From: an uncultured Actinomycetes bacterium
GTDB lineage: Bacteria > Actinomycetota > UBA4738 > HRBIN12
Direction of reading: 5' to 3'
Length of the DNA: 64,000 nucleotides
Assembly (NCBI GenBank): GCA_963821925.1
Contig: CAWGFO010000001.1
Span: forward strand, 521,763 to 585,762
In this document: piece by piece, positions 1 to 64,000 of the stretch
Layout of the letters: every line of letters starts with the position of its first letter
Numbering within the stretch: position 1 is the first letter of the stretch
The notes under the pieces: generated by a model
Database searches by the model: none
The model's input: only the letters and a program-made list of their open reading frames with translations
What the model was told of the DNA's origin: nothing
Made by a program: the position numbers and the translations under genes

Positions 1-283
1 CCCCACGTCCGTGCTGCTGCATCCAGTCCACGAAGAGGGGCACGAAGACCGAGGTGAGGATCCCGCCGAGGGCGAGTTCGTACAGGATGTTCGGCGTGGT
101 GTTCGCGGTCGTGTAGGTGTCGGCGAGGGCGCTGCCGGTCACGCCGATCGCCGCCACCTGCGCCGAGAGCCGCAGGAAGCCCGTCACGCGTGACAGGGCC
201 GTGCCCGCGGTCATGACCGCCGCGTTGCGGACGTAGCCCGCGTCCTCGGCGGCGAAGTCGACCGGGTCGGGAGAGGGGGTCAT
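1..283 (-). CDS. murJ: Lipid II flippase MurJ/MviN, N-terminal part (runs off the window)
   Basis: Manual translation from ATG at 283: MTPSPDPVDFAAEDAGYVRNAAVMTAGTALSRVTGFLR...ADTYTTANTTPNILYELALGGILTSVFVP, the typical MurJ N-terminus. ATGA overlap with the upstream gene stop at 280-282. Confidence 0.9.
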   Translation of the reverse strand, partial: MTPSPDPVDFAAEDAGYVRNAAVMTAGTALSRVTGFLRLSAQVAAIGVTGSALADTYTTANTTPNILYELALGGILTSVFVPLFVDWMQQHGRG

Positions 284-2346
284 GTCCGCCGTCGGACCAT
301 CCTCCTCACCCAGAGTCCTGCCAGGAGCAGCGCCGCCGCCCCCGTGATGATCAGGGCGATCCGGTTGACCGCCGTCACGCGCACGACGAGCTGCTGCTGA
401 TGCAGCGGGAGGTTGTTCGGGGCGCGCGTCACGACCTCGATCGTGCCCGGTCCCGAGCCGGTCGCGATCACCCGGAGGTTCACGATCTGGTTCGGGCCCG
501 TGAGCTGAACCGTCTGGCGGTCGCCGTCGGGGAACGTGAACCGCGAGGATCTGAACTGGAGCTCGACGGTGATCGGGATACCGCCCGGGTCGCCCATCCG
601 GATCGGGATCGTCCCCTCCCGGGCCGCGAGCGTGAAGCTCTGGCTGGTGTCGGGCGCGGCGCGCTCGAACAGGGCCGCGGTCACCGCGTCGACCTGGGCG
701 ATCCATCGGGCGCCCGCCGGCAGGTCCTCGACGTACTCACCCGATTCGGCCATCAAGAGGTTGCGCCGCAGACGGTCCGGGGTGGACGACCCCGGCTTCA
801 GCATCGACGCGTACCCGTCCACGCGACGCCGGGCGTCCCTGATCGAGTCGGCGTAGGTGCGCGGGAACGAGACCTCGGAGGGCGCGGCGAGGGCGCTCGT
901 GTCGCCCACCGGGAACTCCTGGTGCACGAGCTGCCGCGCCGTGACCCCGAGCAAGAACGGAGCGTCCGCGAGCCGCCGGGTCAGCGGCCCCCAGATCCCC
1001 GCGGGAAGATCGGCGGGCAGGTCCACGGCGACCCCGCGCACCGCGGGGGGGACCGGCACGGGCATCTCGCGCCAGATCGTGGCGAGCGCGCCCAACGTCA
1101 CCTGCGCCGCCAGGATCGGGTCCGCCCGCAGCGTGGGGTCAGCCAGCAGCTCCGCTACCCCGGGGTCCGGCAGGACGGCGTCGACCTCCTCGCCTCCCGT
1201 GGTGGCGAGCCCCGCGGTGGCCAGCGGCGTCCCGGTGTTCGGCGCGTCGGGACGATCGATCGTGTCGGGGTTCCCGAGGATCGTGTGGATGCCCCGCGCC
1301 CAGAGCGTGGCGATCGTCGGATCGTCGAGCGCGCCCGCCGGTGGGCGAAGCACCTCACGGGCGGGCGGGGTTCCCATCGTCGCGGCGACCGTCTGTCGGC
1401 CGAACGAGAGCTGGGTGGTCAGGTCGGGAGCGATGGCGGTCGCCAGCAGGGACGGCAGGAGCGGCGCCGAGAACGGCATCGCCGAGGGCTCGACCGCGGG
1501 GTCCTGCACGAGCCGCGACAATCCCTCGAGCGCGCGGGTCGCGTCGCGGGCGCCCGGTCCGTCCGGGCCGACCGAGGAGCCGTCCGTCCGGGTGTACCCG
1601 TCCCGCATCCGGGAGAGCTGCTCGAGCGTCGAGGGCTGGAGCACCAGGTCGAAGGCCGCCGCCCGGTCGGGGTCCTCCGCGATCCGCAGCAGGGCGGCGA
1701 GCTGGGTCGAGAGCGCGCCTCCCTCCGCGATCGAGGCCTCGAACCCGGTGTCGGCGAGACGACCGTCGGGGTCGAAGGCATTGGGCGCAGCCACCTCGGC
1801 CCACCACGAGAGCCGGAGCGGCTGCTCAGGCTTGCGGACCAGGTGGATCGCCGCCGAGTTCAGGGACGCGAGCGGCACGCCGCCGCTCCGGAGATCGACC
1901 TGGAGCGGGTAGACGCCGGAGTCGATCGTGCTGACGCCACCCACGGTCGACAGATCGAGGTCGTAGGAGAAAAGGCGGGGTTCCCCGGGCACCAGCTCGC
2001 CCTTCTTCGAAGGGGTGTCGCCGAACACGGGGAAGGATCCGGGCCCGGTGTCGAGCGACGCTCCGTACAGGGTCCGCGAGCGGATCGTGGGGCCGAGCGT
2101 GATGCCGAACTGCAGATCGCCGATCGGCTCGGTCCCGTCGTTCCTCGCCTCGATCGTGACCGACAGCACGGGATCCTTCAGGGTGGTCCAGGCCGTCTGC
2201 GCCACGAGACGGAGCGAGACGTCGGTCTGGTCCTGCGCCCGCGCCCCCGGCGCGCCGGTGAGGCACGGCACGGCCGCGAGGAACAACGAGAGGAGGGCGC
2301 GCGAGACGCGTCGGGTGGTCATGCCCGGCCCATCGTAGCGGCCCAC
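280..2346 (-). CDS. Secreted/membrane-anchored DUF6049 (Rv3909-like) protein
   Basis: 688-aa ORF with signal peptide (RRVSRALLSLFLAAVPCL..ARA), Ig-like C-terminal region and C-terminal TM helix plus basic tail; directly upstream of murJ as in other actinobacteria. True start may be the later ATG (MTTRR). Confidence 0.7.
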   Translation of the reverse strand: MGRYDGPGMTTRRVSRALLSLFLAAVPCLTGAPGARAQDQTDVSLRLVAQTAWTTLKDPVLSVTIEARNDGTEPIGDLQFGITLGPTIRSRTLYGASLDTGPGSFPVFGDTPSKKGELVPGEPRLFSYDLDLSTVGGVSTIDSGVYPLQVDLRSGGVPLASLNSAAIHLVRKPEQPLRLSWWAEVAAPNAFDPDGRLADTGFEASIAEGGALSTQLAALLRIAEDPDRAAAFDLVLQPSTLEQLSRMRDGYTRTDGSSVGPDGPGARDATRALEGLSRLVQDPAVEPSAMPFSAPLLPSLLATAIAPDLTTQLSFGRQTVAATMGTPPAREVLRPPAGALDDPTIATLWARGIHTILGNPDTIDRPDAPNTGTPLATAGLATTGGEEVDAVLPDPGVAELLADPTLRADPILAAQVTLGALATIWREMPVPVPPAVRGVAVDLPADLPAGIWGPLTRRLADAPFLLGVTARQLVHQEFPVGDTSALAAPSEVSFPRTYADSIRDARRRVDGYASMLKPGSSTPDRLRRNLLMAESGEYVEDLPAGARWIAQVDAVTAALFERAAPDTSQSFTLAAREGTIPIRMGDPGGIPITVELQFRSSRFTFPDGDRQTVQLTGPNQIVNLRVIATGSGPGTIEVVTRAPNNLPLHQQQLVVRVTAVNRIALIITGAAALLLAGLWVRRMVRRRT

Positions 2347-2349
2347 CCT

Positions 2350-3114
2350 TCAGCTCCGGAGCAGCTCGAACGCTTCCGAGATCCCGTACGCGACCGCCAC
2401 GATCAGCAGGAACGACCCGACCGCGAGGCGGAGCGTGCGCTCCTGGGTCCCGAGCGCGATGCGGGCCCCGATCAACGCGCCCGGCACGGCGCCCAGCGTG
2501 ACGGCCGCGAAGATCGCCCAGTCGATGTGGCCGAGCGCCGTGTGGACGATCGTGCCGGGGATCACGAGCACCACGATCGCCAGCAGCGAGGTGCCGAGCG
2601 CGCGCTTCAACGGCATGCCCAGCCAGCCGGCGAGCAGCGGCACCATGATCAAGCCGCCGCCGATCCCGAGCAGGCCGCTGATGAACCCCGCGGCGAGGCC
2701 GATGCCCACGTACGTCCAGGTGGTGGCTGCACGTCCGGGCTTCTGCTCGGTCGCGTGTCGGCCCCGAAAGATCCCGACCGCCTGATACGCCAGGAGGAGC
2801 GCCGTGACCACCAGGAGCAGGTGGGTGTCGATCACGTCCGTGAGCGCAGCGCCGACGGCGGCCGCGGCGATCCCGGGCACCGACATCCAGAGCGCCGCGC
2901 GCTCATCGATCTCCCCGGCCCTGCGGTAGGTCAGCGCCCCGGCGATCGCCGTGGGCAGGATCACCGGGAGCGGCGTCGCGAGCGCCACGATCGGCGCGGT
3001 CCCGAGCAGGACCTGGATCCCCGGAGTCATCACGATGCCGCCACCGACCCCGAAGAGTCCCGACAGGATCCCCGAGACGAGCCCGATCAGCACGGCGACC
3101 AGGACGTCGGTCAT
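2350..3114 (-). CDS. Sulfite exporter TauE/SafE family membrane protein
   Basis: Two repeats of G-x2-SGLFG-x-GGG (GILSGLFGVGGG, GFISGLLGIGGG), multiple TM helices, A-x-GTSL motif. Confidence 0.88.
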   Translation of the reverse strand: MTDVLVAVLIGLVSGILSGLFGVGGGIVMTPGIQVLLGTAPIVALATPLPVILPTAIAGALTYRRAGEIDERAALWMSVPGIAAAAVGAALTDVIDTHLLLVVTALLLAYQAVGIFRGRHATEQKPGRAATTWTYVGIGLAAGFISGLLGIGGGLIMVPLLAGWLGMPLKRALGTSLLAIVVLVIPGTIVHTALGHIDWAIFAAVTLGAVPGALIGARIALGTQERTLRLAVGSFLLIVAVAYGISEAFELLRS

Positions 3115-3758
3115 CGCAGGAGCTCGGCGGCGCGCCCGATGACCTCGCGCTCACCGCGGTAGGCGGCCCGCTTCATCGCGCGCTCGAGCGGGAACCAGCG
3201 GATCTCCTCCATCTCGTCGTCGTGATCGGCCGGGTCGCCGCCGGTGTGCCGCATCAAGAAGAAATGGACGGTCTTGCGGATCCGGGTGTCCTCCCACACG
3301 TAGAAGTACTTCGTCTCGCCGAGCGACGCCTCGATCTCGGCCGTGAGGCCGGTCTCCTCCTGGACCTCGCGGACGGCGGCCTCCTCGTGGCTCTCGCCTT
3401 CCTCGATCCCGCCCTTGGCGAGGCCCCAGGCGAGTTCCCCTCGCCGGGTCCGGCGCGACGCCAGCACGACCTCGATCCCGTCGTCCACGCGACGGTAGAC
3501 GACCCCGCCCGCCGACACCTCCTTGTGGACCGGGCCCTTACCGGGGGTCTTGGCAGGCGGCTTCCTCTTGCGCCGCTTCCCCGTCGTCTTCCGGGCGGGC
3601 CGGGCCTTCGGCGGGGTCTGCGCCTCGGTGGTGGGTTCGTGGGCGTCCGTCGACGTGGGCTGGGTCGCCGCACCAGGCTGGGCGGGCTTGCGCCGGCGAC
3701 GCCGACGGCGCCGTCGTCCCGACCCGCCGTCCGCCGCTCCGCCGTCCTGCGTTCCCAT
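3111..3758 (-). CDS. NUDIX hydrolase, MutT4-like, with Arg/Lys-rich N-terminal extension
   Basis: Complete Nudix box GGIEEGESHEEAAVREVQEETGL; nine consecutive Arg near the N-terminus; syntenic with DUF6049-murJ. Confidence 0.88.
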   Translation of the reverse strand: MGTQDGGAADGGSGRRRRRRRRRKPAQPGAATQPTSTDAHEPTTEAQTPPKARPARKTTGKRRKRKPPAKTPGKGPVHKEVSAGGVVYRRVDDGIEVVLASRRTRRGELAWGLAKGGIEEGESHEEAAVREVQEETGLTAEIEASLGETKYFYVWEDTRIRKTVHFFLMRHTGGDPADHDDEMEEIRWFPLERAMKRAAYRGEREVIGRAAELLR

Positions 3759-3876
3759 CGCGGGCGATTCTAGGCCGCGCGCTCAGGTGCGCCGGGACGA
3801 CGACCGATGTGTGTTCGGAGTGCGCCTCGCTGGTGGCGGGCGCCTGGACGCAGTGAACGGGAGCGACGAGGCCGGT

Positions 3877-4989
3877 ATGGACATCAACGAGCTGCTCAGG
3901 TACACGGTCGAACGAGGGGCGAGCGACCTCCATCTGAAGGTCGGGAACGTCCCGTTCATCCGCGTCGACGGCGCGCTGGATCCGACCCCGTTCGCGGCGC
4001 TCACGGCCGCGGACACCGAGATCTTCGCCGACGCGCTGCTCACCGAGCACAAGCGGCAGGAGTTCGCGGACACGAACGAGGCCGACCTCGGGTACACGCT
4101 CACCGGGGTCGGCCGGTTCCGCGTCAACATCTTCCGGCAGCGCGCGGTGATCGGGCTCGCGGTGCGCCGGGTGCGGTCGGAGGTGCCGACGTTCGAGGAG
4201 CTCCGGCTGCCCGACGTCATGCCGACGCTCGCCGACTCTCCGAGGGGACTGGTGCTGGTCACGGGGCCGACCGGAACGGGCAAGACCACGACGATCGCCG
4301 CGATGATCGGTCACATCAACCGGACCCGGCGCGCCCACATCGTCACGATCGAGGATCCGATCGAGGTGATGCACGACGACATCCGATCGATCGTCCAGCA
4401 GCGCGAGATCGGGATCGACACCGGGTCGTACGCGTCGGCGCTCCGTCACGTGATCCGACAGGACCCCGACGTGATCTTCATCGGTGAGATCCGTGACGCC
4501 GAATCCGCGCTCTCGGCGATCCAGGCGGCCGAAACCGGCCACCTCGTGATCTCGACCCTGCACACGATCGACTGCGTGGAGACGATCAACCGGGTGCTCG
4601 ACCTGTTCCCGCCGCAGCAGCAGAAGGAGGTGCGGACCTCGTTCGCCGGCTCGCTCCGCGGGATCGTGTCGCAGCGGCTCGTGACGCGCGCCGACGGGAA
4701 GGGCCGCGTCCCGGCCGTCGAGGTGCTGGTGAACACCGGCCGGGTCTTCGACCGCATCGTCGACCCCGACAAGACCGATTCCATCGCCGAGGTGATCGCC
4801 GAGGGCGACTTCTACGGGATGCAGTCCTTCGACCAGTCGCTCGTGCAACTCGTCAAGGAAGGCCTCGTCGAAGAGGCCGAGGCGCGCCGGACCGCCACGA
4901 ACCCGCACGACTTCGACCTCCGGCTGCGGGGCGTGCTCGACCGCGGGTCGGCGCTCCCGGCCGACGAGATCGCCGGGCTGCCCTTCTAG
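3877..4989 (+). CDS. pilT: Type IV pilus retraction ATPase, PilT/PilU family
   Basis: ASDLHLKVG start, Walker A GPTGTGKTTT, Asp box TIEDPIE, Walker B DPDVIFIGEIRD, His box AAETGHLVISTLHT, GMQSFDQSL. ATG at 3877 chosen over the longer ORF. Confidence 0.9.
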   Translation: MDINELLRYTVERGASDLHLKVGNVPFIRVDGALDPTPFAALTAADTEIFADALLTEHKRQEFADTNEADLGYTLTGVGRFRVNIFRQRAVIGLAVRRVRSEVPTFEELRLPDVMPTLADSPRGLVLVTGPTGTGKTTTIAAMIGHINRTRRAHIVTIEDPIEVMHDDIRSIVQQREIGIDTGSYASALRHVIRQDPDVIFIGEIRDAESALSAIQAAETGHLVISTLHTIDCVETINRVLDLFPPQQQKEVRTSFAGSLRGIVSQRLVTRADGKGRVPAVEVLVNTGRVFDRIVDPDKTDSIAEVIAEGDFYGMQSFDQSLVQLVKEGLVEEAEARRTATNPHDFDLRLRGVLDRGSALPADEIAGLPF

Positions 4990-5366
4990 GCGCGCCCCAC
5001 TCCTCCCGGCAGCTCGCCGGCCGCCCGCTGCGCCCGGAGCTCCATCGGGTGACGCCGGTACCCGTACGGGATCGCGAGCACGACGTAGACGGGGATGAAC
5101 AACGGCCCCCACGCGCAGTACTGGCGGATGTGATGCCGCTCGTGCGCAAGGAGCGTCCCCGTCACCGGCCGGGCCGACACGATCACGAACCCGATCGTCA
5201 TCGCGGCGCGGTTCGCACGCGGCATCAGGGCGGTGACGCCTCGTGGGGATCGGTCGAAGATCAGCGCCCCGTCGGTGAGGCGCGGGAGCTGGAACGTGAG
5301 CAGCCCGACGACGAGGCCGAGCAGGGTGTTCGGCAGCGTCCAGATGAAACCGAGCCAGGTGGGCAC
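4986..5366 (-). CDS. Small hypothetical membrane-associated protein with HExxH motif
   Basis: 126 aa; WTLPNTLLGL hydrophobic start, LLAHERHHIRQY motif, Y-x2-HP-x-E-x2-A; TACCGT -10-like hexamer 6 nt before the GTG. Confidence 0.65.
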   Translation of the reverse strand: MPTWLGFIWTLPNTLLGLVVGLLTFQLPRLTDGALIFDRSPRGVTALMPRANRAAMTIGFVIVSARPVTGTLLAHERHHIRQYCAWGPLFIPVYVVLAIPYGYRRHPMELRAQRAAGELPGGVGRA

Positions 5367-5461
5367 CCGCGGACGGTACCGCGCGGCCGTCTGGGACGAG
5401 GCTCGTCCCCGGCAGGTTCGTCCCCGGGGCCGGGAAGGACCGAGGGTATCCTCGTGCCGTC

Positions 5462-6868
5462 ATGACCGAGCCCACATCGCCGCCCGGGGGCGCCACGATC
5501 GAGGTCGACCCGCTCGCGGACGAGCTGGGCGCCCTGTTCGAGGCGGCCGGCCACCAGCTGTACCTCGTCGGGGGATCCGTGCGCGACCTCGTGATGGGTC
5601 GGGACCAGGGTGACGAGGCCGACCTGGACTTCTGCACCGATGCGGCGCCCCACGAGACCACGCGCGTGTTGCGCCCGTGGGCCGAGGGGATCTACCTGGT
5701 CGGTGCGAGGTTCGGCACGATCGGCGCCCGCAAGCGCGGACGGATCGTCGAGGTCACGACGTTCCGCGAGGACGTCTACGAGGAGGCGCACCGCAAGCCC
5801 GCGGTGACGTTCGCCAAGGACATCGAGACCGACCTCTCGCGCCGCGATTTCACGATCAACGCGATGGCCGTCCGGCTGCCGGGCGGCGGGTTCGTGGATC
5901 CGTTCGGCGGGGTGCGGCACCTCGCGACGAAGACGCTCGACACGCCGCTCGAGCCGGAGCTCTCGTTCGCGGATGACCCGTTGCGGATGCTGCGGGCGGC
6001 CCGCTTCGTGTCCCAGCTGGAGGTCACGCCCGCGCCCCGCGTGGTCGAGGCGATCGCACGCATGCGGGAGCGCCTCGCGATCGTGAGCGCGGAGCGGATC
6101 GGCGACGAGCTCGTGAAGCTGCTGAACGGCGCCAGGCCGTCGGCAGGGCTCGAGCTGCTCGTGGAGACCGGCCTGGCCGATGAGTTCCTCCCCGAGCTGT
6201 CGGCGCTCAGCCTCGAGCAGGACCCGGTGCACCGGCACAAGGACGTGCTCCGCCATACCTACGCCGTGGTCGAGCGGTGCGAGGCCGAGCCGACCGGGAC
6301 GCTCCGCCTCGCCGCGCTGCTCCACGACATCGGCAAACCGAAGACGCGCGAGATCACGCCGCAGGGCGTGACGTTCCATCACCACGAGGTCGTGGGCGCC
6401 CGCATGGCGGAGGCGCGCCTGCGCGAACTGCGGTTCTCCAACGCGGTGGTCGACGACGTCCGCACGCTCGTGGAGTTGCACCTGCGCTTCCACGGGTACG
6501 GCGAGGGGTGGAGCGACTCGGCCGTGCGGCGCTACGTGCGCGATGCAGGTCCTCTGTTGGACCGGTTGAACCAGCTCACGCGCGCCGACGTCACCACGCG
6601 CAACGAGAACCGAGCGAACGCGTTCGCCCGGCTCCAGGACGACCTGGAGGAGCGGATCGCACGGCTCGCCGAGCAGGAGAACCTCGACGCGTTGCGCCCG
6701 CCGCTCGACGGGCGTCAGGTGATGGAGCACCTCGACCTGCCGCCGGGACCGCAGGTCGGCGAAGCGCTCGCCTTCCTGATGGAGCACCGGATGGAGCGCG
6801 GCCCGATCGAAGAGGCCGAGGCCTTCTCCCTGCTCGACGGGTGGGCGAAGGAGCGAGGACTGCGCTAG
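5462..6868 (+). CDS. cca: CCA tRNA nucleotidyltransferase with HD domain
   Basis: YLVGGSVRD, DLDF, DLSRRDFTINAMA, DDPLRMLRAARF, SAERI-x2-E, then the HD domain (HKDVLRHT...AALLHDIGK...HHEVVGA). Confidence 0.95.
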   Translation: MTEPTSPPGGATIEVDPLADELGALFEAAGHQLYLVGGSVRDLVMGRDQGDEADLDFCTDAAPHETTRVLRPWAEGIYLVGARFGTIGARKRGRIVEVTTFREDVYEEAHRKPAVTFAKDIETDLSRRDFTINAMAVRLPGGGFVDPFGGVRHLATKTLDTPLEPELSFADDPLRMLRAARFVSQLEVTPAPRVVEAIARMRERLAIVSAERIGDELVKLLNGARPSAGLELLVETGLADEFLPELSALSLEQDPVHRHKDVLRHTYAVVERCEAEPTGTLRLAALLHDIGKPKTREITPQGVTFHHHEVVGARMAEARLRELRFSNAVVDDVRTLVELHLRFHGYGEGWSDSAVRRYVRDAGPLLDRLNQLTRADVTTRNENRANAFARLQDDLEERIARLAEQENLDALRPPLDGRQVMEHLDLPPGPQVGEALAFLMEHRMERGPIEEAEAFSLLDGWAKERGLR

Positions 6869-6875
6869 CGCTAAC

Positions 6876-8072
6876 TCAGATCGCCGAGGTCTCTTCGTCG
6901 TCCGGGAGGTGGTCGGCGGCCAGGCCCTCGCCGCCGGCGCGGCGCACGTCGAGGGCGACCGTCACCGCGAGCACCACGAAGACGATGCCGGTCAGACCGG
7001 CCGGGGGGACGCCGCGGCCGGCGAGCGCGGCGGCGAGCAGCAGCCCGATCGCGATCAGGCGTTCCGTCATCACGCCGTCCCAGGCGTGGATGTTCGCCGT
7101 GTGGATCGCCGCGAGGGCCAGCAACACCGCGGCGGGACCTGCGCAGAGCATCAGTCGCGTCGCGAGCGAGAGGCCGTGGTCGGCGTGCGCGCCCGCCTCG
7201 ATCGCGAGTCCGACGCCGACCGCCGTGGCCGCGATCCCCGCGTAGGCGAACAGGTGTCCGTAGCCCCAGAGGAACGCCGCGGCCGCACGGTCGCGCGAGA
7301 GCGCCGAGGATGACACCGTCTCGAAGTACGCCCACCAGATCGCCGCCGCGATGCCGAAGCCGAGGAGCGCGGAGGCGACGGAGCCGCCGTCGAACGACAC
7401 CTCCCCGAGACCGGCCGTGACGGCCACGACACCCTCGCCGAGCACGATGATCGTGAACAGGCCGTACCGCTCCGGGATATGCGTCTGATCGAACGGCTGA
7501 CCTCGGTACGCGCGCACCGCGAAGACCGGCGTGATCATCAGCTCGAGCACCGCCCCCGCCCAGACCCAGTAGCGGAGCGGGGGGTCCACCGCCAGCGAGG
7601 CGAGCATCAGGACCCCGCCGATCGCGGCGCCGATCATGTAGTTGCGCACCAAGCCCCGGGCCTGGCCGGCGTCCGGCCGCACCCGCAGGAACATCACGAT
7701 CAGCAACCCTTGCATCGCGGCATAGGCGAGCACGAACTGCCGATCGTTCGTGCCGTGGAGGACATCGGGGATGCCCGAGGCGAGGATGATCACCAGGAGC
7801 ATCGCCACGAGCGTCGTCAGGCGGTGGAACAGGTCGTCGTTGTCCCAGGCGGTCGCGAACCACGTGAACTCCATCCATGCCCACCACACGGGCACGAAGA
7901 GCAGCGCGAAGTGCCAGAGCCCGGTGAGCGAGGGATCGGTGTGCAGCCCGTCGGCGAGGGCGGCCACCGCCGCCACGAAGCACAGATCGAAGAAGAGCTC
8001 CAGCCACGTGCTCGTGCGGTCTCCGCTGTCGAAGTCCCGCATGGGGGCCGGACGGAACCACCGGCCGGTCAT
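6876..8072 (-). CDS. ltrA: Low temperature requirement protein A family membrane protein
   Basis: TWLELFFDLCFV, WW-x-W-x3-TWF, HIPERYGLFTIIVLGE, WW-x-YF motifs. Confidence 0.9.
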   Translation of the reverse strand: MTGRWFRPAPMRDFDSGDRTSTWLELFFDLCFVAAVAALADGLHTDPSLTGLWHFALLFVPVWWAWMEFTWFATAWDNDDLFHRLTTLVAMLLVIILASGIPDVLHGTNDRQFVLAYAAMQGLLIVMFLRVRPDAGQARGLVRNYMIGAAIGGVLMLASLAVDPPLRYWVWAGAVLELMITPVFAVRAYRGQPFDQTHIPERYGLFTIIVLGEGVVAVTAGLGEVSFDGGSVASALLGFGIAAAIWWAYFETVSSSALSRDRAAAAFLWGYGHLFAYAGIAATAVGVGLAIEAGAHADHGLSLATRLMLCAGPAAVLLALAAIHTANIHAWDGVMTERLIAIGLLLAAALAGRGVPPAGLTGIVFVVLAVTVALDVRRAGGEGLAADHLPDDEETSAI

Positions 8073-8109
8073 GACCGCGTCGACCCCCGGCGCGATCGGC
8101 GGCCGGTGT

Positions 8110-8511
8110 TCACGCCGTGTCCGCGCGGAGCCCGGCGAGCCGAAACACCGTGGCGAGCGTCCCCGGATCGCCGCGCCAATGCGCGGTCACGGTCTCGCGG
8201 CCGGCCCGTTTCACGAGGTGGCGCAGCACCAGCGCCGTCACGATCAGGTCGTCGAACGGCCCGATCACCGGGACGAACTCCGGGATCAGGTCGATCGGGT
8301 TCACGAGGTAGAGGAACGCGAGCCCGACGACGATCTTCGACGCGAGCGGGGTTCGCGGGTCGGCCAACAGGCCCCGGAAGAGCGCGAGCACGTCGGGGAT
8401 CGCGCGCGCCAGCTTCGCGGCGGTCATGCGCCGTCCGACCACGTAGAGCACGACGATCGCGACCGCCCACACGGCGAGCGTGATCCCCACGACGATCAGG
8501 AAAGTGCGCAC
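8110..8511 (-). CDS. YkvA/DUF1232 family membrane protein
   Basis: AFLYLVNPIDLIPEFVPVIGPFDD motif. Confidence 0.88.
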   Translation of the reverse strand: MRTFLIVVGITLAVWAVAIVVLYVVGRRMTAAKLARAIPDVLALFRGLLADPRTPLASKIVVGLAFLYLVNPIDLIPEFVPVIGPFDDLIVTALVLRHLVKRAGRETVTAHWRGDPGTLATVFRLAGLRADTA

Positions 8512-8656
8512 CCGTCAAGGGTACGGGAGGTCACTCGGTACAGGCGTCGAGGTGGAGGATCGGGGTCGCGCCCATCCGGCTCACGTGATCGAACGAAGAG
8601 CGAACCGCGGGCGGCAACCGCCCGCGGTTCGCTCGCGCCCGTTACGCTCGGCGGGC

Positions 8657-11032
8657 ATGAGCGACACGAGCACCGTCATCGAGGTCGATCCGGCCCGAGG
8701 CCTCTCGTCCGCAGACGTGGCGGCCCGCGTCGCCGAGGGTCGCACGAACGACGTCCCGGCCGCGACGACCCGGACCGTGGCCCAGATCGTCCGCGCGAAC
8801 ATCTTCACGCGGTTCAACGCGATCCTCGGCGCGATGTTCGCGATCATCGTGGTGGTCGGGCCCGTGCAGGACGCGCTGTTCGGGTTCGTGCTCGTCGCGA
8901 ACGCGCTGATCGGCATCGTCCAGGAGCTGCGAGCCAAGCGCACCCTCGACCAGTTGACCCTGCTGACGGCCCCGAAGGCGCGGGTCGTGCGCGACGGCGA
9001 GGTGCTCGAGGTCGTGGTGGGTCGGGTCGTGCAGGACGACGTGCTCGAGGCGCCCGCGGGGGCGCAGATCGTGGTCGACGGTGAGGTCCTCACGACGGAG
9101 GGGCTCGAGGTCGACGAATCGCTCCTGACCGGTGAGGCCGAACCGGTGATCAAGCAGCCGGGTGACGAGGTGCGGTCGGGGTCGTTCGTTGCGGCGGGCA
9201 TCGGGCGGTACCGCGCGGTGAAGGTCGGCCGGGAGGCCTACGCGGCGCAGATCGCCCAGGACGCCCGCCGCTACACGGTCACTCGCTCGGAGCTCCGATC
9301 GGGGATCGACACGATCCTCACCTACGTCACGTACGCGATCGTGCCGACCGCGGCGCTGCTCTTCTTCAGCCAGCTGCGCGCGCACGACTCGTGGCGGGAG
9401 GCCGTGTCCGGGGCGGTGGCCGGCACCGTGGCGATGGTGCCCGAGGGCCTCGTGCTGCTCACCTCGCTGGCGTTCGCGGTCGCCGTCGTCCGTCTCGCGC
9501 AGCAGCGGGTGCTCGTGCAGGAGCTGCAGGCCGTCGAGGGCCTCGCGCGGGTGGACGTGCTGTGCGTCGACAAGACCGGCACACTCACGGAAGGGAAGCT
9601 CTCGGTCGAACGTCTCGACCCCATCGAGGGTGCGGATGCGGACGTCGCCGCGCAGGCCCTGGCCTCGCTCGCCGCGCACGACGCTTCTCCGAACGCCACG
9701 ATGCGCGCGATCGGGGAGCACTATCCGGACGCCCCGGCGGGCTGGCGCGTGGCCGACGCGGTCCCCTTCTCGTCGGCGCGCAAGTGGAGCGGGATCGCGT
9801 TCGAGGGCGAGGGCACATGGCTCCTCGGCGCGCCCGACGTGCTCCTCGATGGGCGTGCGGGCCACGACGACGTGCTGGCGGCCGTCGATGCCGAGGCCGA
9901 GCAGGGTCACCGGGTGGTCCTGCTCGCCCATGCGGACGGTCTCGACGACGAGCGGCTCCCCGGAGCGCTCGCTCCGATCGCGATCGTTGTGCTGGGCGAC
10001 ATCCCGCGTCCCGATGCGGCCGACACGCTCCGCTACTTCGCCGAGCAGGACGTGACGGTGAAGGTGATCTCCGGCGACGATCCGCGCACCGTGGGGGCCA
10101 TCGCGACGCGCCTGGGCCTGGCGGGAGCGGATCAGCCGTTCGACGCGCGCGAGCTGCCCGACGACGACCACGCGCTGGCGGAGGTGGTGGAGCGGCACTC
10201 CGTCTTCGGCCGGGTCACGCCGCAGCAGAAGCGCGCGATGGTCAAGGCGCTCCAGGGCCTCGGGCACACGGTCGCGATGACCGGCGACGGCGTGAACGAC
10301 GCGCTCGCGTTGAAGGACGCCGACATCGGCGTCGCGATGGGCTCGGGATCCGACGCCACACGCGCGGTCGCGCAGCTCGTGCTGATGGACTCGACCTTCG
10401 ACGCGCTGCCGCCGGTCGTGGCCGAGGGCCGCCGGGTTCTGGGGAACATCGAGCGCACGTCCGGCCTCTACCTCACGAAGACCGTGTACGCGATGCTGCT
10501 CTCCCTGGCGGTCGGGGTGGCCGGGTTCGTGTTCCCGTTCCTGCCGCGGCATCTGACGCTGATCGGGGCCCTCACGATCGGGATCCCGTCGTTCTTCCTG
10601 GCGCTCGCACCGAACACGGACCTGTTCCGGCCAGGATTCGTGCCGCGCGTGCTGCGGTTCGCGATCCCGGCGGGCACGCTCGCCGCGATCGCGACGTTCC
10701 TCGGCTACGCGCTGGCCCGCGAGGAGCCGGGCGTGTCGCTCCTGCAGGCGCAGACCACGGCCGTGATGGTGCTGACGTGGATCGGCTTGCTCGTGCTGTC
10801 GATCCTCGCGGCGCCCCTCACCCGGGCCCGGCTCGCGTTGATCTGGACGATGGCCGGGCTCTTCCTGCTCACGCTCAACCTGGAGATCACGAAGACCTTC
10901 TTCGCCCTCGAGCCGCCCCCGCTGATCGTGTGGCTCGCGGCGTTCGGGATCGCGGCGATCACGTGGTCGTTCGCGCGGTTGTTCGTCCCTGGGGAGTCGC
11001 CGATCGGACCGCGGGCGCCACGGCCCAGCTAG
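8657..11032 (+). CDS. Cation-transporting P-type ATPase, CtpE-like
   Basis: GLSSADV..R start, DESLLTGE, VPEGL, DKTGT phosphorylation motif, VISGDD, MTGDGVNDA; C-terminal TM helices. Confidence 0.92.
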   Translation: MSDTSTVIEVDPARGLSSADVAARVAEGRTNDVPAATTRTVAQIVRANIFTRFNAILGAMFAIIVVVGPVQDALFGFVLVANALIGIVQELRAKRTLDQLTLLTAPKARVVRDGEVLEVVVGRVVQDDVLEAPAGAQIVVDGEVLTTEGLEVDESLLTGEAEPVIKQPGDEVRSGSFVAAGIGRYRAVKVGREAYAAQIAQDARRYTVTRSELRSGIDTILTYVTYAIVPTAALLFFSQLRAHDSWREAVSGAVAGTVAMVPEGLVLLTSLAFAVAVVRLAQQRVLVQELQAVEGLARVDVLCVDKTGTLTEGKLSVERLDPIEGADADVAAQALASLAAHDASPNATMRAIGEHYPDAPAGWRVADAVPFSSARKWSGIAFEGEGTWLLGAPDVLLDGRAGHDDVLAAVDAEAEQGHRVVLLAHADGLDDERLPGALAPIAIVVLGDIPRPDAADTLRYFAEQDVTVKVISGDDPRTVGAIATRLGLAGADQPFDARELPDDDHALAEVVERHSVFGRVTPQQKRAMVKALQGLGHTVAMTGDGVNDALALKDADIGVAMGSGSDATRAVAQLVLMDSTFDALPPVVAEGRRVLGNIERTSGLYLTKTVYAMLLSLAVGVAGFVFPFLPRHLTLIGALTIGIPSFFLALAPNTDLFRPGFVPRVLRFAIPAGTLAAIATFLGYALAREEPGVSLLQAQTTAVMVLTWIGLLVLSILAAPLTRARLALIWTMAGLFLLTLNLEITKTFFALEPPPLIVWLAAFGIAAITWSFARLFVPGESPIGPRAPRPS

Positions 11033-11043
11033 TCTGTTACGGA

Positions 11044-11699
11044 CTAGTTGATGCCGCCCGCCCGCCCGGGCGGCCAGATCACGAAGTCGGCCTTCCCGAT
11101 CACCTGGTCGAGCGGCACGAACCCGAGACCGAACCGGGAGTCGAGCGAGTTCCCGCGGTTGTCGCCCATCACGAAGAGGGCGCCCTCCGGCACCTTCGTC
11201 TTCGGGAAGTCGTCGGTCTGTCTGCGGTGAGGTAGGGCTCGTCGATCTTGACGCCGTCGACGTAGACGTTGCCCCCCTTGGCCCATACCGTCTCGCCGGG
11301 GAGCCCGATCACCCGCTTGATGAAGTCCTCGTTGTCGGGCGGCGCCGCCCCGAGGCCCTGCACGAGCCAGTGGAAGAAGCCGCCGATCACGCCGCGGTCC
11401 GGCTGCTTCGACGGATCGGGGTCCTCGAACACGATCACGTCGCCGCGCCGCGGATCGTGGAAGTAGTAGGGGACCTTGACCACGATCACGCGGTCGCCGG
11501 GCATCAGGGTCGGCTCCATCGAGCCCGACGGGATGAAGAACGCCTGGACCAGGAACGTCTTGATCAGGAGCGCCAGGACGAACGCCATGAGGATCAGGCC
11601 CGGCAGCTCTCCGAGGAACTGGAGGACGGGATTCCGGTGTTTGGGGGACGTCTCGGGCTCGGGAGCCTCGAGGGAATCCCGCTGGGCGGTCGTCGTCAC
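11044..11699 (-). CDS. lepB: Signal peptidase I, frameshifted near 11220-11230
   Basis: Frame 1 gives the TM helix, IPSGSMEPTL (catalytic Ser) and FIKRVIGLPG (catalytic Lys) up to EPYLT. Frame 2 continues QTDDFP...MGDNRGNSLDSRFG...IWPP. The break lies at a TCTG-TCTG tandem. Confidence 0.88.
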
Positions 11700-12787
11700 C
11701 CGCTCAGGGTACCGGGCGCGGCCCCTTCGTCCGTAAGGAACACGGTCACCTCGACGGCCTTGAAACTGGCCCAGACGTCGCTGCCGGGGGCGAGGCCGAG
11801 GCGCGTGACCGAACCGGCGGTGATCTCGGCCGTCAACGGCGGCCGGCCGTCGATCCGGATCCGTGCTCGTTCGCCGTCGATCGCGACCTCGCCCACGCGC
11901 CCGCGCACGACGTTGCGGGGGGACCCTTCGGGCTCCTCCGCGTGGAGCGCCACGTCGATCGGCTTCAGGGTCGCGACGGCGCGCATCGCGTGCGCGACCG
12001 GCTCCTCGGGCGCCACCGTGATCGTCCCGAGGTCGGTCGTGAGCCTCGCGGCGCCATCCGGGAGGGGTTCGAGCGTGCCGACGAACAGGTTCAGGCCCAC
12101 CAACTCCGCGGCGTAGGCCGACCGCGGTGCCGACCGGATCTCCTCGGGGGTGCCGGTCTGGATCTGGCGGCCCTCCTCGAGCACCGTGACGCGGTCGGCG
12201 AGCGTCAGCGCGTCCACCGGATCGTGGACGACGAGCACCGCCACGCCATCGAAGCCCGCGAGGATCGTCCTGAGCAGGTCGCGGATCTGGGCGCGGGCCG
12301 CGACGTCGACCCCGGCGAGCGGTTCGTCGAGGAGCAGCAGCCGGGGCGTGGTCGCCAGGGCGCGCGCGAGCGCCACCCGCCGCCGCTCACCGCCCGACAG
12401 CGTCCGTGGCTTCGCGCTCGGCTCGACGGCCGGAGCGAGATCGCGCAGCAACGCCACCGCCTGCGCCCGCGCCACCCGTGCATCGCTCCCGCGCGCCCTG
12501 GGTCCGAAGGCGACGTTCTCGAGCACGGACATCGTCGGGAAGAGCAGGTCGTCCTGGAAGCAGACGCCGACCCGTCGGCGATCGGGAGGCGTGGCCTCGA
12601 CCCGGACGCCGTCGAGCTCGACGGTGCCGGCGACTTCGGGCAGGAGTCCGGCGAGCGCCTCCAGGATCGTGGTCTTGCCGGCCCCGTTGGGACCGACGAT
12701 CGCCATCGTCTCCCCGTCGGCGGCCTCGAGCACGACCGCGACCTCGAACGCGCCCCGGCGCAGGGTGAGATCGGCTCGCAGACCCAC
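11696..12787 (-). CDS. modC: Molybdate ABC transporter ATP-binding protein with TOBE domain
   Basis: GPNGAGKTT, LSGGE, LLLDEP, C-terminal SPRN and W-x-SFKA TOBE motifs; follows modB. Confidence 0.9.
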   Translation of the reverse strand: MGLRADLTLRRGAFEVAVVLEAADGETMAIVGPNGAGKTTILEALAGLLPEVAGTVELDGVRVEATPPDRRRVGVCFQDDLLFPTMSVLENVAFGPRARGSDARVARAQAVALLRDLAPAVEPSAKPRTLSGGERRRVALARALATTPRLLLLDEPLAGVDVAARAQIRDLLRTILAGFDGVAVLVVHDPVDALTLADRVTVLEEGRQIQTGTPEEIRSAPRSAYAAELVGLNLFVGTLEPLPDGAARLTTDLGTITVAPEEPVAHAMRAVATLKPIDVALHAEEPEGSPRNVVRGRVGEVAIDGERARIRIDGRPPLTAEITAGSVTRLGLAPGSDVWASFKAVEVTVFLTDEGAAPGTLSG

Positions 12788-12788
12788 G

Positions 12789-13571
12789 TCACCGGCCGCC
12801 CGTCAGGCGGTGACGCATCGAGACGAGCACGACGATCGAGATCACCACGAGGATCAGTGAGAGGAAGATCGCCCCGCCGGGATCCGTCTGCCGAGCCTGG
12901 TAGACGGCCAGCGGCAGGGTCTGTGTCCGTCCCGCCAGGTTCCCCGCGAAGGTGATCGTCGCGCCGAACTCGCCGAGCGCCCGGGCCCAGGCGAGCACGG
13001 CCCCGGCCGCCACCTGCGGCGCCAGCATCGGCAGCACGACCCGCCACATCGCCCGGCTCGGCCGCGCGCCGAGCGTGGCCGCGGCGAGCTCGTAACGCGG
13101 GTCGATCGAGCGCAGACCGGCTTCGGTCGCGATCACGACGAGCGGCATCGACACGAACGTCGCGGCCACGATCGCCCCCCACGTGGTGAAGGTCAGCTGG
13201 ATCCCCAGCGCCTCGTGCAGCCATCGTCCGACGACGCCGCTCCGGCCGAGCGCGAAGAGCAGCCCGAGCCCGCCCACGACCGGCGGGAGCACGAGCGGAA
13301 GGACGACGACAGCCCGCAGCACGGACCGGCCGGGGAACGAACCTCGTGCGAGCACCCACGCGAGGGGAACGCCGAACAGGACCGAGAGCACGGTGGCGCC
13401 GACGGAGACCACCACCGAGAGCCTGAACGCGCTCCCGGCTCCGACGCCGCCGAGCGCCTCGCCCAGATCTCCCCAGGGCGCGCGGACGACGAGCGCGACG
13501 ACGGGGAGCGCGACGAAGGCCGCGCCGATCGCGGCGAGGCAGACCACCGGGAGGGGGAGACGACGGCGCAT
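12789..13571 (-). CDS. modB: Molybdate ABC transporter permease
   Basis: LPLVLPPVVGG, AATLGA EAA loop, WARALGEFGATITFAGNLAGRTQTLPL. Confidence 0.92.
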   Translation of the reverse strand: MRRRLPLPVVCLAAIGAAFVALPVVALVVRAPWGDLGEALGGVGAGSAFRLSVVVSVGATVLSVLFGVPLAWVLARGSFPGRSVLRAVVVLPLVLPPVVGGLGLLFALGRSGVVGRWLHEALGIQLTFTTWGAIVAATFVSMPLVVIATEAGLRSIDPRYELAAATLGARPSRAMWRVVLPMLAPQVAAGAVLAWARALGEFGATITFAGNLAGRTQTLPLAVYQARQTDPGGAIFLSLILVVISIVVLVSMRHRLTGGR

Positions 13572-13575
13572 CCCC

Positions 13576-14371
13576 CTACCCTGCCGTGCCGAACCCGTAC
13601 GCCTCAAGGCTCGCCTGGCCGGCGTCGCTCAGCACGTAGCTGACGAACTCGCCGGCGAGCGTGGCGTCGGGCGCACCGGAGATCACCGCGATCGGGTACG
13701 TCGCCAGCACGTTGACGTCCTCGGGGATCTCCACGGCCGTCACGTCGTTCCCCGCAGCCGACGAGACATCCGAGGTGTAGACGATCGCGGCGTCGGCCTC
13801 GCCCGCGGTGACCTTGGCGACGACGCTCGCGTTGTCCTCCTCGTTCGAGACCACGTTGGCTTCGGCCTCCGTCAGGATGCCCGCGTTCTCGAGCGCCTCG
13901 CGGGCGTAGTCCCCGACCGGCACGCCCTCGGCCGCGAGCACGAGCTGGACGCCCGGCGTCGCGAGGTCGTCGATCGAGGTGATGTTCGCCGGGTTCGTCG
14001 GGGGGCGCGATGATCACGAGCTGATTCGTCGCGAAGTCCGACCGGTCGGTGACGCCGGGGTCGTCCTGCACGGCGTCCATCCACGTGCCGCTCGCGCTCG
14101 CGAAGACGTCGGCGGTCCCCTCGCTCTGGATCTGGCCGGCCAGGCTGTCCGAGGCGCCGAAGTTGAACGTGATCGTCAGCCCGTCGTGCTGGGCCTCGAA
14201 GTCGGGGCCGATCGCGTCCTGGAGGACCGCGGTGAGCGATGACGCGGCGAAGACGGTCAGCTGGGTCTCGGCGCCCGCCGAACCCGTGGCCGCCGTACCG
14301 CTCGAGTCGTCCGACGAACATGCGGCCCCCACGAGCGTGAGCACGAAGAACACGATGATCGGTCGCTGCAC
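13576..14371 (-). CDS. modA: Molybdate ABC transporter substrate-binding lipoprotein, frameshifted in a G6 run at 14000-14005
   Basis: GGAGG RBS plus GTG, lipobox LVGAAC, VFAASSL, FGAS, ADVFASA, FATNQLV. Removing one C from the C6 run (minus strand) gives ...IAPPTNPANITSIDDL... in frame with VPVGDYA...YPIA...FG. Confidence 0.88.
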
Positions 14372-14489
14372 ATTGCCTCCCCCGTCAGACGCGGAGCATA
14401 CCGCTTCCACGTGGCTCGCACCAAGGGAAAGCTGTTGATGAGATAGAACGAACCTAGCGACGGGGAGCGACTGAGGCCACCGCGGAGGG

Positions 14490-14882
14490 TCAGTCCTCCG
14501 GGAGGTTCACCATCACGCTGGTGGCCTTCACGGTGGCGATCGCCTCCATGCCCGGCTCGAGTTCCATCTGATCGGCGGCCTCGCGCGTGATGAACGCGAG
14601 CACGCGGTGCGGACCCGCCTGGATCTCGACGGTCGCGGCGAGCCCGTCGCGCTTCACCTCGGTGATCACGCCCGGGAACCGGTTCCGCGCGCTCCCCGCG
14701 GCGATCGGCTCCTGCCCGTGCCGCTCGGCCAGGATCCGTGCCACCTCGCCGGCCGGTACGAGCCGCTGGCCGCCCTCGGTCCGCTCGACGTGCAACGACC
14801 CGTCGCGCTCCCACCGTCGGAGGGTCTCCACGCGGACGCCGAGCATCTTGGCCGCCTCGCCGATCCGGTAGGCATCGCTCAT
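14490..14882 (-). CDS. MerR-like HTH plus TOBE-domain molybdenum regulator
   Basis: YRIGEAAKMLGVRVETLRRWE HTH, SARNRF and ATVKATSV TOBE motifs; directly upstream of modABC. Confidence 0.88.
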   Translation of the reverse strand: MSDAYRIGEAAKMLGVRVETLRRWERDGSLHVERTEGGQRLVPAGEVARILAERHGQEPIAAGSARNRFPGVITEVKRDGLAATVEIQAGPHRVLAFITREAADQMELEPGMEAIATVKATSVMVNLPED

Positions 14883-15006
14883 CGGCGCGAGCTTAGTGCG
14901 ACGGGCGGAGGGTCGCCGCGGACCCCCGGTCCGGTATAGGGTTCCGCGGGGGTTCAGTCGAACCGCCCGCGGCGTATCCGCCGCGCGTTCGAGAAGGAGT
15001 GACGTC

Positions 15007-15396
15007 GTGCTCGCAGAGATCTCGTTCGGCAACATCCTCTGGGCGATCGTGGTGATCTTCTTCTTCACCATGTACCTCATGATCCTGTTCAGCGTCATCG
15101 GGGACCTGTTCCGGGACCACGAGACGTCGGGCTTCACGAAGGCGGTCTGGATCTTCTGCCTCCTGTTCTTCCCGTTCATCACGTTGCTGATCTACGTGAT
15201 CGCACGGGGACCGGGGATGCAGAAGCGGGCCTTGGAGCAGCAGAAGCAGCAGGCTGCAGCGTTCAACGACTACGTGCAGTCGGTGGCGACCACGGGGTCG
15301 CCGACCGAGCAGATCGCCAAGGCGAAGGAACTCCTCGATGCGGGCACGATCTCGCAGGAGGAGTTCGCCGCCCTGAAGGCGAAGGCGCTCAGCTAG
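15007..15396 (+). CDS. PLDc_N-like membrane hairpin plus SHOCT domain protein
   Basis: AAGGAG RBS; DLFRD..SGFTKAVW..P..TLLIYVIARG; C-terminal AKELLDAGTISQEEFAALKAKAL SHOCT motif. Confidence 0.85.
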   Translation: MLAEISFGNILWAIVVIFFFTMYLMILFSVIGDLFRDHETSGFTKAVWIFCLLFFPFITLLIYVIARGPGMQKRALEQQKQQAAAFNDYVQSVATTGSPTEQIAKAKELLDAGTISQEEFAALKAKALS

Positions 15397-15411
15397 TCGG
15401 ACGGATCAGCG

Positions 15412-15446
15412 GAAGGGGTCGTCACCCGCTGGGTGGCGGCCCCTTC
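15412..15446. terminator. Hairpin between convergent genes, probable bidirectional terminator
   Basis: GAAGGGGTCGTCACCC-GCT-GGGTGGCGGCCCCTTC, a 16-bp stem with G.T pairs. Confidence 0.65.
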
Positions 15447-15458
15447 TGGCGCTGTGGG

Positions 15459-15965
15459 TCAGTCGCCCCGGCGGCTCGTGAGGTCCTCGACCGCGACCGT
15501 GATCGCGAGGATCATCGGCACGTCCTGGTCGGCCTCGATCTCGACGCCGTACGTGTCGCGCACCCGGAACCACTTCTTCGAGATCTCGGCGACCTTTCCG
15601 TGCTCGCCTTCGATCTCGTACTCGTGGTCCACGAGGTTCCCGTGGACCTTCATGTCGTGACCGTCCTCGATCTCGACCTTGAGGTGGTCGCGAAGCCCGA
15701 CGAGCCGGTGGTGGACGGTCGCGATCTTCTTGCCGCCGCGCTCGATCGCCATCGTGTCGCGGACGTGGAGCTTGCGTTCCTGGATCTTCGCGACCTCGTT
15801 CCCCTGCGCGTCCTCCAGGATGAACGTGTCGCGGATCCGCATCGCCTTGCCGTTGACCTTGAAGACCTTGTTGCCGCCGTCGTCCTCGATCCACGAGTCG
15901 TCGCCGATCGAGGCGAGCTTCTCGCGCATCTGATAGCGGGTCGTCGGTCCGGTGTGCCTGAACAT
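15459..15965 (-). CDS. LURP-one/LOR (tubby-like, YxjI-type) protein
   Basis: REKLASIGDDSWIEDD-x-G, KVHGNLVDHEYEI, KKWFRVRDTYGVEI; AGGAGG RBS. Confidence 0.85.
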   Translation of the reverse strand: MFRHTGPTTRYQMREKLASIGDDSWIEDDGGNKVFKVNGKAMRIRDTFILEDAQGNEVAKIQERKLHVRDTMAIERGGKKIATVHHRLVGLRDHLKVEIEDGHDMKVHGNLVDHEYEIEGEHGKVAEISKKWFRVRDTYGVEIEADQDVPMILAITVAVEDLTSRRGD

Positions 15966-16005
15966 GCGGGCCTCCTCGTGCCGATGCCCAGAGTGTAGGT
16001 GGGCG

Positions 16006-16986
16006 CTAGACCGCGAACCGTACGTGCAGGATGTCGCCCTCGGCGACCTCGTAGTCCTTGCCCTCGACGCGGATCTTGCCGTGGTGCTTGGCGGCGTCCA
16101 TCGAGCCTTGCGCGACCAGCTCGTCGTAGCCGATCACGTCGGCGCGGATGAAGCCGCGCTCGAGGTCGGTGTGGATCACGCCGGCGGCTTCGGGTGCCTT
16201 CGCGCCGCGGCGGACCTCCCATGCGCGCGTCTCGTCGTCGCCGGTGGTGAGGAACGTGATCAGGTCGAGCGCGCGATAGGACGCATGGATCACCGTGTCG
16301 AGCCCCGGCTCCTCGACGCCGAACTCCTCGAGCAGTGCGCGCGCCTCCTCGGGGTCCATCTCGGCGGTCTCGGCTTCGATCGACGCATAGACACCCACGG
16401 CGTCATCCCTGTCGAGGTCCGCGGGCACGTGCGTGCCCTCCTCCAGGTTCGCGATCACGACCTGCGGCTTCGACGTCAGGGGCGCGATGCCCCGGAGGAA
16501 CTCGACCTGTTGTGGGTCGAGCTTCGCGTCGCGCAAGGGCGTCTCGGCGTCGAGCGCGTCCTTCGCGGCCTGCAGCGCCACCGTCTCGTCGTTCGCCTTG
16601 CCCTTCGCGCGCTTGAGCGCCTTCTGGAGCGCGCTCTCGATCACCGCCAGGTCTGCGAGCAGCAGTTCGGCGCGCACGTCCGCGAGTTCGGCGGCCGGTG
16701 TCGCGTCGGGCCCGAAGCAGCGGACGACCACGGCGAGGGCGTCGACCTCTCGGAGTTTCGCGATCCCCTGCGCGCTCGAGACGCCGCCCGGCACGTCGAC
16801 GAACCGGACCTGGGAGGCCACGGTCTTCTTCGATGACTCCATCTCGGTCAGCACCTCGAGGCGCGGATCGGGGACGGGCACGACCGCCACGTTGGCTTGA
16901 CCGCCGTGCGAACCGGCGCGCGTCAGCGCCGTGAACAGCGTCGACTTCCCGCTGAACGGCACGCCGACGAGCCCCACGTCCTTCAT
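16006..16986 (-). CDS. ychF: YchF/Ola1-like P-loop ATPase with TGS (DUF933) domain, divergent
   Basis: G1 GVPFSGKSTLF, VPVPDPRL, FVDVPG, LITFLTTG, AW-x-V-x2-G, AAGVIHTDLERGFIRA, EGKDYEV-x-EGDI-x2-VRF. Confidence 0.85.
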   Translation of the reverse strand: MKDVGLVGVPFSGKSTLFTALTRAGSHGGQANVAVVPVPDPRLEVLTEMESSKKTVASQVRFVDVPGGVSSAQGIAKLREVDALAVVVRCFGPDATPAAELADVRAELLLADLAVIESALQKALKRAKGKANDETVALQAAKDALDAETPLRDAKLDPQQVEFLRGIAPLTSKPQVVIANLEEGTHVPADLDRDDAVGVYASIEAETAEMDPEEARALLEEFGVEEPGLDTVIHASYRALDLITFLTTGDDETRAWEVRRGAKAPEAAGVIHTDLERGFIRADVIGYDELVAQGSMDAAKHHGKIRVEGKDYEVAEGDILHVRFAV

Positions 16987-17353
16987 GGTCGGCAGGCTAA
17001 CAGGGAGGGCAGCCGGCCCGGCCGGGGACCTCCGGCTCGGGACTCGGCCGTTCGACCCGCCGATGGTCCATGGACGCATTCATCCGTTCGTCCGACAGGT
17101 ACCGACGTTCGGGCACTGCGCCACGGAGCCGCCCGATGCCGATGTGGTTCAACGAGACCGGGCGGGGTGGGGCGCCGCCAGACCCGCCCCACTCCGCCGG
17201 GCTCTCTGCCGCGTCCGTCGGTCGCGGTATCAGGTGCGGTTCGGAACGATGGGTGACGACTTGCGCCGAGGGGGCGCATCGTCCGGGCGGGCGGGGAATC
17301 CGACGGCCCCGTCCGCCCGGCATCTCGTACCGGTGGACGGCCGGCGCGAACGC

Positions 17354-17387
17354 GATGAGGCCCGGGCCGTACGGCTCGGGCCTCATC
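17354..17387. terminator. 16-bp hairpin downstream of sodN
   Basis: GATGAGGCCCGGGCCG-TA-CGGCTCGGGCCTCATC, about 20 nt past the sodN stop. Confidence 0.6.
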
Positions 17388-17408
17388 GATATCAGGGTGG
17401 CGAGACGA

Positions 17409-17801
17409 CTAGCTCTTGGTCTCCCAGAAGATCTTCGCGAGGTCGTCGATCGCGTCGAGCAGCTGTTGGCCCTGCGCTGGGTCCACCGACTTCTTGGCGT
17501 CGCCGGCGAGCTTCGTGGCCTTCCAGAACTTGTCGTGGAGGTCGGGGAACTTCTCCAGGTGCTCGGGCTTGAAGTAGTCGGTCCACAGCACCCAGAGGTG
17601 CTCCTTGACCATCGTCGATCGCTCTTCCTTGATCGAGACCGCGCGGGCCCGGAAGATCGGGTCCTCGTTGCCCTGGTACTTCTCCTGACAGGCCTTGACC
17701 GACTCGGCCTCGATCCGGGCCTGGGCCGGGTCGTACACGCCGCAGGGCAGGTCGCAGTGCGCGTGGACGGAGCGACGCGGCTTGAGGAATGCTTCCAGCA
17801 T
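17409..17801 (-). CDS. sodN: Nickel superoxide dismutase precursor
   Basis: Propeptide followed by the Ni-hook HCDLPCGVYDPAQ; KEHLWVLWTDYFK; FWETK; AAGGAGG RBS. Confidence 0.97.
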   Translation of the reverse strand: MLEAFLKPRRSVHAHCDLPCGVYDPAQARIEAESVKACQEKYQGNEDPIFRARAVSIKEERSTMVKEHLWVLWTDYFKPEHLEKFPDLHDKFWKATKLAGDAKKSVDPAQGQQLLDAIDDLAKIFWETKS

Positions 17802-17859
17802 GGAACCGCCTCCTTCTGACGAACGTTCATCCGGAACCTATCACCGGGGTCGCAAACGG

Positions 17860-18261
17860 GTGACGGGCGTGTCGGCGGCTGTCTCCCTGGCGGCGGGCGT
17901 CACCTGGGCGTGCGTGCGGTTCAGGCCCCAGCGCGTCGAGATCGATGGCGGATCGATGGCGCCGACCCTCGCACCGGGCGACTGGGCCCTCGCGGTGGTG
18001 TCGCACCGGTTCGAACGCGGCGACGTCGTCGTGGTCGAGCACCCGGGTCGCCCGGGCTACGAGATGGTCAAGCGTCTGGTCGGCGTCCCCGGGGACCACG
18101 TGGGGGAGCGGCGTCTCGCGCCCGACGAATTCTGGGTCGAGGGTGACCACGAGCCCGCGTCCACGGACAGCCGCCACTTCGGGCCGGTCCACGCCGAGGC
18201 GCTCAGGGCGAAGGTGCTGCTCGTCTACGGTCCGGGCGACCGCCGCCGACTCGTGCGGTGA
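17860..18261 (+). CDS. sodX: NiSOD maturation protease (S26 family)
   Basis: GGSMAPTLAPGD (Ser), MVKRL (Lys), WVEGD-x3-STDSRHFGPV; divergent from sodN. Start uncertain. Confidence 0.88.
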   Translation: MTGVSAAVSLAAGVTWACVRFRPQRVEIDGGSMAPTLAPGDWALAVVSHRFERGDVVVVEHPGRPGYEMVKRLVGVPGDHVGERRLAPDEFWVEGDHEPASTDSRHFGPVHAEALRAKVLLVYGPGDRRRLVR

Positions 18262-19199
18262 CGGCGACCGAGGTCGCGGACGTTCGCGGTGTGGAGCGGT
18301 ACGGTGCCATCAAGGAGCAGCCCCTGCGACCCGACCTATCCCCTGTGGACCCTTCCGCCCGCACCGGTGTCCCGCCTCGCCCAGATCTCCGGGGCGACCG
18401 GCTCCCGCCCCCGCCCGGTCCGTGGTTCCCCCCTTCCGGTCCCGGATCCCCGCGACGACGGTCGGTGCTCCCCGCCGTGGTGGCGCTGCTGGTGGTCGCG
18501 GCGATCCTGGCGGCGGCCGTGGCCCCGATCTTCCGATCGACAGACGTGCAGCCCAGGGCGGTCGGACCCAAGGGCGACTACTCGTACATCCTGACGACCG
18601 GTGACGATCCGGTCCGCTGGAACCCGTGCGAGCCGATCCACTACGTGCTGGGCCGCGACGGGCTCACCGCGAGCGCGATCGAGGACGTGCACGGTGCGAT
18701 CGGTCGAATCACCGATGTCACCGGCATCGAGTTCACGTACGACGGGCTCACCGACGAGGAGCCGAGGCGGAGGCGGCTCTCGTACCAGCCGGGTCGGTAC
18801 GGCGACCGCTGGGCCCCGGTGCTGATCGCGTGGGTGCATCCGGACGAGACCGATATCCCGTTCTCGGACGAGGGGCACGACGCCGCCGCGGTCGCGTCGC
18901 CGCAGCTTCCGGACGACGGGAACGGCGACGTGTACGTCAGCGGTTGGGTGGCGCTCGACGTCGAGGACCCGAACCCCTCCGGTTTCGGCTTTCCCGGGAT
19001 GCAGGGGCCGGTGGTGCTGCACGAACTCGGCCACGTGCTGGGCCTCGGCCACGCCGAGCTGAACGGGAACCTGATGGAGCCCTCGGGCGGCGGCGTGACC
19101 TCCTTCGGGCCGGGCGACCTCGCCGGGCTGGACCATCTGGGGCGAGACGCCGGCTGTCTGCTGACGCCGCCGCCGGAGCCCGGCGGCTCGTTCCCGTGA
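18258..19199 (+). CDS. Membrane-anchored matrixin (M10-like) zinc metalloprotease
   Basis: PVRWNPCEPIHY, LHELGHVLGLGH (HExxHxxGxxH), NLM Met-turn, GDLAGL; GTGA overlap with the sodX stop. Confidence 0.85.
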   Translation: MTATEVADVRGVERYGAIKEQPLRPDLSPVDPSARTGVPPRPDLRGDRLPPPPGPWFPPSGPGSPRRRSVLPAVVALLVVAAILAAAVAPIFRSTDVQPRAVGPKGDYSYILTTGDDPVRWNPCEPIHYVLGRDGLTASAIEDVHGAIGRITDVTGIEFTYDGLTDEEPRRRRLSYQPGRYGDRWAPVLIAWVHPDETDIPFSDEGHDAAAVASPQLPDDGNGDVYVSGWVALDVEDPNPSGFGFPGMQGPVVLHELGHVLGLGHAELNGNLMEPSGGGVTSFGPGDLAGLDHLGRDAGCLLTPPPEPGGSFP

Positions 19200-19252
19200 G
19201 GTGCACGGCCCATGGATCCGACTGGCCGGGATCGGCGAGGTGCGCTAGGCTA

Positions 19253-19274
19253 TTGCACCTGCAAATGATCTGCA
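19253..19274. promoter_or_regulatory. Putative operator upstream of tusA-dsrE2
   Basis: TTGCA-CC-TGCAA palindrome plus a third TGCA, immediately after a TAGGCT -10-like hexamer at 19246-19251. Confidence 0.35.
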
Positions 19275-19406
19275 CACGTGAAGCCGGCATCGTGGGGGCC
19301 ATGATCCCCGATCGCCTCTGCTGTCCACGCTGACACAGAGGACGCTTCGCGCAGCCCGTTCCCCGCTCCATCCCTCGCTCCTCACGCATCCCGGGAGGTC
19401 TTCTGC

Positions 19407-19643
19407 ATGTCCACGACCGTCACCACCACCGTCGACGCCCGGGGCCAGTCGTGCCCCGGTCCGCTCGTCTCCCTCGCCAAGGCGTTGAAGGTCGCCAGCT
19501 CGGGCGACCTGCTCGAGCTGCTCGCCACCGACCCCGGCTCGAGGTCCGACGTACCGAGCTGGGCCGAGATCAGCGGCAACGAGCTGCTCGAGTCCGCCGA
19601 GACCGACGACGGCGCCTATCGGTACCTGGTCAGGAAGGTCTGA
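19407..19643 (+). CDS. tusA: Sulfurtransferase TusA/SirA family
   Basis: VDARGQSCPGPL, GDLLELLATDPGS-x2-DV-x2-W; GGGAGG RBS. Confidence 0.92.
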   Translation: MSTTVTTTVDARGQSCPGPLVSLAKALKVASSGDLLELLATDPGSRSDVPSWAEISGNELLESAETDDGAYRYLVRKV

Positions 19644-19645
19644 TC

Positions 19646-20215
19646 GTGGCTGCGACCGAGGATCGGATCGACGCCCCCACCTACGCCGAGCTCCTCGCCC
19701 GTATCGAGGCCCTCGAGGCCGGGCAGAGCCCGGTGAAGAAGAAGAACAAGCTCACGATCATCGCGTGGGGCGGCGACCTCGACCGGATCTGGCCCACCAC
19801 GATCCTCGCGACGACCGCGGCCGCCAGCGGGATGGAGTCGAGCGTGTTCTTCACCTTCTGGGGGTTGTTCGCGATCGTGCGGCCCGACGTGCGCATCACC
19901 GGCGACAACTGGATGCAGAAGATGATGTCGGCGATGAACCCGGGCTCGGCGCAGAAGGCGAAGTTGTCCCACTACCACTTCGCCGGCGCCGGCCCCGCGA
20001 TGTTCAAGAAGCTCGCGAACGACAACCAGGTGGCCAGGCCGGAGGAGCTGATCACCACCGCCCAGGATCTCGGGGTCCGCCTGATCCCGTGCCAGATGAC
20101 GATGGACCTACTCGGCCTGAAGCGCGACGATCTGATCGACGGACTCGAAGAGCCGATCGGCGCGGCGACCGCGATCGCCGAGATGCGCGACGCCGCCGTC
20201 TCGCTCTTCATCTGA
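19646..20215 (+). CDS. DsrE2-type (DsrE/DrsH-like) sulfur carrier
   Basis: TII-x2-GGDLD, AAASGME-x2-VFFTFWGL, IPCQMTMDLLG (conserved Cys), GAAT...SLFI. Confidence 0.88.
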   Translation: MAATEDRIDAPTYAELLARIEALEAGQSPVKKKNKLTIIAWGGDLDRIWPTTILATTAAASGMESSVFFTFWGLFAIVRPDVRITGDNWMQKMMSAMNPGSAQKAKLSHYHFAGAGPAMFKKLANDNQVARPEELITTAQDLGVRLIPCQMTMDLLGLKRDDLIDGLEEPIGAATAIAEMRDAAVSLFI

Positions 20216-20258
20216 GGCCGGTTCGCCGAGCTCGGCGCTCCGAGGGCCTGGCACGCGG

Positions 20259-20993
20259 TCACGCGCTCGCGCGACGGGCGCGGATGTTCAACCTGACGTA
20301 GTCGATCGTCGGGGCGGGCAGGCGGCGCGCCACCTCGTGCACGAAGGCGCGGCGCTCTCCCTCCGCCATGTGCTCCACGTGGTCGCCCAGGCAGATCGCC
20401 TCGAGGTACGGCTCGAGGTCCTCCTCGGGCAGCGGGGTGGGCTCCTCGTGGAGCCACGTCTCGACGTCGACGAAGCCGGTCGCGCGGAGTCGCGACGCGG
20501 TGGCCGCCGGCGTCGCGAAGTGTTTCCTGCCGGGATCGACGCGCAGGTCACGCAGGGCCGCCTCGATCGAGGCGATGTTCCCGGCGCCGCCGCACTGGGC
20601 CGCGAGCTGCCCGCCGGGCGCCAACACCGTCACGAGGTTCGCGAACAGCGCGGCGTGATCGGGGATCCAGTGGAACGTGGCGGTCGACAGGATCGCGTCC
20701 ACCGGCTCGTCGATCGGGATCGGCTGTAGGAGATCGGCGACGAGGTACTCCACGCGGTCATCGCCGAGACGCGCACGAGCGCGCTCGATCATCGACGGTG
20801 AGCCGTCGAGCGCGATCACGTGCCCACCGGGGAGCCGGTCGCGGAGCGTCGCGGTCACCTGCCCCGTGCCGCAGCCGGCGTCCAGCACCCGCTCGGCTCC
20901 CGCGAGATCCAGCCAGCCGACAACGGTCTCGCCCCAGCGGGTCATCGGGATCGGCAGGCGGTCGTAGGTGGCGGCGTCCCAGTCCCGGGGCAC
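20259..20993 (-). CDS. Class I SAM-dependent methyltransferase, trans-aconitate methyltransferase-like
   Basis: WDAATY start, VLDAGCGTG, LDGSPSM, STATFHWIPDH, DYVRLNI-x-AR. Confidence 0.85.
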   Translation of the reverse strand: MPRDWDAATYDRLPIPMTRWGETVVGWLDLAGAERVLDAGCGTGQVTATLRDRLPGGHVIALDGSPSMIERARARLGDDRVEYLVADLLQPIPIDEPVDAILSTATFHWIPDHAALFANLVTVLAPGGQLAAQCGGAGNIASIEAALRDLRVDPGRKHFATPAATASRLRATGFVDVETWLHEEPTPLPEEDLEPYLEAICLGDHVEHMAEGERRAFVHEVARRLPAPTIDYVRLNIRARRASA

Positions 20994-20996
20994 GGC

Positions 20997-21650
20997 TCAG
21001 GGCACCCACTGCTGGGCGATGCGCACGATCTCGCCGCCCTCCACGCCGATCCACCACCCGGTGTACGTCATGTTCGGGTAGTCGGTCTGCGCGGTCCCGT
21101 TGACCGCGGCGCTCCACGCGTCGAGGTTGCCCGACTTCAGTTGGCAGCAGGTCCCCTCCGGGACGTACCGGACGATCGCGTCGGGCGAGATCGGCATCGA
21201 CCTCAGTTTGGGGTTGTCGTTCACGATGTAATAGCCGTTCACGACCTCGTCTCCGTGTGCGGCGGCGGCCTCCTGCGCGGCCTCGTCGGTCAAGAAGTAC
21301 GCGAGATCGAACGTGAGCTCGGTTCCGTCGGTGCCCTCGGAGACGTCCTTCGCGTAGACGAAGGACCGGCCGTCGGGGAGCACGTCGTCGGGGGGCGCCG
21401 GAGAGACGCTCTCGCTGGCTTCCTCGGAAGGGCTCTCGCTCGGCTCGGGGGACGGCGTCGGGCGTTCGGACGACGAGGCGGCGGACGGGACGGGCGTGGG
21501 CGAGACGTCGTTCCCGCCGGTCGCCAGTACGTAGCCGACCCCGAACGCGCCCAGCACCAGCGAAAGGACCACGGCGATCGCGATCGTGCGGTTCCGCCGC
21601 ACCTGCCGCGCCGCGCCCGCCCGTCCGTGTCCGTTGTTCCGCGCCGACAT
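20997..21650 (-). CDS. Hypothetical membrane-anchored extracytoplasmic protein with Ser/Pro linker
   Basis: Basic N-terminus, single TM helix, SPTPVPS..PSPEPSES linker, globular C-terminal domain (FDLAYFLT...YYIVNDNP); high-GC3 codons. Confidence 0.7.
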   Translation of the reverse strand: MSARNNGHGRAGAARQVRRNRTIAIAVVLSLVLGAFGVGYVLATGGNDVSPTPVPSAASSSERPTPSPEPSESPSEEASESVSPAPPDDVLPDGRSFVYAKDVSEGTDGTELTFDLAYFLTDEAAQEAAAAHGDEVVNGYYIVNDNPKLRSMPISPDAIVRYVPEGTCCQLKSGNLDAWSAAVNGTAQTDYPNMTYTGWWIGVEGGEIVRIAQQWVP

Positions 21651-21754
21651 GCCGTGCTCGTCTCCTCCGCTCGGACGCTAACCCGGTCGCCTCCGACCCA
21701 CGATAGCGGTCCAGATCGTGACGTCCGTGCAACGACTGCGATCGTTCGTGACGC

Positions 21755-21773
21755 TAGTTAGCATTGCGAACTA
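21755..21773. promoter_or_regulatory. Putative MarR operator overlapping the -10 box
   Basis: Imperfect palindrome TAGTTAGC-ATT-GCGAACTA abutting TATCAT (21772-21777) before marR. Confidence 0.5.
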
Positions 21774-21784
21774 TCATGGAGCGT

Positions 21785-22234
21785 ATGACCGATGCCACCC
21801 TACCCCGCACCGTGGATCTCCAGGCCCTCGCCGCGCACCTGCGGATCTCGGTGTTCCGAACGTCCCGCAGGCTCCGGTACCAGGGGGACGCGGGTGTGTC
21901 GCCGACGCTCCTCGCCGCCCTGGCCACGATCGAGCGGCACGGCCCCATGACCCCGGGCGCGCTCGCGGCCCACGAGCACATCCGCAAACCGACCACGACC
22001 CGCATCATCGGATCGCTCTCCGAGCTCGGGATGATCGAGCGCACGCCCGACCCCCTCGACGGGCGGGTCGCGTGGGTCCAGATCACGGCGGTGGGGCGCA
22101 AGCTCCTCCTGCGGGTGCGCCGTCGCAACGACGCGTTCCTATCGGCCCGGCTGAAGCGGCTCACGTCCGACGAGATCGACACGCTCGCGCGTGCGGCCGA
22201 GCTCCTCGACCGCCTCACGGAGGACGACCGTTGA
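21785..22234 (+). CDS. MarR family transcriptional regulator
   Basis: LATIERHGPMTPGALAAHEHI-x-KPTTTRII..L-x-ELGMIERTPDPLDGR..ITAVG. Confidence 0.92.
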   Translation: MTDATLPRTVDLQALAAHLRISVFRTSRRLRYQGDAGVSPTLLAALATIERHGPMTPGALAAHEHIRKPTTTRIIGSLSELGMIERTPDPLDGRVAWVQITAVGRKLLLRVRRRNDAFLSARLKRLTSDEIDTLARAAELLDRLTEDDR

Positions 22235-23490
22235 GCCCGCGCGTCGGCGCGGCGATCGGTCGCACGTTCTCGTCGCTCCGCACCTCGCGGAACTTCCGCC
22301 TGTACCTGTTCGGCCAGCTGGTCTCGTCGGTCGGCACGTGGATGAACTTCACGGCCTCGGCCTGGCTCGTCCTGCAGCTCACCGACAGCGGGACGGCCCT
22401 CGGCGCGAACGTCGCGCTGTATTTCCTCCCCGTCCTGCTCCTCGGCGCGTACGGCGGCGTGCTCGCCGACCGCTTCGACAAGCGGCGGATCTTGATCTGG
22501 ACCCAGTCCGCTTACGCGGTCGTGGCCCTCACGATGTGGGGCGTCGTCGTCTCGGATCTCGTAGAGGGACGCGTATGGATCGTCTTCGTCCTCTCGCTCG
22601 CCAGCGGCGTCGTCACGGCGTTCGACAATCCGACCCGGCAGAGCTTCTACGTCGAGATGGTGGGCGAGGAGCACGTTCGGAACGCGGTCAGCCTGAACAG
22701 CGCCGCGTTCACGGGCTCGCGTGTGATCGGCCCGGCGGTCGCCGGGATCTTGATCGCGACCGTCGGGATCGCGACATGTTTCCTGATCGACGGGCTGTCC
22801 TACCTCGCGGTGCTGACCGCGCTGCTCCTGATGCGTCAGGCCGAGCTGCACCCGCAGACGCGGAGCACCCGCGAACGCGGCCACCTCGTCGCCGGGCTGA
22901 AGTACATCTGGGGCGCCGACGAGCTGCGCCGGCCCCTGATCGCGATGGCGGTCGTGTTCACGTTCGCGTTCAACTTCGCGGTGTTCGTGCCGCTGCTGGC
23001 GGAACGCACGTTCGCCGGCGACGCCGGCACGTTCGGGATGCTCTCCGCGCTCGCGGGGGTGGGGTCCTTCTTCGGGGCGATGACGATGGCGAGCCGCGCG
23101 GCCGAGCCCAAGATGCGAGGTCTGGCTCTCTGGGCGGTCGCGGCCGGCAGCGCGCTGGCGATCGTCGGCCTCGCGCCCACCCTCCCCTTCGCCGCCCTCG
23201 CGATGGTGCCGCTCGGGTTCTCGGTCATGGCGTTCATGATCACGGGGAACACGATGCTGCAGCTGCGCGCGCTCCCGCAGGCGCGGGGCCGCGTGATGGC
23301 CCTCTACGGGATCGTGTTCCTCGGGTCCACGCCGATCGGGGCGCCGATCGCCGGCGTGATCGGGCAACAGCTGGGCCCCCAGGTGGGGTTCGTCCTGAGC
23401 GGGCTCGTGGCCGCCGGACTCGGGCTCTCGCTCCTGTGGGCGTTGCATCGCTCGGCTGCAGGAACCGCCGCGGAGCCGGTGTCGGCCTGA
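22231..23490 (+). CDS. MFS transporter (DUF894/EntS-like)
   Basis: TTGA overlap with marR; RNFRLY..GQLVS..GTWM, GGVLADRFDKRR, RGRVMA. Confidence 0.88.
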   Translation: MSPRVGAAIGRTFSSLRTSRNFRLYLFGQLVSSVGTWMNFTASAWLVLQLTDSGTALGANVALYFLPVLLLGAYGGVLADRFDKRRILIWTQSAYAVVALTMWGVVVSDLVEGRVWIVFVLSLASGVVTAFDNPTRQSFYVEMVGEEHVRNAVSLNSAAFTGSRVIGPAVAGILIATVGIATCFLIDGLSYLAVLTALLLMRQAELHPQTRSTRERGHLVAGLKYIWGADELRRPLIAMAVVFTFAFNFAVFVPLLAERTFAGDAGTFGMLSALAGVGSFFGAMTMASRAAEPKMRGLALWAVAAGSALAIVGLAPTLPFAALAMVPLGFSVMAFMITGNTMLQLRALPQARGRVMALYGIVFLGSTPIGAPIAGVIGQQLGPQVGFVLSGLVAAGLGLSLLWALHRSAAGTAAEPVSA

Positions 23491-23523
23491 GGGATTCGAG
23501 ACGCGTGCCGGCCTCGAGAGGGG

Positions 23524-23623
23524 CCGACGATCCCGGACGGTGGTCGGTGACGCATGACCGAGGGGGAGGTCGTCACCTGTGCCACGGGGAGGGGGTAGCG
23601 CTCCCACCGTCCGGGATCGTCGG
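23524..23623 (-). ncRNA. Candidate 6C-like small RNA: two C-rich-loop hairpins inside a 20-bp closing stem
   Basis: Perfect 20-bp inverted repeat (23524-23543/23604-23623) enclosing, on the minus strand, GCTAC[CCCCTCCCC]GTGGC and GGTGACGACC[TCCCCCTC]GGTCATGCGTCACC. A G.U wobble favours the minus strand. Confidence 0.55.
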
Positions 23624-23703
23624 GTGATGCGATGGTGCGTGGCGCGGATCGCGCCCGTCGGGGGTCGACCGGGAGGCTCTCGCTGCGTCCCTGGCCGCTC
23701 CGA

Positions 23704-23874
23704 CTATCGGTCGGTCGTCGAGGCGATCGCCTCCTCGGCCGAGAGCAGGATCACGTCTCGCTCCTCCTTCGAGAACGCGAGCATCGTCCCGTACCAGCTG
23801 GGCTCGTAGGCCACCTGCCTGCAATCGGGGCAGGTGTCCACGTCGCCCGTCCGGTGTGTCGCGTGATCGCCCAT
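23704..23874 (-). CDS. 56-aa hypothetical protein with a CxxC motif
   Basis: GGAGAACCG-ATG RBS/start; MGDHATHRTGDVDTCPDCRQVAYEPSWYGTMLAFSKEERDVILLSAEEAIASTTDR; high-GC3 codons. Confidence 0.55.
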   Translation of the reverse strand: MGDHATHRTGDVDTCPDCRQVAYEPSWYGTMLAFSKEERDVILLSAEEAIASTTDR

Positions 23875-24024
23875 CGGTTCCTCCGAGTACCGTCCTGACC
23901 TGCACGATGGTGCGCCCATGGCGAGGAGACGTGAATACCCTCGCCATGGGGAAGATAGCTACCATGCGCTAGGTAAGTTGAACTACGTACCACTACGTAG
24001 GTAGTCCGAACGGGTCAGTTCCCG

Positions 24025-24714
24025 TCAGACCGCCTTCACCACGTCCTGGTCGATCCGGAGGAACTTGTAGCCCACCGTCGGATTCCCGATGATGTAGAGC
24101 TGGACGGCGGTACGGGACTCGAAGCTCCGCGTCCCCGGACCGAGGATCGTGTTCGACGTTCCGGCGACCTTGACGCGCGTCACGTAGTCGCCCCACGGCA
24201 GCTGGACCGTCTTCGAGGCCCCCTGCGCGAGCGCCGGAACCGTCATCCGGGTCTTGTTCATGAACACGTTCACGGCCGGGGCGACCGCGACGTGACGGAT
24301 CGACAGCCGGAACTTCCCGCGCTGGGTGTTGGCCAGGTCATTCGAGAACCAGTGGAACCGAACCTTGCCGGTCTGGGCCGACACAGCCGCGACGATCGTG
24401 TAGTTGCCGTCCATCGCCACGGTGCGGGTGAAGTCGGCGGTGATCGGGGTGCCGGTGCAGTTGGCTCCGTTCGCGTACAGCGCGAACGTGTAGTCGCCAG
24501 GGGGCATCAGGGTCGAGAACTTCTGGCGATACGCGAAGTCCTCCTTCGCCGATGCCCCGTTCACGCAGACCTCGACCGTCGCGCCGGGTACGCCGTGCAC
24601 CACCCAGAGCGTCGCGTCGCCGGGTGCGGCCGATGCGGTGCCGGCGGTCGCGAACAGCGACGCCACCACCACTCCTGCCGCCACGAGGGCGGACAGCCGC
24701 CTCATACGTCTCAT
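24025..24714 (-). CDS. Secreted DUF4397-family protein
   Basis: GGGAGG RBS; signal peptide ending ATAGTASA; LWVVHGVPGATVEVCVNG and a second RLSIRHVAVAPAVNV repeat typical of DUF4397. Confidence 0.75.
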   Translation of the reverse strand: MRRMRRLSALVAAGVVVASLFATAGTASAAPGDATLWVVHGVPGATVEVCVNGASAKEDFAYRQKFSTLMPPGDYTFALYANGANCTGTPITADFTRTVAMDGNYTIVAAVSAQTGKVRFHWFSNDLANTQRGKFRLSIRHVAVAPAVNVFMNKTRMTVPALAQGASKTVQLPWGDYVTRVKVAGTSNTILGPGTRSFESRTAVQLYIIGNPTVGYKFLRIDQDVVKAV

Positions 24715-24901
24715 CGAAAGCCTCCCTTTCCATCCCGGTGCGGGCTCACGTGACGGCTGCGGGATGGGATCAGCCGGCGCCATGGTCGTACCTCGAAGGT
24801 TCTCACCCGCCGCCGGGCCCCGCATCGGCCGAACGGACGAGCGGGGCGAGACCTTCGGACGAGCCGGGCCGTGACATCGGCCGGCCCGGGCCCGTCGTCG
24901 C

Positions 24902-26365
24902 TCACTCGGGGAGCTCACGGTCGATCGTCCACTCGCCGTCGGGCTCGCAGCTGCTGACGTCGAGGACGGTGCCATCGGTCAACGCGAGCCGGAAGGTGCG
25001 GAACCGCTCACCCTCCCGTTCGACGCGCGCCGAGCGGACGACCTCGACCGGTTCCTCGATCCCGCCCCAGACGATGGCTCGCGGCCATTCCTCGGCCCGG
25101 GCGCCCTCGTAGAACCGCAGCCGGATCTCGGGTTCGTCCCGGATCCACCGCGGCAGCACCGGCGCCCACAGCAGGAACACGATGCCGACCAGCGCGGCCG
25201 ACCCCGCCTCGCCGATCGTCGGCAGCAGGACGATCGCGAGCACCGCCGCGAGGAGACGCGACAGGTTGTACGCGACGTCGTAGACGGCGAACACGCGGCC
25301 TCGCAACCCGTCGGGGACGGCCTCCTGCACCATCGTGTCCACGGGGATCTTCTTCCAGGCGAACGAGAGACCGATCGCGAAGCTCGCGATCAGTACGGTC
25401 CACCGGTCGAGGAACAGGCTCACGGCGAGCAGGGACACGCCGCCGAACACGAACGACCACGCGATGATGCGCTCGCGCGCGAACCGTCGGTCGAGCCGTC
25501 CCACGGTGGCGAGCCCGAGGAACACGCCCACCCCGCCGGCGCCGATCAGCCACGAGAACGAGCCCACGCCCTCGTTGAAGCGCTCCTTGAAGACGACGAG
25601 CGCGAGAACGAGCACGAGTCCCTGCCCCATCTGGTCGACCGAGATCGAGGCGATCGGGCCGACGGCCCGCGGGGTACGAACGATGTGGCGGATCCCGTCC
25701 GAGAACTCCACGCCGATCCGCCGGATCTCGTGTCGGAGGAGCTCCGGGGACTCGGGGAGCTGATGAGGCCGAAGGTCGCTACGGATCGTGACCGCGATGC
25801 CCGACGCGACCAGCCAGGCGGCCGCGGCGACCGTGACGATCGCGACGTTCCCGTAGGTGTCGGACACGAGTCCCCCCGCGAAGACCCCGACGAGCAGCGC
25901 GACCGTGCCGCCGACCGTCGCGACCGAGTTCGCGGCCAGGAGATCCTCGGTCGGAACCAGCCTCGGCACCACGGCCTGTGCGGTCGCGAGGAAGAACCGG
26001 TTCACCGAGATGACCCACAGCGCCCCCGCGTAGAACAGGAGCGCGCGACGGTCGGGGTTCAGCAAGACGAGGAAGGCGGGTGCGGCGCGCAGGATCGGCG
26101 CGACCACCATGATCTTGCGGCGCGACCATCGGTCGATGAAGACCCCCGCGAAGGGCCCGAGGATCGAGAACGGGATGATCACGATCGCCGACGCCAGCGC
26201 GAAGCTCGCCGCGGTCGTCGCTCGCTCGGGCGAGAAGACGAGCGAGGCGACGAGCGCCGCCTGGATGAACCCGTCGGCGGTCTGGCTCACGAGCCGGATC
26301 CCCAGGAGCCGCCGGAAGTCGGGGTGGCGCAGCGTATCGCGAACGCTCCCCATCTTCCCGGCCAT
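24902..26365 (-). CDS. MFS transporter (Rv0037c-like) with an extra soluble C-terminal domain
   Basis: FRRLLGIRLVSQTADG, PFS-x-LGPFAGVFIDRWSRR, RGRVFAVYD; then about 75 hydrophilic residues in frame. Confidence 0.85.
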   Translation of the reverse strand: MAGKMGSVRDTLRHPDFRRLLGIRLVSQTADGFIQAALVASLVFSPERATTAASFALASAIVIIPFSILGPFAGVFIDRWSRRKIMVVAPILRAAPAFLVLLNPDRRALLFYAGALWVISVNRFFLATAQAVVPRLVPTEDLLAANSVATVGGTVALLVGVFAGGLVSDTYGNVAIVTVAAAAWLVASGIAVTIRSDLRPHQLPESPELLRHEIRRIGVEFSDGIRHIVRTPRAVGPIASISVDQMGQGLVLVLALVVFKERFNEGVGSFSWLIGAGGVGVFLGLATVGRLDRRFARERIIAWSFVFGGVSLLAVSLFLDRWTVLIASFAIGLSFAWKKIPVDTMVQEAVPDGLRGRVFAVYDVAYNLSRLLAAVLAIVLLPTIGEAGSAALVGIVFLLWAPVLPRWIRDEPEIRLRFYEGARAEEWPRAIVWGGIEEPVEVVRSARVEREGERFRTFRLALTDGTVLDVSSCEPDGEWTIDRELPE

Positions 26366-26424
26366 GGCCCGAGCGTACTTGCGGTGGCTTCGGAAACGCC
26401 CCCCGAGATGCCGATACGGGGAGG

Positions 26425-28189
26425 GTGCGACGCGTCTTCTACCTCATCCCGGCCGTGCTGCTGACGGCTTCGTTCGTAGTGGCGGCTCGCAGCGTGCCTT
26501 CGTTCGCGGTGGCGCCGGGATCCAACGGTGCGATCGCGTTCGAGTCCGACCGTGACGGGGACCTCGAGATCTTCACGATCCGGTCGGACGGCACGGGACT
26601 GCTGCAGCTGACGCACAACACCGTCGCCGATCGGAACCCGGCGTGGTCCCCCGACGGGACGACCCTCGTATTCGTCCGCGATGCCTGCAACGGAACCTGC
26701 CGGAACCTCTGGCAGATCGGCGCCGACGGCACCGGTGAGCTGCAGCTGACGAACGAGGTGGGCATCGCCGATGCCGATCCGACTTGGTCGCCGGACGGCA
26801 CCACCATCGCATTCGCGCACCCGACGAACGATGGGACCGGTCAGTTCTTCAAGCAGATCTGGACGATCCCGGCGGCGGGAGGCTCGATGACCAAGCTCAC
26901 GTCGTCGGCGTACGCGAACTGGTCACCGGACTGGTCACCCGACGGTTCGAAGATCGTCTTCTACTCGACGCGCGTCGACCCCGGCACGCTCTACTCGATG
27001 AACGCGGACGGCACCGCGCAGGCGAAGGTGACGTTCACCGGTGCGTCGACCCCACCCGCATACCTCCTTGGCGGTCCCTCCTGGTCACCCGACGGCACGA
27101 CGTTCGCCTTCCATGGGGCAAACAGTGCGACGCTCGAGGTGCCGCGTCTCGTGCTCGCGAACGTCGACGGGACCGATACCCGGACCCTGTGGGATCCGAC
27201 CGGAGAGGTCTACCCGCCCTCCTGGGCACCTGACGGGCAGAAGCTCGTCGTGACCGTGAACAGCGGGAGCGGCTCCGTCACCAACATGCAGCTCTACGTC
27301 GTGGACGCATCGGATGGCTCTGCGTACGTGCTCGCGTCGTCTTCGTTCACCGAGCAGAACCCGAGCTGGCAACCGACGGCGGCCGGCGTTTCAGCGACCC
27401 CTTCCCCGAGCCCGAGTTCGACCCCGAGCGCCTCCCCTTCCCCGAGCCCGAGCGCCTCCCCTTCCCCGAGCCCGAGCTCCCTCCCCGAGCCCGAGCGCCT
27501 CCCCTTCCCCGAGCCCGAGCGCCTCCCCTTCCCCGAGCCCGAGCGCCTCCCCTTCCCCGAGCCCGAGCGCCTCCCCTTCCCCGAGCCCGAGCGCCTCCCC
27601 TTCCCCGAGCCCGAGCGCCTCCCCTTCCCCGAGCCCCACCTCCTCGCCTCCGCCGCTACCTCCCCCGGACGGGGTTCACGTTGAGGTCACCGACAACCTG
27701 TTCACGCCCGCCACCGCCGCGATCCCGCTGGGCGGGACGATCGTCTTCGACCATCTGGGCCCGTCGCACCACACGGCAACCGACGGAACGGGGATGCTTC
27801 TGTACGACTCCGGCTCCGTCGATGAGACCAGCCCGCCCACCTGGTACACGTTCGAGGCGTCAGGGCGCTATCCGTTCATCTGTGTCTTCCACCCCGAGAT
27901 GTCGGGCCGCGCATACGTGTCCATCGAGGCGGGGCCGGCCACGGGCCCGGCGGGCAAGATCCGGAAGGTGACCTACGCGACGGCGATCGCGCTCGACGGC
28001 TTCGCGTACGACGTCCAGATCAGGCGTCCGGGCAAGCACTGGACCTCCTGGCGCAAGGGCACCCCGTGGCCCTCGGCTTCGTTCCTCGCCGACGCCGGGA
28101 AGGGCACGTATCGATTCCGCGCGCGGCTCCGGGAGGTGGGGCAGGCAGCCTCGGGTTGGTCGCGGCCCGCCGTCGTCCAGGTCGGGTAG
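26425..28189 (+). CDS. Secreted TolB-like (PD40) beta-propeller + Ser/Pro linker + cupredoxin + Fn3-like domain; frameshifted inside the linker repeat
   Basis: Signal peptide; repeated P-x-WSPDG motifs; after the repeat a second frame gives F-x-P...HTAT...YPFICVFHPEMSG and YDVQ..W..Y-x-FRAR..WS. Confidence 0.8.
27400..27634 (+). repeat. 24-bp tandem repeat encoding PSASPSPS
   Basis: Unit CCGAGCGCCTCCCCTTCCCCGAGC: perfect copies at 27424 and 27448, a 19-bp degenerate copy at 27472-27490, six perfect copies at 27491-27634, and a partial copy upstream. Confidence 0.95.
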
Positions 28190-28249
28190 CCATCCTCGTT
28201 CCGTCCGGGAGCGGTACCGTCGAGCTGAGACTCGATGAGGGGAGACCCG

Positions 28250-29017
28250 ATGACCCGCTTCAAGGTCGGCGTGCAGTTCCATCCGCAGCACACCTCGATG
28301 GACGTGCTCCGTGCCGGCTGGCGCGAGGCCGACGCCCTCGGCGTCGATTCGGTCTGGACGTGGGACCACTTCTACCCGCTGTACGGGGATCCCGACGGCG
28401 CGCACTTCGAAGGATGGTCGTTGCTCGCGGCGATCGCCTGCGACACGCAGCACGCCGAGTTCGGGGCGATGGTGACCTGCAACTCGTATCGGAACCCCGA
28501 GCTGCTCGCGGACATGGCCCGGACGATCGACCACCTGAGCCACGGCCGCCTGATCCTCGGGATCGGCTCGGGCTGGTTCGAGCGCGACTACGAGGAGTAC
28601 GGGTACGGGTTCGGTACCGCGGTCGAGCGGCTCCGGGCCCTCGAGGCGGCGTTGCCGCGCATCGAGGCCCGCCTCGGGAAGTTGAACCCGCCGCCCGCCC
28701 GAGACCCCCTGCCGATCCTGATCGGTGGCGCCGGCGAGAAGGTCACGCTGCGGCTCGTCGCCGAGCACGCGTCGATGTGGAACAGCTTCGGCCCGCCCGA
28801 GCGGTACGCGAGGAAGAACGCGGTCCTCGACGAGTGGTGCGGCCGGATCGGCCGCGATCCGAAGGAGATCGAGCGCACGATCCTGATCGAGCACGACGAC
28901 CTTCAGGTCGACGCCTATCTCGGGGCCGGCGCCCAGCACCTGATCGTCGAGCTCGGCACGACCGGCGACAAGCCGTTCGACCTTGGCCCCGTGCGGGAAC
29001 TGCTCGACCAGCGCTAG
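28250..29017 (+). CDS. LLM-class, probably F420-dependent oxidoreductase
   Basis: VGVQFHPQH, WTWDHFYPLYG, HFEGW, VTCNSYRNPELLADMARTIDH, ILIGGAGEKVTL. Confidence 0.88.
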   Translation: MTRFKVGVQFHPQHTSMDVLRAGWREADALGVDSVWTWDHFYPLYGDPDGAHFEGWSLLAAIACDTQHAEFGAMVTCNSYRNPELLADMARTIDHLSHGRLILGIGSGWFERDYEEYGYGFGTAVERLRALEAALPRIEARLGKLNPPPARDPLPILIGGAGEKVTLRLVAEHASMWNSFGPPERYARKNAVLDEWCGRIGRDPKEIERTILIEHDDLQVDAYLGAGAQHLIVELGTTGDKPFDLGPVRELLDQR

Positions 29018-29026
29018 CACGACGAA

Positions 29027-29047
29027 GGCCGGGCGCGAGGCCCGGCC
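29027..29047. terminator. GC hairpin between convergent LLM and ino1 genes
   Basis: GGCCGGGC-GCGAG-GCCCGGCC. Confidence 0.45.
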
Positions 29048-29074
29048 CTCGATGCGTCCGCCGTGTCGCGAGCG

Positions 29075-30223
29075 TCAGACCGTGGGCTGGGTCTCCCGCG
29101 CGTCCACGATCTGGATCGCCTGCTGGTGGCGCTGCTGCGCCTCGATGTCGGCCGGCTTGCCGACGATGAAGGCCTCCACCATCCGGTGCGCCTCCTCGTC
29201 GGTGAACTGCACCGGCGGCGACTTCATGAAGTACGACGACGGGCCGATCAGCGGACCGCCGATCCCGCGGTCGAGCGCGAGCTTCGCGCAGCGCACCGCG
29301 TCGATGATCACGCCGGCGGAGTTCGGCGAGTCCCAGACCTCGAGCTTCATCTCGATCGTCAGGGGGATGTCGCCGAAGTTGCGGCCCTCGAGCCGGATCA
29401 TCGCCCACTTGCGGTCCTCGAGCCACGGCACGTGGTCGCTCGGGCCGATGTGGATGTTGTCCTTGGCGAGCGGCTCCTCGAGCTGCGACTGCACCGACTG
29501 CGTCTTCGAGATCTTCTTCGAGACGAGGCGCTCGCGCTCGAGCATGTTCATGAAGTCCATGTTGCCGCCGAAGTTCAGCTGGTAGGTGCGGTCGAGCTCG
29601 ACGCCTCGGTCCTCGAAGAGCTTCGCGAGCACGCGGTGCGTGATCGTGGCGCCCACCTGGGACTTGATGTCGTCGCCCACGATCGGCACGCCGGCATCGC
29701 GGAACTTCTTCGCCCACGCGAGGTCGCTCGCGATGAACACGGGCAGGGCGTTCACGAACGCGACGCCCGCGTCGAGGGCGCACTGCGCGTAGTGGCGAGC
29801 GGCCTGCTCGGACCCCACCGGCAGGTAGCACACGAGCACGTCGGCCCGGTTGTCCTTCAGGACCTGGACGACGTCGACCTCGGGTGCGTCGGACTCCGTG
29901 ACCACCTGGCGGTAGTAGGTGCCGAGCCCGTCGAGCGTGCGGCCCTTCTGGACGGTCACGCCGGTCGGTGGGACGTCGGAGAACGTGATCGTGTTGTTCG
30001 GCGCGGTGAAGATCGCCTCGGCGACGTCCTTGCCGACCTTGGCGGCGTCGACGTCGAACGCCGCCACGACCTCGACGTCGCGAACGTGATAGCCGCCCAG
30101 CTCGACGTGCATCAGGCCGGGGACGCGGTCCTCCGGGCTCGCCTCCTTGTAGTACTCGAGGCCCTGGACCAGCGATGAGGCGCAGTTGCCCACGCCCACG
30201 ATCGCGATTCGAACCTTCGTCAT
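29075..30223 (-). CDS. ino1: Myo-inositol-1-phosphate synthase
   Basis: [43 protein letters not shown]-x-NM, KKISKT, DSPNSAG, MKSPP. Confidence 0.97.
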
Positions 30224-30795
30224 GACGTGTGCTCCTTCCTGCGGAGCGATCGCCGCTCCGATGCGGTGGTGGTCGTGCGGGAACGCTCCGCCGCGAGCAA
30301 GCCGTCGACCCACGCGAGATCGGACTCGGTGGCCGAGCGGCCGTGCTCCATCAGCGACAGCGTGTAGTCGTCGACCCGCGCGCGCGTGGTGCGCAGCGAG
30401 TCGCTGATCGTATTGAGCCGGTCCTCCAGGGTCGCGCGGCGGCGCTCCAGGAGGCGGATCCGGGTCTCGGGCGGCAGGTAACGGAAGAAGGCCAGCCGCA
30501 CGCGGAACCGCGTGTCCTCGGTCGAATTGTCGTGGGGGGTCTCCTGCAGGAGCTCGAGGAAGACGCTCTCCCCGTGCTCGGTGATGCGGTAGACGTGCTT
30601 GCGGCGCCCGGCCGTGGGCTGGTCGCCCTGCACGACCTCGATCGCGCCGTCGCGCTCGAGCCGTCGCAGCGTCGGGTACAGGGACCCGTAGGAGACCCGC
30701 CAGAATCCGCCGAGCGCGTCACCCAGCTCCCGAGAGAGTTGGTAGCCGTGCATCGGCTGCTCCTTCAGCAGGCCGAGGATCGCGAGTTCGAGCAT
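30220..30795 (-). CDS. PadR family regulator (Rv0047c-like)
   Basis: [27 protein letters not shown]-x-LRRL..RLAFF; ATGA overlap with ino1. Confidence 0.92.
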
Positions 30796-30833
30796 CTGAC
30801 GTTGGGTTCCTTCCCGGGGACGGTGTGGCGGTT

Positions 30834-30868
30834 CGATATATCGGACGCATATATCGTTTCGATATATC
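30834..30868. promoter_or_regulatory. AT-rich palindromic operator upstream of padR-ino1
   Basis: CGATATATCG (30834-30843) and ATATATCG-TTT-CGATATAT (30849-30867) in a very GC-rich background. Confidence 0.7.
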
Positions 30869-30946
30869 TATACCGCCGGCCGGCGCTCGCGTCAACTCAT
30901 GGGGCGTTGGGGCCCGGCGCGGATTCGTGGAAGATGGGCGGCGGAG

Positions 30947-31183
30947 GTGACCGAGATCCGCCAGCCCCCCACCATCAACGTCCCCCGGACTCTCTACGAC
31001 GAGTTGCGTACCGTTGCGCTCGTGTCCGGGATCGAGGTCGACGAGCACGCCGCGCGCGCCCTACGGGCGTACCTCGATGACGGCGGCCGTGCGGCCGCGG
31101 TGGCCGGGTACGCGGAGCGAGCCCGGCGACGCCATCGCGGCGCGCTCGACCTGCTCGCCGATCCATCGAGATCCGTTACCTGA
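30947..31183 (+). CDS. Putative ribbon-helix-helix antitoxin
   Basis: TINVPRTLYDELR..A..ALRAYL..RHRGALDLLA; size and pattern resemble the RHH antitoxins found before actinobacterial doc genes. Confidence 0.6.
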   Translation: MTEIRQPPTINVPRTLYDELRTVALVSGIEVDEHAARALRAYLDDGGRAAAVAGYAERARRRHRGALDLLADPSRSVT

Positions 31184-31557
31184 CCCCCGACGACGTCGAG
31201 GCGATCGCCGTGACGGAGGTGGGGGCGGGTGCCGCCTGCGACCCGGAGACCCTCCGGGCCGCGGTCGACCTGCCGTCCGCGCGTGAGGACGATCGCGACG
31301 CCTACCCGGGTATCCACCTGAAGGCGGCGGCGCTGCTCGAGGCCCTCGTGCGTACGAAGCCGTTCGCCTGGGGGAACGAGCAGGTCGCGCTCCTGGCGGT
31401 CACGGTCTTCCTGAACCTGAACGGCTGGGACCTCGAGGCCGAGCCCGACGAGCTCGCCCTGCTCACCCGGATGACGGCACAGGGCCGGCTGCCGCTGTTC
31501 GACATCGCGGCGGGGCTCGAGTCGGCGACGGTCAGGCTGTCGCTGGAGGAGGAGTGA
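31165..31557 (+). CDS. Doc/Fic-family protein with a degenerate catalytic motif; start uncertain
   Basis: In-frame IEIRYLTPDDVEAIA N-terminus, L-x2-AV-x2-P, YP-x2-H-x-KAAALL-x2-LV, KPFAWGNEQ in place of HPF-x-DGNKR, FL-x-LNG. Confidence 0.75.
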   Translation: MEIRYLTPDDVEAIAVTEVGAGAACDPETLRAAVDLPSAREDDRDAYPGIHLKAAALLEALVRTKPFAWGNEQVALLAVTVFLNLNGWDLEAEPDELALLTRMTAQGRLPLFDIAAGLESATVRLSLEEE

Positions 31558-32752
31558 CGGCGGCAGGCGCGGGCCGGCGGCCGGCCGCCAGGGCCATGCC
31601 TGCGGAGGCGAGCCCGAGCACCCCGCAGCCCAGCCAGAGCGCCGTCGCGCTCACGGAGTAGACGGCCGTCCCGGCGAGAGGGCCGACGATCGCCGCGGTC
31701 GCGAACATCATCCCGAAGGACCCCTGGTAGCGCCCGCGCGCGTGTTCGGGCGCACGATCGGCGACGAACGCGGCGCTCGAGGGCGATTCGACGATCTCAC
31801 CGAGCGTCCAGATCAGGACCATGAGCGCCAGCCCCGGGAGCGCCTGCACGACCGCGAGCGTCGCGAACCCGAGCCCGACGAGCGCGGCCCCGACCGCCAC
31901 GACCCGTGTGCGCTCGTGCCGCATCGCCCAGGCCGTGATCGGGAGCTCGAGCAGCACCACCACGACGCCGTTCGCCGCGAGGAGGAACCCGTACGTCGAG
32001 GTCGAGTACCCCAGGTCGCGCACGTGCAGCGCGAACGTGCTCGCGCTCTGCATGTAGACCACGGCCGTGAGGAAGACCGCGCCGAGGAACAGCTGGAAGC
32101 CCCGATCCGCAGCGATCGAGCGCCCCGCCGACCCTAGGTCGCGCTCCTCCTGCTTCGTGGTGCGGGTGCCGTGGGGGAGCGCGACCAAGGCGATCACCGC
32201 GAACGCCGCCGACGTGATCGCGTCGCCGACGAAGAGCAGGTCGAACGAGCGTTCCGCGAGGAGCCCGGCGAGGCCGAGGCCGAAGGCCCATCCGAGGTTC
32301 AGCATCAGCCGGTAGGCGCTGAACGCCGCCACGCGATCATCGGAGGGGACCAGGTCGGCGACGAGGGCGCTCGAGGCCGGCCGGTAGAGCTCGGCCGTGA
32401 AGCCCAGCAACAGGATCACAGCGACGATCGCGAACAGGCCGTCCACCCACAGGAGCGACAGCGTCAGCGCGGCCCCGCCGAGCATCGAGAACGCGATCGT
32501 GTTCCGCCTGCCGAGTCGATCGGCGAGCAGGCCCCCGATCCCCTGGGCGGCGGTCGCGCCGAGGCCGTAGGCGGCCAGACCGAGGCCGGCCTGCGTCACC
32601 GTGTACCCACGGTCCGTGAGATACAGGGTGATGAACGGCAGGACGAACGAGCCGAGCCGGTTCACGAAGGCGCCCGCGAACAAGATCCAGGCCTCGCGCG
32701 GCAACGATCGGAGCGTGGCCCGGAGGTTCCGCCGGGTGGGGACGTCGCTCAC
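31532..32752 (-). CDS. MFS transporter
   Basis: FVNRLGSFVLPF, GGLLADRLGRR, APEHARGRYQG. Confidence 0.9.
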   Translation of the reverse strand: MSDVPTRRNLRATLRSLPREAWILFAGAFVNRLGSFVLPFITLYLTDRGYTVTQAGLGLAAYGLGATAAQGIGGLLADRLGRRNTIAFSMLGGAALTLSLLWVDGLFAIVAVILLLGFTAELYRPASSALVADLVPSDDRVAAFSAYRLMLNLGWAFGLGLAGLLAERSFDLLFVGDAITSAAFAVIALVALPHGTRTTKQEERDLGSAGRSIAADRGFQLFLGAVFLTAVVYMQSASTFALHVRDLGYSTSTYGFLLAANGVVVVLLELPITAWAMRHERTRVVAVGAALVGLGFATLAVVQALPGLALMVLIWTLGEIVESPSSAAFVADRAPEHARGRYQGSFGMMFATAAIVGPLAGTAVYSVSATALWLGCGVLGLASAGMALAAGRRPAPAAVTPPPATA

Positions 32753-33447
32753 GCGGTCGGCCGGCGGTAGTCCGTGACGTAGCTCGGCGGCGCGATGCCG
32801 TCGGCGAGCGTGGGGTCGGGCTCGGGCTCGCCCGTCGCCAGCCCGAGCGGCAGGGTGCCGGCCCAGACGGGCAGGCCGAGGTCGTCGTCGTCGTCCATCG
32901 GCGGCCCGGTCCGGATCTTCGCCGAGGCCTCGCCGATCGGGACGGCGAGGATCATCGTCTGGCGGAACTCGTCCTCGTTGGGGAGGCGCGCGTCGGCGCC
33001 GCGACCGGGCGCCACGTGGTCGGCGAGCGCCCGCGCCATCGCGTCGAACTCCTCGCGGTCGGTCACCTCGCGCGCTCGCCCGTAGACCACGACCGATCGG
33101 TAGTTCATCGAGTGGTGGAAGAGCGACCGGGCGAGCACGAGGGCGTCGACGATCGTGGCGGTGATGCAGACCTCAGCCCCGCCGCGGAGCGCGCGCATCG
33201 TCTGCGAGGCGCGCGACCCGTGGACGTACAGGGTGTCGCCGACGCGCGCGTGGAGCGTGGGGATCTGCCGTGGCGAGCCGTCATCGTCGACCCACGCGAC
33301 GTGCACGATCAGGGCCTCGTCCACGATCGCGCGCACGACCGCCGGGTCGTACGCCCCACGTTCGGGGATCCGGCGGACACGGGTGCGTTCGGTGGGGGCC
33401 GCAGAGCGGCCCGGGGCTCCCGGCTCGGTCTCAGCCTCGGCGCTCAG
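32749..33447 (-). CDS. Pyridoxamine 5'-phosphate oxidase-like flavin-binding protein
   Basis: RVRR-x-PER-x2-YD, LYVHGSRAS, DALVLARS-x-FHHSMNYRSVVVYG, SAKIRTGPP, WAG-x-LP. Start uncertain; a CTGA overlap with the upstream stop at 33444-33447 is possible. Confidence 0.85.
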   Translation of the reverse strand: MSAEAETEPGAPGRSAAPTERTRVRRIPERGAYDPAVVRAIVDEALIVHVAWVDDDGSPRQIPTLHARVGDTLYVHGSRASQTMRALRGGAEVCITATIVDALVLARSLFHHSMNYRSVVVYGRAREVTDREEFDAMARALADHVAPGRGADARLPNEDEFRQTMILAVPIGEASAKIRTGPPMDDDDDLGLPVWAGTLPLGLATGEPEPDPTLADGIAPPSYVTDYRRPTA

Positions 33448-33653
33448 TGCTCGTCCCAGTGATCGTGGTGCCACCAGTGGCGGTGACCTTCGTGCACGTA
33501 GTCGACGTGATCGCCGTGCTGGACGGCTTCGTGGCCGCAGCCCTCGCCGTGCTCGTGGTCCTCGTGCTCCGCATGATGCCGGTGCTCGACGGCATCACCG
33601 TCCGACGGGAACGCCTCGGGGTCCTCCCAGAACTGCGGCGGGATCTTCGACAT
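33444..33653 (-). CDS. 69-aa His-rich putative metal-binding protein
   Basis: GAAGGAG RBS; 16 His in the last 46 residues, GCGH..HGDHVDYVHEGHRH pattern. Confidence 0.75.
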   Translation of the reverse strand: MSKIPPQFWEDPEAFPSDGDAVEHRHHAEHEDHEHGEGCGHEAVQHGDHVDYVHEGHRHWWHHDHWDEH

Positions 33654-34515
33654 CGACGGCTCCTTCCCTCGCGACCGGCACCGCCGGTCCGGTCATGTTC
33701 ATATCACCGCCCACCTCCAGCCGCATGCGCCGGGCGGCGCGGTCGAGGCTGCCGAGCAGCGGCCGGCCCAGGGCGAGCACGAGCACGCCGTTGCCGACCG
33801 CGCGGAACGTGTCCCACACGAGGGACGTGGCGGCGTAGAAGGTGAGGTAGTGGCGGAGGTTCTCCGCGGCCGTGGCGTCAGGGCTCCAGCTGACCGCCGA
33901 CCCGGCCGTCAGGAACGGCCAGGACCACAGGTTCATCAGCGCGCCGAACAGGTAGCCCGCGACCACGCCGTACGCGGCCAGGGCCCAGATCCGCACTCGC
34001 CATGACCCGCTGCGCGGCAGGAGACCTGCGCCCATCCCGACCCAGCCGACCGCCACCATCTGGAAGGGGAGCCAGGGTCCGAGCCCACCGATGAACAGCC
34101 CGCTCGCGAACGTGCCGACCGCCCCGAGCAGGAACCCGAACGACGGTCCGAACGCGTTCCCCGCCACCAGGACGATGATGAACATCGCGCTGAACCCGGC
34201 GACGAACCCGGGGAGGCGCAGCGCGACCATCGCCGCGCCCAGCACGCCGACGAGTGCGACGGCCTTGGGACCCATCCCGCCGCGGCCGAGCTCGACGAAG
34301 AGCAGGGTGCCCAGGCAGACCAGCAGCACGAGCAGGATGACGGGCCCATCGGCGTGGTGGTTCTCGTTCCCGCCGGTGAACGTCGGCAGCGCGAAGGGCC
34401 AGAGGAACGCCATCAGTCCGACGACGTTCAGCACGATCAACGCCCCGGCACGGAGGCGAGATCCGCCGGTCAGGGTGCGCACGCTCATCGGTCGGGCGAT
34501 CGTGGTCGCGCTCAC
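33595..34515 (-). CDS. ECF transporter S component (CbrT-like, cobalamin-related)
   Basis: GPKAVALVGVL, FGPSFGFLLG, GGLGPWLPFQM, S-x2-WDTFRAVGN; last transporter gene of the riboswitch-led operon. Confidence 0.85.
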   Translation of the reverse strand: MSATTIARPMSVRTLTGGSRLRAGALIVLNVVGLMAFLWPFALPTFTGGNENHHADGPVILLVLLVCLGTLLFVELGRGGMGPKAVALVGVLGAAMVALRLPGFVAGFSAMFIIVLVAGNAFGPSFGFLLGAVGTFASGLFIGGLGPWLPFQMVAVGWVGMGAGLLPRSGSWRVRIWALAAYGVVAGYLFGALMNLWSWPFLTAGSAVSWSPDATAAENLRHYLTFYAATSLVWDTFRAVGNGVLVLALGRPLLGSLDRAARRMRLEVGGDMNMTGPAVPVAREGAVDVEDPAAVLGGPRGVPVGR

Positions 34516-36080
34516 GCGAGCGCCTCGGCGACCTGTTCGGGCGTCAGCCAGCCGGGGCCGAAGGCGCGCGTCATCTGCGGCGCGAAGACGTGCGAGTCGC
34601 CGAGCACCGCCGCGGGGTCGCCGTCGGCGATCACCTCGCCGCCCGCCAGCATCACGACGCGCGTGGCGACCGCCGCCGCCAGTTCGACGTCGTGCGTCGC
34701 GAAGAGCGCCGTCCCGCCGTCGGCCGCGTGCGATCGTAGGAACCGCGCGAGGCGTTCCTTCGCCTCCGGATCGAGGCCGCGGGTCGGCTCGTCGAGCAGG
34801 AGCACGGGCGCCCGGCCCGCGGCGATCGCGGCGGTGGCCACGAGGAGCCGCTGGCCGGCCGACAGATCGCGCGGATGCCGGTCGGCGAGCTCCGCGATCC
34901 CCAGCTCGGCGAGCAGCGTCTCAGGCCGCACGTCGTCGATGCCGCGCGCCTTCAGCGTGACGGCGACCTCGTCGGCGACCGTGTCGGAGAAGAGCACCGA
35001 CTCGGGCTCCTGGGGACAGAGCGCCGCGTCGACCCCCGGGCGGGGGGTGCGACCGCCGACCCTCACCGATCCCGACGCGGGCGCGTGCACGCCCGCGATC
35101 GACCGCAGGAGCGTGGTCTTGCCGGCGCCGTTGCGTCCCATCACCGCGACGATCTCGCCCTCACCGGCCGTGAGGTCGACGTCGTGCAGGGCCGGAGCGT
35201 CGCCGTGTCGCGCCGAGAGTCGACGCAGCTCGACCCGGGTGTCGCCGGGCGCTGGCCCCGCGGCGCGGAGCCGTTCGGGCAACGCGCCCGCCAGGCGGCG
35301 CGCGTCGCGCACCGTGAGCGGCACCGGATCCCAGCCCACCAACCGGCCCAGGCGAGCGACCGGCGGCCCCAGGGCGAGCCGCCGGATCACCGCGGCCGGA
35401 TCACCCGCGGTCACGCGGCCCTCGTCGAAGCCCAGTGCGAGGTCGACCTGTCCGGCGACGCGTTCCAGCCGGTGCTCGGCGAGGATCACGGTCATCCCCT
35501 GATCGTGCACGAGCCGCTGGAGCGCCGCGAAGACGTGCTCGGCCCCCTGCGGGTCGAGCTGCGACGTGGGCTCGTCGAGCACGAGGATCCTCGGGCCGGC
35601 GGCCAGCGCGGCGGCGATCGCGACGCGCTGGCGCTCGCCGCCCGAGATCGACCGGACGCTCCGCGCCCGGAGCGGCTCGATGTCGAGGAGGTCGAGCATC
35701 TCCTCGACGCGTCGGCGCATGTGGGCGGGATCGACGCCGAGGTTCTCCATCCCGTAGGCGAGCTCCTCCTCGACACGGTCGAGCACGAACGACGCCCCCG
35801 GGTCCTGCGGGACGAACGCGACGGCATCGGCGAGCGCGCGGGGCGGGTACGCGAGCGTGTCGCGACCCGCGGCGAACACGCGGCCGGTGAACGCGCCACC
35901 GGTGAAGTGCGGGACGAGACCGTTGGCGACACGCAGGAACGTCGACTTGCCCGCGCCGGTGGGCCCGACCGCGAGGGCGAACGTTCCCTCCTCGATCTCG
36001 AGCGTCACGTCGACGAGCGCCGGACATGCGGCGTCCGGATAGCGGAACGAGACGGCGTCGACGCGGAGCGCCTCGGTCAC
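34512..36080 (-). CDS. ECF/ABC ATP-binding protein with two ATPase domains
   Basis: GPTGAGKST/ISGGE/LDEPTSQLD and GRNGAGKTT/LSAGQ/LDEPTRGLD. Confidence 0.92.
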   Translation of the reverse strand: MTEALRVDAVSFRYPDAACPALVDVTLEIEEGTFALAVGPTGAGKSTFLRVANGLVPHFTGGAFTGRVFAAGRDTLAYPPRALADAVAFVPQDPGASFVLDRVEEELAYGMENLGVDPAHMRRRVEEMLDLLDIEPLRARSVRSISGGERQRVAIAAALAAGPRILVLDEPTSQLDPQGAEHVFAALQRLVHDQGMTVILAEHRLERVAGQVDLALGFDEGRVTAGDPAAVIRRLALGPPVARLGRLVGWDPVPLTVRDARRLAGALPERLRAAGPAPGDTRVELRRLSARHGDAPALHDVDLTAGEGEIVAVMGRNGAGKTTLLRSIAGVHAPASGSVRVGGRTPRPGVDAALCPQEPESVLFSDTVADEVAVTLKARGIDDVRPETLLAELGIAELADRHPRDLSAGQRLLVATAAIAAGRAPVLLLDEPTRGLDPEAKERLARFLRSHAADGGTALFATHDVELAAAVATRVVMLAGGEVIADGDPAAVLGDSHVFAPQMTRAFGPGWLTPEQVAEALA

Positions 36081-36859
36081 GGGTCCACCCGGGGCCGCGT
36101 GACGAAGGCCGGGATCGCGAGCAGCCCGATCACGGCGAGGAGTGCCGGCTGCACCTCGGGCCATGCCAACGGCGAGGTCGAGGGATGCAGGTCGCCGCGC
36201 TGGGTCCAGGCAGCTGTGACGAACACGGCGGCCGCCACCACGGAGGTCACCGAGACGACGACCGCGGCCGGGGTCCAACGAGCCGGACGGTACCGCGTAC
36301 GTCGGCCGCGGCCGTGACCGCGCGCGTCCATGCTCTCGGCGAGCGTGACGGCCTCCTCCATCCCGGTCTCGAGCACGGGAACGGCGAGCGCCGGGAGGGT
36401 TCGCCACGACGTCGGGATCCCGCGGAGCGTCTGCGCCTCGCGGACCCGCCCGACCATCGCGACCGTCCGGGGTGCGATCGACAGGGCGAGCGCCGCGGCG
36501 AGCGCCGGCTCGTGGAACCGACGGGGGGCCAACCGCACGACCCCGAACGGGTCGGTCACGGCGTTGAACGTGCCGAAGACGATCAACAGGGTGGCGAGCC
36601 GGGCCCCCTCGAGCGCGGCGAAGGCGACGTTCCCGGCGTCCACGGTTCCCAGGAACACGAGCGCGGTGCGCACCACCATCGTGATCAGACCCGCGATCGC
36701 GAAGACCCGGAACGACCGTGCGGTCGGCCCCGGGATCCGTTGAGCCGCATAGACGAAGAAGGACACGGCCACGACGAGGGCCAGGTAGAAGGGGTTCGTC
36801 GTCGTGAACGTGACCATGCCGGCGCAGGTCGCCCACAGGATCCACGCGCCCGGATGCAT
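36077..36859 (-). CDS. ECF transmembrane component T (CbiQ-like)
   Basis: MHPGAW..W, NP-x2-L, REAQ-x-LRG and LAESMDARG Arg motifs. Confidence 0.88.
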   Translation of the reverse strand: MHPGAWILWATCAGMVTFTTTNPFYLALVVAVSFFVYAAQRIPGPTARSFRVFAIAGLITMVVRTALVFLGTVDAGNVAFAALEGARLATLLIVFGTFNAVTDPFGVVRLAPRRFHEPALAAALALSIAPRTVAMVGRVREAQTLRGIPTSWRTLPALAVPVLETGMEEAVTLAESMDARGHGRGRRTRYRPARWTPAAVVVSVTSVVAAAVFVTAAWTQRGDLHPSTSPLAWPEVQPALLAVIGLLAIPAFVTRPRVDP

Positions 36860-36863
36860 GGCG

Positions 36864-37750
36864 CTACGGCCGGCCATCGGCGCGCCTCCTCCGGAGCGTG
36901 AACCAGCCGGCGCCGCCCAGGGTGACCACCGCGATCAGGGCGAGCAGCGCGCCGACCGACGGGCCTCCGCCTCCCGGGGAGGCCGCGGCGGCCCGGGCGC
37001 TCACGGGGCTGGCCTGGACGATCTCGTCGCCCGTGGCGGTCGACTCGGTCGGTGTGGGCGCCGGCGTCGCGCTGCGATCGGCGTGCGCGCTCGCAACGTC
37101 GGTGGGTGCCGCTGTCGGGGACGCCGAGACGCCGGCGCCGCTCGAGCCGCCGGTCGTGCCGGCGCCACCCGCGCCGCCTCCGTCACCGGAACCACCCCCG
37201 CCGCCCGAGCCGCCGCCGGGAGGCGGGCTCGGGCTCGGGGCGGGAGAGGGCGCGGGCTCGCACACGTCGTCGAACGCGAGTGCGGGGGGCGCTGCGTGCG
37301 TCGTGCCGCTGTCACCCGGGCCCCACACCCAGCCCTCCATGTCCCCGTCGCCGATCGACGCCGATGCGGCGCCCGACCCGGCCCAGCTCCAGCCGCCGTG
37401 GCCGTCGCCGTGCCAGTACCCCCAGAAGTCGGGGTAGTCGGCGAAGCAGTCGCCGCCCTCCGGGCCGACGCCGTCGAGCTGGCAGACCGCCTGCCCGCCG
37501 AACCCGAGCCGGTACTGCAGGCCGTACTGACCCGCGGCGAGCTGGATCAGATGCAGCCCACTGACGGACGCGTCGTCCAGCGCCACGCAGTAGGTGGTGG
37601 TCCGGCTCCCGTTGTCGACCACCAATGCCGCGTGGGGCGTGCCGGCGGCCTCAGCGGCGCACGCGACGTTGGTACCCGCGACGGCCGGGCCACCGCGGGC
37701 AGCGTCAGGACCAGCGCGATCGCGAGGGAGCGGAGCCGCGGGTTCGTCAC
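36864..37750 (-). CDS. Surface protein with DUF4430-like domain, Gly/Pro linker and C-terminal TM anchor; own start hidden by an apparent indel
   Basis: GTG at 37750 gives the signal peptide VTNPRLRSLAIALVLTLPAV with all-GC3 codons. It then continues in the long ORF frame: ALVVDNG..YCV..GQAVCQLDG..FWGYWHG..W-x-WA..GDMEGWVWG. Confidence 0.65.
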
Positions 37751-37753
37751 GGG

Positions 37754-38756
37754 TCAGCTCGCACAGGGCGGCGTCGGGGCGAGCGGTGCCGACGACGGGG
37801 CCGGTGAACGGGAGCGGCTCCAGCAACAGTCCGGGGACGGCGCCGATCGTGGCGCCGACGTCGGGGGTGCCGCGCGCAGCTCCCTCGTAGGTGTAGGCCC
37901 AGGCGCCGCACCGCGGATACTGGAGCGCGCGGAGCGCGATCCGTCCGCCGGCGGGCACGGGGGCCCCGGCCGCCGCGTACGCCTGCAGGACGAGCGCGGT
38001 CGAGTTCGCGTCGGTCGCGATGAAGCTGCCGGAGTAGCTCCAGCCGCCGTTCACGTCGTCACGCACGGTGTCGAAGTAGGCGAACGGGTTCGCGCCGAAC
38101 GTCGCCCGGTTCGCGGCCTCGAGCGCCTGCACGACGTAGGACGTGGTGTTCGAGTCGGACGTGAAGAAGTCGCCGGCGGTGCCGTCGTCGCACGAGTCGT
38201 CGTCGGTCGATGCGTCGTACGGCTCATCGTAGGCCCACCCGCCATCGGGGCACTGGGCGTTGCGGAGCCAGTCCGTCACGCTGACCGAGGGCTTGAGACC
38301 GGCGCTCACGAGCGCGAGCGTGGCGAGCGCGTCGTCGAACACGGCCGCGGAACCGAACCGACCGCCTGAGATCGTGCCGCGGAGCGCCGAGACGAGGTTC
38401 GTGCCGCCGAAGGCCCGGGGGTCGCGGCCGGCGGCCGATACGGCGAGCACGACCTTGGCCTGCAGCCCCACGCCGTCGACCTTGCCGGCGGCAACCTGGG
38501 CCGACAGGAAGCCGAGGGCATCCTTGACGACGCCGCGGCCCTTCCCGACGGCGACGGCCGCGAGGACCGCGTCGGCCGTCGATCCGATCGGCGAGAACGC
38601 CGGGATCGAGCCGTTCGCCTTCTGCCTCGAGGCGATGTAGCCGAGACCGCGCTCGGCGCGGCCCGCATCGGTGGCGGCGAACGCCGACGTGGGCACGGCG
38701 ATCAGCAACGCCCCGGCGCACAGCAAGGTCAGGATCTTCGTACGGGTCGAGCCCAT
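37754..38756 (-). CDS. Secreted prenyltransferase/squalene-oxidase-repeat (alpha-alpha toroid) protein, first gene after the B12 riboswitch
   Basis: AAAGGAG RBS; signal peptide; QKANGS, AQCPDGGWAY, D-x-NTT-x3-VQAL, NGGWSY, DANSTALVLQA repeats. The probable stop at 37754-37756 lies in a shifted frame. Confidence 0.75.
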
Positions 38757-38879
38757 CGGGTCGACTCCTTTCCGGGCGTCCGCGCGCCCTACGGAACGAC
38801 CTCCCGGAAGCGGGAGGTCGACGTCGGGGCGTGAGCCCGGCGGCGCGATCCCCTGTCCGCGAGGGTCGTTCGGCCGTGC

Positions 38880-38980
38880 GTCGCGCAGGGCGGCCTGGCT
38901 CGTCCACTCGGGCGGTGGACCTACAGTTGCGGGACAGCGCCGGAATCTGACCGGCTTCGCCTCCGCGACGCGTTGTGGGC
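38880..38980 (-). ncRNA. Cobalamin (B12) riboswitch
   Basis: Minus strand reads GCGAAGCCGGTCAGATTCCGGCGCTGTCCCGCAACTGT-(GTCCAC hairpin)-GAGCCAGGCCGCC, matching the B12-element core. TAGCGT -10 at 38984-38989; lies upstream of an ECF operon. Confidence 0.85.
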
Positions 38981-39124
38981 TCGACGCTAGCACGCCGGCG
39001 CCGCACCCGCCCAACCGGGGAGACCCGAAGATCATGCCCCGCCGTTGCCCATGCCTTGGGGCGGTGTTTACCCGCGCGGTCGTTACATCGGATGCACGAC
39101 CCGCAGCAAGGAGAGGTGACTGTC

Positions 39125-39670
39125 ATGGAGACCCTTCGAGAGGAACCAGCGAAGACGCCCGTCGCCCGTGGACCCGCGTCGGTGACGCGTGTACCCGAGG
39201 CGGCTCAGCCCAGCGCGCGTTCGACGCCCTGGCTCGTGGCGGGCCTCATGGTCACGACCGCGGCGTTCGTGGTGCTGGCGATCCTGACGTTCGTGCCACG
39301 GCTGCGCCCGAGCGAACCGGTTCGGCTCACCGATGCGGCGGTGTCCGCCTGGGATGCGGGAACGCCCTCGGCGCTCTCGACCGTGTACGCGCGTGACGCC
39401 CTGGTGGTCCACGCCGATGGCACGAAGGTGAGCGGCCTCGCCGCCATCGTCGCCGACGCCAAGTCGCTGGGCCGCGACTTCACGATCGTCCGCACGGGCG
39501 ACGTGTCGGTCACGCCCAACGGCCTGTACGCCACGGCGACGTACCGCTATGCCGGTGCCGGCCACGGCGTGGGGGTCCTCGTGCTGCAGTTCGACGGCGG
39601 GAAGGTCGTCCGGCAGTGGGAGTACGGGCTGCCGCCCGTCACCGCCCCTGCACGAACCCCAACAGGGTGA
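39125..39670 (+). CDS. Membrane-anchored protein with SnoaL/NTF2-like domain
   Basis: AGGAGAGG RBS; TM helix; W-x-AG..L-x2-VYARDA..G-x2-AI..beta strands..GKVVRQW pattern. Confidence 0.55.
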   Translation: METLREEPAKTPVARGPASVTRVPEAAQPSARSTPWLVAGLMVTTAAFVVLAILTFVPRLRPSEPVRLTDAAVSAWDAGTPSALSTVYARDALVVHADGTKVSGLAAIVADAKSLGRDFTIVRTGDVSVTPNGLYATATYRYAGAGHGVGVLVLQFDGGKVVRQWEYGLPPVTAPARTPTG

Positions 39671-40427
39671 TGCCGCGGACGACCTCGGTGCGGTCCGGGT
39701 CGTAGCGATAGCCGGCGGGGTGCTCCCATCCCGCGAGGTCGGCCGGGCCGGCACCCGGATGGGCCAGCAGGAACCGCACGAGCGCCCCCTTCAGGAACTT
39801 GTTCCAGTGGGAGACGACCGCGAGCGACCCGTCGGGTCGCCGGTCCAGGAACACCGCCGAATACTGCGCGAGGTCGTCCGGCGCGCGCCACGCCGCCGCA
39901 TGCTCGTTCGGCAGCAGGTTCCAGACGGTGCGCCCCGATGCCCGCTGCGCGATCGCGGCGGACAGGTCGTGGCGCCACCACGTCGAGAGCTTCCCGAGCC
40001 GAGGGAGGGACGCGCCCATCTTCAGTTTGTGGTCGGGGATCCGATCGCAGGGCGCCACGGCGCCCCAGAGCCCGGAGACGATCAGCACCATGTCGTCGAG
40101 GCGTCGTCGTGGGGCGGCGCGGAGGGACGGGGCGTCGAGCGCCTCGTAGAGCACGCCGGTGTACCGCTGGATCGCGGGCATCGTGGGGGCGGAACGCGCG
40201 TCGCGGTTCGCCTCGGTGGCGGCCGCGAGCGCGACTCCCTTCACACCGAGCAGCTTCCCGCGCGACGCCGCGCTGCCCCGCATGGCGCGCGCGAGGGCGT
40301 CGAGCGTCGCGTGGCGACGGTCGTCGAGGTCCAGGGACATCGTCCCGGGCGCCCACGCCGGGCCGTCGCCACCCGGCGCCTTGCCCTCGGACGGCGGCAA
40401 CAGGATCAGCGGGAACGTCGGAGCCAC
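39639..40427 (-). CDS. yaaA: Peroxide stress protein YaaA (DUF328)
   Basis: LILLPPSEGK, PAIQRYTGVLYEAL, SGLWG..D-x-IP-x2-KL-x-M, NLLP, HWNKFLKGALVR. Confidence 0.88.
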   Translation of the reverse strand: MAPTFPLILLPPSEGKAPGGDGPAWAPGTMSLDLDDRRHATLDALARAMRGSAASRGKLLGVKGVALAAATEANRDARSAPTMPAIQRYTGVLYEALDAPSLRAAPRRRLDDMVLIVSGLWGAVAPCDRIPDHKLKMGASLPRLGKLSTWWRHDLSAAIAQRASGRTVWNLLPNEHAAAWRAPDDLAQYSAVFLDRRPDGSLAVVSHWNKFLKGALVRFLLAHPGAGPADLAGWEHPAGYRYDPDRTEVVRGITLLGFVQGR

Positions 40428-40434
40428 GTGCCGG

Positions 40435-41280
40435 TTACCGGGGATCGTCGCCGGCGTCGCGGAGGTACCGCTCGATCTCGCTCGCGAGCTCGTCGCCCGA
40501 CGGGATCCCGTCCTCGGGCTGCTGCTCCTCGAGCCGCGTGACGAAGTCCCGGGTCTCCTCTTGTGCCTGCACCGCGGAATCGAGGCCGATCCGCTGGGCG
40601 TTCGCCTCGTCCATCAGCGACCCGAGCGGGATCTCGATCTCGAGGTGGCGCGCGACGTGCTCGACGAGCGCGATCGAGCCGGCCGCGTACGGCCCGCCGA
40701 CGTACGGCGGTACCTGGGCGTAGAAGCCGGTGGTCGGGATCCCGGCACCCCCAACCCCCATCTCGACGACGCTCAGCGCCGCCGCGGGGACGCGGAGCAA
40801 CCCCTCGGGCCCGTGCGTCTCCCCGTGACGGAGCAGGCCGGCGTCGGAGGCCGTCGCGAACACCGGCACCGGGCGCGTGTGCGGCACCGCCGCCGGCACG
40901 GCGCCGATGCTCACCCACTCGACCACGCCGTGCGTGAGTGCGAACTCCATCACGTCGTCGGCGAGCTGCTTCCAGCGGAAGTCGGGCTCGGCGCCGTGCA
41001 AGACCAGGAGGTCACGTCCCCCGACCCGGCGTCGCCGGATCGCGAGCTCCGGATAATCGAGCCGGCTCAGTACCCCGTCGACCACGTCGAGCACCGGGCG
41101 CCGTGAGCGGTAGTCGAAGAGCGCGTCGGGATCGAACGTCGCGACGGTGTCGGCGTCGTGAGCCAGATGGTCGGCGGTGGCGGACGCCGACCCGGCCGCG
41201 TCGATCCACCCGTCGAATGCCCCCAGCAGCACGGGCGCCGCGAGGTCGTCGAGCGGACGGACGACGTGGATCAGGTTCAC
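40435..41280 (-). CDS. PAC2 (proteasome assembly chaperone) family protein
   Basis: AFDGWIDAAG, FDYRSRRP, GAEPDFRW, GAVPAAVPHTRP, AQVP-x-Y. Confidence 0.9.
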   Translation of the reverse strand: MNLIHVVRPLDDLAAPVLLGAFDGWIDAAGSASATADHLAHDADTVATFDPDALFDYRSRRPVLDVVDGVLSRLDYPELAIRRRRVGGRDLLVLHGAEPDFRWKQLADDVMEFALTHGVVEWVSIGAVPAAVPHTRPVPVFATASDAGLLRHGETHGPEGLLRVPAAALSVVEMGVGGAGIPTTGFYAQVPPYVGGPYAAGSIALVEHVARHLEIEIPLGSLMDEANAQRIGLDSAVQAQEETRDFVTRLEEQQPEDGIPSGDELASEIERYLRDAGDDPR

Positions 41281-41326
41281 CCGTCCAGGATAGGCGGCGG
41301 CGCGACGGGGGAGCCCGCCCGCTCCG

Positions 41327-41617
41327 TCAGCCGCGTCGCAGATGCTCCATCTCGCGCCGGACCCTGGCCTCGGTGGGCTCGCTCCGGCGGAACGTATCCC
41401 ACGCGTGGAACGCGATCCCGATGCCCCAACCCAGGATCGGGAAGATCGGCCAGAAGAACCCCGCCCCGCTCATCGCCCAGATCGCGACCAGCATCCCGTT
41501 CACCAGCACGTAGGCGAGCAGGTGCGCGTAGAACTCCTGCTTGCGTGCGATGCGTGCGAGGGCCATCTTGCGGAGCTCGTCGTCATGCGATCCCGACACC
41601 ATCGACGTCACCTCCAC
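41327..41617 (-). CDS. 2TM-domain small membrane protein
   Basis: A-x2-RI-x-RKQEFYAHL-x2-YVLVN, FFWPIFP-x-LGWGIGIAFHAW, RREME. Confidence 0.85.
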   Translation of the reverse strand: MEVTSMVSGSHDDELRKMALARIARKQEFYAHLLAYVLVNGMLVAIWAMSGAGFFWPIFPILGWGIGIAFHAWDTFRRSEPTEARVRREMEHLRRG

Positions 41618-41720
41618 TCACCATGCTGCGGCGCATGGCCCGGCCCTGCCCCGGCCGATGGGCCGGTCGAGCGCAGGCCGGTCGGGTAAGGCGCCCCCTT
41701 CCGTGTGCCGATGGAGCGTC

Positions 41721-42488
41721 ATGCGTCGGCTCGCCCGCTTCTCGCCCCAGGTCGGCTCGTCCCCGATCGAATCCCTGCTGGTCGGTGCCCTCGTGTTCCT
41801 CGTGGCGGCCGCGATCGTGGGGTTCTCGTTGGTGCTGTTCCTCGGACCGCGGGCGGCCACCGGGGACGCCGCGTCGTCGGGGCCCACCGCTCCGTCCGCG
41901 ACCACGGTGCCGGCGGTCGAGATCACCTGCGGCGCTGATACCGCCCTCGAGGGCGAGGCCGTCGACGCGTCGTCCGCAGGGGTTCCCGTTCGGATCGTCG
42001 GAGACGAGGGAGCGGTCGTGTCCTTCGCCTCGCCGGGGACGCCCGGCTACCAGATGCGGGTGTTCGAGCCGTCCGGCGCTTACCGGCTGCCGCTCTCGCC
42101 GGGGGGCTGGAGCGTGGGCTGCGCCGGGTCGGGCGTGGTGAGCGAGTCGGTCGCCCTGGGTGTCTTCGAGGTGCGTGATCCCGACCACGTCTACCTCCGC
42201 ACCGCTCCGGAGTGCCCGGCGTCCGGGTGCTGCGACGAGATCGTCGACCTCCCGCCGGGCTTCACCGACGACGACCTGGGGACGTTGCGCGAAGGGCTGG
42301 CAGACGCGGGTGTGCGTCCGACCGACACGATCGAGCGAGCGGCCTACCCCGGGTCGACGTTCTCGGCACAGCCTCCGAGCCCGCTCGTGTACCGCATCGT
42401 GCGTGATCTGCAGATCGTGGCTCGCCTGGACGTGGGCGGCGAGGGCGACACCTGGTCGGCGAGGGTGTACGGCTGCCCTGGGAACTGA
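41721..42488 (+). CDS. Hypothetical membrane-anchored exported protein, Cys-containing
   Basis: GGAG RBS; N-terminal hydrophobic helix, Ser/Thr/Pro linker, six Cys; mostly high-GC3 codons. Confidence 0.6.
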   Translation: MRRLARFSPQVGSSPIESLLVGALVFLVAAAIVGFSLVLFLGPRAATGDAASSGPTAPSATTVPAVEITCGADTALEGEAVDASSAGVPVRIVGDEGAVVSFASPGTPGYQMRVFEPSGAYRLPLSPGGWSVGCAGSGVVSESVALGVFEVRDPDHVYLRTAPECPASGCCDEIVDLPPGFTDDDLGTLREGLADAGVRPTDTIERAAYPGSTFSAQPPSPLVYRIVRDLQIVARLDVGGEGDTWSARVYGCPGN

Positions 42489-42492
42489 GCGG

Positions 42493-42861
42493 TCAGGGCC
42501 GGCGTTCCGGCTCGGCCAGCACGTTCTTCAGCGTAGACATCGCGTTCATCGCGACGGGGAACCCCGCGACCGTGGCGGTCTGCAGGATCGCCTCCTTGAG
42601 CTCGTCGGGCGTGACCCCGGCCTTCAGAGCAGCGCGCAGGTGCTGCGGGATCTGCGACGAGCGTCCCAACGCCACGAGCGCGACCACCGCGGCGAGCTCG
42701 CGGTCGCGGATCGATAGGGCCGGGCGTTCGTAGACGTCCCCGTACACGAACTCCACGATCGTCCGGCCGAGGTCGCCGAGCCCTTCCACCGCGCCGAGCG
42801 CCTTCTCGTCGTGCACCTCGAGGAAGCGGGCGCGTCCCCGTTCGTAACGGTCGTCGGTCAT
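42493..42861 (-). CDS. Carboxymuconolactone decarboxylase (CMD/AhpD-like) family protein
   Basis: YG-x-VYERPALSIRDREL, HLRAALKAGVT-x2-EL-x-E-x-I..YAGFP-like VAGFP; GGGAGG RBS. Confidence 0.88.
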   Translation of the reverse strand: MTDDRYERGRARFLEVHDEKALGAVEGLGDLGRTIVEFVYGDVYERPALSIRDRELAAVVALVALGRSSQIPQHLRAALKAGVTPDELKEAILQTATVAGFPVAMNAMSTLKNVLAEPERRP

Positions 42862-42890
42862 GACGGTCCTCCCTGAGGTGCTCGATAGGT

Positions 42891-43706
42891 TCAGTCGTTC
42901 GGGAGCTCGGCCGCCCCGACCTCGCCCACCTGGTGGAACCCGGCCTGCGCATACACACGCGCGACGTCCTGGCTCCCCGCCGACAGACAGATCGTCTCGA
43001 TCCCCCGTTCGATCGCATCGCGGATCAGCACGGACGTCAGGGCCGCGCCGATCCCACGCCGTCGGTACGCCGGCAGGGTCGCCACGCCGACGATCTCGGT
43101 GGCGCCGTCGCAGGGGTTGTGGCTCCCCACGGAGACGGGCACCCCGTCGACGTAGGCTGCCGCGGTCACGGTGGCCCCGGCGCGCATGCGCTCGCGCGCG
43201 AACGCGAGGATCCCGGGATCGGTCGCGGCCGCCACGGCGGCGAGCGCCCCCACGCCGACGTCGCCGACGTCGGTGCCGGGGTTCCCGAATCCCACCATCG
43301 CGACCGCGGTGAGCGTCGCCAGGTCGTCGTCGGCTCCGGCGAGGTGGATCTCGACACCGTCGCGTGCGGTCACCGCCCGCGCGGCACCGGCGGGCAGGTA
43401 CATCAGCGGCATCCGGTGGGTGGTCATGCCCGTCGCAGCGGCGGACGGGCCGACGTCGGGCGCGAGTCTCACCACCCACTCGATCGCCTCCGGCTGCCCG
43501 AGCTCGCGCTGGCGGGCACGGACCGCCTCGACGTCGGCGGGTGTGAAGGTCTCGGCGCCCGGGGTCGGCCGCGCGTAGTAGCGCCAGCCGTTCCCCTCCT
43601 GCACGAAGAGCGTGAAGGGGCCGACCGCCTCCGTGCGGACCGCGGACCGCGGCACCGCATCCAGGTAGGCGTCGATCCGTCGGAGCAGGGTCAGGGCGTC
43701 GGGCAC
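42891..43706 (-). CDS. GNAT family acetyltransferase
   Basis: EIVGVATLPAYRRRGIGAALT, A-x-RVY-x2-AGF. Confidence 0.88.
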   Translation of the reverse strand: MPDALTLLRRIDAYLDAVPRSAVRTEAVGPFTLFVQEGNGWRYYARPTPGAETFTPADVEAVRARQRELGQPEAIEWVVRLAPDVGPSAAATGMTTHRMPLMYLPAGAARAVTARDGVEIHLAGADDDLATLTAVAMVGFGNPGTDVGDVGVGALAAVAAATDPGILAFARERMRAGATVTAAAYVDGVPVSVGSHNPCDGATEIVGVATLPAYRRRGIGAALTSVLIRDAIERGIETICLSAGSQDVARVYAQAGFHQVGEVGAAELPND

Positions 43707-43716
43707 GACGACAAGG

Positions 43717-44094
43717 CTACGCGGGCTCCGTGGTGGGCGACCCGGGCGGTTCCGACGAGGTGGATGGCTCCGACGACGTGGATGGCTCGGTCGACTCGGG
43801 CGTCCCGCTCGCGCGTGGCTCGGCGATCGCGGGCGAGCGCCCCGTCAGGTCCTGCATGATCCGGTCGAAGCCGTCTCGATCGAGCTCACCTCGCGCGTAC
43901 CGCATCCGCGCGAGCGCCACGGCCGCGTCGTCGCCGTGTCCGCCTCGCGCCGAGCTGCCCGTCGGCGTCTCGCGAGATCTCACGATCAGCCAGATCAACA
44001 GTCCCGCGACCAGGAGCAGGAGGCAGATCACGAGCGCCCCCTGCCAGCTCGACCACCACGCGGTCTCGTGCATCGGTCCGTCCGGTCGCCACAT
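43717..44094 (-). CDS. Single-TM SHOCT-domain protein
   Basis: TM helix followed by A-x3-ARMRYARGELDRDGF, plus a Ser/Pro/Glu tail. Confidence 0.8.
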   Translation of the reverse strand: MWRPDGPMHETAWWSSWQGALVICLLLLVAGLLIWLIVRSRETPTGSSARGGHGDDAAVALARMRYARGELDRDGFDRIMQDLTGRSPAIAEPRASGTPESTEPSTSSEPSTSSEPPGSPTTEPA

Positions 44095-44233
44095 CGCGGA
44101 TCACCTCGCTCATCGTGGGGCGCCGCCGGCCCCGCCGACCGTCGATCCGACCGGCGAGGGACCCGGCGCGGCGTCCCGTTCCATCGTCCACCGCCAGTCA
44201 AGCCGCACCGCCTTGGGGCCCCATGGGTCGGGG

Positions 44234-44299
44234 CTGAGCGGTCCCTGAACCGTCGCGAGGATGCCAGAGGGTCCCAGAGCCTTCTCAGGCAACGCTCAG
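44234..44299. promoter_or_regulatory. Two tandem direct-repeat boxes (11-bp period) in the divergent SHOCT/response-regulator promoter
   Basis: Plus strand TCTCAG-N5-GCTCAG at 44283-44299; minus strand TTCAG-N6-CTCAG at 44249-44234; TAGCCT -10 at 44310-44315. Confidence 0.6.
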
Positions 44300-44321
44300 A
44301 CTTCAGGGCTAGCCTGAGAGC

Positions 44322-45014
44322 GTGAGCGAGCCGCGGGTCCTGGTCGTCGACGACGAGTCGAACATCACCGACCTCGTGTCGATGGCGCTCCGCTACGAGG
44401 GGTTCGAGGTCGAGACGGCCGCGACGGGTCGCGACGCGATCCGCCTGGTCGAGCGGTTCCGGCCCGAGCTCGTGATCCTCGACGTGATGCTCCCCGACGT
44501 CGACGGTTTCGCCGTCACCGAGCGGCTCAAGAGCGCCCGCGTGAAGGTGCCGATCCTCTTCCTCACGGCGCGCGATGCCGTTGAGGACAAGGTGCGCGGA
44601 CTCACGCTGGGGGGCGACGACTACGTGACGAAGCCGTTCAGCCTCGAGGAGCTCGTCGCCCGCGTACGCGTGCTGCTCCGGCGGGCCGGCGCCGAGGAGG
44701 AGAGCGGACGGCTGGTCTTCGCCGACCTCGAGTTGGACGACGACACCCACGAGGTGCGCCGCGCCGGGGGATCGATCGACCTGACCGCGACGGAGTTCCG
44801 GCTGCTCCGCTACCTGATGCAGAACGCGCCCCGCGTGCTGTCGAAGGCGCAGATCTTGGACCACGTGTGGAACTACGACTTCGGCGGCGACGCGAACATC
44901 GTCGAGACGTACGTGAGCTACATCCGGCGGAAGCTGGACGCGGTGGGTCCGCCGTTGATCCAGACGGTGCGCGGCGTGGGCTACCGGCTGGCGGCGCCGC
45001 CCTCGGAGGACTGA
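44322..45014 (+). CDS. OmpR/PhoB-family response regulator
   Basis: VLVVDDE, ILDVMLP (phospho-Asp), FLTARD, DDYVTKPF, winged helix ..IQTVRGVGY. Confidence 0.95.
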   Translation: MSEPRVLVVDDESNITDLVSMALRYEGFEVETAATGRDAIRLVERFRPELVILDVMLPDVDGFAVTERLKSARVKVPILFLTARDAVEDKVRGLTLGGDDYVTKPFSLEELVARVRVLLRRAGAEEESGRLVFADLELDDDTHEVRRAGGSIDLTATEFRLLRYLMQNAPRVLSKAQILDHVWNYDFGGDANIVETYVSYIRRKLDAVGPPLIQTVRGVGYRLAAPPSED

Positions 45015-45018
45015 CGTC

Positions 45019-46533
45019 GTGACGCTCCGCGCACGGCTCACGCTCGTGCTCATGGTCCTCGTCGCCGCCGGCCTGATCGTGGCCGACGTGGCGACGTTCG
45101 CCGCCCTGCGGTCCTTCCTCGTGCAGCGGGTCGACCAGCAGCTGCAGGCCGCGACCGCACCGATCGGGCGCCTGCTGGCCTCTCCCGACCTGCCGTCGGG
45201 AGAGGTGCCGCTGCCCGGCGACGGCGACGACGCATCCGTGCCATCGGGGACCTACGCCGCCCTGTACGACCCGAACGACCAGGAGGTGAATCACGTCGTC
45301 TTCAGCTACGGCGCGGGCGGGGAGCCGACCCCGGAACTTCCGTCCGACGTGTTGTCGTTCGACGGCCGGTCGCAGCTGTCGACGTCCGGATCGGTGGTCG
45401 GCGGTTCGGACTTCCGTGTGATCGCCGAGCACTTCGAGGGTGGCTACACGGTCGTGATCGCGATCCCGCTCACCGAGGTCCGGCAGACGCTCCGTCAGCT
45501 CTTCGTGGTGGCGGTGTTCGTGACCGTCGCCGTGATCGCGGCGATGGCCGTCCTGGCGTCGTCGATCGTGCGCCGCGGCCTCAGGCCGCTCGAACGGATC
45601 GAGCAGACGGCCGGCGCGATCGCCGCGGGCGACCTCTCCCGCCGCGTCGAGGACGCCGATCCCCGCACCGAGGTGGGGCGCTTGGGCGGCGCGCTCAACG
45701 TGATGCTCGGCAGGATCGAGCGCTCGATGGATGAACAGCGAGCGTCGGAAGAATCTCTCCGTCGGTTCCTGGCCGACGCCTCGCACGAGCTGCGCACGCC
45801 GCTGACCTCGATCCGAGGCTACGCCGAGCTGTTCCGGCGGGGGGCGGGCGACGACCCGGCCGACACCGCGATCGCGATGCGGCGCATCGAACAGGAGAGC
45901 GCGCGGATGGGCGTCCTCGTCGACGATCTGCTGTTCCTGGCGCGCTCCGGCAGGGGTCGCCCGATCGCCCGAGAGCCGTTCGATCTCGCGCGGGTGGCGG
46001 CCGATGCCGTGCAGGATGCGCGAGCGGTCGATCCGTCTCGCGAGATCGGGCTCGAGGCGCCGGGGTCGCTCGTCGTGGTGGGCGACGAGGGCCGGGTCCG
46101 CCAGGTGCTCGCGAACCTGCTCTCGAACGCCCTCACGCACACCCCTGAGGGCTCGGCGATCCAGGTGCGGGCGAGCCAGGCCGACGGGTGGGCAGAGCTC
46201 GCGGTGGCCGACCACGGGCCTGGGCTGACGCCCGTCGAGTCCGCCCACATCTTCGAGGCGTTCTATCGCGCCGACCCGGCGCGTGGCCGCTCGGCCGAGG
46301 CGAACGGCGCGGGCACGGGCCTGGGACTCGCGATCGTGGCCGCGATCGCCGAGGCACACGGCGGGTCGGCGTCGGTGACGAGCGAGCCGGGGGTGGGTGC
46401 CACCTTCACGGTGCGGCTTCCGGTCGCGGGACCGCCAGAGACGACGACGAGCGAAGAGCCAGGGGCGATGCCGGCCGACGCCGACGGGTCCGCCGCTACG
46501 CCGAGCGCGCCCGCCTCGCCGCCTGGAGCTTGA
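45019..46533 (+). CDS. HAMP sensor histidine kinase
   Basis: Two TM helices, HAMP domain, DASHELRTPL H-box, NLLSNA, DHGPG, IFEAFYR, GTGLGLAI. Confidence 0.95.
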   Translation: MTLRARLTLVLMVLVAAGLIVADVATFAALRSFLVQRVDQQLQAATAPIGRLLASPDLPSGEVPLPGDGDDASVPSGTYAALYDPNDQEVNHVVFSYGAGGEPTPELPSDVLSFDGRSQLSTSGSVVGGSDFRVIAEHFEGGYTVVIAIPLTEVRQTLRQLFVVAVFVTVAVIAAMAVLASSIVRRGLRPLERIEQTAGAIAAGDLSRRVEDADPRTEVGRLGGALNVMLGRIERSMDEQRASEESLRRFLADASHELRTPLTSIRGYAELFRRGAGDDPADTAIAMRRIEQESARMGVLVDDLLFLARSGRGRPIAREPFDLARVAADAVQDARAVDPSREIGLEAPGSLVVVGDEGRVRQVLANLLSNALTHTPEGSAIQVRASQADGWAELAVADHGPGLTPVESAHIFEAFYRADPARGRSAEANGAGTGLGLAIVAAIAEAHGGSASVTSEPGVGATFTVRLPVAGPPETTTSEEPGAMPADADGSAATPSAPASPPGA

Positions 46534-46720
46534 GCGCCAGGACGGGACAGGCGGTCACCGCGCGCTGTGCGTGCGCCAGGAGCTGCGGCGGCACCTCCCG
46601 ACGATCGATGATCGGGTACCCCCAGTCGTCGAGACGGATCATCTCCGGCAGCAGGTCGGCGCAGAGACCGTGCCCGTCGCAGGCGATCGGGTCGAGGGTC
46701 AGGGTCATCGGGTCGGGCAT
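46496..46720 (-). CDS. Ferredoxin with CxxHxxC...CP motif
   Basis: CDGHGLC...DDWGYP...ACPVLAL. Confidence 0.88.
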   Translation of the reverse strand: MPDPMTLTLDPIACDGHGLCADLLPEMIRLDDWGYPIIDRREVPPQLLAHAQRAVTACPVLALKLQAARRARSA

Positions 46721-46733
46721 CGTTCGTCCTTCG

Positions 46734-48008
46734 TCAGTAGAGGGGGAGGAGGGCTTGGTCGGGGACCGCGTCGCAGCGGCCGTCGATCCGATGTCGCTCG
46801 ATGTCTGACGCGAACACCTTGAGGCCGCTCCTGACGAACCGCACGGCGCCGTCCGGCAGCCGGCAGGCGCCGCGGCCCTCGACGTCGTCGCTCCACCGGC
46901 GGAGACGGGCGGCCTCGTCGCGACCGCCGCCCCGCACCAGCGACCCGAGCCCGCCCGCGATCGACGCGAGCCCGTGCACGCACGGACCGCACTGGTTCGC
47001 CGTCTGACCCGCGAACCAGGCCGCCACCCGCTCGGTCTCGCGCACGCCGCAGGCGCCGCGCGGCAGGAACCAGATCACGCCGGCACCGAACGCCGTCCCG
47101 TGCGCGGCCAGGTCCGCATCGGTGAGCCGAACCGGCAACGCGTGTTCGACGTCGATCCACGCGCCGAAGTAGCCGCCCACGAGCACCGCGGCCACGTCCT
47201 CGCGGCGTCCGCCCGCCGCGCGCAGGACGTTCGCGACCGGCGTGCCGCCGGCAACCTCGAACACCCCGGGCCGGGTGACGGCGCCCGACACGGTGACCAG
47301 ACGGCTGCCTGGCTCGTCGTCAGCGCCGACCTCACGGAACCAGGCGCCGCCGAACGCCACGATCTGTGCCAGGTGCGCGAGGGTCTCGACGTTCTGGACG
47401 AGGGTGGGCCGACCGTCGACGCCACGTTCGAACGGGCGCGGTCCCAGCGCCGGGATCGCGGGGCCGCCGCCGACCGCGCGGACGAGCGATCGTTCCTCCC
47501 CCGAGAGGTAGCGCCGCGGCACGCGGACGATGTGAACCGTGGCGGCCGGCCGTTCGGGCCCGCGTCGCGCGGCGAGCGCCGTCTCGATCGCCCGGGCGGC
47601 CTCGTCGGTGTCGAGGCCGATCTCGATCCGGTCCGCCCCGACGGCCGCCGCCGCGGCGAGCGCGCCATCGAGCACGAGGTGCGGGCGGGTGGTGAGTAGG
47701 AGCAGGTCCTTCCTGCTCGCGGGCTCGCTCTCGGCGCCGTTGACCACGACGATCGGACGGCGACGGCCCGACGCCACCGCGCGGAGCTTCGTCGCCGTGG
47801 GGAACCCGGCGCCACCGCGCCCGAGGAGTCCCGCGCGTTCGACCTCCTCGATCAGCGCGAGGTCCGCCCCGCGCCGGGGGCGCGGCGGCGCGGGCATCAG
47901 TGACCGGTGCGCCGCGAGATCGGCCGGGCCGCTCGACGCGGGCGTTGCCGCCAAGAGTCGAGGGAGCCCCGTTGGGGCCTCGAGCGCTCGGGGATCGACG
48001 GCGGCCAT
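46734..48008 (-). CDS. Stand-alone NuoF (51 kDa NADH/FMN-binding)-like protein with SLBB and Fe-S domain
   Basis: GLLGRGGAGFPT, NGAESEP, YLSGEE, PTLVQNVETL, VSGAV..PG, GGYFG, NQCGPC...GAC. Confidence 0.88.
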   Translation of the reverse strand: MAAVDPRALEAPTGLPRLLAATPASSGPADLAAHRSLMPAPPRPRRGADLALIEEVERAGLLGRGGAGFPTATKLRAVASGRRRPIVVVNGAESEPASRKDLLLLTTRPHLVLDGALAAAAAVGADRIEIGLDTDEAARAIETALAARRGPERPAATVHIVRVPRRYLSGEERSLVRAVGGGPAIPALGPRPFERGVDGRPTLVQNVETLAHLAQIVAFGGAWFREVGADDEPGSRLVTVSGAVTRPGVFEVAGGTPVANVLRAAGGRREDVAAVLVGGYFGAWIDVEHALPVRLTDADLAAHGTAFGAGVIWFLPRGACGVRETERVAAWFAGQTANQCGPCVHGLASIAGGLGSLVRGGGRDEAARLRRWSDDVEGRGACRLPDGAVRFVRSGLKVFASDIERHRIDGRCDAVPDQALLPLY

Positions 48009-48018
48009 GGCGGGCTCC

Positions 48019-49071
48019 TTACGCCGAGCTTCCGGCGGGCGTCAGGCGGACCATGCCCTGCGCGGTGCCGGCCTGGTCCAGGATCTGCAGGGTGAGGTCG
48101 ACGTCCACGACCGCGCCTGCGGCGTCGGTCAGACGGGCGGAGATCCGCCCGTCGGCGAGCGACTCGATCGTGCCGACATATCGGGCGGACGAGGCGCCCA
48201 GCGACACGCGCCCCCGCTGCACCGCCAGGCCGGTCGAGGTGGCGGTGCCGTCCAGCACGATCTCGATCGGCATCGCCGAGGTATCGAGGGTGCCCACGAT
48301 GTCGAGGACGACGTCTCCACTCTGGCCGGCCTGCTGGCTCGCCTGGCCCGAGAACGCCGACGTCGTCGGGAGCGTCGCGGGAGCCGCCTGCCGGTTACCG
48401 GCGGCCAGGGTCTGCGCGGGGGTGCCCGCGGTGCTCGCCCAGCCGGGGGCAAGGGGTCCCGCCAGGAGCCAGGCCGCGACGGCGAGCGAACCGACCGCGG
48501 TGGCGCCGACGGCCGCGAGCCGCGGGGCCAGCTGCGGCGGTTGCACGCCGTACGCGCGCCACCACACCGCGCCGATCACCGTCGCCACGCAGACTCCCAC
48601 GAGCGCCAGCATCCAGACGGCCTTCGTGTCGCTGCCGGTCCCCAGCCCGTGGACCAGGGCGACCGGCCAGCACGCGTATGCGAGCCAGTGGATCGCCTTC
48701 CACGAGCGATACCCGAGTCGGACCCGCACCAGGCTCGTGATCACGAGGGCGAGCAACAGATCGAAGGCGACCGCCCCCAGACCGAGCCAGACGGGCCGGT
48801 ACGTTCCACCGAACGGAACCACCGCATCCACCCACCGGATCGGGGCGAAGCCGTCGAACACCGACATCGCCACGTGCACGCCGAGGAACGCCACCGCCAG
48901 CAGGGAGATGTTGCGGTGCAGCCCCTGCGTGACGAAGCGTGGCCAGTGCCGGCTCTCCCAGCCCACGGACCCCGTGATCCCCAGGACCACCACCCCGGTC
49001 AGCATCAACAGCGAGAGCGCACCCGTGCCGCGCGTCAGGAACCAGAACGCCTGGGTGCCGGTGTCGTTCAC
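48019..49071 (-). CDS. Ferric reductase-like (MsrQ-type) di-heme membrane protein with extracytoplasmic C-terminal domain
   Basis: Four His in TM helices (GLHRN, GVHV, IHWLAY, VHGLGTGSD); GTGA overlap with the apbE stop. Confidence 0.85.
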   Translation of the reverse strand: MNDTGTQAFWFLTRGTGALSLLMLTGVVVLGITGSVGWESRHWPRFVTQGLHRNISLLAVAFLGVHVAMSVFDGFAPIRWVDAVVPFGGTYRPVWLGLGAVAFDLLLALVITSLVRVRLGYRSWKAIHWLAYACWPVALVHGLGTGSDTKAVWMLALVGVCVATVIGAVWWRAYGVQPPQLAPRLAAVGATAVGSLAVAAWLLAGPLAPGWASTAGTPAQTLAAGNRQAAPATLPTTSAFSGQASQQAGQSGDVVLDIVGTLDTSAMPIEIVLDGTATSTGLAVQRGRVSLGASSARYVGTIESLADGRISARLTDAAGAVVDVDLTLQILDQAGTAQGMVRLTPAGSSA

Positions 49072-49991
49072 GCCGCGGCCTCCAGGGGCCAGCCGCCGGT
49101 TCGGACGATCGACCCGTCGGTGCGCACGAGGCGAGCCGGCATGCCCATACGCTGGAGCCACAAGGCTGCCGGCTCGCCCCGCACGATCGCGGCCGTGGCG
49201 GCGACGTTGGCGTCCACGCAGGTGGCGGCCGCCACGCTCACGGTGCGCCAGACCTCGTTCGCGGGGCGACCGGTCGAGGGGTCGACCACGTGATGGACGG
49301 CTCGGCCTCCCCGGAGCCAACGTCGTACCGTGGTGCTCGAGGTCGCCAGCCCGCCGGCCGCGATCCGCACGGTGTGGCCGGGCTCGGCGGACGCCGCGTG
49401 GGAGTCGGCCAGGCCGACTTCCCATCCATCGCGTGGGGGTGGGCCGGCAACCGCGATGTCCCCACCGAGGCTCACGAGGACGCCGGAACCGGTGGCATCG
49501 AACGCCGCCCGTGCGGACCGATCCGCCGCGAACGCCTTCGCCGTCGCCCCCAGATCCAGTCGGACGCCCCGCGGGATCCGGACCCGCGAACCGGCCGGGT
49601 CGACCTCCACGGTCCGCCAGCCGGGGGCGGCCCGGAGCGCTCCGATCGGTGGCCCGTCGGGATCGAGGCCGGCGAAATCGCGGTCGTACCCGACGAGGAG
49701 CAACGACTCGCCGACCGTCGGGTCGACGTCGCCGTCGGTGAGGATCGCGGCCCGCAGAGCGACCTCGATCGCCTCGATCAGGACCGGATCGACCTCGACC
49801 CACTCGCCGGCACCGTCGTGCAGCCGCGCGAGCTCGCTGTCGGGCCGGAACCGGCTGCAGGTGCGGTCGATCGCGTCGACCTCCTCACGTACCGCCACGA
49901 TCGCGTCGGGGAGCGCCTGGGGAACGGTGGTGACCACCTTGGCCGAGGTGCCGAGGGCGCGGAAGGAGCAGCTGGCCGGGGGGCGCATCAC
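49068..49991 (-). CDS. apbE: FAD:protein FMN transferase without an evident signal peptide
   Basis: FRALGT, CSRFRPDSEL, DPTVG, DLGATAK, GGDI, ATSST, HHVVDPSTG, A-x2-AATA; starts directly at the catalytic core. Confidence 0.9.
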   Translation of the reverse strand: MMRPPASCSFRALGTSAKVVTTVPQALPDAIVAVREEVDAIDRTCSRFRPDSELARLHDGAGEWVEVDPVLIEAIEVALRAAILTDGDVDPTVGESLLLVGYDRDFAGLDPDGPPIGALRAAPGWRTVEVDPAGSRVRIPRGVRLDLGATAKAFAADRSARAAFDATGSGVLVSLGGDIAVAGPPPRDGWEVGLADSHAASAEPGHTVRIAAGGLATSSTTVRRWLRGGRAVHHVVDPSTGRPANEVWRTVSVAAATCVDANVAATAAIVRGEPAALWLQRMGMPARLVRTDGSIVRTGGWPLEAAA

Positions 49992-50299
49992 GAGCCCCCG
50001 GAGACGGCTTGGCCGCCGCCGATCCCCTGTGCGGGCGGGTTCACGGGGGGCTGGAGGCCCGTGCTGCCCGTGGCACCCCAGGCGTCGCCGGGTCCGGTGC
50101 TGGCGAAGCCGGGATCGGTGAGCCCTGGGTCGGTGACGCCGGTGCCGGTGGGCGTCGTCGCCTTCGAGGTGGCGTTCGTACTGGCCCGCGCGACGCCGAC
50201 CGAGATCAGGGCGGCGGCAGAGACGGCGGCGGCCGCGACCCACCCGGTGATCGACCTGATCCGCCGCAGTCCTTCGTCGCGGGCGCGGGGCGTGGGCAT
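49988..50299 (-). CDS. 103-aa secreted low-complexity peptide ending in AVSGGS
   Basis: AGGAGG RBS; GLRRIRSIT plus hydrophobic stretch plus VARA cleavage-like site; Thr/Gly/Pro-rich; GTGA overlap with apbE. Confidence 0.75.
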   Translation of the reverse strand: MPTPRARDEGLRRIRSITGWVAAAAVSAAALISVGVARASTNATSKATTPTGTGVTDPGLTDPGFASTGPGDAWGATGSTGLQPPVNPPAQGIGGGQAVSGGS

Positions 50300-50439
50300 T
50301 CGCGGTCCTCCTAGACGAGAAGGCACTCACCGCCCGGCCGGACCGGGGTCGGAGAGACGGAGGGTGGCCGGCCGAACGGGGTGCCTGTCCTATGCACCTC
50401 GAGTGTGCTGCGGCCGTCTGGGGTCTCCCCGAGAGGAAC

Positions 50440-50455
50440 CTGAGGAAACGATGAG
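50440..50455 (-). promoter_or_regulatory. Tandem box CTCAT-N6-CTCAG upstream of the apbE operon
   Basis: Same 11-bp-period motif as at 44234-44299, oriented towards the operon. Confidence 0.5.
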
Positions 50456-50477
50456 CGTTCGGGGCTGCCCGCCGCGC

Positions 50478-51407
50478 TCAGTAGCGGGTGCCGACGGCCG
50501 GTGGAAGCGCGTCGAGGTCCGCCCGGTCGTCGTCGTCGAGCACGATCGTGGCGGCGGAGAGGTTCTCCTCGAGGTAGCGGAGTCGCTTGGTTCCCGGGAT
50601 CGGCGCGACGTGGGGACCCTGGGCGAGCACCCACGCGAGGGCGATCTGGGCGGGGGTGGCGCCGTGCCGGTCGGCCACCGCCCGCACGCGGTCGACGATC
50701 GCGAGGTTCGCGTCGATCGCCTCGGGCGTGAACCGGGGGTTGTTCGTCCGGAAGTCCAGGTCCTCGAACGATGCCCGGGTGATCGTGCCCGTGAGGAAGC
50801 CGCGGCCCAGCGGTGAGAACGGGACGAACACGACGCCGTTCGCGAGGCACCACGGGACGACGTCGTCGAGCGCCTCGCGCGTCCACAGCGAGAGCTCCGA
50901 CTGGAGCGCCGCCACGGGATGGATCCCGCGCGCCGCCTCGAGCTGCTCGATCGTCACCTCCGAGAGGCCGAGGGCGCGCACCTTCCCGGCCTCGACGAGA
51001 CCGGCCATCGCTCCCCACGACTCCTCGAAGGGCACGCCAGGGTCGATCCGGTGGAGGTAGTACAGGTCGATCTCGTCCACGCGCAGACGGCGGAGCGACG
51101 CCTCGACCGCGCCCATGATGTGCTCGGGCCGGGCGTCGTTCACGAGTGGGTAGCCGCCGTTCGGACCGACGAGGAGCCCGACCTTCGTCGCGATCCCGAC
51201 GCGATCGCGGACGGGCTCGAGTGCCTCGCCCACGAGCTCCTCGTTCGTGAACGGGCCATAGACGTCGGACGTGTCGACGTGCGTCACGCCGAGCTCGACC
51301 GCGCGCCGGATCAGGGCGATCGGATCGTCGTCGGTATCGCCGAAGTACCCGAAGGACATCGGCATGCACCCGAGCCCGATGCCACGGAACGCGTCGCGGA
51401 GGTCCAC
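50478..51407 (-). CDS. Aldo/keto reductase
   Basis: IGLGCMPMS, DTSDVYG, IATKVG, IDLYYLHR, GLSE, PFSPLGRG, PIPGTK. Confidence 0.93.
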   Translation of the reverse strand: MDLRDAFRGIGLGCMPMSFGYFGDTDDDPIALIRRAVELGVTHVDTSDVYGPFTNEELVGEALEPVRDRVGIATKVGLLVGPNGGYPLVNDARPEHIMGAVEASLRRLRVDEIDLYYLHRIDPGVPFEESWGAMAGLVEAGKVRALGLSEVTIEQLEAARGIHPVAALQSELSLWTREALDDVVPWCLANGVVFVPFSPLGRGFLTGTITRASFEDLDFRTNNPRFTPEAIDANLAIVDRVRAVADRHGATPAQIALAWVLAQGPHVAPIPGTKRLRYLEENLSAATIVLDDDDRADLDALPPAVGTRY

Positions 51408-51482
51408 CCGGGGATGCTAGCCGGTGGCGCCGATGGCCGGCCTGCCGACCACCGAGCCCACGTCCGATGGGATGATGCCGCG

Positions 51483-52691
51483 ATGGATGAGTCGCGTCTG
51501 ACCGCGGGCGAGGTCGCCGATCGCGCGGGGGTCGAGGAGTCATTCCTCGCCGAGCTCACCGCCGTGCACATCGTGGATCCGGACGACGACGGCACGTACA
51601 CCACGGCGGCCGTCCGGCGGGTGCAGCTCGTTCGGGCCTGTGCCGACGCCGGTCTCTCGGTCGAGGCGATCGGATTGGCGCTGTCGAAGGGGACGCTGAC
51701 GCTCGCCCCGCTCGACGCTCCGCACTACGAGCGGTGGGGCGACAAGGCCGACGTCACGTACGGGCAGCTCGCGGCCCGGATCGGCGTGCCGTTCGAGTTC
51801 CTCTGCTCGATGCAGGAGGCGCTCGGCTTCGCGGCGCCCTCGGCCGACGACCGGCCCCGTCGTGACGAGATGGACACGATGCCCGTGCTCGCGGTCGCGT
51901 ACGCGCAGGGCATCGACCCCGACGCGTTGATCAGGCTCTTCCGGGTGTACGGCAACGGCCTCCGGCTGATCGCGAGCGCCGAGACCGGGTTGTGGCACGA
52001 GCACGTCGACGTGCCGCTCCAGCAGGCCGGCATGAGTCAGCGCGAGGTGCTCGAGGCGGGGTTGGGGTTCGGGGAGGCCGTGATGCCGCTGATGGACCAG
52101 GCGCTGATCAGCATGTACCGACGGATGCAGGAGACCGCCTGGATGGCGGACCTCGTGGAGCACGTGCAGATCGCGCTCGAGGAGGCCGGCGTGCACGAGC
52201 GGCTGGAGCGGCCGCCCGCGATGGTGTTCGCCGACATCTCCGGGTACACGCGGCTGACCGAGGAGCACGGGGACGAGGTGGCCGCCGACCTCGCGTCGGC
52301 GATGGCCGACCTGGTCCAGGGCACCGCCGTCCGCAACCGCGGCCAGGCCGTGAAGTTCCTCGGCGACGGGGTGATGTTCTACTTCCGCGAGGCGGCCGAC
52401 GGGCTCAGGGCCGCGCTCGACGTCGTGGCCGGCACGCCGGACGCCGGGCTCCCGCCTGCGCATATCGGACTGCACGCAGGACCGGTCGTGATGCGCGACG
52501 GCGACGTCTTCGGGCGCACGGTGAACTGGGCGGCCCGGATCTCGAGCCAGGCGGAGGCCCACGAGGTGCTCGTCAGCCGGGAGGTGATCGATGCCTCGCA
52601 AGAGGTGGGGGCGTCGTTCGAGTCGATCGGCTCGGTCGACCTGAAGGGGATCGCCGACCCGGTGGAGCTGTTCAGGGCCACGCGGGGCTGA
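51483..52691 (+). CDS. Class III adenylate cyclase with N-terminal MerR-like HTH
   Basis: LTAGEVADRAGV HTH; FADISGYT, KFLGDGVM, GLHAGPV, DVFGRTVNWAARI. Confidence 0.9.
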   Translation: MDESRLTAGEVADRAGVEESFLAELTAVHIVDPDDDGTYTTAAVRRVQLVRACADAGLSVEAIGLALSKGTLTLAPLDAPHYERWGDKADVTYGQLAARIGVPFEFLCSMQEALGFAAPSADDRPRRDEMDTMPVLAVAYAQGIDPDALIRLFRVYGNGLRLIASAETGLWHEHVDVPLQQAGMSQREVLEAGLGFGEAVMPLMDQALISMYRRMQETAWMADLVEHVQIALEEAGVHERLERPPAMVFADISGYTRLTEEHGDEVAADLASAMADLVQGTAVRNRGQAVKFLGDGVMFYFREAADGLRAALDVVAGTPDAGLPPAHIGLHAGPVVMRDGDVFGRTVNWAARISSQAEAHEVLVSREVIDASQEVGASFESIGSVDLKGIADPVELFRATRG

Positions 52692-52718
52692 GGGCCGGGA
52701 CTGAGGCCCGACGTAAGG

Positions 52719-53051
52719 TCAGCTCGGCCGGCTCGGGTCCTCCACCAACCGCTTCAGCCGGGCGAGGCGCGTGTCCCAGTCGGCCCCGACGTCGACCATC
52801 CAGCCCATCGCGTCCGAGAGCGGCTCCGGCGTGAACGCGTACCGCCGCCCGCGCGGCTCGAGGCCCTGCGTCGCGACCAGGCCGGCCTCCTGCAGCAGCG
52901 CGAGGTGCTTCGAGACGGCCTGCCGGGTGACCGGGAGCCGGGCCGAGAGCTCCGACAGCGTCGACGGGCCCTCCTCGGCCAGGGCCCGGATCACCGCCCG
53001 TCGGGTCGGATCGGCGAGCGCCTCGAAGACGTCGTCGGGGTCGCGGGTCAC
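52719..53051 (-). CDS. ArsR/SmtB family regulator
   Basis: [21 protein letters not shown]-x2-L-x-EAGLV, WD-x-RLARLK. Confidence 0.92.
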
Positions 53052-53419
53052 CCGCGCGCCTCGGCGGCGCCCGCCGGATGGTCGGCGGTCTCCGTGATCG
53101 TGACGATCGTGGCCTCCGCGTCCTCCGCCGGCCGCAGCTCGATCGAGACGCTCGAGGGCGCACCGACCACCAGCCCGGTGAGGCCGGCGCCGTGGAGCTC
53201 GCGCCAGCGCCAGGTCAGGCGCCGGCCGGTCTCCACCTCGGTGACGGCGCCGCGGCGCTCGCGCCCGTCGGCGAAGCGGAACCGCACCGCCGCTCCGAGC
53301 TCCGGCTCGAGCCAGGCGTCGGCACCGAACCAGGCGGAGAGCGCCGCGGGGTCCACGATGAACCGCCAGACGTCGGCCTGGGGCGCCTCGATCGTCTGCT
53401 CGTGCTCGATGGGCGGCAT
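53048..53419 (-). CDS. SRPBCC/AHSA1-like domain protein
   Basis: IEAP-x2-DVW-x2-I-x-DP-x2-L-x2-WFG, G-x-V-x2-VE-x2-RRL-x-W-x-W; AGGAG RBS. Confidence 0.85.
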
Positions 53420-53446
53420 CAGCGGCTCCTCTCGCTCGCCGTCGGG

Positions 53447-53512
53447 GACGGCAACCAGTAGGTTGCCGTCGCGAACCCACTCGCGTACGGTGTCGGCAAC
53501 CGAACGGTTGCC
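53447..53512. promoter_or_regulatory. Twin GGCAACC-N4-GGTTGCC operators between srpbcc-arsR and clpP
   Basis: GACGGCAACC-AGTA-GGTTGCCGTC (53447-53470) and GGCAACC-GAAC-GGTTGCC (53495-53512). Confidence 0.75.
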
Positions 53513-53531
53513 ATCGTATAGGAGGTCGCCC

Positions 53532-54137
53532 ATGGGCGCGAGTCAGCTGATCCCCACCGTCGTCGAGCCGAGCGAACGTGGCGAGCGGGCGTTCGACATC
53601 TACTCCCGGCTGCTCCGCGACCGCGTGGTGTTCCTCGGGGGCGAGATGGACGACGTCCTCGCGAACCTCGTCGTCGCGCAACTGTTGTTCCTCGAGGCGG
53701 AGGAGCCCGAGAAGGATGTCTCGCTCTACGTGAACTCGCCGGGGGGCGACATGACGGCGCTCTTCGCGATCTACGACGCGATGAGCGCGATCCGGTGCGA
53801 CGTCGCGACCTGGTGCATCGGCCAGGCCGCCAGCGCGGCCGCCGTGATCCTGGCCTCTGGCGCGCCGGGGAAGCGCCACGTGCTGCCGAACGCGCGCGTC
53901 CTGCTCCATCAACCGCACGGCGGGCTCCAGGGCCAGTCCGAGGACATCAGGATCCACGCGGTCGAGATCGGGCGCCAACGACGCCAGATGGAGGAGATCC
54001 TCGCGCGCCACACCGGCCAGACGGTCGACCGGATCCACGAGGACCTCGATCGGGACTTCATCCTGGGACCGGAGGAGGCGCTCGCCTACGGGGTGGTGGA
54101 CGCGATCGGCGCGCCACGGTCGGTTCCGCCGGGTTGA
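53532..54137 (+). CDS. clpP: ATP-dependent Clp protease proteolytic subunit (orphan paralog)
   Basis: [21 protein letters not shown], catalytic Ser QAASAAA, His LLHQP, Asp DRDF; AGGAGG RBS. Confidence 0.95.
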
Positions 54138-54147
54138 CGGGACGCCG

Positions 54148-54624
54148 TCACGTCGAGCCCGGATCGGGTACGTCATCGGGCTCGTCCCCCAGGAGGAACC
54201 GCGGGCCGTCGCCGAGGGCGGCCGCCGCGTCGCCGGGGTTGTAGAGGCGGCACCGGCTCAGCGAGAGGCAGCCGCACCCGATGCAGCTCGTCAGGTCGTC
54301 GCGGGTGCGCTCGAGGGCGGCGATCTGCTCGTCGATCCGCGCGCGCCAGGTGCCGCTGATCCGCGACCATTCGCGGACGGTGGGAGCGCGGTCGGCGGGC
54401 AGCATCGAGAGGGCATCGGCGATCTCCTCGAGCGAGAGTCCGACCCGCTGCGCCACCCGGATGAAGGCGATCCGGCGGAGGACATGCCGGCGGAACATCC
54501 GCCGCCCGCCGGCCGAGCGCTCCGCGGAGATCAGTCCCTCGGACTCGTAGAAGCGGAGCGCGGAGGCCGCGACGCCGCTGCGCGTGGCGACGTCCCCGAT
54601 CGGCAGCAGATCGTTCCGATCCAT
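54148..54624 (-). CDS. soxR: Redox-sensitive transcriptional activator SoxR
   Basis: LPIGDVATRSGVAASALRFYE, RRIAFIRVAQ, CIGCGCLSL-x2-C-x-LYNP [2Fe-2S] motif. Confidence 0.95.
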   Translation of the reverse strand: MDRNDLLPIGDVATRSGVAASALRFYESEGLISAERSAGGRRMFRRHVLRRIAFIRVAQRVGLSLEEIADALSMLPADRAPTVREWSRISGTWRARIDEQIAALERTRDDLTSCIGCGCLSLSRCRLYNPGDAAAALGDGPRFLLGDEPDDVPDPGST

Positions 54625-54637
54625 GTGGTCACGATAC

Positions 54638-54668
54638 TTGACTTCAAGTGAACTTGAGGTTGTAACGT
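54638..54668 (+). promoter_or_regulatory. SoxR-type promoter: -35, SoxR box, -10 with a 19-bp spacer
   Basis: TTGACT (54638-54643), CTTCAAGTGAACTTGAGG (compare the CCTCAAGTTAACTTGAGG soxbox), TAACGT (54663-54668). Confidence 0.85.
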
Positions 54669-54676
54669 CCCCCGCC

Positions 54677-55366
54677 ATGGACGTTGACCTGTCACCGCTG
54701 ACCCACGTGCGCGAGCTGATGGTGCGCGCGACCGGAGACGAGAAGCACGAGGAGAGCAGCACCTCGACGCTCGACGCGCTGTGGGTCCTGTACGACCGGA
54801 TCCTGCGGGTCGACCCGGCGGACCCGACCGCCGAGGACCGCGACCGCTTCATCCTCAGCAAGGGCCACGGGCCGATGGCCTTCTACGCGATGCTCGCGGC
54901 GAAGGGCTTCTTCCCGGAGGCGTGGCTCGACGGGTTCATGGCGTGGGGCGGACGACTGGGCTCCCATCCCGACCGCCTGCTCGTCCCGGGCGTCGAGGCG
55001 TCGACGGGGTCGCTCGGCCACGGGCTTCCGATCGCGGTGGGCGTCGCACAGGCGTTGCGCGCCAAGCATCTCGACGACCCGCGGGTCGTGGTGCTCACGG
55101 GCGACGCCGAGCTGAACGAGGGCTCGAACTGGGAGGCGATCATGCTGGCGCCTCACCTCGGGCTCGGGAACCTGACGCTGCTCGCGATCGACAACCACAG
55201 CTCGACGATCCCGATGGCGCCGTGGGACGCGAGGCTCGGGGCCTTCGGTTGGCGTGTCGAGGTGGTGGACGGCCACGACCACGTGGCGCTCGAGGCCGCG
55301 CTCTCGATCCGCGACGATCGCGTCCCGACCGCGGTCGTCGCGGACATCCCGGAGGGGGAGTGGTGA
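54677..55366 (+). CDS. Transketolase-like N-terminal (TPP-binding) subunit
   Basis: RDRFILSKGH, LGSHP, STGSLGHGL, GDAELNEGSNWEA...IDN. Confidence 0.9.
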   Translation: MDVDLSPLTHVRELMVRATGDEKHEESSTSTLDALWVLYDRILRVDPADPTAEDRDRFILSKGHGPMAFYAMLAAKGFFPEAWLDGFMAWGGRLGSHPDRLLVPGVEASTGSLGHGLPIAVGVAQALRAKHLDDPRVVVLTGDAELNEGSNWEAIMLAPHLGLGNLTLLAIDNHSSTIPMAPWDARLGAFGWRVEVVDGHDHVALEAALSIRDDRVPTAVVADIPEGEW

Positions 55367-56274
55367 CCGAGATGCGGCCGCAGCTCGCGGCCACGCTGAG
55401 CGAGCTCTTCGAACGCGACGATCGGCTCGCGATCGTCCTCGCGGAGATCAGCACCGATCTCTTCCGCGGTCCCCGCCGGCTCGATCCTGCGCGCGCGGTG
55501 AACGTGGGGATCATGGAGGCAACCATGGTGGGGGTCGCCGCCGGATTCGCGATGGAGGGGTTCCATCCGGTCGCGCACACGATCGGTCCCTTCATGGCCG
55601 AGCGTCCGCTCGAGCAGCTGAAGCTCGACTTCGGCTATCAGGGGCTCGAAGGCACGTTCGTGAGCGTGGGCGGCTCGTACGACTACGGCGCGGAGGGCGG
55701 CACGCACCACGCGCCCGGCGACGTCGGGGTGATGGCGACGATCCCGGGTATGGAGATCCTGGCCCCGGGAACGGCCGCCGAGGCCGATCGACTCGTGCGC
55801 GCGATCTACGCGAACGGGCGCTCGTCCTACCTGCGCGCGAGCACCGCGCAGAACGAGGTCTCGTTCGAGGTCGACCCGGGGCGGCTCGAGGTCGTCCGCC
55901 AGGCCACCCAGGAAGACGCGCCGGTCGTCGTCGCCTTCGGTCCGATGCTCTCCCGGACCCTCCAGGCGGCCGAGGGCCTCGACGTGACCGTCGCGTACGC
56001 CACGAGTGTCGTGCCGTTCGACGCGCCGGGGCTCGCCGCGATCGCCGGTGACCACCCGCACCTGATCGCGGTCGAGCCCTGGTACGAGGGCACGGTGACC
56101 GGCACGCTCGCGGCCGCCGTTGCCCACGTGCCGAGCCGGATCGACGCGATCGGTGTCCCGCGCCGGTTCCTGCGCGACTACGGCACGGCGGCCGAGCACG
56201 ACCGCGACCTCGGACTCGACGCCGACGGCATCGGTGGTCGACTGCGCTCGATCCTCGCCGGCCGCGCCGCCTGA
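55363..56274 (+). CDS. Transketolase-like C-terminal (pyrimidine-binding) subunit
   Basis: NVGIME, EQLKLD, GGTHH, PG-x2-ILAP, YLR, IGVP; GTGA overlap. Confidence 0.9.
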   Translation: MTEMRPQLAATLSELFERDDRLAIVLAEISTDLFRGPRRLDPARAVNVGIMEATMVGVAAGFAMEGFHPVAHTIGPFMAERPLEQLKLDFGYQGLEGTFVSVGGSYDYGAEGGTHHAPGDVGVMATIPGMEILAPGTAAEADRLVRAIYANGRSSYLRASTAQNEVSFEVDPGRLEVVRQATQEDAPVVVAFGPMLSRTLQAAEGLDVTVAYATSVVPFDAPGLAAIAGDHPHLIAVEPWYEGTVTGTLAAAVAHVPSRIDAIGVPRRFLRDYGTAAEHDRDLGLDADGIGGRLRSILAGRAA

Positions 56275-56276
56275 TC

Positions 56277-56834
56277 TCAGCCGGGCGAGCCGAACGCCCG
56301 GAAGGGCTCGGGCTCGTAGGTGTCGAGGAACGCCACCCACTCGGGCAGCGCGTCCCGCACGGCCTCGTCGTCCTTCACGAGCCACGACAGGTGGCGGAAG
56401 GCGTGCTCGATCACCTGGTCGACGCCGATCTCGGGGGGAGGACCCATCGCGTCGCCGCGCGCGAGATCGGCTCGCCGCACCGGCTCGTCGGCGAGGTGCT
56501 CGTTCAGGTGGTCGGGCACCGAGACGGCCACGACGTAGGTGAGGACGACGCGCGCGTCCTCGTACCGCCACGAGGTGGAATGCACCAACAGCGGCTGGAG
56601 CCCGTAGCGCGTCGCGGCCGCCGAGACGATCTCGCCGGGCTGGCGGTCGGGGCGCCATCCGATCCGGAGCGTCTCGGCATGGATCGGCCGGAGGTGGTGT
56701 GCGCCGTCGCTCCTCAGGGAGACGAACAGCGCCTCGATCGTCTGCGCGACGAGCTCGCGCGACCAGCCCACCTTCGTGAGCGCCGGCACCCACTCGATCA
56801 CCGGCGGACGATCCGCGTCGGAGCCGGGCGCCAC
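56277..56834 (-). CDS. Conserved-looking hypothetical protein (HSTSWR motif)
   Basis: 185 aa, high-GC3 codons, last gene of the cyclase-STAND operon. Confidence 0.65.
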   Translation of the reverse strand: MAPGSDADRPPVIEWVPALTKVGWSRELVAQTIEALFVSLRSDGAHHLRPIHAETLRIGWRPDRQPGEIVSAAATRYGLQPLLVHSTSWRYEDARVVLTYVVAVSVPDHLNEHLADEPVRRADLARGDAMGPPPEIGVDQVIEHAFRHLSWLVKDDEAVRDALPEWVAFLDTYEPEPFRAFGSPG

Positions 56835-56838
56835 GCCG

Positions 56839-56994
56839 TCAGTCCTCGCCGAGCGGCTCCGCCAACGCGAGGATCGTCTCGCGCGACGACATCTGACCGT
56901 GGTCTGCGAGCCCGTGGGCCTGGATCTGCTCGACGACCTCGTCCTCGTCGCCCCGGGCCTGGAACCCGCAGAAGCAGGTGACTTCCAGCAGCAT
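56839..56994 (-). CDS. Small DUF1059-like metal-binding protein
   Basis: GGAGGG RBS; MLLEVTCFCGF..GDEDEVV..QAH...DHG (C-x-C, H-x4-H). Confidence 0.7.
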   Translation of the reverse strand: MLLEVTCFCGFQARGDEDEVVEQIQAHGLADHGQMSSRETILALAEPLGED

Positions 56995-57069
56995 CGATGT
57001 TCCCTCCACGAACGGTCGGCGCGACGGTACCACCGACGTCACGAGGCTTCCTTCGGCGGCGGTCGGTGC

Positions 57070-57804
57070 TCAGGTGGCCGCGTGGCGGGCGAGCACCTCG
57101 TCGACGTCGGCGCCGGGCTCCACGTCCTCGATCCGCCAGCGGAGCCAGGGCCGCGCCTGGTCGGCCCAGACCGCGTCGATCGAGCTGAACCAGGACATCG
57201 ATCCGAACGTCCGCCAGGGACCGAGGTCGGCGCGCCACGGGATCGGCCGCTCGCCGCCGTTCCGGTACCGCGGTGCCTCGAGGCGCCACGGCATGCCGGT
57301 CTCGGGATCGAGCCGCCAGGTGATGGGCGTCCCGTCCTCGGGCACGGTCAAACGCAGGGTGAGCTCGTCGACCTGCTCGAGTTCCACGCCCGGGAGGAGC
57401 CACGACAGGGGGAGCATCCCGGCCTCGAGCCACCGGAACGCGTTGGCCGACCGGTCGGCCCGTGGCGACGAGGGCTGACGCCGGCCACCGACCCACGACA
57501 CCGCCCGGCCGTCGATGAACGAGTCCTTCCCTCCGAACACGGTCCGACCCGCGACCGTCATGTCGAACTCGGCGGCGAAGCCTCGGCCGATCCGGTGGTA
57601 CGTCGCCGCCCGGAGCGGGAGCCACGGGCCGCGGCCGATCCGCATCCGCGCGGGCCCGCGCATCGAGAACGTCTCCACCCGCGGGATCGTCGGCCCGAAC
57701 AGGGCGTGACCGAACCGGACGAAACCGGGCGGCACGGTGTCGGGCAGCTCGATCGGGTCACCGGGCTCGGCGTGGGCGGTGACGTGGGCGACGTCGCTGG
57801 TCAT
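57070..57804 (-). CDS. Hypothetical protein, DUF6544-like
   Basis: G-x-MRIG-x-G-x-WLP-x-RA, D-x-F-x-DG, N-x-FRWLE, P-x2-LLPGV-x-LE, PW; GGAGG RBS. Family assigned from memory only. Confidence 0.55.
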   Translation of the reverse strand: MTSDVAHVTAHAEPGDPIELPDTVPPGFVRFGHALFGPTIPRVETFSMRGPARMRIGRGPWLPLRAATYHRIGRGFAAEFDMTVAGRTVFGGKDSFIDGRAVSWVGGRRQPSSPRADRSANAFRWLEAGMLPLSWLLPGVELEQVDELTLRLTVPEDGTPITWRLDPETGMPWRLEAPRYRNGGERPIPWRADLGPWRTFGSMSWFSSIDAVWADQARPWLRWRIEDVEPGADVDEVLARHAAT

Positions 57805-57827
57805 CGTTTGATCGCCTCCTCCACCGG

Positions 57828-60666
57828 CTATCGCAGCCGCTCGGCCTCGGCCTGCGCCGCCCGCCGGAAGCGCTCGTCGGCGGCGGCGCGGTCGCCCCGC
57901 TTCTCGGCCACGCGCGCGAGCGCGCGCCAGGTCCAGCTCGCGAGCTGACGTTCGCCGAGCTCCTCGGAGATCCGGATCGCCTGGCGCAGGTCGTCCTCGG
58001 CCTCGTCGAGCCGGCCGAGTTCACGGAGGACGATGCCGCGTTCGGCCAGCGCGTCGCCGAGCTCCCACCGCGCCCCCAGGTCCGAGAAGACGACGATCGC
58101 GTGCTCGAAGTCGGGGAGGGCGTCCTCGTACTCCTCCTCGTCCTCGTGCAACCGCGCGTGCTGGACGCGCGCGACGGCCACGCTGAACAGGTCGTCCATC
58201 TCCTCGGCGAGCCGGCCCGCCTCGTCGATCAATGCCTTCGCTTCGTCGTAGGCGTCCATGTTCTCGGCGTTGATCGACAGCGCCGTGAGCGCCCGCACCT
58301 CGGCCCACCGGTCGCCGTGCTCGCGAGCGATCTCGAGCGCACGGCGCCAGATCGGATCGGCCTCCTCGTAGCGGCGCCGCGTCCATGGGATCCACCCGGT
58401 GAACAGGAGCGTCCGCACGATCGCCCACGGGTCCTCGAGCGCCTCCGCGGCCGCCAGCGACCGCGCGAGCAGCGTCTCTGCCCGCTCGAGGTCACCGTCG
58501 ACGTTGTTCGCGATGTCCCCCAGGAACCGCAATGCGTGCGTCAGGGTCCAGTGATCGTGCAGCGTCGTCCCGAGGTCGACGGCCCGGTCGAGCACCTCGA
58601 CCGCGCCCGGGTACTCCCCCAGCCAGTAGCGGGCCTCGCCCAGGCCCGCCAGGACGCGCGCCTCGCGGACGCCGTAGCGCTCGTCGTCGCCGGCGAGCGA
58701 GAGCGCCCGCGCGTAGTAGTCGACGGCGCCCCGGTTCTCCATGCGACGTCGCTGCCGGTCGCCGGCTTCGGCCAGCGCGGCCACGGCGCGATCGGGGACC
58801 GTCCGGTCGGCCGGATCGAGGTCGATCGAGGCGAACGCGGCGCGTTCGAGGTGCGCGGCCGCGTAGGTCGGCTCCAGATCCTGGAGCGTGTCGGCGATCG
58901 TCAGATGCAGCTGGAGTCGGAGCCGCTTCGGCAGGCTCGCGTACGCGACGTCGCGGAGGGTCTCGTGACGGAACCGCCATCGGGGCGAGCCTCCGCCGAG
59001 GTCCGGGACGACGAGTTCGGCGTCGACCAGCTGATCCATCGCGTCGGCGCTGCAGTCGGCGACGAGCGCCGCCTCCTCCGCGTCGAATGAGTACAGGTAG
59101 ACGGAGAGCCGCCGCGCCAGCTCGCGCTGATCGCTCGGCAGGCTGTCGAGGCGCGCCGCGATCACGGCCTGCACGGTCGGCGGCAGTGTTCCCTCCGACC
59201 CGGCGCTGGTCGCCTCGCCGCGCCCGAGCAGCATCCCGGTGGTCTCGACGATGAAGAAGGGGTTCCCACCGGCGCGCGCCGCGATCGTTCGAGCTTCCGC
59301 TTCGAGGATCCGCGGGCCACCGGCCTGTCGCGCGAGCGCGACGGCGTCGTCGTCGCCGAGGGGCTCGAGGTGCAGCAGGACGTGGTTGGCGGCGCGCGAG
59401 CCCCACCCCGGGCGGGCGTCGAGCAGCTCGGGACGCGCCGCGGCGAGGACGGTGGCCCGTCCGGGGCTCTGGCTCGCTCGGCCCGCGAGCCGCTCGACCA
59501 GGTCCATCATCGGCGCGCGCATCGCGTGCACGTCCTCGAACAGGAGCGTGACCGGGGCCTCGGTCGCGAGCGCCGCCACCATCGACAGGACGCCCGACTG
59601 GACCTCCTGGATGAATGCGGACTCCTCGCGGCGCTCCGCCGCCAGCCCGAGCGCGAGCGCCAGGCGCTCGGCCGTACGGTCGGCCTCGTCGCCGTCGCTC
59701 CATCGCTCGACGAGCTCACGGAGCCGGCGGAGCGACGTCTCGCCCGGCTCCCCGTGCTCGATGCCCGCCGCCTCCCGCACGATCGTGGCGGCCGGAGCGA
59801 ACGTCGCGCTGCCCGAGGCGAGCTGACCCCGCCCGACCAGGACGTTCCCGGGGTGCTCGATCCCGGCAAGGAACTCGTCGGCGAGCCGCGACTTCCCGAT
59901 CCCCGGTTCGCCGATCAGCGTGACGAGCAGCGGCCGCGACGTCGCCTCGACCCGCGCATGGGCGTCCCGCAGGAGCGTGAGCTCGTTCGCCCGCCCCACG
60001 AAGGGGATCGTGCGCCGCGCCGTTCGCGGCGTGAGCCCGTCGACGGGATAGGCGACGAGCGGCTCCGCGAACCCCTTGGCCAGAACGTCGCGCCGGTCGC
60101 CGAACGAGACGGCGTGCTCGGTGAGCGCGAACGTCGTCGCGCCGGCGAGGACCTCGCCGGGCTGCGCGGCGGTCTGCAGCCGGGCGGCCGCGTTCACGAC
60201 CGGCCCGGTCACGAGGAGCTGCCCGGACGGACCGACGCCCGTGGCGGCCTCGCCGGTCTCGACACCGACCCGGACGTCGAGGGGCTGATCGAGCCCGAGC
60301 TCCGCGGCGAGTCGACGGGTGTGACCCCGGATCGCGAGTCCCGCCCGTACCGCCCGCGCGGCGTCGTCCTCGTGGACGTGCGGCAGCCCGAACACCGCCA
60401 TCACGGCGTCGCCGATGAATTTCTCGGGCTGGCCGCGGAGCGCACGCAGCTCCTCGGTCACGGCGTCGTAGAAGCGGCCGAGCACCTCCCGTGCGCGCTC
60501 GGGGTCGAGGCGCTGCGCGAGCGCGGTCGACTCCGACCAGGTCGGCGAAGAGCACCGTCACGAGCTTGCGTTCCTCGGTGCCGAGCGACGAGCCCACGAC
60601 GGTGCCGCAGTTCGGGCAGAAGCGCGCGTCGTCGGGGAGCGGCTCGCCACAGACGGTGCAGGTCAT
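57828..60666 (-). CDS. Double zinc ribbon + class III cyclase + AAA (STAND) + TPR protein, frameshifted at about 60533
   Basis: CTVC..CPNC; ERKLVTVLFADLVG, then (one extra base) STALAQRLDPE..EKFIGDAVMAVFG..VNAAARLQ; FVGR, GEPGIGKSRL, FEDVH; helical repeats. Confidence 0.88.
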
Positions 60667-60767
60667 CGCTCCAGCATATGGCTGGGTACCGACGCGGCCC
60701 ACCCGTACACGGACGCCGGGCCGCACCGGGACTCAGGTCCGTCCCGTGACGCGTCGATGACCCTTCG

Positions 60768-62816
60768 ATGCAGGAAGAGATCAGGATCGAGGCCACCATC
60801 GATCCCGCGCGGCTGTTCGCCGCGGGCCCCGAGGCGATGCTCGTGCTGCGCGCGGGCCGCGTGGCGTGCGCGAACGAGCGCGCCGACGAGCTGGCCGGGC
60901 GCGATCTCTCGGAGCTCGACGTGCGGGAGGTGTTCCCTGACTGGCCCGAGGAGCCCGATGACGCCGTGCCGTTCGAAACCACGCTCGTCAGGCCCGACGG
61001 CGCCGAGCTCCCCGTCGAGATCCGGATGCGACGGCTCGCCGCCGATCTCGTGGTCGCGTCGATCCGGGACGCGCGCCATCTGATCGCCGGTCGCGAGGCG
61101 CAGGAGGCGCTGGCGGAGGCGGAGGCCCGCTACCGGAGCCTCGTGGAGCAGATCCCCGCGGTGGTCTACGCGGACACCGGGGACGAGACGATCTACGTGA
61201 GCCCGCAGATCGAGCAGATCCTGGGGGTGACGCCCGAGGCCTATCGCACCCAACCCGAGCTGTGGCTGAACATGGTGCATCCCGACGACCGCTCGACGGT
61301 CGAGGCCGAGAGCGAGGCCTTCATCGCGGGGGTCGGAGGCGATCTCGCGGACTACCGCATGGTCCGACCCGACGGCCGCGTGGTGTGGGTCCGCGACCGC
61401 GCGTACGCCGAACGCGACCAGTCCGGCCGCGTCGTCTTCGAGCACGGGATCCTCTTCGATGTCACCGAGCTGAAGGAGGCCGAGGCCCGTGTGGCGCACA
61501 TGGCCTTCCACGACGCGCTGACCGGGCTCGCGAATCGGCAGCTGTTCGAGGAGGCCCTCACGCTCGCGGTCGAACGCGCGAAGCGCGACCAGACCGTGGT
61601 CGCGGTGCTCTTCCTCGACCTCGACAACTTCAAGCTCGTGAACGACTCGCTCGGCCACCACGCGGGCGACCGGATGTTGATCGAGCTCGCCGACCGACTC
61701 CGCGCGTGCACGCGCGAGACCGACCTCGTGGCACGGCAGGGCGGGGACGAGTTCCTGCTGCTCCTGGCCGATCTCCATGGCGACGACGTACACGACGCGG
61801 TGCAGGCGGTGGTCGAGCGCGTGTACGAGGCGCTTGACGACCCGTTCGAACTGCAGGGGAGCGAATTCCACGCGCGCGGATCGATGGGGATCAGCCTGTA
61901 CCCGCAGGACGCGGTCGACGCCGAGGAGCTCCTGAAGACCGCCGACATCGCGATGTACCGGGCCAAGCGGCTCGAGCCGGGAGGCCACGTGTTCTTCGCG
62001 GCCGATCCCGAGGACGCGCTCGACCGGCTGTCGTTCGCGACGCGCCTGCGGCAGGCGGTGCAGGACGAGAACTGGCTGCTCCACTATCAGCCGGTGGTGG
62101 ACCTGTCCGACCGACGGGTGGTCGGCGCCGAGGCGCTGATCCGCTGGAACGACGTCCACGGCGGCATCGTTCCGCCCGGTGAGTTCATCCCGGTGGCCGA
62201 GGAGCTCGGCCTGATCGAGGCGATCGGCGACTGGGTCGTCGACGAGGTCGCCCAGCAGCAACGCGCGTGGCGCGACGCGGGCCTCGATCTGGAGGTCTCA
62301 TTCAACCTCTCGCCGCGCCAGCTGTGGACCCCGAGACTGGCCGAGCGCTTGATCGCGAAGTTCGGCGACGCGGGGCTCGATCCGTCGACCCTGCAGGCCG
62401 AGATCACGGAGTCCACCGTGATGGCCGACCCCGACCGGACGCAGCGGATCCTGCGCGACCTGCATGCATGGGGCCTCCGGCTCGCGATCGACGACTTCGG
62501 CACCGGCTACTCGTCGCTCGCCCGCCTCAAGCACATGCCCGTCGACGTGTTGAAGATCGACCAGGAGTTCATCCGCAACGTCGATCGGGACGTGCGTCTG
62601 GCCGGGATGGTGCGGGCGATGATCCAGGTGGCGCAGTCGCTCGACATGGTCCCGCTCGCCGAGGGGGTCGAGACCGAGGGCGAGTACGTGTTCCTCAGGT
62701 CGAACGGCTGCCGCCTCGCGCAGGGCTTCTGGTTCGCGTACCCGGTGCCGGCCGAAGAGATCGCCGACCTCGCCTCGCGTCCGGAAGGTCTCGGCTCGCC
62801 GACCGTCCACCACTGA
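60768..62816 (+). CDS. PAS-PAS-GGDEF-EAL diguanylate cyclase/phosphodiesterase
   Basis: PAS/PAC motifs (HPDDR, RMVRPDG..W-x-RD); HDALTGLANR, LDLDNFK-x-VND-x2-GH, RETD I-site and GGDEF; EAL, DDFGTGYSS, KID, EGVE. Confidence 0.95.
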   Translation: MQEEIRIEATIDPARLFAAGPEAMLVLRAGRVACANERADELAGRDLSELDVREVFPDWPEEPDDAVPFETTLVRPDGAELPVEIRMRRLAADLVVASIRDARHLIAGREAQEALAEAEARYRSLVEQIPAVVYADTGDETIYVSPQIEQILGVTPEAYRTQPELWLNMVHPDDRSTVEAESEAFIAGVGGDLADYRMVRPDGRVVWVRDRAYAERDQSGRVVFEHGILFDVTELKEAEARVAHMAFHDALTGLANRQLFEEALTLAVERAKRDQTVVAVLFLDLDNFKLVNDSLGHHAGDRMLIELADRLRACTRETDLVARQGGDEFLLLLADLHGDDVHDAVQAVVERVYEALDDPFELQGSEFHARGSMGISLYPQDAVDAEELLKTADIAMYRAKRLEPGGHVFFAADPEDALDRLSFATRLRQAVQDENWLLHYQPVVDLSDRRVVGAEALIRWNDVHGGIVPPGEFIPVAEELGLIEAIGDWVVDEVAQQQRAWRDAGLDLEVSFNLSPRQLWTPRLAERLIAKFGDAGLDPSTLQAEITESTVMADPDRTQRILRDLHAWGLRLAIDDFGTGYSSLARLKHMPVDVLKIDQEFIRNVDRDVRLAGMVRAMIQVAQSLDMVPLAEGVETEGEYVFLRSNGCRLAQGFWFAYPVPAEEIADLASRPEGLGSPTVHH

Positions 62817-62888
62817 GCCTCGCGGGGCTGTCGCTCCGACGATGATCCGTGGCAGGCTCGACCTTTCCGGTTCGGGAGGGAGGACGCG

Positions 62889-63296
62889 ATGGCCAGCGGC
62901 TCCGGCACGAAGGACGATCCCTGGGTGCTGATGACACCTCCGGGGACCTCCGAGTACACGATGTACCGCGACGAGGAGGCGGATCCGCCGACGCTCGTCT
63001 GCCAGGTGGGATCGACGAAGCTCGGCTACCGGCTCCGGTGCATCGAGGACCTGCACGCGATGCTGCAGGAGCACGGCGACTGGATGCCGCTCGGCAGCGC
63101 CGACGAGCAGAAGCCCGCCAAGGAAGGCACGGTCGAGGCCTGGGGTCGGTCGCCCGACAACCCGGTCGGCGGCTGGTACGGCACGAAGAAGGGCTTGCGG
63201 GGCCGCTTCGGCATGTACGTGCCGCCACTCTTGGAGGCGCTCGGGCTCGCCGAGCTCGAGCACGAGCCGCGCAACAACCGGATGCGCGCGCGCTAG
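62889..63296 (+). CDS. Conserved hypothetical protein (DUF6855-like)
   Basis: GGAGGAGG RBS; GT-x-DDPW-x-L-x-TPPG, LG-x-ADEQKPA, VEAWGRS, PVGGWYG, GRFGMY, NNRMRA. Family name from memory. Confidence 0.7.
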   Translation: MASGSGTKDDPWVLMTPPGTSEYTMYRDEEADPPTLVCQVGSTKLGYRLRCIEDLHAMLQEHGDWMPLGSADEQKPAKEGTVEAWGRSPDNPVGGWYGTKKGLRGRFGMYVPPLLEALGLAELEHEPRNNRMRAR

Positions 63297-63961
63297 CCGG
63301 TCACCGGGAGGATCCGGGGGAAGAACGCCGGGGGCAGCGGCGCCGCCGGTCGCGCGCACATCGCCTCCACCTGATCGAACGGCAGCAGGTCCACGGCGTA
63401 GACGTCGAGCAGCTCGCCCTGCAACTCGGCCGGGTCGATCCCGGCGTCCGCCGTGTGGCGACCGCCGGGAAGCTCGATCCCGCGGCGGTGGAGCTCGCAG
63501 AGCGGATACAGCTGGCCGTCGAACCGGTGCATGACGACGGGCACGCCGGGACCCGGTTCGAGCCCGACGCAGAGCGTGCAGACCAGCGTCAGTCGCGACG
63601 GGTAGCCGAAGTGCGCGCGCCAACCTCGTTCGTGCTCGATCACGCGCCCCCAGAGCGCGACGGTGCCGGCCACCGGTGGCGTCGGGTATGCGGGGGCGTC
63701 ACGCGGCGCGTCGCCGAGGGCGCGGCTCGCGTGGATCCCGCAGACGCAGCGGAGGTCGGGGGCCTCGTGCGGCCGGCGCGAGCCGCGGATCAGCGCCGGG
63801 ACGCTGCATCGGGCCTCGGCCGCTCGCCGGGGGATCCACGCGTCGGTGCCGCCGGATCCGGCCGGGAGCAGGCCGGGACGGCCATCGGCAGCGAGGCCCA
63901 GCCGCCAGAGCCGCCACCCGTCGATCGCCTCGATGCCCTCGGAGCGCGGGAGATCCACCAT
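63293..63961 (-). CDS. Hypothetical Cys/His-rich protein
   Basis: GGAGG RBS; GWR-x-WR, HEAP-x3-C-x-CG-x-HA, G-x-V-x-LWGRVIEHERGWRA, C-x2-C...C-x2-H. Confidence 0.7.
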   Translation of the reverse strand: MVDLPRSEGIEAIDGWRLWRLGLAADGRPGLLPAGSGGTDAWIPRRAAEARCSVPALIRGSRRPHEAPDLRCVCGIHASRALGDAPRDAPAYPTPPVAGTVALWGRVIEHERGWRAHFGYPSRLTLVCTLCVGLEPGPGVPVVMHRFDGQLYPLCELHRRGIELPGGRHTADAGIDPAELQGELLDVYAVDLLPFDQVEAMCARPAAPLPPAFFPRILPVTG

Positions 63962-64000
63962 GCCTCCAGGGTGCGTCGCGGAGCGAAGAACGGCAAGGGA

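Follow-up and report, generated by a model that had tools for sequence, protein, structure and literature searches.

To our knowledge, the 6C RNA is the only C-rich-loop riboregulator of Actinobacteria that has been studied mechanistically so far. Its neighbors, as described by Weinberg et al. in 2007, are reportedly ssd, chromosome-partitioning or pilus genes. The family (RF01066) consists of two hairpins whose C-rich loops bind to G-rich ribosome-binding sites and need neither Hfq nor ProQ as a chaperone for this. By definition, each of the two loops contains about six conserved cytosines or more; B11/ncRv13660c of M. tuberculosis and scr3558 of S. coelicolor are examples (PMC6486639). In Streptomyces, the highly expressed sRNAs scr5583 and scr1434 form stable stem-loops with C-rich terminal loops (PMC3765725). 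The CcsR RNAs of Rhodobacter, which carry anti-Shine-Dalgarno (anti-SD) loops, are cut by RNase E from the 3' UTR of a small ORF and are bound by the small DUF1127 protein CcaF1 (PMC8034643).

The locus analyzed here lies in a window of 64 kb, by which we mean the whole stretch of DNA under study, with a G+C content of about 70-75%. A first-pass annotation had described an intergenic three-way junction on the minus strand at 23524-23623, with a perfect 20-bp repeat and a G.U pair that works on this strand only, and all of these features could be confirmed. A repeat search recovered the perfect inverted repeat with two 20-nt arms at 23524-23543 and 23604-23623 (100% complementary, 60 nt apart), and the minus-strand fold of the junction reaches -63.6 kcal/mol (z = -5.9 against dinucleotide shuffles, equaled by 0 of 200 shuffles). 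The arms form the 20-bp closing stem P1 (23623-23604 with 23543-23524), which encloses two hairpins. Hairpin 1 (23599-23581) has the sequence GCUAC[CCCCUCCCC]GUGGC with the loop CCCCUCCCC at 23594-23586, and hairpin 2 (23577-23546) reads GGUGACGACC[UCCCCCUC]GGUC-AUGC-GUCACC with the loop UCCCCCUC at 23567-23560, so that the first loop presents eight and the second six cytosines. The U.G pair of hairpin 1 exists on the minus strand only and is a C.A mismatch on the plus strand. The site is flanked by an MFS_3 gene (+), which ends at 23490 and thus 33 nt short of the junction, and by a 56-aa ORF (-), which ends at 23704. No further copy of the 20-mer stem arm is present in the 64-kb window when up to three mismatches are allowed.

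The surrounding genes are arranged around this gap in a fixed manner. The MFS_3-family transporter of 419 aa (22231-23490, +; Pfam MFS_3, 2.9e-50) is preceded by marR (21764-22234, +; Pfam MarR, 1.2e-13) and runs convergently to the small ORF. Upstream of the small ORF, domain searches identified a DUF4397 gene (24025-24717, -), a second MFS_3 gene (24902-26365, -) and, in divergent orientation, a gene for a PD40/TolB-like beta-propeller protein (26425-27684, +). In all contigs with the small ORF the gene order is constant, namely MFS_3, sometimes DUF4397, the small ORF, about 200 nt, the convergent MFS_3 and marR, and wherever the RNA is present it begins at the small-ORF stop codon. The PD40 gene itself carries a 24-nt tandem repeat at 27419-27636 (+; 9.3 copies, 94% matches), which encodes (PEPERLPF)n at the C-terminus of the protein after an SPSPSA-type low-complexity stretch. 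At 13548-13581 of the window, CGGGAGGGGG (+) and GGGTAGGGGG (-) are 14 nt apart and together make up a G-rich/C-rich inverted repeat, which is a possible hairpin.

The interval 23524-23623 delimits the junction correctly but covers only the 3' half of the conserved element, which reaches 23704 upstream; the first-pass annotation had left out about 90 nt of conserved RNA made up of two hairpin domains and a C/A-rich linker. The complete element is a conserved RNA of about 190 nt on the minus strand, from 23704 to approximately 23515, with the junction as its 3' domain (domain 3), and it spans the gap between the small ORF and the convergent marR-MFS_3 operon. In alignments of the intergenic DNA, conservation sets in at the small-ORF stop codon and continues slightly beyond the 3' arm of the junction. 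Single-sequence folds of four diverse members agree on a layout of domain 1, domain 2, linker, domain 3 and tail. Domain 1 (23657-23704) is closed by the helix GUCGG/CCGAC, which overlaps the UAG stop codon by one nucleotide, its first G being the last letter of UAG. Inside this helix sits an extended hairpin, the apical loop of which, AGCGAGA(G) at 23684-23678, is conserved, and the inner helices GGGAcGC/GCcUCCC, GCCGC/GCGGC, GUCGC/GCGAC and GGGCC/GGCCC covary. Domain 2 (23641-23655) is a short G+C hairpin, GGCGCG-AUC-CGCGCC, in which all six pairs change on both sides across the homologues, in a region where the alignment register is imperfect. It is followed by the C/A-rich linker ACGCACCAUCGCAUCAC (23624-23640), which is unpaired in all folds and partly conserved, and homologues carry one to three ACGCA repeats in this segment.

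After the junction the RNA ends in a C/U-rich 3' tail, GGCCCCUCUCGAGG (23510-23523, consensus GGYCCYUC). This tail, CCCCUCUCG, has no U-tract, and a consensus scan of 23300-24100 detected no site resembling an intrinsic terminator on either strand. The element does not qualify as a canonical intrinsic terminator, since its G+C-rich hairpin is not followed by a U-tract. The CGAGAG of the domain-1 loop could pair with CUCUCG of the tail to form a pseudoknot, and at locus L014 the corresponding sequences are CGAGGG and CCCUCG; this loop-tail pairing is inconsistent, being stronger than with shuffled tails in no more than roughly half of the sequences and missing from six. Between the RNA and the stop codon of MFS_3 lies an unconstrained spacer (23491-23515) with a mean pairwise column identity of 0.11. 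We found no description of the element in the literature searched, and the RNA of about 190 nt is an undescribed structured RNA outside Rfam 15.

The distribution of the homologues is narrow. When 185,579 species genomes were searched for an exact pattern of the two loops, 12 matches resulted, three of which are true, one per genome and all in MAGs designated "Actinomycetes bacterium"; as the scan relied on the exact core pattern, diverged extra copies could escape it. The remaining matches, in Streptomyces, Nonomuraea, Planctomycetales and others, were discarded as chance hits, as was locus L034. A scan of metagenomes added nine loci, some of them duplicates of sequences already found, and one chance match. 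Altogether, 17 distinct sequences from syntenic loci of uncultured Actinomycetota are available. A covariance model built from 15 distinct sequences scores the sense strand with 150-193 bits at the close loci and with 97 bits at L018, the most diverged of these, and the antisense strand with 22-32 bits through the palindromic stem. Two distant homologues, L040 and L045, which were found via remoter relatives of the small ORF, score 38 and 42 bits. When L018, L040 and L045 are folded singly, the same junction and the same loops are formed from other stem sequences, with z-scores of the junction between -4.9 and -6.6. The mean pairwise identity amounts to 0.75-0.86 for the bulk of the junction, drops to 0.65 in the 3' arm and lies at 0.48-0.72 in domains 1 and 2 and the linker; for the most part, these values are comparable to those of the coding DNA on either side.

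The homologues also carry the compensatory changes by which the structure can be judged. In a model-guided alignment of 16 sequences, 14 pairs are changed on both sides, a count attained by 0 of 500 shuffles (mean 8.5), and the controls with slid partners yield 2-4 pairs. With L040 and L045 included (17 sequences), 22 of 53 pairs are compensatory and 90% of the cells are paired; here the shuffled mean is 10.5, again 0 of 500 shuffles reach 22, and the slid-partner controls give 4-6. All of these pair counts come from alignments fitted to the model structure, an effect that the slid-partner control and the single-sequence folds mitigate and do not remove. P1 shows six covarying pairs once the distant members are included. 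Within the close clade, P1 and hairpin 2 are near-invariant (14 of the 19 P1 pairs never vary), whereas domains 1 and 2 covary freely, and the C-rich loops hardly vary, if at all, among the 17 sequences. The junction stems are far more invariant in sequence than pairing by itself would demand, which hints at an additional constraint at the sequence level, possibly by a protein or by tertiary contacts, for which a simple base-pairing model does not account. The junction is a genuine conserved structured RNA element and a chance palindrome is excluded.

In a sister lineage, a short variant of about 85 nt follows the small ORF (L042, 4154-4246; L043, approximately 3163-3270; L044, 3163-3252). Its UAG stop codon runs directly into the hairpin GCCCG[GGAUCCCCCUCG]CGGGC, and its 3' part is a long interrupted G+C hairpin that extends up to the MFS stop and shows compensatory changes between the loci. 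As the short variant keeps a C-rich loop, such a loop immediately after the small ORF is a persistent feature.

The small ORF that had been claimed upstream of the junction exists, is conserved and abuts the RNA. It encodes a protein of 56 aa, MGDHATHRTGDVDTCPDCRQVAYEPSWYGTMLAFSKEERDVILLSAEEAIASTTDR (23704-23874, -), taken from the ORF list and supported by homologues. The start, which was chosen as the biologically sensible one, is the ATG at 23874 behind the SD sequence GGAGGAA (23884-23878), and the UAG stop codon occupies 23706-23704. Homologues were found in 15 clusters (E-values of 1e-27 to 7e-9), all of them from metagenomes or MAGs, a profile search retrieved 59 clusters, and 33 clusters at 50% identity were found among 1.84 billion representatives. 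The nucleotide alignment varies at third codon positions. The protein has no match in Pfam or NCBIfam, and its AF2 model (pLDDT 73) contains two C-terminal helices. A wider family of small proteins with 45-77 aa, whose members are known only from uncultured Actinomycetota, shares the core HxxHxAGTVxxCxxCxxxAYEPSWYAxLLAF; the close clade of the window protein keeps a C-terminal MLAFSKEERDVILLSAEEAI instead of this core, and the Cys pair is lost in some close relatives (L018, L024). Judged from these sequence comparisons, the small ORF is a real gene of an unannotated family.

Upstream of the small ORF, the alignment across loci revealed a conserved non-coding region (23875-24010, -), which is probably a promoter/operator together with the 5' leader. 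It contains ACTACGTA twice (23982-23989 and 23992-23999) within four TA(C/G)NTAG-like motifs, and a perfect 12-bp inverted repeat (23915-23926 and 23939-23950), the arms of which covary in homologues, brackets the invariant GGGTATTC. This could be an operator or promoter element, where a GGGTAT resembles a SigB/SigF-type -10 element, or a hairpin of the 5' leader. A consensus scan of 23300-24100 found no sigma-70-like promoter. Furthermore, GCACCATCG in the 5' leader (23913-23905, -) recurs in the linker of the RNA (23638-23630), and both copies of this 9-mer, GCACCAUCG, are conserved in many homologues and may represent a shared site for a nuclease or a protein.

The first-pass annotation had proposed a 6C-like or new trans-acting RNA and had pointed to the C-rich loops of the 6C and cuckoo RNAs. 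Membership in either of these two families is not supported. A cmscan of the whole window against Rfam 15 at the gathering score returned neither 6C nor cuckoo/ar14, and its sole match lies elsewhere, a cobalamin riboswitch aptamer (RF00174) at 38894-38955 (-) with 32.1 bits against a gathering score of 31.5, covering model positions 51-163 of 189. Searches at E<=10 with 23400-23760 (361 nt) and 23518-23630 (113 nt) likewise returned no 6C and no cuckoo/ar14; the lax matches were noise from miRNA-like long stems and an S6-S18 leader at 19.7 bits. Genomic context and architecture differ as well.

With a probability of about one half, we favor the interpretation that the RNA is a new 3'-UTR riboregulator of the 56-aa ORF that would act in a way analogous to 6C or CcsR. 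The RNA is most probably co-transcribed with the small ORF as its 3' UTR. This is the simplest assumption because no promoter is evident between ORF and RNA and because the RNA begins at the stop codon, and the conservation of an ORF that abuts the RNA makes co-transcription plausible. By analogy to 6C and CcsR/cuckoo, the loops ACCCCCUCCCCG and CCCCCUC would pair with G-rich or SD sequences of target mRNAs and repress their translation. The regulatory module may be freed from the mRNA by an RNase E-type cleavage in the C/A-rich linker. Mycobacterial RNase E cleaves C-rich single strands just upstream of cytidines, which makes the linker a candidate release site (PMC10641625). Alternatively, RNase III may cut in the long stem, as the first-pass annotation had suggested. 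The closing stem of 14-20 bp probably acts in addition as a stable structure for the 3' end or for termination, located between the two convergent genes. As a terminating ribosome must melt the first helix of domain 1, translation could modulate this domain.

Targets of the loops were sought in the module itself and in its neighbors. Compared with the 5' leader of the module, the loops match only the generic SD sequence GGAGG without a conserved position, and no extended complementarity in cis was found. A search over the gene starts of MFS2, DUF4397, the small ORF, MFS, MarR, a hypothetical protein, a methyltransferase and PD40 at seven loci gave no consistently strong target, and the energies do not stand out from those of random 47-mers (mean -10.1, sd 3.6 kcal/mol). 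In the window, the ribosome-binding region of the PD40 gene, GGGGAGGGUG (26418-26427, +, GUG start), pairs with loop 1 at -20.8 kcal/mol. PD40 was rejected as a conserved target, since the G-run of its G-rich SD (26418-26425 in the window) is missing from L007 and reduced in L009.

Several other explanations have to be weighed against this riboregulator. The perfect 20-bp inverted repeat by itself would suit a dispersed REP- or MITE-like palindrome, for which the first-pass annotation had named many dispersed copies as the telling sign. Neither the 64-kb window nor 276 kb of loci contains a second match to the covariance model, the core pattern matched once per genome, and the one copy per locus always occupies the same syntenic site; the element is therefore single-copy and syntenic, and this explanation is effectively refuted. 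The other sign against a functional RNA that the first-pass annotation had named for the homologues, a lack of compensatory changes, does not apply either. It is also highly improbable that the RNA is a strongly diverged orthologue of the actinobacterial 6C. The actinobacterial genome and the two hairpins with at least six cytosines in each loop speak for such an origin, but the Rfam 6C model stays unmatched even at E<=10 on the 113-nt segment, and three domains, a 20-bp closure, an attached ORF and an unrelated neighborhood are hard to reconcile with it. A functional RNA on the plus strand, which would be the 3' UTR of MFS_3 and expose the G-rich, SD-like loops GGGGAGGGG and GAGGGGGA, has in its favor that the plus-strand fold of the junction is at least as stable (-69.6 kcal/mol, z = -4.1, with raw energies below those of the minus strand) and that some P1 positions are A.C on the minus and G.U on the plus strand. 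In P1 alone, the cells that favor either strand are about balanced. Over all cells, 25 G.U on the minus strand compare with 16 A.C, L040 has G.U pairing in P1 and L045 in hairpin 2, and hairpin 1 carries U.G in seven of 17 sequences and U-A or C-G in the others, which means a C.A mismatch for a plus-strand RNA in these seven. The structure conservation index is 0.56 for the minus and 0.51 for the plus strand. The unpaired segments are A/C-rich on the minus strand, while the linker of a plus-strand RNA would be G/U-rich. The most stable helix is 3'-terminal only in the minus orientation, and on the plus strand domains 1 and 2 would lie past this strongest, terminator-like stem. Finally, no gap lies between the element and the small-ORF stop codon, whereas the unconstrained spacer separates it from the MFS stop. 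Taken together, this evidence is modest and not decisive, yet it favors the minus strand, and we regard a plus-strand RNA as very doubtful.

Two further explanations remain live and are compatible with the favored riboregulator. The element could be purely structural, a bidirectional terminator without U-tract and a block to exonucleases at the 3' ends of the small-ORF and marR-MFS_3 transcripts, with C-rich loops that are incidental or serve as recognition sites for RNase E or Rho. Its position exactly between convergent genes, the long G+C stem as the most stable feature, the long hairpin with which the short variant abuts the MFS stop and the balance of wobble and mismatch cells in P1 between the strands are in line with this, as are the hypothesis mentioned by Mai et al. 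that C-rich stem-loops are alternative terminators (PMC6486639) and the preference of mycobacterial RNase E for C-rich single strands (PMC10641625). A terminator would, however, need neither invariant loop sequences nor two more covarying domains, an AGCGAGA loop and 190 nt of conservation, and the missing U-tract does not help this explanation, which we consider unlikely. The other possibility is an element of the 3' UTR dedicated to the small ORF, either as a binding site for the small protein on its own RNA, as CcaF1 binds CcsR, or in cis as a switch coupled to translation, given that a ribosome terminating at the stop codon has to melt domain 1. In favor of such a role, ORF and RNA occur together without exception at all loci including the distant ones, the stop codon overlaps the first helix, the stem sequences are conserved beyond the needs of pairing and CcaF1 sets a precedent (PMC8034643). 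On the other hand, the small protein has no recognizable RNA-binding domain and its two-helix model is of medium confidence only, the core of the wide family (N-terminal HxxH..CxxC..AYEPSWYA) differs from the part conserved in the RNA-bearing clade, and extended complementarity in cis is lacking; we assume this role to be less likely still. More speculative still, and improbable in our view, is that the HxxH..CxxC..AYEPSWYA mini-protein and the RNA constitute a dedicated and undescribed regulatory module of protein and RNA, translation-coupled via the stop-codon helix. Such a module would govern both flanking MFS_3 exporters, be it as a ribonucleoprotein or, for instance, as a gate on antisense read-through into marR-MFS_3, and would be no plain anti-SD sRNA.

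If the RNA is transcribed as proposed, the favored riboregulator would constitute a second, structurally distinct class of C-rich-loop (anti-SD) riboregulators in Actinobacteria, and the design of a small ORF followed by a C-rich-loop RNA in its 3' UTR, as in ccaF1-CcsR, would have arisen independently in a second phylum. The analysis also defines a new small-protein family and a conserved neighborhood of MFS_3, small ORF, RNA and convergent MFS_3-marR in soil and sediment Actinomycetota of which no representative is in culture. Uncultured hosts and a narrow distribution limit the practical value of the finding.

A comparison with the described systems shows how far the resemblance goes. Like 6C, the window RNA belongs to an actinobacterial host and has two hairpins with runs of cytosines in the apical loops, and at least six cytosines are found in both loops and conserved in the 17 homologues. 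Unlike in 6C, these hairpins are enclosed by a stem of 14-20 bp in a three-way junction, two further conserved domains lie upstream, and the distribution is narrow and confined to uncultured lineages. Instead of forming a free-standing gene, the RNA abuts a small ORF and has DUF4397, MFS_3 and marR-MFS_3 as neighbors. The single stem-loops of scr5583 and scr1434 differ from the junction as well, and no sequence relation to them is evident. With the U-tract-less terminators of high-G+C bacteria the element shares the position between convergent genes and the long G+C stem, but not the conserved loops, the several domains and the covariation over 190 nt. The operon organization agrees with that of CcsR/cuckoo (ar14, NfeR), where a small ORF of 50-70 codons is likewise followed by anti-SD C-rich hairpins in the 3' UTR, two per unit, and the arrangement in the window would be compatible with processing by RNase E and binding by the small protein as in those systems. 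These RNAs are found in Alphaproteobacteria and the window RNA in MAGs of Actinomycetota; CcsR consists of tandem units and the window RNA of a single one; the ORF of CcsR encodes a DUF1127 protein (CIN1 context), while the small ORF of the window has neither DUF1127 nor any other Pfam match; and the cuckoo loop motif CCUCCUCCC has only the anti-SD core CCUCC in common with CCCCUCCCC and UCCCCCUC. The window RNA is thus a member of neither 6C nor cuckoo, though it resembles the C-rich-loop riboregulators, and it is set apart from them by its architecture and by being linked to a new family of small proteins.

Follow-up and report, generated by a model that had tools for sequence, protein, structure and literature searches.

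A conserved, probable electron-transfer operon of soil Actinomycetota whose small, predicted exported protein ends in a candidate site for covalent flavin

The operon described here is, in our view with moderate confidence, a conserved route for electrons from the cytoplasm to the membrane exterior, one variant among the 'MsrQ-like' systems linked to flavinylation. The last four residues of its first product, a small protein, resemble a naturally occurring site for covalent attachment of flavin.

Results

Operon layout and conservation

Inspection of the open reading frames in the window, the whole 64,000-nucleotide stretch of DNA analysed, placed five co-oriented, translationally coupled genes on the minus strand at 46496-50299. 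In order of transcription, their products are a small protein, an ApbE, a ferric-reductase/MsrQ-like membrane protein of the di-heme type, a NuoF-like flavoprotein and a small ferredoxin. An earlier note on this DNA had reported this layout, with GTGA start/stop overlaps at 49988-49991 (small ORF/apbE) and 49068-49071 (apbE/membrane protein gene) and gaps of 10 and 13 bp; all five ORFs were present and the junctions were exact in the sequence. The 10-nt gap between the membrane protein gene and nuoF-like (48009-48018) contains GGAG, and the 13-nt gap between nuoF-like and the ferredoxin gene (46721-46733) contains AAGGA. The note had also stated that no FMN_bind-domain protein and no other nuo subunit are present. 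Indeed, at E<=1 the Pfam search matched none of the five products to FMN_bind (PF04205), and neither NuoE nor any other nuo subunit is encoded with the NuoF-like gene. DUF2271 and DUF3570 were absent from the five products in the same search, and no FAD exporter was found in the operon or nearby. The features of the region are the following.

44322-45014, plus strand: OmpR-type response regulator (Pfam), convergent with the operon
45019-46533, plus strand: HAMP histidine kinase (Pfam), convergent with the operon
46496-46720, minus strand: ferredoxin, 74 aa (PF13459, E=3e-14)
46734-48008, minus strand: NuoF-like protein, 424 aa (PF01512, 8e-35; PF10531, 2e-9; PF10589, 3e-14)
48019-49071, minus strand: Ferric_reduct membrane protein, 350 aa (PF01794, E=2e-8; 34.5 bits, cut-off 28)
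48037-48363, minus strand: C-terminal domain of the membrane protein, eight long antiparallel beta-strands in the model, fused after helix 6, predicted extracytoplasmic
48457-49071, minus strand: ferric-reductase/MsrQ-like domain (PF01794), six predicted helices, with H52/H66 (HX13H) and H128/H141 (HX12H)
49068-49991, minus strand: ApbE, 307 aa (PF02424, E=1e-51)
49988-50299, minus strand: small ORF, 103 aa, ATG at 50299, GGAGGA ribosome-binding site at 50306-50311
49991-50005, minus strand: candidate ApbE flavinylation site, last five codons V-S-G-G-S before the stop, with FMN presumed on the terminal Ser103
50177-50299, minus strand: N-terminal basic motif and hydrophobic segment of the small protein, a putative signal anchor or cleavable signal peptide, predicted N-in, C-out

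The order apbE, msrQ-like, nuoF-like, fdx, for which the earlier note had proposed a co-conservation check, is kept at most of the 80 independent loci compared (40-51% identity), which come from genomes spanning Solirubrobacterales, Acidimicrobiales and Actinomycetes. The nuoF-like gene lies immediately 3' of msrQ-like in 68 of these loci, a contig end cutting 5 of the other 12, and the ferredoxin gene comes next in nearly all of the 68. Immediately 5' of msrQ-like stands apbE in about 58 of the 80; an adjacent apbE is absent in about 22. A syntenic contig annotated by NCBI carries independent gene calls of matching size (102, 306, 350, 424 and 74 aa). The operon is real and conserved across soil Actinomycetota, and its arrangement is well beyond chance, because the order recurs in most of the 80 loci and on the syntenic contig.

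The response regulator and histidine kinase genes are likely a regulatory partner of the operon. A related pair lies no more than 6 kb away in about 47-50 of the 80 loci, and one locus (L081) repeats the convergent layout of the window.

The small protein and its C-terminus

The small protein had no match in Pfam or NCBIfam, and every one of its 22 close homologues is named 'hypothetical'. Judging from its sequence, it appears to found a new family, which comprises 110 representative clusters at 50% identity. The alignment (A3) is conserved at both ends and variable in the middle: a basic N-terminus (RDxGLRRI..ITGW) leads into a single hydrophobic segment ending in ARA, followed by a variable G/S/T/P-rich linker and by a conserved stretch of the last 23 residues, GLQPPVNPPAQGIGGGQAVSGGS. 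The tail is disordered and rich in G/S/A/P/T. Among 132 relatives, the N-terminus has a net positive charge in 131 and exceeds the tail in positive charge in 121, and an AxA resembling a signal-peptidase site closes the hydrophobic region in 111, never with Pro after it. Tat export is not established, since the twin-arginine is not invariant (it is missing in L020 and L053).

The extreme C-terminus is a near-invariant [S/T]-G-[G/A]-[S/T], which is similar to S/T-G-A-S/T, the ApbE motif. In 71 of the 80 loci an ORF with [ST]G[GA][ST] directly before its stop lies exactly 5' of apbE, or of msrQ where apbE is absent. Such ends are rare (87 in total among 25,582 six-frame stops), and 101 of the 110 family representatives have one, exact SGAT and SGAS ends among them. 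Moreover, the motif persists at loci without an adjacent apbE, and so cannot be explained as a side effect of overlapping genes. The full ApbE target motif is D-x-x-[S/T]-G-A-[S/T], in which changing Asp to Ala matters little; short ApbE tags perform best at protein termini (PMC12052999). Compared with this canonical form, most members have Gly for Ala at -1, and the Asp at -6 is missing.

ApbE

The GTG start of the cognate apbE overlaps the TGA of the small ORF. Among PDB structures the protein is closest to TM1553 (E=5e-34) and T. pallidum Ftp, and its catalytic blocks LDLGATAKA, GGLATSS, HH..DP.TG and dAN.AsTA are conserved. An extracytosolic ApbE, as the earlier note presumed, does not fit this protein: a signal peptide was found neither in the window nor at any of the related loci whose small ORF is intact. 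In 52 of 53 loci the stop of the small ORF precedes the ALGT anchor of ApbE by 15-74 nt, and in 9 loci an in-frame stop leaves at most 25 codons. The single hydrophobic in-frame extension, at L032, is due to a frameshift.

A signal-less ApbE and a target end predicted to be exported are topologically at odds, and their pairing appears to be new. Extracytosolic flavinylation in Listeria requires an FAD exporter (PMC9973259); cytosolic ApbEs and cytosolic ApbE-substrate pairs are also known (PMC12052999). Since ApbE lacks a signal for export and the neighbourhood encodes no FAD exporter, the free C-terminus would most likely be flavinylated while still in the cytoplasm. The short disordered tail would be exported afterwards; this order, 'flavinylate first, export after', is speculative.

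The membrane protein

H52, H66, H128 and H141 are all invariant in the alignment of membrane proteins (A1), and the two pairs are compatible with two b hemes. For the membrane part, AF2 gave a model of only moderate quality (pLDDT about 70); its structural matches are STEAP2, STEAP1 and cytochrome b561, at probabilities of 0.98-1.0 but with weak E-values. From the loop charges and the NOX/STEAP register we infer an N-out, C-out topology.

The C-terminal beta-domain gave a domain-only AF2 model with a pLDDT of 89.7 and a pTM of 0.81. Its matches in the PDB structure search are weak (an avidin permutant and designed fluorogen-binding barrels; TM<=0.48, E>=2e-3), with no detectable similarity to any flavin-binding fold. 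It is found in thousands of homologues at about 97% coverage, and contains no conserved S/T-G-A-S/T motif. As modelled, this conserved domain without a confident structural relative appears to be a new feature; its role as docking site of the flavinylated tail is conjectural.

The NuoF-like protein and the ferredoxin

The NuoF-like protein is of the NAD(P)H/FMN/[4Fe-4S] type, with a conserved GRGGAxFP, and aligns with T. thermophilus Nqo1 (E=4e-46). It scores 191.8 bits against the NCBIfam nuoF model, the cut-off being 558.65. C340, C343 and C382 correspond to three of the four N3 cysteines; the first is replaced, and the cluster chemistry is uncertain for this reason. The ferredoxin has a single cluster with CxxHxxC...CP spacing, which from this motif we take to be the actinobacterial [3Fe-4S] type, and the consensus C.aHGlCAEL...aCP is conserved in 61 loci.

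Discussion

Proposed electron route

In the scheme that we propose, NAD(P)H would be oxidised at the FMN of the NuoF-like protein, which would release single electrons through its own Fe-S cluster. The small [3Fe-4S]-type ferredoxin would take them and dock where the cytoplasmic loops of the membrane protein carry positive charge; the transmembrane step would proceed through two b hemes, the inner held by H52/H128 and the outer by H66/H141. The outer acceptor would be an FMN that the co-translated ApbE had attached, through a phosphoester, to the Ser at the very end of the small protein (...V-S-G-G-S-COOH). The last 23 or so residues and their flavin would probably rest on the beta-strand domain, and tail and domain together would stand in for the FMN_bind domain that related systems have. 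The final acceptor may be Fe(III) or another oxidant outside the cell, or else a reductase of the envelope. A wire from NADH to a flavinylated peptide had been suggested in the earlier note; it stands as the best-supported reading, given the co-conserved genes, the invariant His and the [ST]G[GA][ST] end. Gene content, coupling, conservation, motifs and predicted folds come directly from the sequence analysis and models; cofactors, direction of electron flow, flavinylation, transfer and docking are inferred.

Other readings of the same genes have to be weighed. The small protein might be inverted, with its tail in the cytoplasm, where a tethered FMN could for example bridge the ferredoxin or the NuoF-like protein to the inner heme; a cytosolic ApbE would then act on it and no flavinylated chain would be exported. 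We consider this unlikely: the lack of an ApbE signal peptide in related loci (the L032 exception being the frameshift), the lack of an FAD exporter and the precedent of cytosolic ApbE-substrate pairs suit it, but the N-terminal charge bias and the AxA site of most relatives do not. In addition, the G/S/A/P/T-rich tail is like the extracellular linkers of actinobacteria, and an extra cytoplasmic flavin would be without obvious role because NuoF already supplies FMN and Fe-S there. It is rather unlikely, too, that the small protein is no ApbE substrate, its C-terminus serving for docking to the beta-domain, another modification or sorting, with the target of ApbE encoded elsewhere. Such a role could explain the non-canonical motif and the small gene retained without adjacent apbE in about 22 of 80 loci. 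However, the small gene and apbE overlap by start and stop in 35 of 52 loci, some members have exact SGAT or SGAS ends, no conserved S/T-G-A/G-S/T occurs in the other operon products, and MAGs with an apbE-less locus can hold a second, apbE-bearing one (L018/L029, L003/L067).

Finally, rather than a general extracellular outlet, the operon might in the manner of MsrQ supply one specific envelope enzyme whose gene lies elsewhere, for instance a methionine-sulfoxide reductase resembling MsrP, or it might be an assimilatory iron reductase. Homologues are annotated YedZ/MsrQ in the sources, some MsrQ-like clusters are linked to VIT1 iron transport (Méheust et al., PMC8238504), and tight two-component control would suit a stress or nutrient response. 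We nevertheless judge this quite improbable, as no MsrP-like, VIT1 or other acceptor gene lies in the operon or in the flanks of the syntenic annotated locus, and clustering of the neighbour genes at the 80 loci brought out no conserved acceptor gene. This reading touches the last step alone and is compatible with the transmembrane route that we favour.

Relation to known systems

Méheust et al. (2021, eLife, PMC8238504) described MsrQ-like flavinylation clusters broadly conserved in Actinobacteria, 31 of which carry a NuoF-like (PF10589) cytosolic donor instead of a fused NAD-binding domain. The claim of the earlier note that no characterised system has this exact composition thus holds for experiment, none on any member of the operon family having been found in the literature, but not for the composition itself. 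Both those clusters and the operon are mainly actinobacterial and have a PF01794 di-heme membrane protein beside apbE. However, the former 'typically include' an FMN_bind gene, whereas neither this domain nor DUF2271 or DUF3570 is found in the operon. For those clusters to be included, a predicted signal peptide or lipobox was required on either ApbE or the substrate, whereas ApbE is signal-less here. Further differences are the presumed substrate, a mini-protein without annotation, and the extra helix and beta-domain of the membrane protein.

The Flavin-tag (Tong et al. 2021, reviewed in PMC12052999) is likewise a short unstructured peptide with S/T-G-A-S/T at its end, flavinylated by ApbE and best at a protein terminus. 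The tag is artificial and retains Asp and Ala, whereas the end of the small protein is natural, mostly S-G-G-S, placed at the very C-terminus after a disordered tail, and predicted to be exported. ApbE substrates need not be FMN_bind domains, because FMN reductases and Flavodoxin_4 proteins are flavinylated at a Ser on a C-terminal extension (Huang et al. 2024, mSystems, PMC11334425), as proposed here; in these a folded flavoprotein holds the flavin, whereas the small protein would be a carrier without a folded domain.

NOX, FRE, STEAP and E. coli MsrQ (YedZ) share with the membrane protein a STEAP/b561-like fold and, on two helices, the HX13H and HX12H pairs that serve a stack of two b hemes. 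The membrane protein lacks the fused FAD/NAD dehydrogenase domain of NOX and FRE, the F420-type domain of STEAP and the MsrP partner of MsrQ; compared with NOX, the first helix is apparently missing and an extra helix would take the C-terminal domain outside. The NuoF-like protein has the three-domain architecture and FMN/NADH motif of complex I NuoF (Nqo1) and RnfC, but differs from complex I NuoF in scoring far below equivalog cut-offs, in having no NuoE/NuoG partner and in the replaced N3 Cys. In Listeria monocytogenes, also Gram-positive, extracellular electron transfer (Ndh2, EetA/B, FmnA, FmnB, PplA) leads NADH electrons to an ApbE-flavinylated surface protein; its quinone, lipoprotein PplA with FMN_bind domains, secreted ApbE (FmnB) and ECF FAD exporter are all absent here.

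The earlier reading had overlooked the C-terminus of the peptide as the key feature, together with the second conserved domain of the membrane protein and the accompanying two-component system. Altogether, the operon probably carries electrons from NAD(P)H across the membrane, and its main new feature is a tiny, predicted exported protein with a candidate covalent-flavin site at its C-terminus.

A conserved five-gene operon, probably for electron transfer

In the window, where the GC content is 70-76%, five ORFs follow one another on the minus strand:

49988-50299, minus strand: small ORF, 103 aa, no family, with GGAGGA ahead of its ATG
49068-49991, minus strand: ApbE, 307 aa (PF02424, E=1e-51)
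48019-49071, minus strand: Ferric_reduct membrane protein, 350 aa (PF01794, 34.5 bits against a cut-off of 28)
46734-48008, minus strand: NuoF-like protein, 424 aa (PF01512, PF10531, PF10589)
46496-46720, minus strand: ferredoxin, 74 aa (PF13459)

The layout described in the earlier note, five ORFs with two GTGA start/stop overlaps and gaps of 10 nt and 13 nt, matches the sequence throughout. One overlap joins apbE to the PF01794 gene directly downstream, the gene carrying PF01512, PF10531 and PF10589 starts 10 nt after the membrane-protein gene, and each of the two gaps holds a Shine-Dalgarno-like GGAG or AAGGA. A promoter and terminator scan of 46300-50600 returned none, a null result to be expected when an E. 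coli-type consensus is set against actinobacterial DNA of 74% GC. The same note had remarked on the absence of FMN_bind and of further nuo subunits, and rightly so: PF04205 was unmatched at E<=1 in all five products, and no nuo subunit other than the NuoF-like one is adjacent in the window operon or in L081, a syntenic contig annotated independently by NCBI. Nor did any operon product match DUF2271 or DUF3570 in Pfam.

A locus scan with one genome per species gave more than 560 loci, of which the best 80 (40-51% identity) were retained. They belong to Solirubrobacterales/Thermoleophilia, Acidimicrobiales and Actinomycetes (including Actinocrinis and a Streptosporangiaceae MAG), together with one Limnocylindria MAG and one MAG labelled Acidobacteria. 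The gene order recurs in most of these best 80 loci, as the proposal of a functional operon had anticipated. In 68 of the 80 the membrane-protein gene is immediately followed by the NuoF-like gene, with the ferredoxin gene next in nearly all 68, and in about 58 of the 80 it is immediately preceded by apbE. Five of the 12 loci without a downstream NuoF-like gene stop at a contig edge; among the downstream genes of the loci with an msrQ-like and no nuoF-like gene, an alternative donor was not found. In L081 seven genes are arranged as in the window (aldo/keto reductase, small gene, ApbE, Ferric_reduct, NuoF-like, Fer4_15, convergent kinase and regulator), the five operon products being 102, 306, 350, 424 and 74 aa long. 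We conclude with high confidence that the operon is a conserved transmembrane electron-transfer unit.

Duplications occur among the related loci. In L008 (4696-7071) a tandem duplication has produced the series small gene, truncated msrQ-like gene, small gene, full msrQ-like gene, and both small genes end in VVSGGS. L018 and L029, like L003 and L067, are two paralogous loci of a single MAG, one with apbE and one without, which suggests that one ApbE may serve two pairs of small and MsrQ-like proteins.

In about 47-50 of the best 80 loci, genes for an OmpR-type response regulator and a HAMP histidine kinase lie no more than 6 kb from the operon; in the window the pair lies at 44322-46533, convergent with the operon. 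Its presence in varied positions (upstream, divergent or convergent) suggests a dedicated regulator. The window kinase gene (45019-46533, plus strand) and the ferredoxin gene (46496-46720, minus strand) overlap tail to tail by 38 nt (46496-46533), and the same convergent overlap is present in L081 (11596-11820 and 11783-13240). On the other side, an aldo/keto reductase gene (50478-51407; PF00248, E=1e-69) lies immediately upstream on the operon strand after a 178-nt gap, a position shared with the syntenic L081 and not with more distant loci. Clustering the neighbours of the 80 loci yielded the two-component system, a membrane protein of 223 aa (19 loci) and unrelated genes, and no conserved acceptor gene. 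The membrane protein of about 223 aa (8485-9156 in L035, and 18 other loci) has several hydrophobic segments, conserved histidines and no Pfam match; its gene is absent from the window. A 630-aa protein encoded near the operon in 13 related loci, judged from its sequence to be a putative receiver plus GGDEF/EAL-like protein, has a 40%-identical relative in the window at about 61467-62762, some 11 kb from the operon.

The membrane protein and its electron donors

Among the candidates scored, 3,706 relatives of the membrane protein were full-length, C-terminal half included, at E<=1e-3. Its residues H52, H66, H128 and H141 never vary, and their spacing (HX13H and HX12H) is the one expected of two stacked b hemes. 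Six helices are predicted, and the His pairs fall on helices 2 and 4, which are equivalent to helices 3 and 5 of NOX and STEAP. Loops 1, 3 and 5 are rich in K/R (nine, against four on the opposite side). Since this distribution and the helix correspondence with NOX and STEAP agree, we infer that the N-terminus and the C-terminal domain would both be outside.

In the full-length AF2 model the membrane part is of moderate quality (pLDDT 70), and the model matches STEAP2, STEAP1 and cytochrome b561 with probabilities of 0.98-1.0, the E-values being weak. Modelled alone, the C-terminal domain reached a pLDDT of 89.7 and a pTM of 0.81, as a meander of eight long antiparallel strands. Foldseek returned for it no FMN_bind-like match; its nearest likenesses, to an avidin permutant and a designed barrel that binds a fluorogen, both β-barrels for small ligands, are too weak to assign the fold (TM<=0.48, E>=2e-3). 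The β-domain as a cryptic FMN_bind or DUF2271 domain was accordingly rejected, as it had neither a Pfam nor a structural match. MsrQ-FMN_bind fusions have been described (PMC11334425). Because of its position and by analogy with these fusions, and not through any likeness to a flavin fold, we propose that the β-domain could be a dock for a flavin-bearing tail.

The NuoF-like protein keeps the FMN/NADH motif GRGGAxFP. Its C340, C343 and C382 align with three of the four N3 cysteines of Thermus thermophilus Nqo1, and at the first Cys of the N3 CxxCxxC motif (337-346 region) the residue is Ala or Gly. Two extra cysteines, C320 and C412, are conserved in the family, and one or the other might act as the fourth cluster ligand. 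Whereas NuoF of complex I has NuoE and NuoG partners and a four-Cys N3 site, the NuoF-like protein has no such partners and three aligned Cys, and its score against the NuoF equivalog TIGR01959 (191.8 bits) is far below the cut-off of 558.65. With this sub-threshold score and no other nuo gene adjacent, the operon as a part of complex I was rejected. The ferredoxin has a conserved CxxHxxC...CP pattern, which we take to be the mark of actinobacterial [3Fe-4S] ferredoxins.

A small protein with an ending like an ApbE target motif

The small ORF matched nothing in Pfam or NCBIfam. Its counterparts immediately ahead of apbE in related loci resemble it little in overall sequence but share its architecture: a basic N-terminus (consensus RDxGLrR(I/V)sRxTRW), a single hydrophobic segment, a low-complexity tail of 37-151 residues, a motif resembling LQPPxQxP, and an extreme C-terminus V/T-S-G-G-S, with SGGT or SGAS in some. 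The window protein ends in VSGGS. What close homologues share is the N-terminal motif together with the hydrophobic segment and the final 23 residues (GLQPPxNPPxQGxGGGQAVSGGS); their middle is variable, with in-frame indels. In the best 80 loci, [ST]G[GA][ST] precedes only 87 of 25,582 six-frame stop codons, and about 70 of the 87 are exactly at the small-ORF position. This ending is found at that position in 71 of the 80 loci, a contig end interrupting three of the other nine. A profile search of 1.84 billion representative proteins gathered the family into 110 clusters at 50% identity, nearly all aligning end to end. Representatives of 101 clusters end in [ST]G[GA][ST], among them the canonical ApbE endings SGAT and SGAS, and the remaining nine mostly in [ST]GSS. 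Public annotation of these homologues is 'hypothetical', without a Pfam domain.

ApbE puts FMN on the last Ser or Thr of D-x-x-[S/T]-G-A-[S/T], and these seven residues suffice (PMC12052999). In this motif the change of Asp to Ala has a minor effect only, while Ala to Val and Gly to Ala reduce flavinylation by about 50%, lowering the yield without abolishing it, and artificial flavin tags perform best at protein termini (PMC12052999). A flavinylated Ser has also been documented on a C-terminal extension of FMN reductases (PMC11334425). The small protein has the [S/T] at -3, the Gly at -2 and a terminal [S/T] acceptor. At -1, where the canonical residue is Ala, most members have Gly, a minority Ala and rarely Ser; at -6, where it is Asp, the residue is variable and never a conserved Asp.

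The operon ApbE aligns to TM1553 and Treponema pallidum Ftp. The blocks LDLGATAKA, GGLATSS, HH..DP.TG and dAN.AsTA, which cover FAD binding, Mg binding and the catalytic His of the PF02424 fold, are conserved in more than 50 loci. In 35 of 52 loci the small gene ends within an NTGA shared with the start of apbE (28 GTGA, 6 ATGA, 1 TTGA), and no other operon product carries a conserved motif of the S/T-G-A/G-S/T type. A role in flavinylation is likely because of the ending like an ApbE target motif, the start/stop overlap, the conserved ApbE blocks and the lack of a rival motif in the operon; judging from these sequence features, the terminal Ser of the small protein is rather probably flavinylated.

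Other explanations of the ending and of the site were weighed. The small ORF could have been a frameshifted N-terminal anchor of ApbE. One locus looks like this: at about 4727-5054 of L032 the apbE frame runs through the N-terminal part of the small protein, by frameshift or assembly error. The near-identical L034 (4746-5054) has an intact small gene, and L032 is the only such case. The anchor reading was rejected: the small ORF is separate, with its own stop and a C-terminus conserved in 71 of the 80 loci, and it fails because the ORF is kept directly upstream of the msrQ-like gene where apbE is absent. The same loci bear on the idea that the C-terminus owes its conservation to the nucleotides shared with the apbE start. 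In loci without a neighbouring apbE (L003, L011, L018, L019, L023, L082 and others), the small gene lies directly upstream of the membrane-protein gene and retains its ending, so that the conservation is not a side effect of the overlap. A flavinylation site in the C-terminal domain of the membrane protein was rejected too; motifs do occur there, in 34 of 120 homologues, and they are incidental, without a conserved motif column. A search for fusions ('Rosetta stone') was uninformative, one of 120 MsrQ-like homologues having a motif-like end.

Topology and flavin loading

The N-terminus of the small protein carries a net positive charge in 131 of 132 relatives, and in 121 it exceeds the tail in positive charge. 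In 111 of the 132 the hydrophobic segment closes with an AxA site, never followed by Pro, and the tail is 69% G/S/A/P/T. This predicts an N-in, C-out protein, either as a signal anchor or with a cleaved signal peptide; the main rival is the opposite orientation, with the tail in the cytoplasm, against the charge pattern just described. A Tat substrate would be expected to show an invariant twin-arginine shortly ahead of a mildly hydrophobic h-region. An RR pair within 14 residues of the h-region is frequent (97 of the 132 relatives) but not invariant: L020 and L053 lack it, and in the window protein its position is unfavourable, so that Tat is one possible route of export.

The ApbE start lies about 11 residues before the conserved ALGT core. 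The stop of the small gene is 15-74 nt ahead of this core in 52 of 53 loci, and in-frame stops in nine loci leave room for no more than 25 codons ahead of it. Judged from the start position and the in-frame stops, ApbE has no signal peptide in the window or in the related loci, and the extracytosolic ApbE assumed in the earlier note is not borne out. In Listeria, flavinylation outside the cell requires an FAD exporter of the EetB/FmnA type (PMC9973259); none is encoded near the operon. The prediction is thus paradoxical: an ApbE without a signal peptide as opposed to a presumed substrate end that is probably exported. The simplest reconciliation would be that the co-translated ApbE flavinylates the free C-terminus in the cytoplasm and that the short, hydrophilic, unstructured tail is exported afterwards. 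Sec tolerates small adducts, and small unstructured hydrophilic proteins can go through Tat. We regard cytoplasmic loading ahead of export as a possible order of events, if a rather doubtful one; were it true, FAD export would not be needed.

Discussion

The earlier note knew of no characterised system with this composition, which overstated the case, as MsrQ-like clusters with a NuoF-like protein are already catalogued (PMC8238504). That survey defined 1,797 MsrQ-like flavinylation clusters, a type widely conserved across Actinobacteria. The NAD-binding domain is fused in the majority of them, and 31 have a NuoF-like protein (PMC8238504). Its operational definition combines three elements: a PF01794 gene at most five genes from apbE; an ApbE, or an FMN_bind, DUF2271 or DUF3570 protein of the cluster, that bears a signal peptide or a lipidation site; and a cytosolic NAD(P)H module, which may be a PF00175 domain in fusion or a NuoF-like protein with PF10589 (PMC8238504). 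The window operon has PF01794 near apbE and the NuoF-like module, but not the signal or lipidation site. The survey pipeline required a predicted signal peptide or lipobox and dropped ApbE and FMN_bind genes that had neither (PMC8238504), and we infer that this filter would exclude most members of the present family. MsrQ sensu stricto (MsrPQ) differs in its pairing with the periplasmic molybdoenzyme MsrP, whose gene is absent from the operon and from the Pfam-annotated neighbours in L081 and L082, a further syntenic locus. A full-text literature search for experimental studies of MsrQ-like or ApbE/NuoF/ferric-reductase actinobacterial systems returned only papers of the Light laboratory and no such study.

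The kind of system is therefore known from bioinformatics, and the variant is not described in the literature searched. It comprises the mini-protein as candidate substrate with a C-terminal tag-like motif, an ApbE without signal, an extra helix and β-domain on the membrane protein, and a separate ferredoxin. The route proposed in the earlier note, from NADH (here NAD(P)H) through the NuoF-like protein, the ferredoxin and two b hemes to FMN on the small protein, is still the best reading overall, although its flavinylation step is presumed and the ApbE is predicted to be cytosolic. Tentatively, we suggest that the mini-protein may found a class of ApbE substrate of its own. Disordered, exported and lacking any flavin-binding fold, it would bear on its final residue what amounts to a natural 'flavin tag'. 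It would be loaded in the cytoplasm by a signal-less ApbE from an overlapping cistron and exported with its cofactor, and the flavin, tethered or released if the signal is cleaved, might plug into the novel β-domain above the outer heme.

Flavinylated proteins give Gram-positive and other bacteria a main way of passing electrons out of the cytoplasm. The operon occurs commonly among soil Solirubrobacterales, Acidimicrobiales and related uncultured Actinomycetota, groups for which, to our knowledge, hardly any extracellular redox capacity has been described. Surveys to date have sought folded flavin-carrying domains and secreted ApbE, and a family like that of the mini-protein would stay hidden from them. 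Whether a cofactor can be exported once it has been loaded is a testable question, posed here by an exported target whose ApbE has no signal. If the mini-protein is flavinylated, ApbE would serve unstructured natural peptides, its motif would widen to S-G-G-S at a free C-terminus, and the family would offer a compact natural tag for protein engineering.

Follow-up and report, generated by a model that had tools for sequence, protein, structure and literature searches.

The window analysed here is a stretch of 64,000 nucleotides from an uncultured Actinomycetes bacterium. Within it, a soxR gene lies divergent from two genes that each encode half of a thiamine-diphosphate enzyme, and the promoter of these enzyme genes contains a soxbox. 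The genes and regulatory features are as follows.

54148-54624, minus strand: soxR, 158 amino acids, MerR-family redox-sensing activator with a [2Fe-2S] motif
54630-54635, minus strand: candidate soxR -10 element, TATCGT, read from the sequence, 5 nt ahead of the soxR ATG
54638-54668, plus strand: promoter of the enzyme operon, TTGACTTCAAGTGAACTTGAGGTTGTAACGT, with -35 TTGACT, a 19-nt spacer and -10 TAACGT
54638-54643, plus strand: -35 hexamer TTGACT; across 30 aligned promoters, CTTGAC hardly varies
54641-54660, no strand: soxbox, 9-2-9 inverted repeat ACTTCAAGT-GA-ACTTGAGGT, within the 19-nt spacer
54663-54668, plus strand: -10 hexamer TAACGT, 8 nt ahead of the alpha-chain ATG
54677-55366, plus strand: alpha chain, 229 amino acids, PF00456; carries the diphosphate-binding domain of a short thiamine-diphosphate enzyme resembling transketolase
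55363-56274, plus strand: beta chain, pyrimidine-binding and C-terminal domains, PF02779 and PF02780

The product of the soxR gene is a true SoxR. It scores 193.5 bits against the SoxR profile (TIGR01950), for which the cutoff is 116.9, and it carries the cluster motif C-X2-C-X-C-X5-C near its C-terminus (CIGCGCLSLSRC). This motif is kept as C(I/V)GCGCLSLxxC in all 27 adjacent SoxR homologues at related loci. Beyond the enteric bacteria, the regulons of SoxR comprise few genes, and their presumed role is to deal with redox-active antibiotics.

The two arms of the soxbox, ACTTCAAGT (54641-54649) and ACTTGAGGT (54652-54660), agree at 16 of 18 positions with the soxbox consensus, CCTCAAGTTAACTTGAGG. 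The box occurs once in the 64 kb even when three mismatches are tolerated, and in none of 100 shuffles. Likewise, the generic pattern TTGAC-N20-TANNNT is found once in the window, where 0.08 occurrences would be expected. A sigma-70 promoter scan found nothing with spacers of 16–18 nt, which is the expected outcome since the scan allows no other spacer lengths. These results, with the TIGR01950 and Pfam matches, bear out the earlier note, which had read from the sequence a soxR divergent from two half genes and a soxbox inside a TTGACT/TAACGT promoter with a 19-bp spacer.

The mRNA of the two-gene operon is probably leaderless, because the ATG of the alpha chain lies only 8 nt past the -10 hexamer. 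The same distance is 6–9 nt in the aligned promoters of relatives, and a Shine-Dalgarno sequence is absent from the window ahead of this ATG. The soxR mRNA would also be leaderless if the candidate TATCGT element is used. The beta chain probably begins not at 55363 but at the ATG at 55372 (Met4 of the predicted protein P0003), 5 nt past the alpha stop, and this Met4 and the following Arg5 are invariant in 34 homologues. A metatranscriptome contig of 157 nt spans the intergenic region with an exact match, with its origin from RNA or DNA uncertain; the other contigs matching the region are short and undirected, and consist mostly of relatives' sequence.

The arrangement is widespread. Comparison of 81 loci (the window and 80 related loci), which carried out a neighbourhood check proposed in the earlier note, reveals a divergent soxR in 26 of them, and all 26 have the box. 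In 30 aligned promoters, the block CTTGACTTCAAGtGcACTTgAA.TtgTA.gGT and the -35 and -10 hexamers are conserved, while the flanks are variable. The box also stays ahead of the enzyme genes at loci that lack an adjacent soxR, such as L035 and L039. It is found as well in the orthologues of Streptomyces clavuligerus, S. rimosus, S. pristinaespiralis and S. scopuliridis, which belong to the same short clade of enzymes described below and have the same box 38 nt ahead of the ATG; in S. clavuligerus, S. pristinaespiralis and S. scopuliridis soxR lies elsewhere. In a deep branch with 54–57% identity (L071-73), soxR forms an operon with csbD, whose gene lies between soxR and the box, and the box remains at the enzyme promoter. 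Moreover, divergence of SoxR and of the enzyme are correlated (Mantel r = 0.89), and none of 2000 permutations gave a value as high. The wiring of soxR, box and enzyme genes is not a product of chance, and it recurs widely in soil actinobacteria. Control of the pair is not universal, since about one quarter of the related loci have neither soxR nor the box beside the pair. In a sister lineage, a cysteine-bearing ArsR-type regulator controls the pair in place of SoxR.

Direct control of the enzyme operon by SoxR is strongly supported by the conserved box, the conserved 19-bp spacer and the persistence of the box at enzyme genes without an adjacent soxR. The box could in principle serve soxR autoregulation only, with the enzyme genes as constitutive neighbours. 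Autoregulation as such is possible, because the -35 region of the candidate soxR promoter would lie under the soxbox, and MerR-family genes in a divergent arrangement are often autoregulated. However, the box sits exactly between the enzyme -35 and -10 hexamers with the diagnostic 19-bp spacer, it is retained at the enzyme genes of genomes without adjacent soxR, and csbD separates it from soxR in L071-73. An autoregulation-only role was rejected on these grounds of position and retention, and we regard it as exceedingly improbable.

The alpha chain matches the Transketolase_N profile (PF00456) at 1.8e-29 and has no match to DXP_synthase_N in Pfam. The match covers profile positions 26–227 of 334, whereas Pfam coverage of canonical split N chains extends to about 260–276. 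In alignment, the chain ends near E. coli residue 248, about 13 residues short of the His261 position, and both Pfam coverage and alignment indicate that the end of the diphosphate-binding domain that bears His261 is missing. The residues H24, H64, H97, G142, D143 and N173 are invariant in the alpha chain; the three histidines, which correspond to His26, His66 and His100 in E. coli numbering, are invariant or nearly so. The diphosphate motif reads GDA-X28-N, with the Asp, the Asn and the 28-residue spacing of transketolase and with Ala in place of the second Gly. This GDAE, in place of GDGE, is a family trait that occurs in 70 of 78 relatives. The earlier note was right to describe this subunit as short and divergent.

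The beta chain retains the cofactor-activating Glu52 and His115, the latter equivalent to His473 in E. coli numbering; both are invariant or nearly so. By alignment only, R5 is the kept equivalent of Arg358, Gly takes the place of His461, Thr or a variable residue occupies the Arg520-type position, and the Asp469 position is Glu in the window and Gly or Phe in relatives of the clade. These active-site assignments all derive from aligned sequences, and AlphaFold models the key loop, beta 107–112, with low confidence. The models as a whole are confident (pLDDT 90.3 for alpha and 90.9 for beta). In Foldseek searches, the best fold matches of the alpha chain are transketolases, and those of the beta chain are 1-deoxy-D-xylulose-5-phosphate synthase (DXS) and transketolase.

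Among enzymes of known structure, the split transketolase of Carboxydothermus hydrogenoformans (PDB 6YAK/6YAJ) resembles the window enzyme in having two chains with the same folds, and 6YAK is the best PDB sequence match of the alpha chain (144.9 bits to the N chain). Its canonical alpha chain exceeds that of the window by about 50 residues and contains GHPGG and GDGE, and its beta chain carries THAGLTVGEDGASHQ, unlike the beta chain of the window. The latter scores only 63 bits against 6yaj, compared to 184 against FasC (see below); with a family profile the score against 6yaj rises to 132 bits, about equal to that for DXS. DXS provides the best fold matches of the beta chain (TM 0.86), and its loop GADG.TH resembles GAEG.TH in the window. 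However, DXS is a single chain with another domain arrangement, and the position of its phosphate-binding Arg is not conserved in the window beta chain.

A phylogeny, also suggested in the earlier note, places the pair in a separate short clade that splits from canonical split transketolases with an SH-aLRT of 100. The family of the window pair is marked by the signatures GDEKH..S.S, GDAE and GGSYDY..EG.THH, where canonical enzymes have GHPGG, GDGE and THxxxxxGEDGxxHQ. Among the 120 matches listed, more than 100 Streptomyces species carry members of the clade, at 83–90% identity; S. avermitilis does not appear in this listing. Two sets of proteins considered alongside were set aside. The locus of an Asanoa strain (L075), considered as a cultured relative, lies in a biosynthetic cluster and encodes a split transketolase of the canonical type. 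Fusions of alpha-type domains to methyltransferase, PfkB or GNAT domains, considered as a hint to function, have transketolase N domains of canonical length, sit in sugar-modifying clusters and fall outside the short clade.

[quoted passage not shown] They are 49% (alpha) and 38.5% (beta) identical to the window pair, and share with it the alpha truncation and the beta-loop signature G.SYD...(T/S)H..PGD. FasB differs from the window alpha chain in its N-terminal ferredoxin domain, its neighbouring P450 and its location in a cytokinin operon. In the window, Pfam and the gene neighbourhood reveal no ferredoxin domain in the alpha chain and no adjacent P450. FasB also has GDGE and an Ala at the His100 position, where the window chain has GDAE and keeps the His. 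A soxbox was not found at the fas promoter. The role of FasB and FasC has been given as that of “accessory proteins that provide energy” (PMC4092121). A literature search on links between transketolase and ferredoxin returned nothing relevant.

These features bear on whether the pair is an active enzyme, and of what kind. A catalytically dead or degenerate pair might be suspected from the Gly-to-Ala change in the Mg/diphosphate motif, from the loss of the His261 segment with the truncated alpha end, and from the altered active-site loop, beta 107–112, with its low modelling confidence. Nevertheless, 53 alpha and 39 beta columns, including the cofactor ligands, are invariant among 33–34 homologues that reach down to 44–54% identity, which reflects strong purifying selection. 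The spread through Streptomyces also argues against decay, and some other active thiamine enzymes have GDS or GDA variants. On the selection and the invariant cofactor ligands, the pseudo-enzyme idea was rejected, and it is very unlikely.

Another reading is an ordinary split transketolase, which SoxR would raise under redox-cycling stress so that pentose phosphates are recycled and NADPH production is maintained. In its favour, the alpha chain scores well against 6yak, its top fold matches are all transketolases, and its invariant histidines and diphosphate-motif spacing are those of transketolase. In addition, the SoxRS response of E. coli increases zwf and thereby supplies NADPH. Against it, the pair stands apart from canonical split transketolases, the alpha chain stops ahead of the His261 position, His461 is replaced by Gly, the Arg520-type and Asp469 positions vary in the clade, and the beta chain is equally close to DXS and transketolase. 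Moreover, Streptomyces are known to have the pair in addition to the transketolase of the pentose-phosphate operon. We consider an ordinary transketolase unlikely. The earlier note had offered pentose-phosphate flux and modification or detoxification of quinones or phenazines as the two consequences of the SoxR wiring; comparative evidence strongly supports its claim of direct control, and flux is the weaker of its two options because the pair falls outside the canonical enzymes and several sugar-phosphate-binding residues are missing.

The enzyme is probably accessory rather than a housekeeping transketolase. Without His461, an Arg520-type ligand for phosphate and the segment that bears His261, it probably uses substrates other than the usual sugar phosphates. 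Ordinary ketol transfer may still occur, as all transketolase-typical histidines of the alpha chain are present. The reading that we think likely is that a SoxR–soxbox switch activates a leaderless operon for an accessory thiamine-diphosphate enzyme of the short clade, with substrates that are probably non-canonical. In this mechanism, a SoxR dimer would bind the 9-2-9 palindrome of the divergent promoter, within a spacer that is over-long at 19 bp. Quinones, phenazines or viologens would oxidise its cluster, and the oxidised protein would untwist the spacer in the MerR-type manner and switch on the two-gene operon. SoxR would probably repress its own promoter as well. By analogy with 6YAK, the alpha and beta chains would be expected to form an alpha2-beta2 tetramer, which would act as an accessory stress enzyme with its cofactor binding and activation machinery retained.

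The enzyme may act on quinones or phenazines, an option to which the fusion of its relative FasB to a ferredoxin lends indirect support. It is conceivable, if rather unlikely, that the short FasB/FasC-type enzymes are thiamine-diphosphate-dependent donor:acceptor oxidoreductases instead of ketol transferases. They would then cleave or decarboxylate a small donor, either a 2-oxo acid or a ketose without phosphate, and the enamine intermediate would hand its two electrons to a quinone, a phenazine or ferredoxin. This would account for the control by SoxR, the swap to an ArsR-type regulator and the fusion of FasB to ferredoxin beside a P450. If true, it would allow redox-cyclers to be fully reduced, and hence disarmed, independently of NAD(P)H. 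Outside the enteric bacteria, the pair is one of the most widely conserved local SoxR targets, extending from soil MAG lineages to the Streptomyces species counted above, and its closest named relatives, FasB and FasC, belong to a hormone operon of a plant pathogen. Knowledge of the reaction that the enzyme catalyses would fill a gap in the actinobacterial handling of quinones and phenazines, and might establish an activity new to the transketolase/DXS superfamily.

Among known SoxR systems, the soxbox promoters of E. coli soxR-soxS, Pseudomonas aeruginosa and S. coelicolor have an 18–20 bp palindrome at the centre of a 19-bp spacer that separates -35 from -10, as here. Further shared features are a divergent soxR and the same SoxR cluster motif, and a difference is that both mRNAs of the window are probably leaderless. 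Targets in those systems are soxS, a pump, a monooxygenase or a reductase, whereas the window target is a thiamine-diphosphate enzyme operon. A target list of this kind, given as established in the earlier note, is incomplete, as it omits sav_1623 of S. avermitilis (PMC4146615, PMC8867992). A soxbox ahead of this “putative transketolase” was noted in 2014 (PMC4146615), and the likeness to the window is that of a soxbox ahead of a transketolase-annotated gene. In 2021, the sav_1623 promoter was shifted in gels by His6-SoxR, and its transcript was altered in a soxR deletion, being higher, not lower, without stress (PMC8867992). The higher transcript fits repression by reduced SoxR, without demonstrating activation. 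Judging from other Streptomyces species, sav_1623 would belong to the short clade. The window proteins are only 56% (alpha) and 42–45% (beta) identical to their Streptomyces counterparts, and soxR is adjacent to the pair in the window and not in most Streptomyces examined. The link between SoxR and a transketolase-like enzyme is already known from S. avermitilis, and the regulatory part of the present locus is ordinary.

The arrangement described in the earlier note, in which soxR is wired to a split transketolase-like pair, is confirmed in full. Against the SoxR equivalog model TIGR01950 (cutoff 116.9) the window SoxR reaches 193.5 bits, and it contains the four-cysteine motif CIGCGCLSLSRC. 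Divergent from its gene lie a 9-2-9 soxbox (the palindromic SoxR operator), a promoter with a 19-nt spacer, and the alpha- and beta-chain genes of a thiamine diphosphate enzyme. Direct control of this pair by SoxR is very likely. The features of the locus are:

50919-52691, plus strand, large flanking ORF
52719-53051, minus strand, ArsR-family regulator
53048-53533, minus strand, AHSA1/SRPBCC protein
53532-54137, plus strand, stand-alone ClpP-family protease gene
54148-54624, minus strand, soxR, encoding a MerR-family protein of 158 aa (TIGR01950)
54638-54668, enzyme operon promoter TTGACTTCAAGTGAACTTGAGGTTGTAACGT, starting thirteen bases beyond the soxR start codon
54641-54660, soxbox, inverted repeat ACTTCAAGT/ACTTGAGGT
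54677-55366, plus strand, alpha-chain gene, encoding a Transketolase_N protein of 229 aa
55363 or 55372 to 56274, plus strand, beta-chain gene (Transket_pyr and Transketolase_C)
56277-56834, minus strand, conserved 185-aa protein without a Pfam match, directly downstream of the pair
57828-60485, minus strand, large flanking ORF

The enzyme promoter has the -35 element TTGACT and the -10 element TAACGT. The pattern TTGAC-N20-TANNNT occurs once in the window versus 0.08 occurrences expected, and the soxbox is present as a single copy in the 64 kb with three mismatches permitted (0/100 shuffles). A standard promoter scan of the region did not pick up the 54638-54668 site because it permits only 16-18 nt spacers. 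Since the alpha-chain ATG (54677) lies 8 nt past the -10 element and has no ribosome-binding site, the enzyme operon mRNA is probably leaderless. A TATCGT located 5 nt ahead of the soxR start codon hints that the soxR mRNA may be leaderless too. When thirty promoters are aligned on the -35 element, their consensus is CTTGACTTCAAGtGcACTTgAA.TtgTA.gGT, with a distance of 6-9 nt from the -10 element to the ATG and flanks without conservation.

Two start codons are available to the beta-chain gene within 55363-55374: a GTG that overlaps the stop of the alpha chain (GTGGTGA), and an ATG 9 nt further on. The ATG at 55372 is more likely than the GTG at 55363, since all 34 homologues have Met4-Arg5 and a GGAG is positioned in its favor.

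The ArsR-family, AHSA1/SRPBCC, and ClpP-family genes form a small cluster adjoining soxR; in one related locus (L034) this trio is found on the opposite side of the pair. Homologues of the 185-aa protein occur near the pair in two others (L035 and L039), beside a P450 gene. From a reading of the translations, both large flanking ORFs have the look of adenylate/guanylate cyclase-domain signalling proteins, and the one at 57828-60485 seems to contain an ATPase and TPR-like repeats as well.

Scanning one genome for each prokaryotic species yielded 80 related loci. Almost all of them come from uncultured Actinomycetota of soil, wetland, and sediment, Gaiellales and Thermoleophilia among them. With the window counted, soxR is divergent from the pair in 26 loci, and a soxbox-like site is present in 26/26. 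The cluster motif is intact in 27/27 adjacent SoxR homologues of the related loci. SoxR divergence correlates with enzyme divergence (Mantel r = 0.89; 0/2000 permutations as high). In 28 loci an ArsR/SmtB-type regulator is divergent instead of soxR, two (L035 and L039) have an intact box without adjacent soxR, L043 is a third of this kind in which the box has decayed, 23 are arranged otherwise, and 1 is cut by a contig end.

In the enzyme tree, the ArsR-linked loci fall into what is essentially a single clade. The SoxR-linked loci make up a second, in which soxR has repeatedly been lost locally. The deep outgroup is SoxR-linked again. One deep branch (L071-73, 54-57% identity) has soxR followed by a csbD-like stress protein gene in an apparent operon (~5135-5930), and its box lies directly at the enzyme promoter, ~340 bp away from soxR. 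Elsewhere the upstream region is altered. In L004 (5213-6001) an SDR gene is inserted before the pair, replacing the left box half so that only the right half is kept; in L002 (5482-6001) a glyoxalase-family gene now stands in front of the pair; and in L037, L040, and L043 TTGAC-19 nt-TACGGT is retained while the palindrome has decayed. These five regions are scars of lost SoxR control.

The ArsR-linked sister lineage (L014, L016, L018, L045-L065, and others) is mostly from Gaiellales and Thermoleophilia. Its ArsR/SmtB regulator has an ETCACDF motif where the arsenite-/cadmium-sensing CxC sits, and a conserved CTATATAG-centered sequence is found in the promoter region, ~50-70 nt before the enzyme gene. 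This amounts to a clean exchange of regulator, ArsR/SmtB in place of SoxR, on an operon that is itself conserved.

In the alignment, a number of active-site residues are retained and are invariant or nearly so. The alpha chain retains H24, H64, and H97 (E. coli His26, His66, and His100), as well as G142-D143 and N173 with the 28-residue spacing of GDG...N, and the beta chain retains R5 (Arg358), E52 (the cofactor-activating Glu411), and H115 (His473). The alpha chain stops near E. coli residue 248, so the segment bearing His261 is wholly missing. The His461 position is Gly (family motif GGSYDY..EG.THH), and the Asp469 position is occupied by Glu in the window, by Gly in S. clavuligerus, and by Phe in Fas3 (FasC) of Rhodococcus fascians. 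The position of Arg520 (human Arg474) is changed as well, the family reading YLRTSxAxN against FIRTSRPEN in human transketolase. The beta-chain loop at 107-112, the sole low-confidence part of its model, bears pocket changes. On the basis of the alignment, the cofactor chemistry looks intact and the sugar-phosphate pocket does not, which argues against a housekeeping transketolase.

The alpha chain is short and divergent, as the earlier note had it: of the 334 positions in its Pfam profile it matches 26-227, versus ~260-276 reached by canonical split N chains, and it reads GDAE instead of GDGE. Its best PDB match is 6yak, the N chain of the Carboxydothermus hydrogenoformans split transketolase (144.9 bits), and its predicted model, a confident one (pLDDT 90.3), matches transketolases only. 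The beta chain is more divergent, scoring 63-64 bits as a single sequence to both 6yaj (the canonical beta chain) and DXS. With its family profile the scores are 132.6 bits (6yaj), 122 (DXS), 76 (human transketolase), and 41-49 (PDH E1-beta). The fold nearest to its predicted model (pLDDT 90.9) is that of DXS (TM 0.86), followed by human transketolase. When canonical split transketolases serve as the outgroup, the tree places the window pair in a separate clade (SH-aLRT 100) together with the MAG family, S. rimosus, L071-73, and Fas2/Fas3 of R. fascians. To Fas3 the window beta chain scores 184 bits, three times as much as to 6yaj. The pair is best classed with this short transketolase/DXS-like clade and not as a transketolase.

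Transketolase and E1 enzymes reduce artificial dyes in standard assays. One hypothesis, at modest odds, is that the thiamine enamine intermediate of the pair reduces quinones or ferredoxin. In the fas operon, a cytokinin operon of R. fascians pFiD188 (L083, 4761-6620), the gene for FasB (Fas2), an N-terminal ferredoxin fused to a short transketolase-like alpha chain, comes after a P450, and FasC is the matching beta chain; both belong to the short clade linked to SoxR. Scattered neighbors of the pair in related loci include glyoxalase-family, SDR, AhpD-like, and P450 genes. The ferredoxin fusion and P450, the ArsR/SmtB control, and these neighbors are consistent with a function in dealing with redox-active or thiol-reactive small molecules. 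FasB and FasC have been described as accessory proteins of unexplained function that may "provide energy" (PMC4092121).

In plasmid records, tblastn also finds the short pair in cultured Streptomyces (56% identity) and R. fascians (49%). Among the matches listed, far more than 100 Streptomyces species have the alpha chain, with 83-90% identity to that of S. clavuligerus. S. rimosus has a divergent soxR and a box, and S. clavuligerus has a box with an MFS gene upstream. In 3/3 further genomes examined (S. pristinaespiralis, a record labelled S. albus subsp. albus, and S. scopuliridis) a box lies 38 nt before the ATG, and among these only the S. albus subsp. albus-labelled record has an adjacent MerR-family gene, which indicates that the box is tied to the enzyme genes and not to soxR. 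A footnote in a study of the S. coelicolor SoxR regulon gives S. avermitilis SAV_1623, a "putative transketolase", a conserved SoxR site (PMC4146615). The sav_1623 promoter is shifted by His6-SoxR, and deletion of soxR raises the sav_1623 transcript level (PMC8867992). We infer that sav_1623 belongs to the short clade. The link between soxR and the pair in the window is a new example of one already reported in Streptomyces.
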